From Betaproteobacteria bacterium (GTDB lineage Bacteria; Pseudomonadota; Gammaproteobacteria; Burkholderiales; Burkholderiaceae): DNA of 41,376 bases. Below, one piece after another: positions 1 to 41,376 of the stretch (positions are counted from its first letter, which is position 1; each line of letters opens with the position of its first letter). Made by a program: the position numbers and the translations under genes. The stretch lies in contig JABMMT010000177.1 of the NCBI GenBank assembly GCA_013205155.1, positions 1-41,376 of the forward strand. Reading direction: 5' to 3'. Below the pieces are notes generated by a model. It was not told the DNA's origin. It saw only the letters and a program-made list of their open reading frames with translations, and did not search any database.

Positions 1-48
1 ATATTTGATCAAGCGGCAAAAACTTTTTTGAAAAATCTTGCGTAAAGG

Positions 49-79
49 TTTGCGAAGAATAATGATTGGACTATTTTTG
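49..79 (+). promoter_or_regulatory. Bacteroidetes-type promoter (TTTG-N19-TAnnTTTG) upstream of tRNA-Asp
   Basis: TTTG at 49-52, 19-nt spacer, TATTTTTG at 72-79; fits the Bacteroidetes -33/-7 consensus. Confidence 0.5.
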
Positions 80-132
80 TCCTCGCTTCAAAGGAAGTGA
101 AACGGGTCTGTTTCGGCAGCTTGTTTAGAATT

Positions 133-209
133 GGTCTGGTAGTTCAGTTGGTTAGAATATCTGCCTGTCACGCAGAGGGTCGCGGGTTCGAGTCCCGTCC
201 GTTCCGCCA
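133..209 (+). tRNA. tRNA-Asp (GTC) with mismatched acceptor stem
   Basis: D-arm TAGTTCAGTTGGTTAGAATA, anticodon arm TCTGC-CTGTCAC-GCAGA, T-arm GCGGG-TTCGAGT-CCCGT, ends GCCA; acceptor strands GGTCTGG/CCGTTCC pair poorly. Confidence 0.93.
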
Positions 210-217
210 GATTCAGT

Positions 218-244
218 AAAAAAGCCCGAGCAATCGGGCTTTTT
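218..244. terminator. Intrinsic terminator after the tRNA
   Basis: AAAAAAGCCCGA-GCAA-TCGGGCTTTTT perfect hairpin with A and T tracts. Confidence 0.9.
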
Positions 245-257
245 CTACACTATTTGT

Positions 258-500
258 ATGCCCAATCCAAAAAAATCTGCCCCTATTAAAGTCCTCTTGG
301 TAAAAAGAAACAAGGGCGATAATTATTTAGAGCGAACTCTGATTGAGGACATACTTGAGGCTAATAAACATATCGGAGAGCATATCGACTCATTAACACG
401 AAGATCTACACTCATTCAGGAATATTTAATCGCGATACACCCCGAGGTTTCTATTAGGACGATTCGAAGAATTCTCACTAAGGATGTCGATAAAACCTGA
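258..500 (+). CDS. Small hypothetical protein, possible C-terminal helix-turn-helix-like segment
   Basis: 80-aa ORF with ATG start; TACACT 6 nt upstream; C-terminal HPEVSIRTIRRIL; followed by a terminator. Confidence 0.55.
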   Translation: MPNPKKSAPIKVLLVKRNKGDNYLERTLIEDILEANKHIGEHIDSLTRRSTLIQEYLIAIHPEVSIRTIRRILTKDVDKT

Positions 501-540
501 GGGATATAAGTTTCATCAAAATATATGTAGATGATCTAAT

Positions 541-567
541 AAAAAGCCCCAAGAAAGAGGCTTTTTT
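541..567. terminator. Bidirectional intrinsic terminator
   Basis: AAAAAGCCCC-AAGAAA-GAGGCTTTTTT between convergent genes. Confidence 0.75.
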
Positions 568-585
568 CCTGCAGGTAGTTGGGGG

Positions 586-1197
586 TTATTTCTTCTTAGG
601 CGTTGTAATAGAAGCTGCCATGGCATCAAAATAAACCACCTTAACTTGTTCTCCGACGGTCACATCAGCTAATAGAGCAGGGTTCTTCACGGTGACAGTT
701 GTTATATTACCGCTTGGCCCTTTAACGGATACCAATTTTTTATCACGGTCTACGCCAACGATATCTGCAATGATCGTGGTGGTGTTGGCTATAACCTCAG
801 AAGGTTTTTCATTAGGCTTAGAGTTTGTAACCGTACTAGTTTCTACTTTGCTACGAATGCCAGTACTCTTTGTTTTAATAAGCTCTATAGCAACAGCTGT
901 TTCATAGCTTACATTTACACGATCACCTTTTTTGATTTGTGCAAAATTAGTAATTTCTGGTCCAGCAACAAACTTAGACTCACCCTCTTTGTTTTTGAAA
1001 GTGATTGTGCGAGTTTTTGGATCAGTTTTTAGAACTTCACCTTCATATAGTTGATAACGGTTATCTGTTATAGCTGCATCAATAACTATTGGTTTAGATC
1101 CGGCTGTATCAACTGGTTTAGTCTGTGCCATCAAAGTAGAAGTTCCTCCGATTAAAGCTGCGAGGGTGAAAGCGATCTGTCTAAATTTGATATTCAT
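586..1197 (-). CDS. Exported hypothetical protein with two tandem beta-barrel (OB/CusF-like) repeats
   Basis: Signal peptide ending LMA-QT; two similar units (GEVLKTDPKTRTITFK..IKKGDRVNVSY and ADIVGVDRDKKLVSVK..VTVGEQVKVVY); AGGGA upstream of ATG. Confidence 0.75.
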   Translation of the reverse strand: MNIKFRQIAFTLAALIGGTSTLMAQTKPVDTAGSKPIVIDAAITDNRYQLYEGEVLKTDPKTRTITFKNKEGESKFVAGPEITNFAQIKKGDRVNVSYETAVAIELIKTKSTGIRSKVETSTVTNSKPNEKPSEVIANTTTIIADIVGVDRDKKLVSVKGPSGNITTVTVKNPALLADVTVGEQVKVVYFDAMAASITTPKKK

Positions 1198-1345
1198 TAT
1201 TTCCCTTGTAATTAATTACTTTTATTCTAAATACTAGTCTAATTTGGTAATTAATAGCGTTTTTAGTGATGATGTAGTTGTTGTGCGGATTGTAGACATA
1301 TTTGTTAATATCATTCTTTTGAAATATCTAAATAAAAAGGTTCAA

Positions 1346-2137
1346 ATGCCAAAGCTAGCGGCCAATCTCACCATGCTCTTCAATGAGGTTCCATTTATGG
1401 AGCGCTTCGAAAAAGCAACAAATGCAGGTTTTAAAGCTGTTGAATTTCTCTTTCCATACGCTTTTTCTGCAAACGAAATTAAGCAAAAGCTAGAGCAATA
1501 TCAGCTTAAATTAGTTCTTAATAATTTACCTGCGGGTGACTGGGATGCTGGGGAGCGGGGAATCGCTTGTTTACCAGAACGGGTTGAGGAATTTCGCTCA
1601 GGTGTTGCCAAAGCCATTGAATATGCCCATATTTTAGGTACTCCACAGCTCAACTGTCTTGCAGGCAAAGCTCCCGCTGGAGTCGAACCTAAAATACTAC
1701 GTGATACATTTATTTCAAACCTTCAATTTGCCGCTAATGAGCTTCAAAAAGTAAATATTCGATTGCTAATAGAGCCAATCAATACTTTTGATATTCCCGG
1801 TTTCTTTTTATCCACTACTAAGCAAGCGATTGAGATTCTCAATGAAGTAAATTCAAGCAATTTATTCGTTCAATATGATATCTATCATGCGCAGCGCATG
1901 GAAGGGGAACTTGCTAATACGATCGAGAAGTATTTATCTAAAATTGCTCATATTCAATTAGCAGATAACCCAGGACGGAATGAGCCTGGTACAGGCGAGA
2001 TCAATTATTCCTATCTATTTAAATTGATCGATCGCTTGGGATATCAGGGATGGATTGGTTGCGAATACAAACCCTTAAGTAATACTGAATCTGGTTTGGG
2101 TTGGATTCAATCTATTCAATCATTTAAAAATAACTAA
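1346..2137 (+). CDS. hyi: Hydroxypyruvate isomerase
   Basis: Start corrected to MPKLAANLTMLF; motifs VEFLFPY, IEPIN, YDIYHAQRMEG, HIQLADNPGRNEPGTGEINY, GWIGCEYKP. Confidence 0.93.
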   Translation: MPKLAANLTMLFNEVPFMERFEKATNAGFKAVEFLFPYAFSANEIKQKLEQYQLKLVLNNLPAGDWDAGERGIACLPERVEEFRSGVAKAIEYAHILGTPQLNCLAGKAPAGVEPKILRDTFISNLQFAANELQKVNIRLLIEPINTFDIPGFFLSTTKQAIEILNEVNSSNLFVQYDIYHAQRMEGELANTIEKYLSKIAHIQLADNPGRNEPGTGEINYSYLFKLIDRLGYQGWIGCEYKPLSNTESGLGWIQSIQSFKNN

Positions 2138-2146
2138 GGAGACTTT

Positions 2147-3052
2147 ATGAGTAATCAAAAAAAGCTTGGCTTTATCGGCCTAGGAATTATGGGCGCACCT
2201 ATGGCAAACCATCTAGTCAACGCAGGATATGAACTCTTTATCAATACCCGTAGTAAAGTCCCAGAAATATTGGCAAAGACGAAAGCAGTTCAATGCCCAT
2301 CACCTCAGGCAGTAGCTGAGCAAGCAGATATCATCTTCATCATGGTTCCAGATACGCCTGATGTGGAGAGGGTATTGTTTGGTGACAAAGGAGTTGCATC
2401 CGGCCTTAGTAAAGGCAAAGTGATTGTGGATATGAGTTCTATTTCTCCTATATCCACTAAAGAGTTTGCCAAGAAAATAAATGCTCTTAGCTGCGACTAC
2501 TTGGATGCTCCAGTTTCTGGTGGCGAAGTTGGCGCTAAAAATGCTACGCTTTCTATCATGGTTGGCGGAGATGAAAAAGTTTTTGAAACTATCAAGCCTA
2601 TTCTTGATTTAATGGGTAAGAATATCAACCTTGTAGGCAAAAATGGAGATGGACAAACAGCCAAGGTCGCAAATCAAATTATTGTTGCCTTGAATATTGA
2701 AGCGGTAGCGGAGGCACTATTGTTTGCCTCAAAAGCGGGTGCAGATCCTGCGAAAGTACGTCAAGCCCTGATGGGTGGGTTTGCGAGCTCGAAAATATTA
2801 GAGGTACATGGTGAGAGGATGGTTAAAAGAACATTCGATCCTGGATTTCGTATTGAGTTGCACCAAAAGGACTTGAATCTTGCTCTTAACAGCGCACGTG
2901 TTCTTGGCGTATCGCTTCCAAATACGGCTACTGCGCAGGAATTGTTTAACTCATGCGCTGCTCATGGTGGTAAAGCATGGGATCACTCGGCAATGGTTAA
3001 GGCGCTTGAGAAGCTGGCCAACTTTGAAATAGGTCAAGAGTCTAAGATTTAA
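2147..3052 (+). CDS. glxR: 2-hydroxy-3-oxopropionate (tartronate semialdehyde) reductase
   Basis: GFIGLGIMGAPMA, DAPVSGGEVGA, KVANQIIVALNIEAVAEAL, FDPGFRIELHQKDL; RBS AAGGAG. Confidence 0.93.
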   Translation: MSNQKKLGFIGLGIMGAPMANHLVNAGYELFINTRSKVPEILAKTKAVQCPSPQAVAEQADIIFIMVPDTPDVERVLFGDKGVASGLSKGKVIVDMSSISPISTKEFAKKINALSCDYLDAPVSGGEVGAKNATLSIMVGGDEKVFETIKPILDLMGKNINLVGKNGDGQTAKVANQIIVALNIEAVAEALLFASKAGADPAKVRQALMGGFASSKILEVHGERMVKRTFDPGFRIELHQKDLNLALNSARVLGVSLPNTATAQELFNSCAAHGGKAWDHSAMVKALEKLANFEIGQESKI

Positions 3053-3054
3053 AT

Positions 3055-3642
3055 ATGCCATCAACCTTATTAGTCTATTTACATGGATTTCGGTCTTCTC
3101 CGAGATCTAGTAAGGCTCTCAAGACTGGTGATGCTGTGAGGGCGCTATCGAATAAAGAAAATACAATCGAGTGGTACTGCCCTCAACTATTTGCATCCCC
3201 AAAGCAAAGTATGGGTATGGTCACCAACTATATTGATCAGTCTGGAGCCGATAGCATCGTGATTATTGGATCCTCCTTGGGTGGTTTTTACACTAATTAT
3301 TTAGCTGAGAGATATGCTTGCAAGGCCGTCGCTCTAAATCCCGCGGTAAGGGCTGCTCGAGAATTGGCCCCACATGTTGGAATGCTTACCACATACGATA
3401 CTGATGAGCCCTTTGATTTTCGTCCCGAATACATTGATGAGTTAAAAGTACTTCAGGTTGAGAAAATTACCAGTCCTGAGCGATATTTTTTGATTGCTGC
3501 CAAGGGTGATGAGCTTCTGGACTGGAAAGAGATGGTTGAGTTCTATGAAGGTGCCAATCAACTGGTTCTAGACGGGAGTGATCATGGTATTGCTGACTAT
3601 GGAAATCACCTACCCAAGATCTTAGAATTCATATCTAAATAG
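3055..3642 (+). CDS. YqiA/YcfP-family alpha/beta esterase
   Basis: YLHGFRSSP, GSSLGGF nucleophile elbow, LNPAV, GDELLD, GSDH. Confidence 0.88.
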   Translation: MPSTLLVYLHGFRSSPRSSKALKTGDAVRALSNKENTIEWYCPQLFASPKQSMGMVTNYIDQSGADSIVIIGSSLGGFYTNYLAERYACKAVALNPAVRAARELAPHVGMLTTYDTDEPFDFRPEYIDELKVLQVEKITSPERYFLIAAKGDELLDWKEMVEFYEGANQLVLDGSDHGIADYGNHLPKILEFISK

Positions 3643-3722
3643 GTAATTGATTGCCGAGCACATCTTCTGTAAAATTATATAAACGATTGAAGCCCTTATG
3701 GCCCATCTAGAAAGGAGAGATT

Positions 3723-4304
3723 GTGCTGAGTATATTAAAGCTAGACGCCGGTGGAATTCCGCAGGGTTGGGTTAATGCCGAAGAGGCAACCAAGCACTAT
3801 GCGGACAATAGCGTTTTTTGGACATTAGGTGATCCCATTTTCAGGATGCGTGGCGGCATTTCAAGAATGAGCGGCCAACAATCCATTATTGATCTTCATT
3901 CAATTATTGCCATCAATGGTAGCTCTAAAATTAATCTTTTTGATGTAGTTCCAGCGATCACCAAACACAAACTATTTAAACGTGATCGTGGACTCTGTGC
4001 TTATTGTGGCGATGCCATTCATGAAAGTCAGGCTGAAGCAGAGCATATTATTCCCAATAGTCGTGGTGGCAAATACAACTGGATGAATTTAGTCATCTCT
4101 TGTAGACCTTGCAATCAACGTAAAGGTAATCGAACTCCAGAAATCGCTGGAATGGGTTTACTTTACACGCCATATCAACCTAGTCTCTATGAGGATATGA
4201 TTTTAAAGGGTCGAAATATTTTGGCTGATCAAATGGATTTTTTAGCAGCAAATCTGCCAAAAAATAGCCGTTTATTAGATTACTCTATCTGTTCACCAAG
4301 TTGA
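3723..4304 (+). CDS. HNH endonuclease (McrA-like)
   Basis: RDRGLCAYCG, EHIIPNSRGG, NLVISCRPCNQRKG; RBS AAAGGAG before GTG. Confidence 0.88.
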   Translation: MLSILKLDAGGIPQGWVNAEEATKHYADNSVFWTLGDPIFRMRGGISRMSGQQSIIDLHSIIAINGSSKINLFDVVPAITKHKLFKRDRGLCAYCGDAIHESQAEAEHIIPNSRGGKYNWMNLVISCRPCNQRKGNRTPEIAGMGLLYTPYQPSLYEDMILKGRNILADQMDFLAANLPKNSRLLDYSICSPS

Positions 4305-4330
4305 CGCAGTTTGATTCAAATCTTCGCCAT

Positions 4331-5311
4331 ATGAAGTCAATATGGGTGGTGATAGCTGCCTTAGGCCTTTCTTTATTAGGTCACCTTGTGCTCTATTTTG
4401 GAATTCCTTTTTTAACTTTATCTACAGGTACAGAGATTCCAGAGGATCTGATTATTAAAACTGAACTTCGAGTTGAGCCCCCAAAAAAGATTCAAACATC
4501 TAAGACACCACAGAAAAAGCCTTCCCAGGCTAATCAAAATCAATCTTTAGAGGAGGATCCAAATGCTCTTAATGCAGGCTCCCTAACTGCAGGCTCCCTA
4601 ACTGCAGGTACTAATCAAGAAGGGGGTGCGGATCAAAAGGGCGCTCCCTTTAGACTTCCACAATCAGCAATTATCTATTACGACTCTTTTCTGGATGGGC
4701 AACAGTTTCAAGCTGGTCAAATTGACTGGGAGGTTATTGGTAACAACTATCGCCTCTACATCAATATTCCCTATGCTTTTGTTGGTCCTTTTGTTTTTGA
4801 ATCTAGAGGTACTGTTGATGCCTACGGAATTGCTCCTTCAATCTATTGGTCCCAAAGAGGAACCCGAAATCCAAGATATTCACGTTTTGATAGAAATGAA
4901 AAAGGGGGAGGGCAGATGTATTTCTCTGAAAAACCTGAATTCACTCCTGAAATTATTCCTGGTACCCAAGACCGCTTTAGTTTAATGTTTCAGCTAGCTT
5001 CCTTGCTGAACGGAGATAACAAAATAGATGAGGCAGGGAGCATACGTTCCATACCTGTAGTTGACTACAACACCCTAGAAATGTGGCAATTCAAGAGTTA
5101 TGGGGAAGCTATTACAGAGGATGTACCTAACCTTGGAAAGACGACCATTAGACATTACGCATTGATGCAAAGAGAAAGTAATCCCTATAAACGCCAAGTT
5201 GATATTTGGCTCGCAAAGGATTTGGAATGGTTGCCAGGTCGCATCAGATCTCAAGAATCTAACGGAAGAGTTTTAGAGTTGGTATTTAAGCAAAAAGCCT
5301 CAATTAACTAG
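4331..5311 (+). CDS. DUF3108-family membrane-anchored protein
   Basis: N-terminal transmembrane segment (GLSLLGHLVL), low-complexity linker, GTQDRFSLMFQL, DIWLAKDLEWLPGRIR; ATG at 4331 preferred over TTG at 4301. Confidence 0.78.
   Translation: MKSIWVVIAALGLSLLGHLVLYFGIPFLTLSTGTEIPEDLIIKTELRVEPPKKIQTSKTPQKKPSQANQNQSLEEDPNALNAGSLTAGSLTAGTNQEGGADQKGAPFRLPQSAIIYYDSFLDGQQFQAGQIDWEVIGNNYRLYINIPYAFVGPFVFESRGTVDAYGIAPSIYWSQRGTRNPRYSRFDRNEKGGGQMYFSEKPEFTPEIIPGTQDRFSLMFQLASLLNGDNKIDEAGSIRSIPVVDYNTLEMWQFKSYGEAITEDVPNLGKTTIRHYALMQRESNPYKRQVDIWLAKDLEWLPGRIRSQESNGRVLELVFKQKASIN
4573..4608 (+). repeat. 15-bp in-frame tandem repeat, 2.4 copies
   Basis: TGCAGGCTCCCTAAC twice plus TGCAGG, encoding AGSLT-AGSLT-AG. 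Confidence 0.92.
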
Positions 5312-5843
5312 AGCTTGAGTTAACACTCGCAGTCCGACTCTTATCAATTAATGAACTCAACATATTAAATAAGGCAGCACCTGACATTGAGGCCGCGAAA
5401 ATGCCTGTAAATGCAATAATGATGGGTAAGATACGCCAATTCTTTTCTAATTGGTACGATCCGAATCCAACAGTTGTATACATCTCTCCAGCAAAATAAA
5501 ATGCTTCAGCATTGCTAGTAAAGATTTTTAGTCCGATCAGGGCATAAGTCCACATGAAGATGTCAGAAAAATGCCCAATGATTACCAGCAGAATAGAAAT
5601 GAAATATGAAATGACGGCAGCTATACGGAATGCATGTAAAAAATCCTTTGTCATATGCCGTTTATCGCTAAGCCATTCAACTAACTTATGGAAGCAAAGC
5701 ACCACTAACATGATATATATGCCATGCAATACCAGCATGCCGGTTGCAAAAACAATAATCCAAAAGTATTGCGTATTTCCAATATCAGCATTTAGCTGAC
5801 TAACCAGCTGATTTAGGGTGGGTAGATAGTTAAATACTTCCAT
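5304..5843 (-). CDS. Small potassium-channel-family (Ion_trans_2) membrane protein
   Basis: Hydrophobic helices; pore helix and filter AFYFAGEMYTTVGFG, then WRILPII inner helix. Confidence 0.78.
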   Translation of the reverse strand: MEVFNYLPTLNQLVSQLNADIGNTQYFWIIVFATGMLVLHGIYIMLVVLCFHKLVEWLSDKRHMTKDFLHAFRIAAVISYFISILLVIIGHFSDIFMWTYALIGLKIFTSNAEAFYFAGEMYTTVGFGSYQLEKNWRILPIIIAFTGIFAASMSGAALFNMLSSLIDKSRTASVNSSSS

Positions 5844-5923
5844 AAAAGTATCAATAGCTATATGTATATGGGATTAATTTCTTATTTGACATAATAATGA
5901 TTATACGCAATAAGTAATAATGG

Positions 5924-6625
5924 TTAATTAGGTATAACCAAGTTAACTGGTCCTTTATAGGCTTGTTTATATAGCTTTAACCATCTAGATCTGAGGCCCT
6001 CACTGATGGCAGGCTTGTTGTATATATCCGCAATGTCAATTGCACTGAAACCTGCTTCATTACGCAATTGAAGATTAGAGCCTTTGTCCAATAAGAGTTT
6101 GACAAGATAATCGTTACCAGACTGGACTGCCATCATTAAAGGGGTTGTGCCACCTAGACTTAATGAGTCAACTATTGCGCCATTAGCCAGTAAAAACTGT
6201 GCAACATCCAAATGGCCTTTTGCACAAGCGTAATGAAGCGGCGTCCAGCTAATATGATCCAACTGTGCCCGATTTTTTAATACTAAGGTCTGCACCAGAG
6301 GCAGGTCACCATTAATTGAAGCCATCATTAAGGGGGTTTCGCCATTTTTATCAGATAAATCTACATCCATATCTTTTGCACTCAAAAGGACCTCTATAAC
6401 TGCATAAGATCGATCTCTAATAGCTAAAACCAACATAGGATTGCCGTTACTATCGACGGTATTAGGATTGATTCCCTTACTAAGAAGCAATTTAACTTCT
6501 TTCACATCATTAAATTTGGCTGCCTTTGCGAAATCTAAAATTTGAGCATCAGACTGAGCTAACACGTTTGTAATATGCAATAGCATAAACAAAAAAGGAA
6601 TAATATATTTAATATTATTATTCAA
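5924..6625 (-). CDS. Exported ankyrin-repeat protein
   Basis: Signal peptide; repeats GETPLMMA, WTPLHYAC, GTTPLMMAV. Confidence 0.9.
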   Translation of the reverse strand: MNNNIKYIIPFLFMLLHITNVLAQSDAQILDFAKAAKFNDVKEVKLLLSKGINPNTVDSNGNPMLVLAIRDRSYAVIEVLLSAKDMDVDLSDKNGETPLMMASINGDLPLVQTLVLKNRAQLDHISWTPLHYACAKGHLDVAQFLLANGAIVDSLSLGGTTPLMMAVQSGNDYLVKLLLDKGSNLQLRNEAGFSAIDIADIYNKPAISEGLRSRWLKLYKQAYKGPVNLVIPN

Positions 6626-7413
6626 GATAAGTTTCTATCTATTTGAAAACATTGAAAAAAATTGTTAGAAGTGTGATCAGCGAACTTTTCTACTGGGATA
6701 TTTTTCAAATCGGCAATATATTCCCCTACTTTAGCCACCCATGCAGGCTCGTTGGTCTTGCCTCGATAAGGAATTGGGGCCAAATAGGGTGAATCTGTCT
6801 CAATCATCATTCGATCTATTGGCACCCTTTTACATGTCTCTTGTAGATCTTTGGCACTTTTAAAGGTCACAATTCCAGAAAAGGAAATATAAAAACCCAT
6901 GTCCATGGCAGCCTTAGCAACTTCGTAACTTTCTGTAAAGCAGTGCATAACTCCACCAATTTGATCTGCGCCCTCCTCTTTGAGGATGCGAATGGTGTCT
7001 GCTGAAGCAGAACGAGTATGGACAATCAGAGGCTTTCTGGATGCTATTGCAGCACGAATATGGGTTCTAAAACGCTCTCTTTGCCATTCGAGAGAATCAT
7101 AGCTTCGATCTGCCATTCTGAAATAGTCAAGGCCGGTTTCTCCAATTGCTACTATCTTTGGATATCTAGCCGCAGTTTCTACTAAAAATTCAAGGCTCGG
7201 TTCAGGTGTATCTTCATAGTCGGGATGAACGCCAACAGATGCATAAAGATGGGGGTGGTCTTGCGCAAGCTTCAATACATTAGGAAAATCGGGCAAATCT
7301 ACCGATATGCAAAGGGCATGATCTACTTGAGCAGCTTTCATATTCGCCAATATCTCGGGAAGGCGTGTCTGAAATTCTGGGAAATCGAGATGACAATGGG
7401 AGTCTATGAACAT
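6622..7413 (-). CDS. tatD: TatD-family DNase
   Basis: DSHCHLD, VGVHP, IGETGLDY, HTR, GVMHCFT, ETDSPYLAP. Confidence 0.95.
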   Translation of the reverse strand: MFIDSHCHLDFPEFQTRLPEILANMKAAQVDHALCISVDLPDFPNVLKLAQDHPHLYASVGVHPDYEDTPEPSLEFLVETAARYPKIVAIGETGLDYFRMADRSYDSLEWQRERFRTHIRAAIASRKPLIVHTRSASADTIRILKEEGADQIGGVMHCFTESYEVAKAAMDMGFYISFSGIVTFKSAKDLQETCKRVPIDRMMIETDSPYLAPIPYRGKTNEPAWVAKVGEYIADLKNIPVEKFADHTSNNFFQCFQIDRNLS

Positions 7414-7431
7414 GATTGCTTATTTTACTTC

Positions 7432-8568
7432 TTAACCCTCAAAAACTTGTTGGTACAGAGAAAGTAAAGCCTCAAGTTGAACCCTAGTCGCTAAGGGGTG
7501 ATTTTCATGACGACGATATTGAACGAGAGATTTCCAAAACTGTAATAACTTTGGAATTCGTACATGTTGGGCAAGTGATTTGAAGGCTTCCAAATGCTTT
7601 GGATAGTATCTTGGAATACCACCTTGAGTAACCGCCTGCAAGTCAGATGTCCAGCGCTGCATCGTTGCAAGAAGCACTGAAAATTGTGCTTTATGAATTT
7701 TCTCAGCTGCCTCAAGCCATTGAATACGAGCTCCTAGTGACATAGATTGGAGCAAAATTCTGGATGCTTGAATAGAAATAGTTAGCTCATCTTTATCATC
7801 TTGATTATGACGGGCCACCAATGAATCTAATACGGCGTAAGGTGCCCCACCCTGTTCGTCATAAATAGAGTCAATATCAGAGGCGTTAAATTTAGCCCCA
7901 GAAATATTTTCAAGCTGAGATTGAAGCCATTGAATACCTATGGACCTATCAGGTCTGGACGCCGCAAGGAGTCGACAACGAGAACGGATAGTGGGGATCA
8001 CGCGATCTAAGCGATCAGCCAGCAAAATGAATATTGTATTAGGAGGCGGTTCTTCAAGTGATTTCAGTAAAGTATTTGCAGAGTCATGTCTCAAAGACTC
8101 TAATGGATAAATCAGGATGACACGATTTCCACCTCGATGTGATCCTATTGAAAGGTGTTCAATCGCTTTACGTATTTCTTCAATCGCAATATTTTTCTTT
8201 TCCTTTTTTTCGCCTGAATCTCCATCACCATCATCAAACGTAAGCTTACCTTTTTTAACAGCCTCATCACTTTCATAGAGAGCATGGGGCAATAGTTTAC
8301 GATGCGTCTCGGGAACCAATGCGATAAAGTCTGGGTGATTTGCACTATCAAACCAATGGCAAGCCTCACATTGCTTACAAGGCTTAGGCGCATCAAGCCC
8401 CTCACAGAGTAATGTTTTGGCTAGTTCCACAGCAAATTGAAATTTACCAATGCCTGCCTGCCCATGTATTAAGACTGCACTTGGAAAGTTATGCAGATCA
8501 AGGCTTTCCCTTAAGGAGTCTAGCCACGGTGCGGTTTGATTTTTCTCAGAATGGAAAAGTTGATTCAT
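7432..8568 (-). CDS. holB: DNA polymerase III subunit delta'
   Basis: GQAGIGK, C-x2-C-x2-C zinc motif, HPDF, ANTLLKSLEEPP, PTIRSRC; lies between tmk and tatD. Confidence 0.93.
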   Translation of the reverse strand: MNQLFHSEKNQTAPWLDSLRESLDLHNFPSAVLIHGQAGIGKFQFAVELAKTLLCEGLDAPKPCKQCEACHWFDSANHPDFIALVPETHRKLLPHALYESDEAVKKGKLTFDDGDGDSGEKKEKKNIAIEEIRKAIEHLSIGSHRGGNRVILIYPLESLRHDSANTLLKSLEEPPPNTIFILLADRLDRVIPTIRSRCRLLAASRPDRSIGIQWLQSQLENISGAKFNASDIDSIYDEQGGAPYAVLDSLVARHNQDDKDELTISIQASRILLQSMSLGARIQWLEAAEKIHKAQFSVLLATMQRWTSDLQAVTQGGIPRYYPKHLEAFKSLAQHVRIPKLLQFWKSLVQYRRHENHPLATRVQLEALLSLYQQVFEG

Positions 8569-9207
8569 CTATAAGTTAATTCTTAAGTCTTTTAGGCCAT
8601 TCCAAATTGACTCTTGTGTTTGAGTAGCATCAACTAAATGAAAACGTTTTGGATTTTCTTTTGCACGGCGCAGGTATTCTTGACGAACACGTTCAAAAAA
8701 CTCGAGATCCATTTTTTCAAACTTATCTGGCGCCCGTACCTTTGACCTTCTCGCTTCAGCTATAGAGCCTGGTAAATCAAACAATATAGTGAGATTAGGC
8801 TGTAAAAGAGCACCTTTTTCTCGTCCTTGTACCCAAAACTCCAATTCATTGAGCTTAGTAAGGCTTAGGCCGCGTCCTCCCCCCTGATATGCAAAGCTTG
8901 CGTCGGTAAAACGATCTGAAATCACAATTTTTCCCGCTTTGAGAGCTGGTTCAATTACTTGTGCAAGGTGTTCACGGCGTGCAGCAAACATTAATAAAGC
9001 CTCGGTCTCCAAATCCATTGGGGACTCAAGTAATAGATTTCTAAGTTGCTCGCCCAAGAGAGTTCCGCCTGGCTCTCTTGTCATGATTACTTCTTGATCA
9101 GGATAGCGGTCCTGTAAGAGTTTACCGAATGCATCAATATGGGTGCTTTTCCCTGCACCATCTATGCCTTCAAAACTTATAAAGTAACCAGGAAATATCG
9201 TGCTCAT
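8569..9207 (-). CDS. tmk: Thymidylate kinase
   Basis: [34 protein letters not shown]. Confidence 0.97.
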
Positions 9208-9215
9208 GGAATTAT

Positions 9216-10292
9216 CTACTTTATTTGATTCACTTTAGAAGTGGATTTTCGTTGGTAACGATCAACCGCATTCTCATGCTCATTTAAGGTAGTTGAAAAA
9301 TGACTGCTGCCATCACCCTTTGCAACAAAATACAGCGCATTGCTTTTTCTAGGGTGCGCTGACGCAATTATTGATTCACGGCTTGGCATGGCAATTGGTG
9401 TAGGTGGCAATCCTTTGTTCATATAGGTATTGTAAGGACTGTCTTTACGAAGATCTGCTTTCCTTAAATTTCCATCAAATCGAGAGCCTATTCCATAAAT
9501 CACGGTGGGATCAGTTTGAAGAGGCATCCCTTTTTGGATTCGATTAATTAAGACGGCTGCAATTTTTCCTCGATCCGACGATCTTCCTGTCTCCTTCTCA
9601 ACAATTGACGCCAGAATAAGTAATTCGTAAGGGGATTTCAGTGGTAATTTAAGGTCTTTTTGCCCCCATTCTTGATTAAGCGTTTTTTGCATTGCCTGGG
9701 ATGCACGGCGATAAATATTGATGTCTATGTCTTCAGGATCAAAAATATACGTATCGGGCATAAAGAGGCCCTCTAAGCCGGGATAGCTCAAGTTTAAGGT
9801 TTTTAGCAGTTCTTTTGAGCTCATCCCTTTAGTTTGATGAGTTAATTCCGGATGCGAGTCAACGATATCTCGTAACTGCAAAATAGTCATTCCAGGAATA
9901 ATTGTAATACTTTCTCTCACACGATCACCCCGAGCAATCTGTAGAAGAATCTTTCCAAGACTTGCTTCAGTTTGCAGAAGGTAAGTTCCTGGTTTTAGCT
10001 TTGACCCGACAAAAATAGCTCGCGCACCTATCTGAAAGAAAAGCGGGTTCGAACGAAGTCCCTGCTCTTGGGCCTGCTCAGCAATACTAGCCAAGCTTGA
10101 TTGTGGCTTGATCTTTATTTTATATACGGGGACATCTGCAATATTTGCATCCTTTGGAACTACTGGTAACAGGAAGATAGAGGCATAAAGCAAGGAAATA
10201 AGAGCAGTTGAACCGAGCAGATAGCTCTGAAATATAGGAAATTTGGATTTTTTACGGACAAATAGATTTCTGTTCTGAATTTTTCTGCTCAT
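9216..10292 (-). CDS. mltG: Endolytic murein transglycosylase
   Basis: N-terminal transmembrane segment; [37 protein letters not shown]. Confidence 0.95.
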
Positions 10293-10309
10293 CAGGCTAT
10301 GATAAAAGG
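10293..10309. promoter_or_regulatory. Symmetric bidirectional leaderless promoter for mltG/ygfZ
   Basis: TATGAT (+) and TATCAT (-) overlap, each 6 nt before an ATG; the two start codons are 18 bp apart. Confidence 0.65.
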
Positions 10310-11314
10310 ATGATGACTATCACTCCTAAAAATAACCCCACATTTAGTAAGATCGGTTTATCAGGCCTCGCCTCACTTTCTGAATGGGGCTTGATATTGA
10401 TTGAAGGGGCCGATGCCAGAGCATTTTTACAAAATCAACTTACCAATACGGTAATGGGCTTAGAACCTACTTCACCACCTCTGATTGCCCAAACTCCTAC
10501 AGCAGTGAGGCTTATTGGCTATTGCAATTCTAAGGGTCGCTTATTAGCAAGCGGATGGCTTGCTTCTTATCAATCAGCTACTTCAGACGATCTTATTTTT
10601 GCTTTATTTGTATCTAAAGATATCGCCGCTCATTTAGCAAAACGACTATCAATGTATGTCTTGCGCTCGAAGGTAACGGTTAAGGATGTATCCGGTGAAT
10701 GGTTTATTTCAGGTTATTACAGCAACATTCAACAAACTGATGAGCTTAATCTAAGAGCAGAAGATTATGGACTTTGTCTTCCTGAAGTTTTACTTGATGG
10801 GCAATCTTATTCACGTACTCTTTTGGCACATCATTCATCAAAATCCCCAAATAATCTTGATGAGAATTCCATATTGCAGTGGAATAGCTTGGAAGTACTT
10901 AGTGCTATACCAAGAATTGTATTGGCTACGCAAGAGAAATTTGTACCTCAAATGATTAATTTTGAGTCTGTTGCAGGAGTGGATTTTAAAAAGGGTTGTT
11001 ATCCTGGCCAAGAAGTTGTAGCCCGCAGTCAGTATCGCGGAGCGATTAAACGCCGCTTACAGTTAGCTTATCTTGATGGTAACTATGATGTTGACCTCTG
11101 CGCGCCTGGAGTTGAACTTTATCAAGGGAGTGACCCCACGCAGCCAGCTGGAATGGTTGTTTTGTCTGCACTAAACCCTCAAATTGCCAATCGGGTTGAT
11201 TTTCAGATCGAATGTAAGTTAGAGGCGCTGGAATCTGGAAAAATACACCTTGGTGGTATTGATGGACCTGTGTTAAAAATAGATTTATTGCCCTACTCCC
11301 TTTTAGAAATTTAA
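10310..11314 (+). CDS. ygfZ: Folate-binding protein YgfZ
   Basis: GADARAFLQNQLT; signature FKKGCYPGQEVVAR. Confidence 0.93.
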   Translation: MMTITPKNNPTFSKIGLSGLASLSEWGLILIEGADARAFLQNQLTNTVMGLEPTSPPLIAQTPTAVRLIGYCNSKGRLLASGWLASYQSATSDDLIFALFVSKDIAAHLAKRLSMYVLRSKVTVKDVSGEWFISGYYSNIQQTDELNLRAEDYGLCLPEVLLDGQSYSRTLLAHHSSKSPNNLDENSILQWNSLEVLSAIPRIVLATQEKFVPQMINFESVAGVDFKKGCYPGQEVVARSQYRGAIKRRLQLAYLDGNYDVDLCAPGVELYQGSDPTQPAGMVVLSALNPQIANRVDFQIECKLEALESGKIHLGGIDGPVLKIDLLPYSLLEI

Positions 11315-11320
11315 TCGGTT

Positions 11321-12178
11321 ATGTGTCTCATTCTTTTTGCCTGGAAATCACATCCTGACTATCCATTGGTAGTAGCGGCTAATCGTGATGAATTTTATGA
11401 GCGTGACACAGAGGCTATTAGCTGGTGGCCTGAACACCCTCATGTCTTAGCTGGCCGTGATCGTGCTGATGTATTGGGAAGTCCTGGAACTTGGCTAGGA
11501 TTTACTAAAACCGGTCGTTTTGCTGCGCTGACTAATGTAAGGGCACCAAGTGAAAAGAATCCCGATGCACGAACTCGCGGTGAACTTTCACTCATGTATC
11601 TCACGAATACTGAACGTCCAAATGAATTTATTCAAAGCAATGTAAAACGCTTTCAACAGTACAACGGCTTTAATTTACTGATGGCAGATTTAAGTGACCC
11701 AGAAAATGCAGAGATGCATTGGGTTAGTAATCGCATGATCATGGGTCAAAATATTCGACCACGTAAAGTATTTCCTGAGCAAGCATTAACTCCAGGTGTA
11801 TATGGATTATCTAATGCAATGTTAGATACCCCATGGCCAAAAGTCAATCATCGTGTCGCTGCCTTTGCCCAAACCTTGGCAATGGATCATGGCTTACTAA
11901 AAAATGCAGACCACTATTTAAAGCTTTTGGCTGATACCCATGTAGCTAGTGATCATGAGCTACCAAATACTGGTGTCAATCGAGATTGGGAAAAAGCGCT
12001 TTCACCAGCATTTATTAAAACGCCCTCTTATGGCACACGTTCAAGTACCGTTTTAAGAATTCGAAAAGATGGTCATTTTGAAATGGTTGAGAGACGCTTT
12101 GATGCATCAGGAACAGTAGGTCATGATGTCGTAACTGGAGCGCTCAGCAAAGCCCCTGGCTCAAATCTGTCTGTCTGA
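11321..12178 (+). CDS. NRDE-family (TANGO2-like) protein
   Basis: MCLI start, ANRDEF, GTWLG, GLSNAMLDTPWPKV, YGTRSST. Confidence 0.93.
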   Translation: MCLILFAWKSHPDYPLVVAANRDEFYERDTEAISWWPEHPHVLAGRDRADVLGSPGTWLGFTKTGRFAALTNVRAPSEKNPDARTRGELSLMYLTNTERPNEFIQSNVKRFQQYNGFNLLMADLSDPENAEMHWVSNRMIMGQNIRPRKVFPEQALTPGVYGLSNAMLDTPWPKVNHRVAAFAQTLAMDHGLLKNADHYLKLLADTHVASDHELPNTGVNRDWEKALSPAFIKTPSYGTRSSTVLRIRKDGHFEMVERRFDASGTVGHDVVTGALSKAPGSNLSV

Positions 12179-12179
12179 C

Positions 12180-12662
12180 TTAAACTGATCGCTGATCATC
12201 ATTAATTACCCTTACTCCACCTGCATCCCGAGTAGCTAGACGTTTAATATATTTAAATGTGCCAGTAGCCATGCAGCAAACTTCGCCTTGATCGTTATAT
12301 AGTTTAGCCTCACAAAATGCCATGGTTGCAGTATGACGAACAGTATCGGCCTTAACGCGTAGAACCCCATTAGCTGCCTGCATAAAATTGTTTTTTAGCT
12401 CAATAGTGACCACGCTTCGATCTGCTGGGTCACCAGATCTGGCGGCAACCGCCATAGCAACATCCATTAGAGTGAGCAATACTCCACCATGGGCCACTTC
12501 CCAAGTATTGGTGTGTTCAGGCTTGAGGGCCAGTAGGATTTCACCTTTTCCCATTTCTGCGCTGAGGAATCGGACACCTAACAGCTTCAGAAACGGAACA
12601 TTGAGTTCTTCGCCTAAATTAGCAAGCTGAGTTTGAGGGCTATTCTGTACTTGTTTATTCAT
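12180..12662 (-). CDS. PaaI-family hotdog thioesterase
   Basis: NTWEVAHGGVLLTLMDVAM, TIELKNNF, ATGTF. Confidence 0.88.
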   Translation of the reverse strand: MNKQVQNSPQTQLANLGEELNVPFLKLLGVRFLSAEMGKGEILLALKPEHTNTWEVAHGGVLLTLMDVAMAVAARSGDPADRSVVTIELKNNFMQAANGVLRVKADTVRHTATMAFCEAKLYNDQGEVCCMATGTFKYIKRLATRDAGGVRVINDDQRSV

Positions 12663-12717
12663 AAGGTAATTTTAGAGGGTTGAACAGAGTTTAGGAATTC
12701 CACCTAGAATAGCCCCT

Positions 12718-14184
12718 ATGGCCTTCACCCTCACTGGCATAGATGCTTGCCAGATTACATTACCTACTCCCATACCCGATCCCTATTGGGTTGCTTTTTC
12801 GCCCTCTTCTGCAGGGCTAGTCACTATCAATTTGAACGCGTCAAATTTACCAGCAGATCCTGCCTGGTTGAGTTTATTAGCGGGCAATCAACTACTGACT
12901 AAGCAACATGATTTTTCTAGCCCTATTGCAACCGCATATAGTGGTCATCAATTTGGCGTTTGGGCTGGGCAACTTGGGGATGGTAGAGCGATTCTTTTAG
13001 GTGATATTGCTGGACAAGAATTACAGCTCAAGGGGGCTGGTAAAACTCATTACTCCAGAATGGGGGATGGTCGAGCCGTTTTACGCTCCTCCATCAGAGA
13101 ATTTTTGTGTAGCGAGGCGATGCATGGCTTAGGAGTTCCCACCACCAGGGCACTTTCGGTGGTTGGATCCAGACTTTCAGTGCTGAGAGAGGAAATGGAG
13201 ACAGCTGCTGTATGTGCTCGCCTTGCACCTAGCTTTATTCGCATTGGACATTTTGAACACTATAACTCCTTGAAAAATATTGCTCGACTCAAGGAGTTAG
13301 CTGACCTTCTGATAGCTGATCATTACCCACACTGTCAATCTGCGCAAGAGCCCTATTTGGAGTTATTTAAAAACATCTCGGAACGTAATGCAAAGTTGGT
13401 AGCGCAATGGCAAGCTGTTGGCTTTTGTCATGGGGTTCTTAACAGCGACAATATCAGCGCTTTAGGTTTGACAATTGACTATGGCCCATTTGGTTTTTTA
13501 GATTACTTTCAAATTGACCACATCTGCAATCATAGCGACCATGGTGGCCGTTATGCCTACCATCGCCAACCTCAGATCATGCATTGGAATATGGCTTGCC
13601 TGGCTAGCGCACTCCTCCCCCTTCTAGAATTAAAGCACTCTGAAAATGACGCTCAGACGATGCTTCGTAATGCTCTTGAAGAGTTTCCTTTGATATATAC
13701 AGATTCATGGCAGAAATTATTTAGAGCAAAACTAGGACTTCAAACAATAGTTGAGGGAGATACTTTGTTAGTAGAGAGGCTTTTGCAAGCGATGCATGAC
13801 TCAAAAGTAGACTTCACCTCCTTTTTTAGAGGATTAAGTAGCATCAGTTCACAAACGCCAGTAAAAGATATTTCACTGAGAGACAATTTTGTCGATCGCG
13901 AGATAATTGATGAATGGTTTAAAGACTATTTAGAGCGTATTAAGACTGAAACTATGAACGATATTGAGCGGTCCTCTCTGATGAAGCAAGCTAACCCGAA
14001 GTTTGTACTGCGCAACCATTTGGCTCAAAAAGCAATTGAAATGGCTCAACAAGACGATTTTTCAGAAATAAAAAGATTAATGGCTATTCTTGCCACACCA
14101 TTTGATGACCAACCCCAATATGAAGATTATGCAAAACCACCACCTCCTGGTGAAAATCATATTGAGGTAAGCTGTTCCTCTTAA
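12718..14184 (+). CDS. selO: Protein adenylyltransferase SelO/YdiU
   Basis: [53 protein letters not shown]-terminal SCSS. Confidence 0.95.
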
Positions 14185-14213
14185 TAAATGATGATACTTT
14201 TAAGATTTCCTTT

Positions 14214-14624
14214 ATGAAAAAAACGAATCCAGAATACAAAGAAGTTTTAAGTGACATAGAGTATCGAGTCACACGTGAGGCCGCCACCGAGAGGCCTTTC
14301 ACCGGAAAATACTGGGATCATTGGGATCAAGGCCGCTATAAATGTGTATGTTGTGGAACGCCACTTTTTCTATCAGGGACAAAATTTGATGCGGGTTGTG
14401 GATGGCCGAGCTATAACGCACCCGAGCAAGAATCAGCCATTAAAGAAGTTAAAGACGGAACCCATGGGATGATTCGGACCGAGGTGCGTTGTACGAATTG
14501 CGATGCTCATTTAGGTCATGTCTTTGATGATGGCCCTGCCCCAACTGGTCTTCGCTACTGTATTAACTCTGCTTCACTCAGTTTTGAGCCCAGCGAAAAT
14601 GCCGCAGTCAATCCAAAAGGCTAA
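14214..14624 (+). CDS. msrB: Methionine-R-sulfoxide reductase
   Basis: [36 protein letters not shown]. Confidence 0.96.
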
Positions 14625-14650
14625 AAATCAAATAGCTGCATAATCTCATT

Positions 14651-15199
14651 ATGAAATTTCTTTTTGACCTCTTCCCCATTATTTTATTTTTTATCGCCTT
14701 TAAGTTTGGTGATATCTATACCGCTACGATTGTGGCAATGGTCGCAACCATAGGTCAGATTCTTTGGGTTTACTACCGTCACCGTAAAATTGACACCATG
14801 CAATGGGTCAGCCTAGTAATGATCCTAGTCTTTGGTAGTTTGACTATTTTTCTGCATGATAAAACATTTATCCAGCTTAAGCCTACCGCCCTATATTGGC
14901 TTTTTTCTGCTGTTCTATTTATCAGCTCTGAATTTTTTAAGAAAAATTGGATTGAGGTTTTAATGGGAAAGCAAGTGAGCTTAAAAGCTCAAAATGCTGG
15001 CTCTGTATGGTCGACATTAAATCGCGCTTGGGCAGCCTTTTTCTTCTTGATGGGTTCCCTCAATTTATATGTTGCCTTCGAATTTTCTGAAGAGACCTGG
15101 GTAAATTTTAAGCTTTTTGGAAGCACTGGATTGCTCATTGCATTTGTCATTGTTCAGGGTGTTTGGTTAAGTCGCCATATGGAAAATCCTGAGTCATGA
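14651..15199 (+). CDS. yciB: Inner-membrane septation protein YciB/IspZ
   Basis: MKFLFDLFPIILFF, FIQLKPT, WVNFKLFG. Confidence 0.93.
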   Translation: MKFLFDLFPIILFFIAFKFGDIYTATIVAMVATIGQILWVYYRHRKIDTMQWVSLVMILVFGSLTIFLHDKTFIQLKPTALYWLFSAVLFISSEFFKKNWIEVLMGKQVSLKAQNAGSVWSTLNRAWAAFFFLMGSLNLYVAFEFSEETWVNFKLFGSTGLLIAFVIVQGVWLSRHMENPES

Positions 15200-15480
15200 A
15201 TATTAATCAAAAAAGAATCGTGCTTTTTGAGGCAGATCTTAAAAAATCATTTGATTTAAAACATCTTCTAATTGAAGATGAGAGTCACCTTCATGCTGGT
15301 CATGCAGGTGCGGCTACGGGGGGCGGCCACTTCAAAGTAACCATAGTAGCCCCTGAATTCACAGGTCAAAATCTGGTGGCACGTCATAGGGCAATTTACA
15401 AAGCCTTAAATGAGCATATACCAAGGGAAATTCATGCACTTACAATTTCCGCCCTCACCCCAGAAGAGTTCTGGGCCTAA
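15196..15480 (+). CDS. bolA: BolA-family protein
   Basis: DESHLHAGH, GHFKVTIV, RHRAIY, IHAL. Confidence 0.92.
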   Translation: MNINQKRIVLFEADLKKSFDLKHLLIEDESHLHAGHAGAATGGGHFKVTIVAPEFTGQNLVARHRAIYKALNEHIPREIHALTISALTPEEFWA

Positions 15481-15546
15481 TAGTGCTTTAATATAGAGCG
15501 CTAACCTAATTGTTTAACAAATTTATCTATTAATACACTAAATCCA

Positions 15547-16341
15547 ATGTTTAAAATCCATCATCTTATTTCTATTAGTATTTTCAGTGCCTGCCTATTC
15601 TCTTCCACTGCTTTCTCTCAAAATGCAGCCATTGTGAATGGTAAGTCCATCCCCAAATCCCAACTAGATAAATTGGTGCAAAAGTCTAATCAGCCTGATA
15701 CCCCACAACTTCGTGATCAAGCCAGAGAGATGTTAGTGACTCGTGAGTTAATTTTGCAAGAGGCAGATAAACGCGGCTTAACTCAAAAAGAATCTGTTAG
15801 AGAGCAGTTGGAGCAATCTCGCATGGGCGTATTAGTGGCGGCTGTCTTTGAAGATTTTGTTGAAAAGGAAGGCGTAGCAGAATCTGAGTTAAAGGCAGCA
15901 TATGAATCTGTTAAAACGCAATATACCGGCAAGGAATATCACGTAGAGCATATTTTGGTCGAGAAAGAATCAGACGCCAAAGCAATTATTACTAAGATAA
16001 AAGGTGGCGCTAATTTTGAAGAGATTGCCAAGGCAAAATCAAAGGATCCTGGCTCCGCACCCAACGGTGGTGATTTAGGATGGGTATCTGATAAATCCCT
16101 AGTCCCAGAATTTTCAAAGGCCATGGTGCAACTTAAAAATGCTCAGATCACAGACAAGCCTGTGAAATCTCAATTTGGATGGCACATTATCAAAATGCTT
16201 GATGTTAGAGAGGTTAAGGCTCCAAGCATGGATGAGATCAAGGATCAATTAAAGCAAATGATTGTTTCTGATGAGAATTGGCAAAAAGCGAAGTTTGCTG
16301 AAATGACTCAAAAGTTACGTGCCAAGGCAAAGATCCAGTAA
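15547..16341 (+). CDS. Periplasmic parvulin-type peptidyl-prolyl isomerase
   Basis: Signal peptide; HILV, FEEIAK..SKD, GGDLGW, SQFGWHII. Confidence 0.92.
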   Translation: MFKIHHLISISIFSACLFSSTAFSQNAAIVNGKSIPKSQLDKLVQKSNQPDTPQLRDQAREMLVTRELILQEADKRGLTQKESVREQLEQSRMGVLVAAVFEDFVEKEGVAESELKAAYESVKTQYTGKEYHVEHILVEKESDAKAIITKIKGGANFEEIAKAKSKDPGSAPNGGDLGWVSDKSLVPEFSKAMVQLKNAQITDKPVKSQFGWHIIKMLDVREVKAPSMDEIKDQLKQMIVSDENWQKAKFAEMTQKLRAKAKIQ

Positions 16342-16351
16342 TAATTGAAAT

Positions 16352-17509
16352 CTATCTAGCGAGATTTTGGTACGGTCGTAGTTTATGAATCGCCATTCCC
16401 GCTAATCCACAAGCAAAAGCGGATACCACAAAGACGTCTCTTGGTTGAGCGCTCTCCCAGATCCATCCTGCAAATAAGCCCCCTAGAGTACCCCCTAGGC
16501 CATATGAAACGGTTGCCATTAAAGCTTGTCCGCGAGCCTGAAGCGGCCCAGTAAACCAGCGCTGTAACAGCTTAGTTGCCGCACTATGATGAGCTGCAAA
16601 TGTTCCTGCATGCATTATCTGCGCAATGATTAATACAGATGTAATGGGCAAGAAAGCCATGAGTACAAACCGAATAATCCCAATCCCAAAGGATGCTTGT
16701 AAAACAACTTCTGGGTCGAGCCTGCTAAGTACTTTACTTTGGTAGTAAAAGAATACTACTTCAGCAAAAACACCCAAGGCCCAAAATAATCCAATTTGGA
16801 ATTTGTTATAACCAAGATCAGCCAGATAAAGGGAATAGAAAACATAGAGGGCTGCATGGGCAAATTGCATAAAAAAACCAGATAATAAAAACCAACGTAC
16901 ATCTGGATTTAGTAACACAACCCAAAACTCCCCTTTCACCATCTTATGACGCTCTAGCTTAGGTTCGTGCATTAAGAACGTTATCGCAGCCAATGCAATC
17001 AAAACAATAGCACCGACAAGTGGGTATAGCTCAATACTGTTACGCTGGAATAATTCACCTGCAAACAGTACCATCACGATGAAACCAATTGATCCCCAAA
17101 GCCGTAAACGACCATAGCGTTTATCAAAGGAATTGTCCTTAAATAAAGCATGTACGGTAGCTGACTCACCAAGAGGCATCAGACTGCTGAGGATGGTGTG
17201 TAAGACAAACATCCAAATAAAGAAACTAATGTAGCTATGTAAAAAATAAATAGCGGTAAATACTAACGCCCCAAGGCAAGCACAAAAACGAATGATGCCA
17301 ATTCGATTAGAGAGGTAGTCTGAGAGCCATCCCCAAGAAAATGGACCAATAATGCGTGTGACTTGCAGCATCGACATCAAGATTGCAATCTCGATAACCG
17401 TAAACCCGCGATCTAAAAAAAATAAGCTGGCAAAAGGTGACACCAGACCAATATAGGCGAAGTACAAAAAGAAAAAGGACCCGAAGGCCCAGCGAACCAG
17501 TGGTGTCAT
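16352..17509 (-). CDS. MFS transporter (MFS_1_like/HcaT-like)
   Basis: About 12 hydrophobic segments; WGWLSD, YGRLRLWGSIGF, GVFAEV. Confidence 0.88.
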   Translation of the reverse strand: MTPLVRWAFGSFFFLYFAYIGLVSPFASLFFLDRGFTVIEIAILMSMLQVTRIIGPFSWGWLSDYLSNRIGIIRFCACLGALVFTAIYFLHSYISFFIWMFVLHTILSSLMPLGESATVHALFKDNSFDKRYGRLRLWGSIGFIVMVLFAGELFQRNSIELYPLVGAIVLIALAAITFLMHEPKLERHKMVKGEFWVVLLNPDVRWFLLSGFFMQFAHAALYVFYSLYLADLGYNKFQIGLFWALGVFAEVVFFYYQSKVLSRLDPEVVLQASFGIGIIRFVLMAFLPITSVLIIAQIMHAGTFAAHHSAATKLLQRWFTGPLQARGQALMATVSYGLGGTLGGLFAGWIWESAQPRDVFVVSAFACGLAGMAIHKLRPYQNLAR

Positions 17510-17523
17510 TTCATTACTCTAGG

Positions 17524-18639
17524 CTAATCCAATTGAGAGCCTGGACGTGCAGAAGCTATAGGCGGCACAGTAAGTGACACATCGCCACATTGTGCGCGGT
17601 GCCGCAAGGCATGATCCATTAGGACCAAAGCAAGCATCGCTTCAGCTATTGGGGTTGCTCGAATGCCAACACAGGGATCATGTCGACCCTTAGTCTGGAG
17701 AGTAATCGGCTCACCATCAATATCGATAGACTGTTTCGGGCTGTGAATGCTAGAAGTGGGCTTGATCGCTATTGAAACTCGTAGATCTTGACCGCTACTA
17801 ATTCCACCTAGCGTACCGCCTGCATTATTGGTAGCAAAACCATCAGGATAAAGTTCATCGCCATGTTCGCTACCAAGCTGCGCAACAGATCTGAAACCTG
17901 CACCGATCTCAACACCCTTTACTGCATTGATGCCCATCAACGCATGCGCTATGTCAGCATCAAGTTTGTCAAATAATGGTTCACCAAGACCGATAGGAAC
18001 ATTGCGTGCGCGTACCTCAATCTTTGCCCCACAAGAATCTCCGGATTTGCGTAATTGATCCATGTAAGATTCCAGCTGAGGGATGATTTCAGCATTTGCT
18101 GCAAAAAATGCATTTTGATTTATTTGCCCAATATCTTTAAAAGGAATTTCAAGATGTCCTAATTGGCTCATATATCCATAGAACTCGGTGCCATACTGAA
18201 GTTTTAACCACTTTTTAGCAATGGCAGCTGCAGCAACCACTGGCGCAGTAAGACGAGCTGAAGAACGACCCCCACCTCGTGGATCACGAAAACCATATTT
18301 ATGATGGTATGCATAGTCTGCATGACCAGGCCTAAAGGTGTGCAAGATGTCACCATAATCTTGACTTCGATGGTCAGTATTACGGATCAGTAATGCAATC
18401 GGCGTTCCTGTAGTTTTGCCTTCAAATACACCAGAGAGTATCTCAACTTTGTCCTCTTCCTTGCGCTGAGTAACATGGCGTGAAGTGCCAGGCTTGCGAC
18501 GATCTAGGTCAACCTGTAGATCTTCCTCAGAAAGCAGCATACCCGGAGGGCAGCCATCAACCACAGCCCCTATCGCAGGACCGTGTGACTCACCAAAAGT
18601 GGTAACAGTAAAAAGGAGGCCTAAGGTATTTCCAGACAT
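17524..18639 (-). CDS. aroC: Chorismate synthase
   Basis: [33 protein letters not shown]. Confidence 0.97.
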
Positions 18640-18682
18640 ACAGACATTATGTCATTTGTCAGAAAATTCAGGCTAGATCTTC

Positions 18683-19138
18683 TTAATTGACACTTTTTTC
18701 AGTATCTTCCGGCCAATCCCGAATATAGGCCTTTAACATGGTGTTTTCAAAGTCTTGAGCCTCTACGACAGACTTAGCCACATCATAAAAAGAGATAACA
18801 CCCATCAGTATTTTTTGATCCATCACAGGAAGGTAGCGAGCATGATCTTCTAACATCATGCGGCGCACTTCATCAATCTCTGTTTCCATATTGCAGGTCA
18901 GTGGCTTTGATTTCATGACTGAGTCAACTTGAAGTCCGTCTAACTTTCCATGATGTTTTGACAATGCAGAAATAACTTCTCGAAATGTCAAAATGCCAAC
19001 TAATTTGTCATACACCATCACAACTAAAGAACCAATATCGTGTTCGCTCATTACTAAAACCGCTGTCTGCAATGCAGTATCAGGGCTTACGGTAAATAGA
19101 GTACTGCCCTTCACTCGTAATATGTCACGAACTTTCAT
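18683..19138 (-). CDS. CBS-domain pair protein
   Basis: DIGSLVV..LVGILTFRE and RYLPV..GVISFYDV. Confidence 0.88.
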   Translation of the reverse strand: MKVRDILRVKGSTLFTVSPDTALQTAVLVMSEHDIGSLVVMVYDKLVGILTFREVISALSKHHGKLDGLQVDSVMKSKPLTCNMETEIDEVRRMMLEDHARYLPVMDQKILMGVISFYDVAKSVVEAQDFENTMLKAYIRDWPEDTEKSVN

Positions 19139-19215
19139 CTAATCTCCGAAACAATGATTCTATAGATTCAATATATTCCTAAGGGCGCCTTGAATCAAGG
19201 CTAAACGGCCTGCTT

Positions 19216-20064
19216 TTAGTAACGAATAACCCTAACAACTCCCTTGCGAACTTCCGGAAGATTCGAGACTAAAACTGCTCCTGCAAGCGTAATCCACCAG
19301 GTTAGATAAATCCAAATCAGTGCAAGTGGAAAAATGGCAAATGCTCCATAAACAGTCTTATAAAAGGCTATATAGGTAAGGAAAATAGCAAATCCAAACT
19401 TCATCAACTCAAACGTAATTGCTGCAAAAAAAGCGCCGGAGATAGCGTCGACCCATAGAATCTTAGAATACGGCAGAATCTTATAAACAACGGCATACAC
19501 AATGATGGCTAATAATATTGGTGTAACAGTTGCGATAACCCGAAAACCCATTGAAATAGATTTGATCCAGCCTTCAGAGGCGCTAAACAAAATACCGCTT
19601 AAGTAGATTCCAAGCCCAAGTAGGATGGGTCCTAAAATAGTTGCTGCACCATAGATAAAAATCTTCTTATAGAGTGGTCGTTTTTCGTGAACTTTGAATA
19701 TTTGGTTAAAAGCGCCCTCTATTACAACTAAAGTCATGATCGTAGTAATGACTAGACCAATTAAACCAATATAGGTTAACCCTCGCGCCTTGGATGAAAA
19801 TTGGTCTAGGTAAACGAGCATTTGTTGATTAAATCCACCAGGCATATAACTATCTAATAGCCAGTAGCGAAAGGTATTCTTGATTTGAATGACGCTTGGC
19901 AAATAACCAATTAATATGGTGGCGAGCGTTAGCATGGGCACCAAGGATAAGGTGGTCGTAAATGCCAAACTGGCAGCAATTTGCTTTAGATTTTGACCCC
20001 GATTGCGGTCCCATATCTCTTTGGCAAGAGAGAGCCATAATTGGGGGTTACGAATAAGGCGCAT
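19216..20064 (-). CDS. YihY/BrkB-family inner membrane protein
   Basis: AASLAFTTTLSLVP, IEGAFNQIF, YGAFAIFPLALIWIYLTWWITLAGA. Confidence 0.9.
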   Translation of the reverse strand: MRLIRNPQLWLSLAKEIWDRNRGQNLKQIAASLAFTTTLSLVPMLTLATILIGYLPSVIQIKNTFRYWLLDSYMPGGFNQQMLVYLDQFSSKARGLTYIGLIGLVITTIMTLVVIEGAFNQIFKVHEKRPLYKKIFIYGAATILGPILLGLGIYLSGILFSASEGWIKSISMGFRVIATVTPILLAIIVYAVVYKILPYSKILWVDAISGAFFAAITFELMKFGFAIFLTYIAFYKTVYGAFAIFPLALIWIYLTWWITLAGAVLVSNLPEVRKGVVRVIRY

Positions 20065-20086
20065 CGCCGTATCATAAGAGAAGAAT
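20065..20086. promoter_or_regulatory. Symmetric bidirectional promoter for yihY/wrbA
   Basis: TATCATA at 20070-20076 reads as a -10 box on both strands; TATGAT (-) is 6 nt before the yihY ATG. Confidence 0.55.
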
Positions 20087-20689
20087 ATGAGTCAACACGA
20101 TATTTTAGTTTTGTACTACTCCCGGCATGGTGCTACTAGGGATTTAGCTCGCCTTATTGCTGAGGGGATCGAATCAGTTCCTGGAGTCAATGCACGCCTT
20201 CGAACTGTGCCACCTGTTTCAACAGTTTGCGAAGCGACCGAGGCACCTGTCCCAAGCGAGGGTTCGCCATATGTTGAATATGCTGACTTGCAGCAATGTA
20301 TTGGTCTAGCACTGGGATCTCCCACACGTTTTGGCAATATGGCAGCCCCTATGAAATATTTTTGGGATGGTAGCTCCTCCGAGTGGATGAACGGCGCCTT
20401 AATTGGAAAGCCCGCTTGTGTCTTTACTAGTACAGGAAGCATGCATGGTGGGCAGGAGAGTACGTTACTGACCATGATGATTCCCCTGCTTCATCATGGT
20501 ATGGTGATCTTAGGTCTTCCATATAGCGAGCCTGAGTTAATGACAACTTCTACTGGCGGAAGTCCATATGGTGTTACCCATCTTTCTCATGCGGATGGGA
20601 GTGCGCCCATTAGCGCAATGGAACAGCGTTTAGCCAAGGCACAAGGCAAGCGCTTGGCACAAATTGCATTGCGCCTCATCCAAGCATAA
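20087..20689 (+). CDS. wrbA: NAD(P)H:quinone oxidoreductase WrbA
   Basis: YYSRHGAT, GSPTRFGNMA, STGSMHGGQESTL, GGSPYG. Confidence 0.94.
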   Translation: MSQHDILVLYYSRHGATRDLARLIAEGIESVPGVNARLRTVPPVSTVCEATEAPVPSEGSPYVEYADLQQCIGLALGSPTRFGNMAAPMKYFWDGSSSEWMNGALIGKPACVFTSTGSMHGGQESTLLTMMIPLLHHGMVILGLPYSEPELMTTSTGGSPYGVTHLSHADGSAPISAMEQRLAKAQGKRLAQIALRLIQA

Positions 20690-20698
20690 AAGATCTAT

Positions 20699-21085
20699 AT
20701 GTTTACGAAGCTTCTAGAAAAAAATCCTTATCAGTTGATAGCTACCGCTGCATTCGTTGGGCTATTTATTCTGTGTGTTTGTTGGGAGTGGTTTATCTCC
20801 CCATTACGTCCCGGTGGCTCTTGGTTGATTTTGAAAGGTATACCTCTTCTATTCGCAATACCAGGTTTGTGGAAGGGCAATATCTATACAATGCAGTGGG
20901 CATCGATGTTAATTCTGCTCTACGTTACTGAAGGTTTAGTGCGAATTTTAGAAACCGGCGCTAACTTTTGGATGGCGTTACTCGAAACTATCCTGGCAAC
21001 AACTGGATTTATTGTTTTATTGGTGTATCTTAAGCCCATCAAACAAGAAGCAAAAGCAAAAAAGAAATTACAGGGGCAAAAATGA
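20699..21085 (+). CDS. DUF2069-family membrane protein
   Basis: PLRPGGSWL, YTMQWASML; usual position after wrbA. Confidence 0.82.
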   Translation: MFTKLLEKNPYQLIATAAFVGLFILCVCWEWFISPLRPGGSWLILKGIPLLFAIPGLWKGNIYTMQWASMLILLYVTEGLVRILETGANFWMALLETILATTGFIVLLVYLKPIKQEAKAKKKLQGQK

Positions 21086-22500
21086 ATCAGGACTTTCTCA
21101 TTCAAGTAGGTGCTATTTTAGATTCGAAATACGTTCTGACAGAAGATGCAGATAAGGCCCCTTACCTCACTGATTGGCGTAATCGCTTTACTGGTAGGGC
21201 TTTAGCTGTACTGCTACCCTCGACCTCTGCAGAGGTTGCTGCGATAGTAAAGCTCTGTGCCAATACTAAAACCGCTATCGTGCCACAAGGAGGAAATACT
21301 GGTTTATGTGGGGGCGCTACACCTGATCAGAGTGGCAAGCAAGTCATTCTTAGTTTGAAGCGAATGAAACAAATACGTGAAATCGACGTAGCTAATCAAA
21401 CAATCAGTTTAGAGGCCGGATGTATTTTGCAGACCATTCAGGAAAAAGCTGCTGAAAAAGGCTTCTTATTTCCGCTGAGTCTTGGGGCTGAAGGTAGTTG
21501 CATGATTGGGGGAAATCTGGCAACCAATGCGGGTGGAACGAACGTACTTCGCTATGGAAGTACCCGAGACTTATGTCTTGGCTTGGAGGTTGTTACAGCC
21601 AACGGAGAAATATGGAATGGTATGAAGGGTTTGCGCAAAGACAATACTGGTTATGACCTTCGAGACTTATATGTTGGCTCCGAGGGAACTCTAGGAATTA
21701 TTACTGCTGCCGTAATGAAGTTGTATCCCTTACCGATCTCTCAGTGGACGACTTTAGTGGCCACCCAAGATATTAGTTCTACGATTGCTTTATTAAACTT
21801 ATTTCAACAGCGGGCTACTTCACTTCTCACTGGTTTTGAAATGATGACTAAAGAATCTTTGACCCTCATCGACAAACATTTTCCACAGATGGCTAACCCA
21901 TTAAAAGGAAGCCCTCCTTTTACGATTTTGATTGAGCTTTCTGATCATGAAAGTGAGGATCATGTTAAACAGCTTCTAGAAGCTATATTGGAGGAAGCTC
22001 TTGAGTCTGAGCTCATTACTGATGCAGTCATTGCAAGTAATCTCAGTCAAGCCAATAGCTTTTGGCATATGCGCGAACATATCACCCTAGCGCAAGCGCA
22101 AGAAGGCGCTAATTTGAAACATGACATCACCATCCCCCTTTCTGCGCTCGATCGCTTTATTAGCGAAACCGATGCCCTCATCAAAGCAAAGTACCCTGGG
22201 ATCCGAATTATCAATTTTGGCCATTTAGGGGATGGCAACCTCCACTACAACGTTGCCCCGCCAGAGGGCGTAGATTTCAAAGCCTTTAATGCCGCTAATG
22301 AGAAACCAGTGCACGAGCTCATTTATAGCCAGGTAGAGCTCTGTAATGGGTCAATTTCAGCAGAACATGGGGTTGGACAGCTCAAGATTGATGAATTGAG
22401 AGCTCATAAAGGAGAAGTAGCCCATGAGCTAATGAAAAGCATCAAAAAGGCTCTAGATCCTCAAAATATCCTTAACCCACGTAAAGTCCTCTCGATTTAA
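21082..22500 (+). CDS. FAD-linked oxidoreductase (D-2-hydroxyacid dehydrogenase/GlcD-like)
   Basis: PQGGNTGLCGGA, GGNLATNAGG, GSEGTLGIIT, GHLGDGNLH, SAEHGVG, DPQNILNP. Confidence 0.92.
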   Translation: MNQDFLIQVGAILDSKYVLTEDADKAPYLTDWRNRFTGRALAVLLPSTSAEVAAIVKLCANTKTAIVPQGGNTGLCGGATPDQSGKQVILSLKRMKQIREIDVANQTISLEAGCILQTIQEKAAEKGFLFPLSLGAEGSCMIGGNLATNAGGTNVLRYGSTRDLCLGLEVVTANGEIWNGMKGLRKDNTGYDLRDLYVGSEGTLGIITAAVMKLYPLPISQWTTLVATQDISSTIALLNLFQQRATSLLTGFEMMTKESLTLIDKHFPQMANPLKGSPPFTILIELSDHESEDHVKQLLEAILEEALESELITDAVIASNLSQANSFWHMREHITLAQAQEGANLKHDITIPLSALDRFISETDALIKAKYPGIRIINFGHLGDGNLHYNVAPPEGVDFKAFNAANEKPVHELIYSQVELCNGSISAEHGVGQLKIDELRAHKGEVAHELMKSIKKALDPQNILNPRKVLSI

Positions 22501-22590
22501 GGATGAATCAGTAAATATTTATAGATTTTTTGAAATTCTTGTCATCTCAGCCTAATTCAGGTGCGTTGTATGCCCATGGAGGTGACAAAT

Positions 22591-22779
22591 ATGTCAACAA
22601 GATTAAAACGTTGGGCCCGCGCAGTAGAGCAAATTGATCTATCAAAGCAGGTAGACCCTGAGGTAGCCATTGGCTATTTAGACAGTAAGTACCGCGATAT
22701 TGCTTGGCGTTACATTCGTATTTTAGGCTTTGAGCGCACCATTAGCTTCATGGCTAGCAATAACTTCCACCCAGAATAA
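22591..22779 (+). CDS. Small hypothetical protein (62 aa)
   Basis: Strong RBS GGAGGTG 6 nt before ATG at 22591; protein-like composition. Confidence 0.7.
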   Translation: MSTRLKRWARAVEQIDLSKQVDPEVAIGYLDSKYRDIAWRYIRILGFERTISFMASNNFHPE

Positions 22780-23079
22780 GCTTTCAATATTCTTCTCAAA
22801 TAACTGATTTTTATATGTATTTCAGTATATCTCTCTCTTGATATCTGGCTTGCTAACCATATATCAGTCAGAGTTGAGAACCCCTCCAATTAAGTCCTTT
22901 GTAGTAGCACCAGCTATTTTCATTAAACATGATTCCCCCGAATTGGGATCAAAGAGGCGATAATTGATGACAATTAATAAGCTACTGCAACTGTCACAAT
23001 CACTTGAAACAGCTAAAAAGAAATCGTAGGATAAAAGGGTAATCCAAAAACATACCAAAATTTACTTTGTGGAGAAAAA

Positions 23080-23334
23080 ATGAGTCAGAAGAAACTGGTC
23101 AAAGACTTAATGAAGAAGTTAGACAAATTAGAATCAGATCGTGAAAAGCTCATTGATAAGCTATCTAAGGCGTTAGATAAATTAGATAAAAAGGCTAGCA
23201 TCAAAAAGCCTCCTGCTAAGAAAGTAGTAGTAAAGAAAATGCCGGCCAAAAAAGTTGTCCGAAAAAGGACTGCAGTTAAGAAAACAGCAGTTAAAGTTAA
23301 GGTTTCAGCCCCGGCCCCAGTTGTAGCTACTTAA
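23080..23334 (+). CDS. Histone H1-like basic protein (N-terminal coiled coil plus lysine pentapeptide repeats)
   Basis: RBS GGAG; heptad helix followed by KKPPA-KKVVV-KKMPA-KKVVR-KRTAV-KKTAV. Confidence 0.78.
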   Translation: MSQKKLVKDLMKKLDKLESDREKLIDKLSKALDKLDKKASIKKPPAKKVVVKKMPAKKVVRKRTAVKKTAVKVKVSAPAPVVAT

Positions 23335-23341
23335 TTGCTGA

Positions 23342-24124
23342 ATGGGGAAAAGATTAAAATCTACCATCCAAGTAGACGACTATGATGCTCAGATAAGGCT
23401 TTTGCAAATTGAGCTCGTAAAGCTTCAGCGGCAAATTATTTCTAGCCACTCACGTTTATTGATTATTCTTGAGGGTCGTGACACAGCTGGAAAAGATGGC
23501 ACTATTAAAAATATCGTAGCTCACTTAAGTCCCCGTGAGACTCGTGTTGTAGCTCTTAGCAAACCCACTGAGCGTGAAGATGGAGAATGGTATTTTCAAC
23601 GCTATGTGGCTGAACTGCCCACTTCCGGAGAAATCGTTATTTTTAACCGTAGTTGGTATAACCGCGCTGGTGTTGAAAAGGTTATGGGATTTTGTACTGA
23701 TATCCAGTATCAACAGTTCATGGATACAGTCAATGAATTTGAAAGCTTAATCGTCGGTTCTGGAATACAGCTGATCAAATACTATTTAGATATTGATAAA
23801 GAAGAGCAAGCTGCTCGCCTACAGTCACGTAAAACAGACCCCCTAAAGCAATGGAAAATTAGCCCGATAGATGAGAAAGCACAGAAGAAGTGGAAGGAAT
23901 ATAGCTTAGCTCGAAATGTAATGCTCCAAAAAACAAGCTCAAAACTTGCCCCTTGGATAGTGGTTGATGCTAACAATAAGAAGTTAACCCACTTAAATCT
24001 CATGAGGGATCTCTTATCGAGGATGAATTATCCAGGCAAAGATAAGAAGCTTCTACTGGTAAATTCAGAAGTGGTAATGCCCTGCCCGCCACTTGCAAAA
24101 AAAATGCCTGCTTTAGCTCCGTAA
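23342..24124 (+). CDS. ppk2: Polyphosphate kinase 2 (single domain, class I-like)
   Basis: EGRDTAGKDGTI Walker A, WYFQRY, FNRSWYNRAGVE, DPLKQWKISPID. Confidence 0.94.
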   Translation: MGKRLKSTIQVDDYDAQIRLLQIELVKLQRQIISSHSRLLIILEGRDTAGKDGTIKNIVAHLSPRETRVVALSKPTEREDGEWYFQRYVAELPTSGEIVIFNRSWYNRAGVEKVMGFCTDIQYQQFMDTVNEFESLIVGSGIQLIKYYLDIDKEEQAARLQSRKTDPLKQWKISPIDEKAQKKWKEYSLARNVMLQKTSSKLAPWIVVDANNKKLTHLNLMRDLLSRMNYPGKDKKLLLVNSEVVMPCPPLAKKMPALAP

Positions 24125-24131
24125 ATATTGC

Positions 24132-25025
24132 TTATTTGAAGAATGTGATCGCTTCGCTGATGAGCTCATCTGGTAATTCTTCTGGAATGTAATGGCCGCA
24201 AGGTACGGTTTTCCCAGAAACATTCTTGGCAACTTTCTGCCAGTCTTCAAGTGGTTTAAAGCATTTATTTACCAAACCATGCTCTCCCCATAGAACCCTT
24301 AAGGGCATTTCTAAGTGTTTTCTTGCTTGACGATCCTCACGGTCATGAGCAAGATCAATGGTGGCTGCCGCACGATAGTCTTCACACATAGCATGCATAC
24401 TTTGTGGATTACTAGCACCCCTCAAATACTCTGCCCAGTTTTCAGCAGAAAAAATACCCGTTCCAGCATGCCTACCCATATGATTTTTTAACCAAAACTC
24501 GGGATTAGCCCCAATCAGCGTTTCTGGGATAGGTTCTGGCTGTATTAAGAAGAACCAGTGCCAATAGCCTTTAGCAAAAGCCATACTGGTGTTCTCATAC
24601 ATGGATAAGGTGGGGGAAATATCTAAGACCATCAAACGCAAAACGCTATCAGGAAAATCTGCTGCCAGTCGATGTGATACACGACCTCCGCGATCATGCC
24701 CTAATAAGAAAAAATGATGATGCCCAAGCGCTTTCATCAAAGCATGTTGATCTGCTGCCATAGATCTTTTGGAATAACTGGAATGATCACTCTTACCGTG
24801 TGGCTTAGAGGATTCTCCATACCCCCTAAGATCCGCTGCAATCACTGTGTAGTGTTTCGCCAAAGCAGTTGCGGTTTGATGCCATATTGCTTTCGTCTGC
24901 GGAAAGCCATGTAATAACAGTAAAGCAGGACCTTTACCACCAACTTGATAGGCAATTTCTAGAGGGCCATCTTCAGATGCAATGATAATTTTCTGTTGTT
25001 CAAATCCAGGAAATACTACGGCCAT
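24132..25025 (-). CDS. Haloacetate/fluoroacetate dehalogenase-like alpha/beta hydrolase
   Basis: HGFPQT, DLRGYG, YSKRSMAAD, GHDRGGRV, YWHWFF, CEDYRA, GHYIPEE. Confidence 0.85.
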   Translation of the reverse strand: MAVVFPGFEQQKIIIASEDGPLEIAYQVGGKGPALLLLHGFPQTKAIWHQTATALAKHYTVIAADLRGYGESSKPHGKSDHSSYSKRSMAADQHALMKALGHHHFFLLGHDRGGRVSHRLAADFPDSVLRLMVLDISPTLSMYENTSMAFAKGYWHWFFLIQPEPIPETLIGANPEFWLKNHMGRHAGTGIFSAENWAEYLRGASNPQSMHAMCEDYRAAATIDLAHDREDRQARKHLEMPLRVLWGEHGLVNKCFKPLEDWQKVAKNVSGKTVPCGHYIPEELPDELISEAITFFK

Positions 25026-25031
25026 AATGAT

Positions 25032-25289
25032 CTATTTAGATGCCAGCGCCTGAATCTGAGCAACTGTGACATAGCCTTTGTTGTCAGTATCGATATAGCT
25101 AAAATGATCATAGATCCTTGGCATGCAGCCTTTTGCCTCTTCTTTAGTAAGCTTACCATCTCGGTTCTTATCGCAGCTTGCAAAACGATCTGCGATCTCT
25201 TTATTGCGCACTGAATTATCTGCATGCGCTGCTGTGCATACAGATAATCCAAGCGCAAAATAGAGAAGACTCTTGGATAGTAATGACAT
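25032..25289 (-). CDS. Exported EF-hand calcium-binding protein
   Basis: Signal peptide ending AHA-D; loops DKNRDGKLTKEE and DTDNKGYVTVAQ. Confidence 0.82.
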   Translation of the reverse strand: MSLLSKSLLYFALGLSVCTAAHADNSVRNKEIADRFASCDKNRDGKLTKEEAKGCMPRIYDHFSYIDTDNKGYVTVAQIQALASK

Positions 25290-25294
25290 AGACT

Positions 25295-25972
25295 CTATTT
25301 AGCCGAAGTTTCCAAGGCAGCACTTACTGCCTTTTTAGCCATAGCAATGAAGGAATCTACAGAACCAGAGGATGTTCGAAAAGATTCTCCTTGAACCGTT
25401 ACTAAACCCATTCCAATAACTTCATTAGTTCTACTGTCCGTAATTTTATTTTCAACTACCAATGCTGGGGTCTTAGCATTTACGCCTGCAGCAAATGCTG
25501 CTGCATTTGTAGCCAACCCAATTGGAGTGAAATTCCAAGGTTTCAAATAGTCATTTGAACTTTCGGCGCCAGTAATCCCAACAGAGACCCTCACAACCCC
25601 TGGTCCTGGCTGTGTGACAATTTTAAGATTACCACGAGCATTAACAGATTCAACCATGGAAGCTTGTAATGTAGATTTGGCTTTAGAAATAGATTCTGCG
25701 CTAACGTCTTTAGTAGCGCTTTGATTTAAATAAATAGGATCTAATATAACGCTGGTATACATTGCGGGATTAATGCCATCCTTGCGATAACGCCAAATTC
25801 TGGTATCAGATGCAGTGGTATAGGTTGACACTAGAAGTGCATAGTTGGGTAAAAAACCAGATCTTGGCATCGGTTCTGAAGCCAATTTCGGCGTGTTACT
25901 ACAAGCAGCAATTAAACAAACAGAGCCAATGGCTGCTAGATATAGACTAATTTTTTTCATTTTAAATCCCAT
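25295..25972 (-). CDS. DUF3313-family lipoprotein
   Basis: Lipobox IAAC; SGFLPNY, YTSVILDP, PGPGVVRV, ENKITDS. Confidence 0.78.
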   Translation of the reverse strand: MGFKMKKISLYLAAIGSVCLIAACSNTPKLASEPMPRSGFLPNYALLVSTYTTASDTRIWRYRKDGINPAMYTSVILDPIYLNQSATKDVSAESISKAKSTLQASMVESVNARGNLKIVTQPGPGVVRVSVGITGAESSNDYLKPWNFTPIGLATNAAAFAAGVNAKTPALVVENKITDSRTNEVIGMGLVTVQGESFRTSSGSVDSFIAMAKKAVSAALETSAK

Positions 25973-26217
25973 TTAAAATACAAAGGTACATACAGCAAGC
26001 ACTATGCCATTCATCATAAGGCCGAATGATGATGAGCGGTTCATTATTCCGCTGCGCATTGCAAGGATCTTAATCCTCAGAAAGAAAAGAAATAACCTGC
26101 CCTATTCTGGGGATCTATTCAGCAAGTAGTAAATTGACACAGAAATGGTTTATCGGGCTTAAAGAGACATTGCAAGATTAGAGGCTCCTTAGGACTTTAA
26201 AGATACAAAGCTCCTAA

Positions 26218-26237
26218 GCCTCAGTAAGCGCTGAGGC
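26218..26237. terminator. Hairpin downstream of the methyltransferase gene
   Basis: GCCTCAG-TAAGCG-CTGAGGC perfect 7-bp stem; no clear T tract. Confidence 0.4.
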
Positions 26238-26274
26238 GAAGACCTTAAATCATTAGCTGAGATCCGATGAAAAG

Positions 26275-27117
26275 TTAAAGGCGCTTACCAGTAATTGCGG
26301 TGTCGTTGTAAGACCTACTTTTATAAAGGCCCTTGATCTCATTGTTATTGACAGCCATTCTTACAAAATGTGAACTTTTGTCACGATCAAGGTATGTAAA
26401 GCTTAAAGTCGAACCATCTAATTTAGGATTAAGAAGGGGTTGCGAGTCATTACCAATTTGAAGAGTGCCGCCTATTTTTTGATAGTGTTGAGACAGTTTT
26501 AAAGTCGTCCTAGCTGGCTCCATTCCTGTAATTATCCATTCCCCCGCCACTTGAGCAGGAACAACCCAATAGTAGGCTTTAGCAGGAGTATCAATTTCAA
26601 TATCCGCTTCCCAATCGCCCATATTAAATGCGTGCGATGTGACTCTCGTACCAGGCTTCATCTTTAATATGGTGGGACGTAAGGCGATATTCAGATCAGG
26701 CAATAAATACATCGTAACCACAGTTGCCTTACTGAAATCTTCTTTAAAGATATCGCCATTAATAATCTTCACACGATCACTAACGCCAGAGCGGTCGGCA
26801 TTACGTTGGGCTAGTTTCGCCATTTCTGGATTAAATTCAATTCCGATAGCACGTGCTCCAAAATCTTTGGCAGCTGCAATCGCGATTCTGCCGTCTCCAG
26901 AGCCAAGGTCATAGAGTAAATCGTTGGAGGTTACTTTGGCTGTTTTCAGCATGTTAGCAAGTAATTCATTGCCAGTGGGCACCCAAACCACGTCTTTACC
27001 TTCTTGACCAATGCGAGGATTATATTTATCGTCACCACCGTCTACATAGTTTTGGGCCAATGTATTTAGAGCAAAAAAGGTACTAAAGATAGCAAACCAA
27101 ACTTTAAAATGCTTCAT
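26275..27117 (-). CDS. Class I SAM-dependent methyltransferase with N-terminal signal peptide
   Basis: Signal peptide ending TLA-Q; KDVVWVPT, YDLGSGDGRI, GIEFN, ATVVTMYLL, KPGTRVTSH. Confidence 0.87.
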   Translation of the reverse strand: MKHFKVWFAIFSTFFALNTLAQNYVDGGDDKYNPRIGQEGKDVVWVPTGNELLANMLKTAKVTSNDLLYDLGSGDGRIAIAAAKDFGARAIGIEFNPEMAKLAQRNADRSGVSDRVKIINGDIFKEDFSKATVVTMYLLPDLNIALRPTILKMKPGTRVTSHAFNMGDWEADIEIDTPAKAYYWVVPAQVAGEWIITGMEPARTTLKLSQHYQKIGGTLQIGNDSQPLLNPKLDGSTLSFTYLDRDKSSHFVRMAVNNNEIKGLYKSRSYNDTAITGKRL

Positions 27118-27225
27118 AGAATTTCCATAAAAAGAAAGTAAAAAGGTGCTTTATTAGATTACAGGATTAAGAAAAACACATCATAAAATAAAAATCGTAG
27201 GTCTGCTCCAAAACAATAATAATCT

Positions 27226-28038
27226 TCAGATCAGTCGCTCTCGTACCTTGGCTGTCACCCACTCACTCACCGCTACCGTGGCAAGAATAACGATAAGCAG
27301 CATGGTTACTTTGGGCCAAGCGAGCGTATTGAGTGCAGCCTCCAGTTTGACACCAATTCCGCCTGCACCCACCAAGCCCAACACAGTTGACTCCCGGATG
27401 TTGATGTCCCAGCGAAAGACACTGATGCCCGCCAGCGTGGGTGAAATTTGTGGCAACACCCCCCAGGCCATGGTTTGTGCTTGGCTTGCGCCCGTGGCCT
27501 CGATGGCCTCTACTTGCGCTGCATCTATCTCTTCAATGGCTTCGTAGAGCAACTTTCCGATGAAGCCGATAGATCGCAAGGCAATTGCAAAGACGCCAGC
27601 GAGTACCCCAGGGCCTAGAATGGCCACTAGCAGCAAAGCCCAGATCAGCGAATTAATAGAGCGTGAGCCGACGATCAGCAGTAAAGCAATAGGACGCACA
27701 AATCGGGTACTTGGCGTCGTGTTACGCGCCGCCAAAAAAGCCACTGGCACCGCCATGATCAGGCCGATTAACGTTCCAAGAGTGGCAATATTGATGGTTT
27801 CCCAGAGTGGCCACCAGAGTTCGTTGACGAAGCTCCATGCAGGCGGCATCATGCGCGAACCGATATCCTTCATTTGGGCAGGTGCGTCTGTGACGAAAGC
27901 CCAAATCGTATCTTTTGTCATCACTTGGAAGGTCCAAGACACAAACGCAAGCGTAAGCACCCAGGCCGCAAACACAATCAGTTCATTGCGGGGGGTGCGT
28001 TTCTGCCATACCGGCATGGAAGAAGTATTCAAAGTCAC
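27226..28038 (-). CDS. phnE: Phosphonate-type ABC transporter permease
   Basis: EAA loop EAIEATGA; RWDINIRESTVLGLVGAGGIG. Confidence 0.9.
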   Translation of the reverse strand: MTLNTSSMPVWQKRTPRNELIVFAAWVLTLAFVSWTFQVMTKDTIWAFVTDAPAQMKDIGSRMMPPAWSFVNELWWPLWETINIATLGTLIGLIMAVPVAFLAARNTTPSTRFVRPIALLLIVGSRSINSLIWALLLVAILGPGVLAGVFAIALRSIGFIGKLLYEAIEEIDAAQVEAIEATGASQAQTMAWGVLPQISPTLAGISVFRWDINIRESTVLGLVGAGGIGVKLEAALNTLAWPKVTMLLIVILATVAVSEWVTAKVRERLI

Positions 28039-28853
28039 TGAATGCGCTTTCTGAGCCAGCCCGAGCTGTACTCAGCTACCATTACAATCGCAATAATGAC
28101 CAGAATAATGGCGGCAGCTGAATCAAATTCGTAGCGGTCCATGGCTGTATTAAGCGTTGCACCTATTCCGCCAGCACCCACGATACCAATCACAGCTGAT
28201 TCTCGAAAGTTAATATCGAGCCGGTAGAGTGATAGACCCACCAGCCGTGGCATAACCTGCGATAACACCGCAAAGTCGAGTATCTGCAGATACCCAGCAC
28301 CAGTTGCTCGAAGGGCCTCAAGCTGTGAGGCTTCTATCTCTTCAATATCCTCGGCCATCAGCTTGGCCATGAAGCCTATGGTGGCAAAAGTCAAGGTCAA
28401 AAAACCAGCGAATGGTCCAAACCCGAACATGGCAACCAGAAAGATAGCGATGATGATTTCATTAAGCGTTCGGGACAAGGCCACAAAACTGCGACAGATG
28501 AGATAGACCCAGGTCGGCGCAAGGTTTCGGGCGGCGCCCACTGCAACAGGGATCGACAACACAACGCCAAGTGCAGTAGATGTGACCGTCATTGTCAGAC
28601 TCTCCTGAAAGCCAATAACAATGTCGCCCCATCGGCTGGTGAAATTCGGATGTAAAAAGCCAAGGATGAAAGCCCATCCGCGCTCAAGCCCTTGGATGGC
28701 TCGCGCCAAGTTCACCTCCAGCGAACCAATACCTAAAATTAGGTAGAGGATTGCGCCGATATACAAAGCCCAGCGCGCGTAAGGACTGGAAATGAATTTC
28801 GGGCGCCGCCACTGTCGCTGGAGTTTCGGTACTTCTACTACTGCATCGGTCAT
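28035..28853 (-). CDS. phnE: Phosphonate-type ABC transporter permease
   Basis: EALRATGA; [21 protein letters not shown]. Confidence 0.9.
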
Positions 28854-29686
28854 AAAGAAGCAGCCAGCGTTAAATCATTGTTTCCTTGATTACTGTTACT
28901 CAAATCATCTCTGGCTGATGCTTGCATACTTTGAGTAATTGCGGTCCAGTCCTCATCGCCATATATATTGGTCAATATGGTCTTGTCGATATTGGCGGCC
29001 GGACCGTCATAAACCACAATGCCGGCACGCAGACCTACAATCCTTGGCAGGAACTCGGTTGCCAGCACAACATCGTGTATGTTCACGATCGCAGCAAGCC
29101 CGCGCTCCTGACATAGCTCCAAAATCAGACGCATGATCTGGCGCGAGGTTTTCGGGTCAAGGCTGGCTGTAGGTTCGTCCACTAGCAGCAGCTTTGGGCT
29201 TTGCATCAATGCCCTCGCAATGCCGACGCGCTGGCGCTGCCCACCTGAAAGCGCATCTGCGCGCTTATTTTCCATGCCACCCAAACCCACACGTTCAAGG
29301 AGTAAGTAGGCCTGCGCAATGTCATCACCCTTAAATCGCCGAAACCAACTGGCCCAGAATCCGGTATAGCCTAGGCGGCCTGACAGCAAATTTTCCATCA
29401 CGGTCAAACGTTCGATGAGAGCGTACTCTTGAAAAATCATGCCGATTTGGCGGCGCGCATTGCGCAGACCACTTGAACCTAGTACGCTTAAGTCTTGCCC
29501 ATCCAGCTTAATCACCCCTCCGCTCGGCTGAACCAAACGATTGACGCAACGAATGAGAGTTGACTTACCAGCCCCTGATGGACCGATTAGCCCTATCATC
29601 TCACCTGCACCCACGCTCAGAGTCACCCCGTTAAGTGCAAGGTCACCTGTTGGGTATCGTTTTTCCAGCTGGCGCAACTCAAGCAT
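28850..29686 (-). CDS. phnC: Phosphonate-type ABC transporter ATP-binding protein
   Basis: [34 protein letters not shown]. Confidence 0.92.
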
Positions 29687-29698
29687 AGTGATATTTCT

Positions 29699-30649
29699 TT
29701 ATTTGCAGGCGTAACTCACGTTCATAGCCTGATCGATGTCGCGTACTACTTGCCAGTATTGCTTGTAATTGATAGGCATGAACTTTTCTTGGGGCGGTTC
29801 ACTCTTACTAAACTCTGCAGCCAATGCCGTTCCTTCCCACTTGAAGTTGAAGAAAGCCTGCTTGATCTTTTCTGCCAGTTCTGGCTTGAGGTTGTACACA
29901 TAACCATAACCAGTTGTCGGGAAGGTTTGGGATGTGTAAATGACCTTAGTCTGGTCTGCTTTGACCGCACCACGCCCGATCATTCTCTCCTTTACGGAGT
30001 TGGCAATGGCCGCTGCTGGATAGTCCTTATTGGCAACACCCAGAATCGAGTTGTCATGCTTGCCACTAAACACAGGTGTGTAATCTTTACCGCTTTCCAT
30101 TTTGTACTTATCGCGCAGCAATGCGGCCGGAGCTTTATATCCAGAGTTGGAGGTTTCCGAGGTGAATGCTAAGCGCTTACCTTTAATATCCTCAATCTTC
30201 TCAATACCGCTCCCGGGATAAGTAATGATTTCCATCTCGTAACCGAATTTGTTATCTTTAGAGGCCATCATGGCGAAGGGCACAAAACCAGCGCAATTGA
30301 CAGCGATCGGGTTCGAGCCTGTATTAAAGCCAGCGACGTGAAGGCGACCTGCACGCATGGCTTCTAACTGGGCAGCATTGCTCTGCACCGGGAAAAACTG
30401 GACTTTTTTGCCGGTTGTCTTGGCCAAGTGCTCAATAAAGCCATCCCAGATCTTGGCGTAAACGGCAGGGTCTTCGACGGGAGTGTAAGCAAATACGAGT
30501 GTAGCTGGGTCTATGAACTCAGATGCATTAGATGGTGGATCTGCCACCAAATCACCGTTGGTATCTTTAAAACGAGGATCCATTGCCTGGATGGTAGGAG
30601 CCAATGTTGTTAGGGCGGCGACGAATATGGCGGACAAAGCGAATCGCAT
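29699..30649 (-). CDS. phnD: Phosphate/phosphite/phosphonate ABC substrate-binding protein
   Basis: Start corrected to ATG at 30649 (RBS GGAG, signal peptide MRFALSAIF..IQA); TSNSG, GKHDNS. Confidence 0.87.
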   Translation of the reverse strand: MRFALSAIFVAALTTLAPTIQAMDPRFKDTNGDLVADPPSNASEFIDPATLVFAYTPVEDPAVYAKIWDGFIEHLAKTTGKKVQFFPVQSNAAQLEAMRAGRLHVAGFNTGSNPIAVNCAGFVPFAMMASKDNKFGYEMEIITYPGSGIEKIEDIKGKRLAFTSETSNSGYKAPAALLRDKYKMESGKDYTPVFSGKHDNSILGVANKDYPAAAIANSVKERMIGRGAVKADQTKVIYTSQTFPTTGYGYVYNLKPELAEKIKQAFFNFKWEGTALAAEFSKSEPPQEKFMPINYKQYWQVVRDIDQAMNVSYACK

Positions 30650-30693
30650 TAGGATCTCCAGATATGACAAAAAGTAGATTCTCACAACTTTGG

Positions 30694-30722
30694 ATGACAG
30701 TTCCGTGACATTCAAGTGACTT
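30694..30722 (-). promoter_or_regulatory. Pho box, three 11-bp PhoB repeats
   Basis: Minus strand AAGTCAC-ttga-ATGTCAC-ggaa-CTGTCAT at exact 11-bp spacing upstream of phnD. Confidence 0.82.
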
Positions 30723-30796
30723 TTACTAATCTTATTTTTGGTTTTACTCCAAAACTATGTCAAGAGCTTTAATAATCACTCCATTAAGATATAAAA

Positions 30797-31447
30797 ATGA
30801 GTACTTGGTTCAATTCAGTCGACATCTATTGCGAGCGCTTAGATGCGAGTTTTTGGGCTGAGCCCTTTAACGCCATTAGTAATCTGTCGTTCATCATTGC
30901 AGGATTTTTTCTGTGGCGACTAAGCTCTTCCCTTTCAAATCTGATGGCCATTCTGATGATCCTCATTGGCCTGGGTAGTTTTAGCTTTCATACTTTTGCT
31001 AATCGCCTTACCGGCCTACTTGATGTCTTAGCAATTGCTCTGTATTTACTGATCTTTGCATTTTTAATCCCCAAGCAATGGTCAAGAAGCTCGATTTTTA
31101 TTCAGCTAGGGTCAGCTCTACTATTCATCATCAGCATTGTTTGCGCTCAATTACTTATCAGTCACTTAAAGCCAGATTTACCATGGTTACCATCCGGGAT
31201 CTACCTAGGCGCTTGGTTAGCGCTGATGGTTTACGCTTTGATGACCCAATATTCAAATACGTCAGCAGCTCGTTTCTTATGGCTGGCGGCCATCGTTTTT
31301 TCATTCTCCCTACTGAGTCGTCAACTTGATATGCCCTTATGTGACTTCATTGGTGGTTCACATTGGTTATGGCACTTACTTAATGGGCTAACCTTGTATT
31401 TGACCAGTTATGGTCTTTGCCTAAAGCAGTGCCCTAAATTACTGTAG
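30797..31447 (+). CDS. Ceramidase-like (CREST superfamily) membrane hydrolase
   Basis: YCER, WAEPFNAISN, GSFSFH, HWLWH metal-ligand motifs; multiple transmembrane segments. Confidence 0.82.
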   Translation: MSTWFNSVDIYCERLDASFWAEPFNAISNLSFIIAGFFLWRLSSSLSNLMAILMILIGLGSFSFHTFANRLTGLLDVLAIALYLLIFAFLIPKQWSRSSIFIQLGSALLFIISIVCAQLLISHLKPDLPWLPSGIYLGAWLALMVYALMTQYSNTSAARFLWLAAIVFSFSLLSRQLDMPLCDFIGGSHWLWHLLNGLTLYLTSYGLCLKQCPKLL

Positions 31448-31520
31448 CACTAAATTTTCCGAATTTTCAACATACCCTACTTTGCTTGCATCTTATTGAC
31501 TAAGCAGTCTATAAATAAAT

Positions 31521-31577
31521 TGGGACTGCCTAGCACTATTTAAGCGTGCGACCTATGTCTTGGAGGGTTGCGTTACT
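31521..31577 (-). repeat. Degenerate tRNA-Arg 3' remnant (old att site)
   Basis: 27 of 35 aligned positions match 41051-41084, including the exact 11-mer CGTGCGACCTA. Confidence 0.68.
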
Positions 31578-31628
31578 GATTAACAAATTGTCGGGGGTAA
31601 AAACAATGCTAAAGGCAATGCTTGAAAG

Positions 31629-31657
31629 AAAAAAACCCCCACCAGTGCTGATGAGGG
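31629..31657 (-). terminator. Intrinsic terminator of the CHRD gene
   Basis: Minus strand CCTCATCAG-CA-CTGGTGGGG followed by T8. Confidence 0.75.
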
Positions 31658-31720
31658 TTTCAGAGTTCTCGTGTGACCTAATTTGAAATCAAATAGGGTC
31701 AACGATGTGCGATGCTTAAA

Positions 31721-32140
31721 TTAAGGTTTTAGCTGACCCCTAATTTCGCCACCCTTATTTGCAGCACTATGGACATTGATATAAAGATTTCCACTCTTCA
31801 AACTTTGAAGTTGAGCAGTAGTCAATTTAGCACCAGCTGGAACAGACCAAACATTGTCTGCCGTTTTTGCAAATGGAACAATTACAGGACCATTCTGGCC
31901 CATGGGTGCTTCATGAATATGCGCCATAGTTGCATCTACACCTGAAGTAGTAACGCTACCTGAAACTGATCCATCAGGGCCAACCATAATCGAACCCTTA
32001 CCCGAAGCTGAAGTGGTAACAGGGGGAACTTCCTGAGATCCAGCGAGAGTTACATTCATTGACTGTGCAAAGACAGTTAAAGAAGCCATGCCAAAGCAAA
32101 GACCTACTAAAGCTTTTATGATTATTTGATTCATTTTCAT
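31721..32140 (-). CDS. Exported CHRD-domain protein
   Basis: Signal peptide; LAGSQEVPPV, AHIH, LYINVHS, GGEIRGQL; RBS AGGAG. Confidence 0.92.
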   Translation of the reverse strand: MKMNQIIIKALVGLCFGMASLTVFAQSMNVTLAGSQEVPPVTTSASGKGSIMVGPDGSVSGSVTTSGVDATMAHIHEAPMGQNGPVIVPFAKTADNVWSVPAGAKLTTAQLQSLKSGNLYINVHSAANKGGEIRGQLKP

Positions 32141-32257
32141 CTTTATCTCCTATTAAGTTAAATACCATACCCAGATTATCATCATTTTGACAATAAGGTA
32201 TTTGAGCAGAAACGTTTAATTTAGGCTATTTAACGGTAATATCTACAGTAACTGACT

Positions 32258-32902
32258 ATGTCTATACTAAAAAATATCACAAACGAATCTATACTAATTT
32301 CTCAAAAAAATATTGGTCATTATGATCAAAATGCCATATCTTATGACGTAGGTACGCAAGATCATGATGTCAGTCAAAATATCAATGCCTTCTTAAGGGC
32401 GATAAAGGCTGAACCACCATTTCATCTGCTCGATTTTGGATGTGGCCCGGGAAGAGACCTGCAAACCTTAGCTCAACTTGGACATGTCGCTATTGGTCTT
32501 GAAGGAAGCCCAAAAGCTGCTCAAATAGCCCGAACCAAAAGTGCTTGCAAAATTTTAGTGCAAGATTTTTTTAACTTAGATCTACCAGAGAATACTTTTG
32601 ATGGTATTTTTGCCAACGCGTCGCTATTTCATATCCCCAATAAGCTATTACCAAAAGTGCTGGGTCATTTATGGACAAGCTTAAAACCAAATGGCATTCT
32701 ATTTAGCTCAAATCCACGTGGCAATAACGAGGAAAGCTGGTACGGAGATCGTTTTGGCTCGTATCATGATTTGGAAGGCTGGCGATCTTTTATGACAAAT
32801 GCACAGTTCACCGAAATTGAATACTACTACAGGCCAGTTGGACTCCCATTTGAGCAACAGCCTTGGCTAGCAAGTGTTTGGAAAAAAGAAATATTTGCCT
32901 AA
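32258..32902 (+). CDS. Class I SAM-dependent methyltransferase
   Basis: LDFGCGPGRD, FDGIFANASLFH, LKPNG. Confidence 0.9.
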   Translation: MSILKNITNESILISQKNIGHYDQNAISYDVGTQDHDVSQNINAFLRAIKAEPPFHLLDFGCGPGRDLQTLAQLGHVAIGLEGSPKAAQIARTKSACKILVQDFFNLDLPENTFDGIFANASLFHIPNKLLPKVLGHLWTSLKPNGILFSSNPRGNNEESWYGDRFGSYHDLEGWRSFMTNAQFTEIEYYYRPVGLPFEQQPWLASVWKKEIFA

Positions 32903-32922
32903 ATAGCTTATTTCTAAGTCAA

Positions 32923-33483
32923 TTGAACTCAAGAAGAGCCTTTCTTTATACCTGCAGTGTTTACTTTTTATGTTGGACAGAACAATCGCGCGCACAAGGA
33001 ATGTACATGGATTTCGCTAACCCTAATATGATGCGTGACTGTTGGATTGTTAATGATGGTGTGATGGGGGGTGTATCTCAATCGAGTCTTCGCCAAGATG
33101 TGCATGGTTTGTTTTTTGAAGGTGTGGTTTCGCTTGAAAATAACGGTGGGTTTGCATCCATGCGCTCATCCGTAAGATTTCCCCGAGGAACTCAACTGCT
33201 TGAGCTTTTAGCAAAAGGTGATGGCAAGCACTATAAGTTAGTCTTACGTACTGAGTTAGCGCCACGGGTGTCATATGCAGCAGATTTTATCGCTGAACCG
33301 ACTTGGCAAACTTATCGCTTTAATTTAAGTCAATTTAAATCAGCTGTACGAGGACGAGCTGTTAATGCTCCATCCCTATCATTTTCTGATGTGATTGAGT
33401 TTGGCATTTTGATTTCTAATAATCAAGTAGGAAGCTTTGCTATCCAATTAAAGACGCTTCAATCCGTTGATAGGCTAAATTAG
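32923..33483 (+). CDS. CIA30-family protein; start uncertain (TTG 32923 or ATG 33001/33007)
   Basis: WIVNDGVMGGVSQS, GVVSLENNGGFASMR, GDGKHYK. Confidence 0.85.
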   Translation: MNSRRAFLYTCSVYFLCWTEQSRAQGMYMDFANPNMMRDCWIVNDGVMGGVSQSSLRQDVHGLFFEGVVSLENNGGFASMRSSVRFPRGTQLLELLAKGDGKHYKLVLRTELAPRVSYAADFIAEPTWQTYRFNLSQFKSAVRGRAVNAPSLSFSDVIEFGILISNNQVGSFAIQLKTLQSVDRLN

Positions 33484-33504
33484 CCATTGTGCAAAAACTA
33501 ATGT

Positions 33505-34371
33505 CTAATGCCTTGGAATATCAAGCGTCGTTACACGTGTTAACTCTCGTTTGTGAGTCTTATCATCAAAAGGACGGCCACGATGCATGGTTGTGCGATT
33601 ATCCCAAATAACCAAATCACCCACAGTCCACTCATGGCTATAAACAAATTGAGGTTTTGTAGCGTGCTCAATCAAGTCGCGAAGTAATAAGCGCCCTTCT
33701 GGAATTGGCCACTCAACAACATGATCTGCATGAGAGGCAAGATAAAGTGCTTTTTTCGATGAATTTTCAACAGTCCTAACTAACGGATGATTTGCACCAG
33801 GTAATTTTGCACGTTCCTCAAGTGAAAAATCAAATCCCATGGTGTGCCTCGAATACACAATCGAATGATGAACATGTAAATTTTCGATAGTCACTTTCAT
33901 TTGATCATCTAAAAAGTCGTAGGCAGTTCGCATATCTGCAAATTCAGTATCAGCACGAACCGAAGGAATTGTCCGGGCACACAGCATTGAGTAACGGCCT
34001 GGAGGATTCTCAAATGAGGCATCTGTATGCCAAATACGATTACTGATATTGTTCATACGCCTTCGATCATCAGCAGCCATGATTTCACCATCTTGAGCTA
34101 CGTTTGAGATATCAGTTAAAGCATCATTTCCAAAACGATTTTTACTCAGTACTGAATTTGAGGTTTTGGTATGCAAAACTCCATCTAGGCGCTTGGCAAA
34201 ATCAAGTTGATCCTGTAATGAGAGCTGTTGAGCCTTAAAAACTAAAACTCCATATTCAGACATTGCTTTTCGCAGATGAGAAAGTGTCACTTCATCATTG
34301 ATTTCACGTAAGTCAATAGAGCTAACTTCTGCTGCAAAAGTCGGATGAAGTTTTTTAAATGAAATATTCAT
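33505..34371 (-). CDS. TauD/TfdA-family Fe(II)/2-oxoglutarate dioxygenase, TfdA-like
   Basis: WHTDASF (HxD), TEFADMR, EGRLLL, WDNRTTMHR. Confidence 0.9.
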   Translation of the reverse strand: MNISFKKLHPTFAAEVSSIDLREINDEVTLSHLRKAMSEYGVLVFKAQQLSLQDQLDFAKRLDGVLHTKTSNSVLSKNRFGNDALTDISNVAQDGEIMAADDRRRMNNISNRIWHTDASFENPPGRYSMLCARTIPSVRADTEFADMRTAYDFLDDQMKVTIENLHVHHSIVYSRHTMGFDFSLEERAKLPGANHPLVRTVENSSKKALYLASHADHVVEWPIPEGRLLLRDLIEHATKPQFVYSHEWTVGDLVIWDNRTTMHRGRPFDDKTHKRELTRVTTLDIPRH

Positions 34372-34430
34372 ATTCTTACGTAATCAATCAAATAATTGAG
34401 TGTTTTTAATAAGTTTTTAAAGCTAATCAA

Positions 34431-35423
34431 TTAATCTAGGGTTACCTGATTATCACGAGCAACTTTTCCCCATTTTGCAATTTCAGACTTAACATATGCA
34501 TCAAACTGCTGTGGAGATGAACCAACTATTTCAGCACCTAAGCCATTTAACTTTTCTGCAATATCTGGCATTTTTAGAATATTTAAGATTTCTGTATTTA
34601 GACGATTAATTATTGGCTGTGGAGTACCAGCAGGCACCATTACTCCACCCCATGAGACCGCCTCAAAACCAGGCAAAGTTTCTGAAACAGTAGGTACATC
34701 TGGAAATGAGGGCAAGCGCTTAGTGCTGGTAACGGCTAGAGCACGTAGTTTGCCAGAACGTACGTGAGGAGCTGCTGCAATGGCAGTTGGTAGGGCTACG
34801 TTTACCTGTCCAGCCATCACATCAACCAGTCCAGGAGCATCGCCCTTATAAGGTATGTGCTGCATCTTGATCCCCGCCATAGCATTGAATAATTCACCCG
34901 ATAGATGATTAGATGCTCCATTTCCAGCAGAGGCAAATGTCACTTTTCCTGGGTTGGCCTTAGCATATGCGATCAGGTCATTTACTGAGTAAATGGGCAA
35001 GGATGGTGAAACTACAATAAATTGCGGAACAATAGTAGTCAGGGTAATCGCTGAGAAATCTTTAATCGCGTCATAAGGAAGTTTCTTATAAATAACGGGA
35101 TTAATTGCATTAGGACCAAGATTTGCCATTAAAAGTGTATAGCCATCTGGAGGTGATTTAGCAACAAATTCAGTAGCAATAATTCCATTTGCGCCTGGCT
35201 TATTCTCCACATTAACAGATTGCCCTATTGATTCAGAGAGCTTTGTGGCAATTAATCGCGCTGTAACGTCTGATGCCCCACCTGGTGGATAGACAACGAT
35301 AAATTTAATTGGCTGCTTGGATGGCCAAGTTTGAGCTTGAGCAAAGGCAAAAGAAAAAACAGATACTGAAATAAAAATTAAGGACTGAATAAATTTATTT
35401 TTCAACATGGCTGCCTTCATCAA
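34431..35423 (-). CDS. Bug/TctC tripartite tricarboxylate transporter substrate-binding protein
   Basis: Signal peptide; YPPGGASD, VENKPGANG, DGYTL, HIPYKG, PDVPT. Confidence 0.93.
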   Translation of the reverse strand: MMKAAMLKNKFIQSLIFISVSVFSFAFAQAQTWPSKQPIKFIVVYPPGGASDVTARLIATKLSESIGQSVNVENKPGANGIIATEFVAKSPPDGYTLLMANLGPNAINPVIYKKLPYDAIKDFSAITLTTIVPQFIVVSPSLPIYSVNDLIAYAKANPGKVTFASAGNGASNHLSGELFNAMAGIKMQHIPYKGDAPGLVDVMAGQVNVALPTAIAAAPHVRSGKLRALAVTSTKRLPSFPDVPTVSETLPGFEAVSWGGVMVPAGTPQPIINRLNTEILNILKMPDIAEKLNGLGAEIVGSSPQQFDAYVKSEIAKWGKVARDNQVTLD

Positions 35424-35789
35424 TAAAATAAATAATGTATAAATATTAGTATGTCGTATTTTTTGCTATGGTAATTACTGATTTAGCCAAACTAAGGGTT
35501 TTTCCTGATCTAATACCTTTGGGCTTGCTCAGCTATTCTTTACAAGCTTGCCTAAAGTGTTGTAATTAATATTTAAAACATTCATTGACGCACTATGGTG
35601 ACAATTTATTTGTACTGAAGAGATCAGGTTTAGACCACATTTATGAGCTTTTTAAGATGATCAAAACCCACTCTTGTAGTGGTGCTAAAAAATAGGTCAG
35701 CCCCCATTAATCACTTAACAAATGGGATTCAAGCAAAAATTCGATTTTCCTGATAGCGTTACTATTATTCTAGTAAGGAGCTAGCTCAT

Positions 35790-36677
35790 ATGAAACGTAT
35801 TTTCCTTTTCTTATTGACTAACATCGCCATTATGTTGGTGATCACGATCATCATCAATATTTTTGGATTGGGACAAGTATTAGACGCACAAGGTAGCGAT
35901 CTTGATCTCACCTCATTACTGATGTTGTCGGCCGTTGTTGGAGTCACTGGATCATTCATCTCTTTAGCAATGTCAAAATCAATGGCTAAGCACTCAACTG
36001 GCGCTTATGTTATTACGCAAGCTCAAAATGAACAAGAGCAGTGGCTAGTTAGCACGGTAGCTCGCCAAGCACAGGCTGCAGGTATTGGTATGCCTGAAGT
36101 GGCGATTTATGACTCTCCTGATATCAATGCATTTGCAACTGGCATGCTACGTAATGATTCCTTGGTAGCGGTCAGCACTGGACTATTGCGAGGCATGACT
36201 CGTGATGAGGCGGAAGCAGTACTAGCCCATGAGGTTAGTCACGTTGCCAATGGTGACATGGTGACTCTTGCGCTTATCCAAGGGGTTGTTAATACCTTCG
36301 TGTTCTTCTTATCAAGAGTTGTTGGACACATTATTGACCGAGCGGTTTTTAAGACAGAGCGAGGTCATGGGCCCGCCTATTGGATCACCACAATCATTGC
36401 GCAATTAGTACTTGGTGTCTTAGCCAGTGCAATTGTGATGTGGTTTAGTCGTCATCGCGAGTATCGTGCGGATGCTGGAGCTGCTAACCTTGAAGGTAAG
36501 CAAAAAATGATTAGCGCCCTTGAGCGTCTCCAAAAATCATCCAATCAACCCCATCTGCCGGAGCAATTAGAGGCTTTTGGCATCTCTGGCAATATGGCAA
36601 CGGGCATAAAGAGCTTATTTGTGAGTCACCCACCATTAAGTGAGCGGATAGAGGCATTACGCCGCATTTCTACCTAA
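35790..36677 (+). CDS. htpX: Membrane zinc protease HtpX
   Basis: [39 protein letters not shown]; RBS AAGGAG. Confidence 0.96.
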
Positions 36678-36720
36678 GAATTTCTCTTGATAAAACATTG
36701 GATTCATTTCAGCGGGTCTC

Positions 36721-36870
36721 ATGATTGATAACTTTGGTCCTATTATCTTGCTTGAAATAGTGTTGGTCTTTGGTGGGGTTTTACTTTTTGCATGGTGGCA
36801 ATTACGTGACCTTCGAAAGGAGCGAAAGAAAGATCCGAAGATAAACGAACAAAATAAAAAGCAAGACTAG
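36721..36870 (+). CDS. 49-aa single-pass membrane microprotein (absent from the ORF track)
   Basis: MIDNFGPIILLEIVLVFGGVLLFAWWQLRDLRKERKKDPKINEQNKKQD; one transmembrane helix and a basic tail. Confidence 0.62.
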   Translation: MIDNFGPIILLEIVLVFGGVLLFAWWQLRDLRKERKKDPKINEQNKKQD

Positions 36871-36957
36871 GCAGAAAACGGTCGATAACTGGTAAGGATT
36901 CAAATAAAAATGGGTCTATGTAATAAAGAGTCCAATGGGTTTTGTTGTAGAAAATAA

Positions 36958-38070
36958 CTAATTAGTGTGGTCAGGATAGACCCCCTTAAAAGTATCCCTA
37001 GTGAGATCAATACAACCTCCATTTTCATACACCCCCTGAGGATCTCGATATTTCATCATCATATTAATACAGCTTTGCAATTTCACATGGGAGTCTAGAG
37101 TTTGCTCTACTAATTCCCTCACTAAATCCTCATTGATTTCTAAGCTACCTAATTTATCCTCTCTAACACCATGTCGCCAGTGGTAAATTTCAAGACACTT
37201 AGTCTCCAAGGTATATGGTTTAGATTTATCCCAAAGGTTTGTAAATAGACCTCCACCCATATAAATTACCCACGAGCCTTCATATCCTTGTACATTGGAT
37301 GAGAAATCATCAGGGTTTTTGAACCAGACACGATCGCCGGGCACATAACAGCGCATTGGAAATGGAGTCGCCGATGATCCGATTTCTAATAAAAATGCAT
37401 TCAAGAAATCATCAGCGACTAAGGCTTTTTTCCTCGACTGTAGTTCTATTTCTTTTAATTTTGCTGGATTGCTTAGGCTCAATTCAATTGCCAAGCTATG
37501 TAACATTAAGTACTCAGTAGCTCTTTGACAAGAAAAAGAAAAATGCTCCCCTGAAATATCAGGACATAGCGCCCGCTCAATTCCATCAACTAAAGAAGCA
37601 CCCTCTTTCAAAATAAATCCCCCATCTACAACATGAATCCAATATGCCTCTGGCCTAGAGATGCCGTTTGTATCAAAGTTCAATTCAGTCCTTCTGGCGA
37701 GGCCTGATAAATTTATCCTCATTCTGATATTTGCTTCCAACTCATTCAAGCTAGAAAAGTCAAAAATGAGTGGACTTACTGCCATGCTAAGAACGATTTC
37801 AAGGGCCATATCTGGTGCTGACGACTCAGACAACAACCCAAGACTTGCTGCTAAACAGGAAGTGTCTGCATGTTGGCAAAGTTTGTGTAAGGTATCATTT
37901 GCATAAACTCTGATGTACTGCACTCCATCTTTATGCTCTTGGCTGATTTCAACATATGGGGAAACGCCAACCTTATCGCACCATGCTCTGATTCCATCAA
38001 GAAACAAATCATTATTAATAAGTGCGGTGACAATCTGCAATCCACCATGACTTTTACATAAGTGGTTCAT
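36958..38070 (-). CDS. Tgl-like (protein-glutamine gamma-glutamyltransferase fold) cysteine enzyme
   Basis: Collinear motifs FDFSSLNEL..RMRINL, YW..GGFILK, FSFSCQRA, PGDRVWFKNP and EGSWVIYMG resemble Bacillus Tgl as recalled; RBS GGAG. Confidence 0.68.
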   Translation of the reverse strand: MNHLCKSHGGLQIVTALINNDLFLDGIRAWCDKVGVSPYVEISQEHKDGVQYIRVYANDTLHKLCQHADTSCLAASLGLLSESSAPDMALEIVLSMAVSPLIFDFSSLNELEANIRMRINLSGLARRTELNFDTNGISRPEAYWIHVVDGGFILKEGASLVDGIERALCPDISGEHFSFSCQRATEYLMLHSLAIELSLSNPAKLKEIELQSRKKALVADDFLNAFLLEIGSSATPFPMRCYVPGDRVWFKNPDDFSSNVQGYEGSWVIYMGGGLFTNLWDKSKPYTLETKCLEIYHWRHGVREDKLGSLEINEDLVRELVEQTLDSHVKLQSCINMMMKYRDPQGVYENGGCIDLTRDTFKGVYPDHTN

Positions 38071-38230
38071 AAACGTCTCCGTTCAATTATTTGGGTACGT
38101 AAGCAATTCTGCTACACTCAATATCGCAAGTATCATTATTCCTGCGAATTTGTAAGAATGCTAATTAAAGTTATTGCTTTACTGAGTAAAACACTGATTG
38201 ACAGCAATCAGGCTGTCTAAACCCACCCTT

Positions 38231-39013
38231 TTATCCTCTAAGTAAAATTCTCCACCATTGAAAGCGCAGCCAGATATCAGAAAGTTGAAAAGCAAGCTCT
38301 TGTTGCATGCGTCTAAACCATTGATCTAAAGCGACACCTCGAGCATCATTAGTCACTAAAGCATACTCACCAATCATTTTTAGGCGACCAAATAATACCG
38401 CTGTAACTATATCAGCCGAGCTAGGTTTATTGCCAAATAAAAAATGATCTGGAGTTGGTAGTTGATTTAAATAGTCGCCTATACGATTACGCTCTACCGT
38501 CATCTTTTCCTCTAAGCTAGCGCCCTGAGTAAAGTAAGTAATGCGCGATTGGTTTAAATCAATCTTTGCTTGCAATGCTGTAGGATTTTTTGCTGTTGTA
38601 AGTTGAGCCTGAAGGCTTTTAATGATGCCGCCCAAGGCACGCGGAAAAATAAACTTCAAGATTGGTAAATGAAGCATAGCCTTACAAAAGGTCAGGCGCT
38701 CAATCGGGATTGCATAGTGTGCTTTCACGACTGACTCAATTTGAGGAGCTAAATTTACATCGATATCAAGCCATTGATTGCCCGCTTGGGTTGCTGCTAA
38801 GCGCAAGATATCTTGGCTATCAATCAAGATAGTTTTGCCATCCACTAAAGTAGGTACAGTCATGTGGGGGTTAAGCGCGATATACCAAGGGGCAAGTTGC
38901 TCTTTGCGAACATGGATATCCATATGATGATTTTCAAATGGTATGTGTGCTGTATTTAATGCTAAACGACCAATCATCGAATAATATGATGGCGGAGCGC
39001 TATAGAGGATCAT
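38231..39013 (-). CDS. Glutathione S-transferase-like protein
   Basis: LYSAPPSYYS, LNPHMTVPTLVD, DSQDIL, FLFGNKPSSADI; ATG 39013 preferred over GTG 39025. Confidence 0.8.
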   Translation of the reverse strand: MILYSAPPSYYSMIGRLALNTAHIPFENHHMDIHVRKEQLAPWYIALNPHMTVPTLVDGKTILIDSQDILRLAATQAGNQWLDIDVNLAPQIESVVKAHYAIPIERLTFCKAMLHLPILKFIFPRALGGIIKSLQAQLTTAKNPTALQAKIDLNQSRITYFTQGASLEEKMTVERNRIGDYLNQLPTPDHFLFGNKPSSADIVTAVLFGRLKMIGEYALVTNDARGVALDQWFRRMQQELAFQLSDIWLRFQWWRILLRG

Positions 39014-39073
39014 TAATATATTCACCTTAAGGGATTTGTACTAAAAATCAGTTTAACAAGAACTCACCTTACT

Positions 39074-39478
39074 CTAAATTGATAGATACTCGGCGACTTC
39101 AACTAAATTACCATCGGGATCACGTAAATAAACAGATCGGATTGGTCCTAATGCACCCCTTCTGGGTACTGGACCCACATCAATCGCTACTCCAATATTT
39201 TGAAGATGCGATATAAAGTCATCTAATGGTCCTGAAGCTATTAAACAAAAATCACCTGAGCCTATAGTTGGAACCCTTGCCTTGGTAGGAGTTTCGGTCG
39301 CTTTATCTTGAAGATTAATTTTAAGCTGGCCAAATCGTAGCGCATGACGTGGCTGCCCTTCTGGTCCTACGAAAAATTCCCTCTCAAAGCCCATTACCAA
39401 TTCATACCACTGTGTTGTCAACTCTATATCAGTGACCGTCAACACAATATGATCAATGCGATCAATCATTTTTTTCAT
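39074..39478 (-). CDS. VOC/glyoxalase-family protein
   Basis: IDHIVLTV, GSGDFC, GPVPRRGALGPIRSVYLRDPDGNLVEV. Confidence 0.9.
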   Translation of the reverse strand: MKKMIDRIDHIVLTVTDIELTTQWYELVMGFEREFFVGPEGQPRHALRFGQLKINLQDKATETPTKARVPTIGSGDFCLIASGPLDDFISHLQNIGVAIDVGPVPRRGALGPIRSVYLRDPDGNLVEVAEYLSI

Positions 39479-39848
39479 ATTATTGGGTCAATAAAAAGTA
39501 AATTACCAGTCATTAAAGTGTTCTTCAAATTTGAGCTTTATTGGTGTAGTACTCATCAGGCAAAGCTCTTCTTGTATATAGCATATAGGAATTACACATT
39601 ATTTCAAATCTAGATAAACCCTAATGATCAAAACATGAGCTAATGACTCTAGCCCCTTTCTATTTATAGTCAAATCTGCAGTATTGCTGTTCACGTCCCA
39701 GCACATTAGCCTAAGAAGTTTTATAAAAGAGCTAAATAGCTAGTTAAGCAATGGTTTTAAAGTGTTTAGATTTGGTGTGGCATCCGCAGGGGCTCGAATC
39801 GTTTGAGGTGGAAATTTGTCGGATTAATCGACAGAATGAAAATTGTTA

Positions 39849-40904
39849 CTACTTTAAGTTAACCCCAACTTTTTTCCCTGCCTCACAAATATCTTGCCAA
39901 GTTTTATCATCAATTTCAAAGCCTTCTGCTAAGCGTAGTGCCATCATTTTTCGTTCGGGCTCGCCAGCTAGCATCACCGGAATACCAGCCTCGCTGGCTG
40001 GGCTTTGATATACCCAATCAATAAATGAGTTTGTTTCTAATTCAAATTGCTCTTTTGAGCTCATGCAAACAGGGTTGATCAAAATTGATAGCATCCCATT
40101 CCAGATAGCACGTTTTTTTATTTTCGGTGGCTTCCAAGTACCGCCCCCAGTTAATGCACCCCCCAGTAATTCACAGGCTATGGCCAAGCCCGAGCCTTTA
40201 TGCTCTCCAAAAGGCATTAAAGCTCCTAAATTACCAGCAGCATCTGGCTTTACAACAACGCTTGGATCGGTGGTGGGCAAGCCCTGTTGATTGATCAAAA
40301 ACCCAGGACTAACTTGTTTGCCAGTATTGTGAGCAACCCTCATCTTGCCCTGCGCAGAGCGGCTAGTAGCAAAATCTAAAATAAATGGCTCACGATGAGT
40401 AATCGGCACGCCAATACAAAATGGATTAGTGCCATGTCTACCTATAGCGCCACCCCAAACGGCTACAACTGGAGCAGAAATAACATTCACTAGGTGAATT
40501 GAAACTAAACCCTCCGCTGCAGCCATTTCAGCGAAATGCCCAATACGACCCAAGTGGTGAGCATGCGATAAGGACACAATACAACTTCCTAATTTTTTTG
40601 CCCTAGAAATCCCCATCGCGATTGCTTCTTCGCCGACAATTTGCCCAAAGCCTCCGCACCCATCAAGTACTAACATACTACCTAGGTCACTTGTTACCTT
40701 AATGCTTTGATTGGGCTGCAAAGAACCTTCTTGAAATGATTCGATGTAACGCGGGATCATTCCCGCACCGTGGGAATCATGCCCCTTTAAATTTGCCTGA
40801 ACCAAGTTTGTGCAAACCCGCAAGGCTTCGACCTCAGTACTACCAGTAGCTCTAATTATTTGAGCAATTTTAGTTTTTAGATCTTCAGCATGAAAAATTG
40901 GCAT
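39849..40904 (-). CDS. Malate/lactate/ureidoglycolate dehydrogenase family (Ldh_2)
   Basis: GHDSHG, HHLGRIG, GTNPF, LDFATS, FGEHKGSGLA, AGEPE. Confidence 0.9.
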   Translation of the reverse strand: MPIFHAEDLKTKIAQIIRATGSTEVEALRVCTNLVQANLKGHDSHGAGMIPRYIESFQEGSLQPNQSIKVTSDLGSMLVLDGCGGFGQIVGEEAIAMGISRAKKLGSCIVSLSHAHHLGRIGHFAEMAAAEGLVSIHLVNVISAPVVAVWGGAIGRHGTNPFCIGVPITHREPFILDFATSRSAQGKMRVAHNTGKQVSPGFLINQQGLPTTDPSVVVKPDAAGNLGALMPFGEHKGSGLAIACELLGGALTGGGTWKPPKIKKRAIWNGMLSILINPVCMSSKEQFELETNSFIDWVYQSPASEAGIPVMLAGEPERKMMALRLAEGFEIDDKTWQDICEAGKKVGVNLK

Positions 40905-41050
40905 AGTAATTTAGTTTATTGTTCTTTATGGTGGATGATTGATTATTAAAGCCCTGCCTAAGATCAACTGTACTCTAGACAAGCACACCCATGATCAACC
41001 TCAATCGAGCTAATAGGTCAGCCCGGGTTTACATTACATAAGAAGATTTT

Positions 41051-41087
41051 TGGCCTGCCCGGCACGATTCGAACGTGCGACCTACGC
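41051..41087 (-). repeat. tRNA 3'-half duplicate (att site), probably tRNA-Arg(TCT)
   Basis: Minus strand GCGTAGGTC-GCACG-TTCGAAT-CGTGC-CGGGCAG-G-CCA: perfect T-arm, acceptor strand and CCA, with no 5' half. Confidence 0.85.
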
Positions 41088-41090
41088 GTT

Positions 41091-41375
41091 TTAAAGAATT
41101 GTCTCTAAACGATTAAACTCACTATTCAGTAATTTAGAGTGAAAATTGACGACTGTGTAAGCGGCTTGTGCCAAACCTTCCATTTTTCGCAGTCCGTAGG
41201 CCTCTACTTTTGCCCTATCTTGCTCGCTATCAATCCCTAAAGGAATGTTCGCTTTCTCGATGATAGTCGTAGAATAAATAAACGCTGCATCTAAGTTAAG
41301 CCAGCCGATTAAAGTCTTCAGTCTTGCCGTCTCTGGTATTGATTGGCCATTGATCCATTTTCTCGCCGATTCACG
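41091..41375 (-). CDS. Partial XRE/Cro-like HTH protein, 5' end outside the window
   Basis: Open frame RESARKWINGQSIPETARLKTLIGWLNLD..RLETIL-stop; KW..G..P pattern of XRE helices. Confidence 0.62.
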   Translation of the reverse strand, partial: RESARKWINGQSIPETARLKTLIGWLNLDAAFIYSTTIIEKANIPLGIDSEQDRAKVEAYGLRKMEGLAQAAYTVVNFHSKLLNSEFNRLETIL

Positions 41376-41376
41376 A

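What the first reader, a model, noticed from the sequence alone, without database searches (positions are those of the whole stretch)
36958..38070. Spore-coat transglutaminase (Tgl)-like enzyme with altered active site in a non-sporulating betaproteobacterium
Seen: a 370-aa orphan with ordered blocks SPLIFDFSSLNELEANIRMRINL, YWIHVVDGGFILK, FSFSC(181)QRA, PGDRVWFKNP and YEGSWVIYMG. Established, recalled from memory: B. subtilis Tgl has TPVQFDYHSIAELMFELKLRMNI, YWRVSPEGALELK, YAFECATA, LGDCLYFKNP and WRGENVILLG..FAHG in the same order, with Cys116 catalytic and Glu115, Glu187 and His200 nearby. Here the Cys is kept, both Glu positions read Ser, the His position reads Leu, and the N- and C-termini are extended. 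No signal peptide is visible. Inference: a cytoplasmic Tgl-fold subfamily with a non-spore role, such as cross-linking, polyamination, deamidation or peptidase activity, carried in an accessory island.
Basis: partly seen in the sequence, partly recalled or inferred. Interest (0 to 1): 0.85.

Follow-up and report, generated by a model that had tools for sequence, protein, structure and literature searches.

The report
Tgl-fold enzyme tied to cyanophycin synthetases
This gene encodes a relative of the Bacillus spore-coat cross-linking enzyme with a rebuilt active site, and it was found almost only in bacteria (and one giant virus) that carry a poorly understood pair of cyanophycin-synthetase genes, so it likely cuts or remodels the amino-acid polymer those genes are thought to make.

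Summary
The 370-aa ORF is Pfam TGL (E 1e-26), and its model matches only the two Tgl structures (Z 11-12). Cys181 is invariant in 128 of 128 homologs; the Tgl Glu115, Glu187 and His200 positions read Ser, Ser and Leu/Phe. Glu264 is the likeliest replacement base (inferred).

It is not an orphan and shows no sign of a recent island. It belongs to a conserved Burkholderiales family tied to the cphA/cphA' + ABC + DUF1854 system, which is proposed to make a cyanophycin-like polymer and usually lacks a known cyanophycinase. The gene lies beside cyanophycin genes in 31 of 179 loci, at six places on the tree. All 18 of 18 carriers among 300 order genomes, and 23 of 23 among 110 genomes of one family, have DUF1854 (background 29% and 58%). 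One giant-virus genome carries this gene plus both synthetases.

Best reading: an accessory cysteine amidase acting on that polymer, more likely cleaving it (0.42) than cross-linking it or exchanging side chains (0.27). Only about 21% of system-bearing genomes have it, so it is not the universal missing cyanophycinase. No activity was tested.

The parts
36958..38070 (-). Gene for the 370-aa Tgl-fold (PF20085) cysteine enzyme of the cphA/cphA'-linked subfamily
38077..38080 (-). GGAG Shine-Dalgarno-like site 6 nt before the ATG
37756..38049 (-). N-terminal alpha/beta domain (about residues 8-105), largely absent from Tgl; no clear structural match (best Z 3.9); holds invariant Glu91
36991..37755 (-). 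Tgl / NlpC-P60-type catalytic core (about residues 106-360), with an inferred helical insertion at about residues 282-340
37528..37530 (-). Cys181, aligned with Tgl Cys116; predicted nucleophile; invariant in 128 of 128
37273..37281 (-). Glu264-Gly265-Ser266: Ser266 at the Tgl Glu187 position; Glu264 (Tgl Arg185 position) invariant in both subfamilies and the candidate catalytic partner (inferred)

Best explanation
The protein is a Tgl-fold enzyme with an invariant cysteine, predicted to be cytoplasmic, and it likely acts as an accessory cysteine amidase that cleaves the cyanophycin-like polymer thought to be made by the CphA/CphA' synthetase pair. Shown: the fold, the conserved Cys181, the loss of Tgl's two glutamates, and the genomic coupling to cphA/cphA'-ABC-DUF1854. 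Inferred: Cys181 attacks an amide of the polymer, most likely the side-chain isopeptide by analogy with Tgl's attack on side-chain carboxamides. It would form a thioester with help from Glu264 in place of Glu187/Glu115, and water would release the product, trimming or recycling polymer in the cytoplasm. My odds that the enzyme works on this polymer by any chemistry are about 0.7.
For: Neighbourhood: 31 of 179 loci have a cyanophycin gene in the flank (30 DUF1854, 1 cyanophycinase; families named). In 28 of the 30, DUF1854 lies directly upstream on the same strand within about 60 bases. These loci fall at six separate places on a FastTree tree. Co-occurrence: among 300 order genomes, 18 of 18 full-length carriers are among the 87 with NF052234; conditional p=0.004 within six families. 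Family f11: 23 of 23 carriers among 64 positives, 0 of 46 negatives; two patchy genera give p=0.012. Family f20: 1 of 101 for each gene, in the same genome (that genome was the chosen centre). 49 of 50 genomes whose copy is not beside cphA still hold cphA. The own genome has cphA/cphA'/ABC/DUF1854 on contig C43 and no cyanophycinase found (84.6% complete). Giant-virus bin G301 carries this gene and both synthetase types, with no cyanophycinase or DUF1854 found. For hydrolysis: only 2.8% of 903 beta-proteobacterial CphA1 genomes have a recognisable cyanophycinase (PMC10206079 Table 2). Tgl residues needed for cross-linking are not kept (E115A and H200A are inactive in Tgl; PMC6490927). One copy is followed directly by a cyanophycinase gene (L055). 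The NlpC/P60 enzyme PgdS is a precedent for hydrolysis of a polyamide (PMC5880399).
Against: No activity data, and no model coordinates were available to measure the Cys181-Glu264 geometry. Only 18 of 87 system-bearing genomes have the full-length gene, and 61 of 87 have neither it nor a cyanophycinase over cut-off. There is no mutual exclusion with cyanophycinase: 2 of 18 against 8 of 69 (counted). 148 of 179 loci, including this window, have no cyanophycin gene in the flank (flanks 1.5-6 kb, many loci are close kin). Price et al. propose the polymer is exported and is not true cyanophycin (10.1101/072470), which weakens a storage-recycling role. Both solved relatives are transglutaminases. 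One of 50 genomes (G805, a 2.0-Mb bin) lacked cphA.
Confidence: 0.42

Rival explanations
1. The enzyme is a transamidase on the same polymer: the thioester is resolved by an amine, exchanging side chains (Lys, polyamines), cross-linking chains or attaching the polymer to a carrier.
For: Same genomic coupling. Closest solved relatives are transamidases. The aromatic tunnel positions are kept: F132, W249, Y/F263. It sits at the end of a synthesis/export operon. The polymer is proposed to be an envelope component. The viral CphA has a hydrophobic N-terminus, as do four low-GC homologs of unknown origin. A signal-peptide sister subfamily was seen only in DUF1854-positive genomes (6 of 6 genomes that hold only that form).
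Against: The window's form lacks an export signal, and cross-linking before export would be expected to hinder an ABC exporter (inference). His200 and both glutamates are lost. It is dispensable in about 79% of system-bearing genomes.
Confidence: 0.27
2. The protein serves the CphA system without acting on the polymer's amides: it modifies (deamidates or cross-links) a protein of the system, or binds the polymer as a non-catalytic factor.
For: Explains the co-occurrence. No canonical base is left at either Tgl position. The extra N-terminal domain could be a docking module.
Against: Cys181, Glu264 and the surrounding pocket are invariant in 128 of 128 and across the distant subfamily, 11 of 11, which fits catalysis. 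Active-site migration is common in papain-like folds (PMC10318531 section 6).
Confidence: 0.15
3. It is a general protein-glutamine transglutaminase or deamidase unrelated to cyanophycin, and the association reflects shared ancestry or habitat.
For: Passes Pfam TGL. Most loci have unrelated neighbours such as pepP, an ABC transporter or hisD. Kin are not independent.
Against: Operon-like adjacency in several clades, within-genus concordance, 0 carriers among 213 + 46 DUF1854-negative genomes (the samples share a few genomes), and joint presence with both synthetases in a giant virus.
Confidence: 0.12

Closest known systems
Tgl, spore-coat protein-glutamine gamma-glutamyltransferase of Bacillus subtilis (PDB 4P8I) and Geobacillus stearothermophilus (7C9J); Pfam PF20085
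   Same: Fold (Z 11.8, rmsd 3.8 A, 216 aligned; Z 11.2, rmsd 3.1 A, 179 aligned), motif order, catalytic Cys, Phe69 position, no His at the canonical base position
   Different: 16-17% identity; Glu115->Ser/Ala, Glu187->Ser, Asn188->Trp, Arg185->invariant Glu, His200->Leu/Phe (inferred); extra N-terminal domain and insertion; far below the NCBIfam Tgl cut-off; found in Burkholderiales, linked to cphA/cphA'
cphA/cphA' + ABC (NF052233) + DUF1854 (NF052234) amino-acid-polymer system of Betaproteobacteria (Price et al., 10.1101/072470)
   Same: The gene is found almost only in genomes with this system and often directly after DUF1854
   Different: Described as four cofit genes; no Tgl-like member appears in the passage read; this gene is in about 21% of system-bearing genomes
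Cyanophycinases CphB/CphE/CphI (peptidase S51) and the hydrolytic N-domain site of CphA1
   Same: Proposed role in polymer breakdown
   Different: Unrelated fold; CphB is a serine-type exopeptidase (recalled) and the N-domain site is metal-dependent (PMC9262961 passages); activity here untested
PgdS (YwtD), NlpC/P60 poly-gamma-glutamate hydrolase of Bacillus
   Same: Papain-like NlpC/P60 cysteine enzyme acting on a non-ribosomal amino-acid polymer; encoded next to the synthesis genes (position recalled)
   Different: PgdS has a Cys-His-Gln triad and three NlpC/P60 repeats and works outside the cell; only weak fold similarity to NlpC/P60 domains here (Z about 4)

Membership tests
Pfam PF20085 TGL (fold family) | Score above gathering threshold | tested here: met
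   93.9 bits against 23.7
Pfam PF20085 TGL (fold family) | Tgl-type NlpC/P60 core in a predicted structure | tested here: met
   Only Tgl chains reach Z>=5 among 48,161 and 998 chains; Foldseek E 1e-5
Tgl spore-coat transglutaminase (NF002869 equivalog) | Score above NCBIfam cut-off | tested here: not met
   37 bits against 307
Tgl spore-coat transglutaminase (NF002869 equivalog) | Catalytic Cys116 | tested here: met
   C181, 128 of 128
Tgl spore-coat transglutaminase (NF002869 equivalog) | Glu187 or Glu115 as dyad partner | tested here: not met
   S266 in 128 of 128; position 180 Ser in 123 and Ala in 5
Tgl spore-coat transglutaminase (NF002869 equivalog) | His200 at the tunnel entrance | tested here: inconclusive
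   Positions 278-280 read N, F/L, W with no His, but the printed alignments stop short of His200
Tgl spore-coat transglutaminase (NF002869 equivalog) | Gln-Lys cross-linking or amine incorporation activity | not testable with these tools
   needs an assay
Accessory member of the cphA/cphA'-ABC-DUF1854 system | Restricted to genomes bearing the system | tested here: met
   18 of 18, 23 of 23, 49 of 50
Accessory member of the cphA/cphA'-ABC-DUF1854 system | Operon-like linkage in independent lineages | tested here: met
   28 of 30 same strand, close behind DUF1854; six places on the tree, deep nodes weakly supported
Core member of the cphA/cphA'-ABC-DUF1854 system | Present in most genomes bearing the system | tested here: not met
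   18 of 87 and 22 of 64 full-length
Cyanophycinase (TIGR02069 / peptidase S51) | Sequence match to the family | tested here: not met
   No such hit for P0001 in Pfam or NCBIfam at E<=1
Cyanophycinase (TIGR02069 / peptidase S51) | Hydrolyses cyanophycin | not testable with these tools
   needs an assay

The most novel reading that the evidence does not exclude
This is the first cysteine-type, Tgl-fold depolymerase or isopeptidase for cyanophycin-like polymers, using a relocated Cys181-Glu264 dyad. It fills part of the missing-cyanophycinase gap in Betaproteobacteria, and giant viruses have captured it together with both synthetases as a three-gene make-and-process module.
Probability: 0.38. 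Interest if true: 0.88.

Novelty: new variant of a known kind. Interest (0 to 1): 0.78.

Why it matters
Betaproteobacteria are the largest group with cyanophycin synthetase, yet only 2.8% have a known cyanophycinase, and what their synthetase pair makes is unsettled. This family gives a specific enzyme, a specific nucleophile and a specific candidate base with which to probe that polymer in abundant freshwater bacteria. Whichever chemistry it has, it would extend Tgl beyond spore coats, show a further active-site layout in the papain-like fold, and possibly supply a tool to cut or derivatise cyanophycin. The giant virus suggests the same module can run inside a eukaryotic cell.

Tried and rejected
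Recent island: rejected on composition; the closest named relative L001 keeps the same neighbours. Universal missing cyanophycinase: rejected, since it is in only 18 of 87 system-bearing genomes and shows no exclusion with cyanophycinase. Glu186, Glu229 or Asp355 as the base: less likely, as they vary in the distant subfamily while Glu264 does not. ACT-like sensor for the N-domain: only Z 3.0-3.4, inconclusive. Viral structure library: no match at E<=0.001. Plasmids: no match. More viral copies: pattern scans found only the one contig (none for P0156); near full-length cphA homologs were also only on that contig, among 20 loci. These scans have limited sensitivity. Origins of ten distant homologs could not be learned. 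ESM Atlas gave TGL clusters and one unnamed cluster. Functional links to the window's own neighbours (GST, glyoxalase, HtpX) were dropped as not conserved beyond close kin. No complex prediction and no read mapping were run. Literature: no paper in the held library links Tgl-like proteins with cyanophycin in the listings. 'DUF1854' gave 1 paper. Cyanophycin with giant virus or Nucleocytoviricota gave 0, and none of the 25 listed held 'cyanophycin synthetase'. Subscription papers and supplements were not seen.

Full report
Observation. The ORF at 36958-38070 (-) encodes 370 aa with all quoted blocks and Cys181. It passes Pfam TGL (93.9 against 23.7 bits) but not the NCBIfam Tgl equivalog (37 against 307). 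The AlphaFold2 model (pLDDT 80.2, pTM 0.82) matches 4P8I and 7C9J by Foldseek (E 1.2e-5 and 2.4e-5, the only two at E<=0.001). VIA-align gives Z 11.8 and 11.2, with the next best at 4.1, an NlpC/P60 domain. The extras over Tgl are an N-terminal alpha/beta domain with no clear match (pLDDT 90, best Z 3.9) and an inferred helical insertion at about 282-340. The closest named relative is a Polynucleobacter bin at 91% identity.

Active site. HMMER alignments map F132, S180 and C181 to Tgl Phe69, Glu115 and Cys116, and Y263-E264-G265-S266-W267 to Trp184-Arg185-Gly186-Glu187-Asn188 (through 7C9J, offset by one). In Tgl, Cys116 pairs with Glu187 or Glu115; E115A and H200A are inactive (PMC6490927, passages). 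Among 128 members (127 dereplicated loci plus the window), C181, E186, E229, R247, W249, E264, S266, W267, Y270, W280 and W298 are invariant and no His replaces His200. In an 11-sequence alignment that includes a distant signal-peptide subfamily, E91, R118, W144, C181, D246, E264, Y270 and W298 stay fixed while E186, E229 and D355 vary. Glu264 is therefore the best candidate partner; this is inference, as no coordinates could be measured. Such migrations are documented in papain-like folds (PMC10318531, section 6 and passages).

Distribution. There are 1682 homologs among 4450 candidates and 325 GTDB loci, of which the best 80 were seen. PF20085 was found in 4 of 401 phylum genomes, all in the own order. 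The gene is patchy: 21 of 121 genus genomes. Its GC3 is ordinary.

Link to the cyanophycin-synthetase pair. Neighbour clusters were named by NCBIfam (81 of 125 selected proteins sent) as cyanophycin synthetase, the cyanophycin-associated ABC transporter NF052233 and DUF1854 NF052234. In 179 loci, 31 have such a gene in the flank and 148 do not. In 28 of 30, DUF1854 is directly upstream on the same strand. These loci lie at six places on a FastTree tree whose deep nodes are weak (rooted on three distant proteins; loci at 88% identity or more, or under 270 aa, dropped). In one sample of 300 order genomes, 18 have the full-length gene and 6 only the secreted subfamily; all 24 are among the 87 with DUF1854. 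Fisher p is 5e-11 uncorrected for kinship and 0.004 conditional within six families. In family f11, 23 of 110 carry it (22 full-length), all among 64 positives, none among 46 negatives; two patchy genera give p=0.012. In family f20, 1 of 101 carries each gene, the same pre-selected genome. Of 50 genomes (50 of 63 such loci) whose copy is not next to cphA, 49 hold cphA. The own genome has the four-gene system on contig C43 and no cyanophycinase match.

Giant virus. One IMG/VR giant-virus contig encodes a 406-aa member (40% identity, same motifs) among PhoH, Rpb5, RING and glycosyltransferase genes. The same contig carries an 839-aa CphA-type protein with a hydrophobic N-terminus and a 651-aa CphA'-type protein with the N-domain; neither cyanophycinase nor DUF1854 was found. 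It was the only viral contig found with either gene at near full length. This is one genome, but it lies outside bacterial kinship. Earlier scan notes had seen giant-virus synthetase pairs and a giant-virus Tgl homolog with catalytic residues kept; none shown links the two. They are leads, not support.

What is known. Of 903 beta-proteobacterial CphA1 genomes, 2.8% have a recognisable cyanophycinase (PMC10206079, parts 1-2 of 5 read). PMC10687191 (passages) calls for work on cphB analogues. Price et al. (10.1101/072470, one passage) report cphA, cphA', the ABC transporter and DUF1854 as cofit, cite work that the pair does not form cyanophycin, and propose an exported polymer. PgdS is an NlpC/P60 hydrolase of poly-gamma-glutamate (PMC5880399, passages). 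PMC9262961 (two passages) describes the N-domain hydrolytic site. PMC7522526 (passages) added only that cyanophycin synthetase is expressed in Polynucleobacter. I found no paper linking Tgl-like proteins to this system; supplements and subscription papers were not seen and could bear on this.

Mechanism. Shown: fold, invariant Cys and one-way dependence on the CphA/CphA' system. Inferred: the substrate is the polymer (about 0.7), attack is on an amide through a Cys181 thioester, and Glu264 is the base. Hydrolysis (0.42) is preferred to transamidation (0.27) because this form lacks an export signal, Tgl's cross-linking determinants are gone, the hosts mostly lack a cyanophycinase and one copy abuts a cyanophycinase gene (L055; that gene has a twin-arginine-like start). 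Against: 61 of 87 system-bearing genomes have neither enzyme, cyanophycinase is not excluded in carriers (2 of 18 against 8 of 69), and an exported polymer or the hydrophobic N-termini of the viral synthetase and four low-GC homologs fit maturation as well.

Verdict. A real, undescribed variant of the Tgl family. It is not a member of the Tgl equivalog, and it is an accessory rather than core part of the cphA/cphA' system. Interest 0.78.

Noticed in passing
G301 (contig of L128): L209 1168-3687, L210 1315-3270: A giant-virus bin encodes both halves of the betaproteobacterial-type cyanophycin synthetase pair, the long one with a hydrophobic N-terminus; no cyanophycinase or DUF1854 was found.
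   Followed up: yes
L108-L115 (e.g. L110 934-2181, L113 1354-2637); proteins P0241, P0254, P0270: A second, signal-peptide-bearing TGL subfamily (370-440 aa) keeps the Cys and the Glu264 equivalent; in the order sample it occurred only in DUF1854-positive genomes, and some genus genomes hold both forms.
   Followed up: partly
proteins P0153, P0156, P0159, P0165: Low-GC-looking homologs with an N-terminal membrane-anchor-like stretch; possibly giant-virus proteins, origin not established.
   Followed up: partly
L055 6998-7948: Cyanophycinase gene with a twin-arginine-like N-terminus directly after the Tgl-like gene in a Limnohabitans bin.
   Followed up: partly
L025-L034, L039, L042, L043: In one clade the gene lies between pepP (same strand, upstream) and ubiH; pepP is in the flank of 17 of 179 loci.
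   Followed up: no
L010 1632-2474 and kin: A roughly 280-aa protein with no Pfam or NCBIfam hit is divergent from the gene in several Polynucleobacter loci (11 of 179).
   Followed up: no
genomes G793-G808, G815, G823: Many of these genomes hold a third cphA'-like copy away from the cphA/cphA' pair.
   Followed up: no
window 27226-30715: Phosphonate-type ABC transporter operon (identified by eye) with higher GC (0.49-0.52) than the rest of the window.
   Followed up: no
window 30797-31447: Ceramidase-family membrane protein (PF05875, above cut-off) next to a CHRD-domain gene.
   Followed up: no
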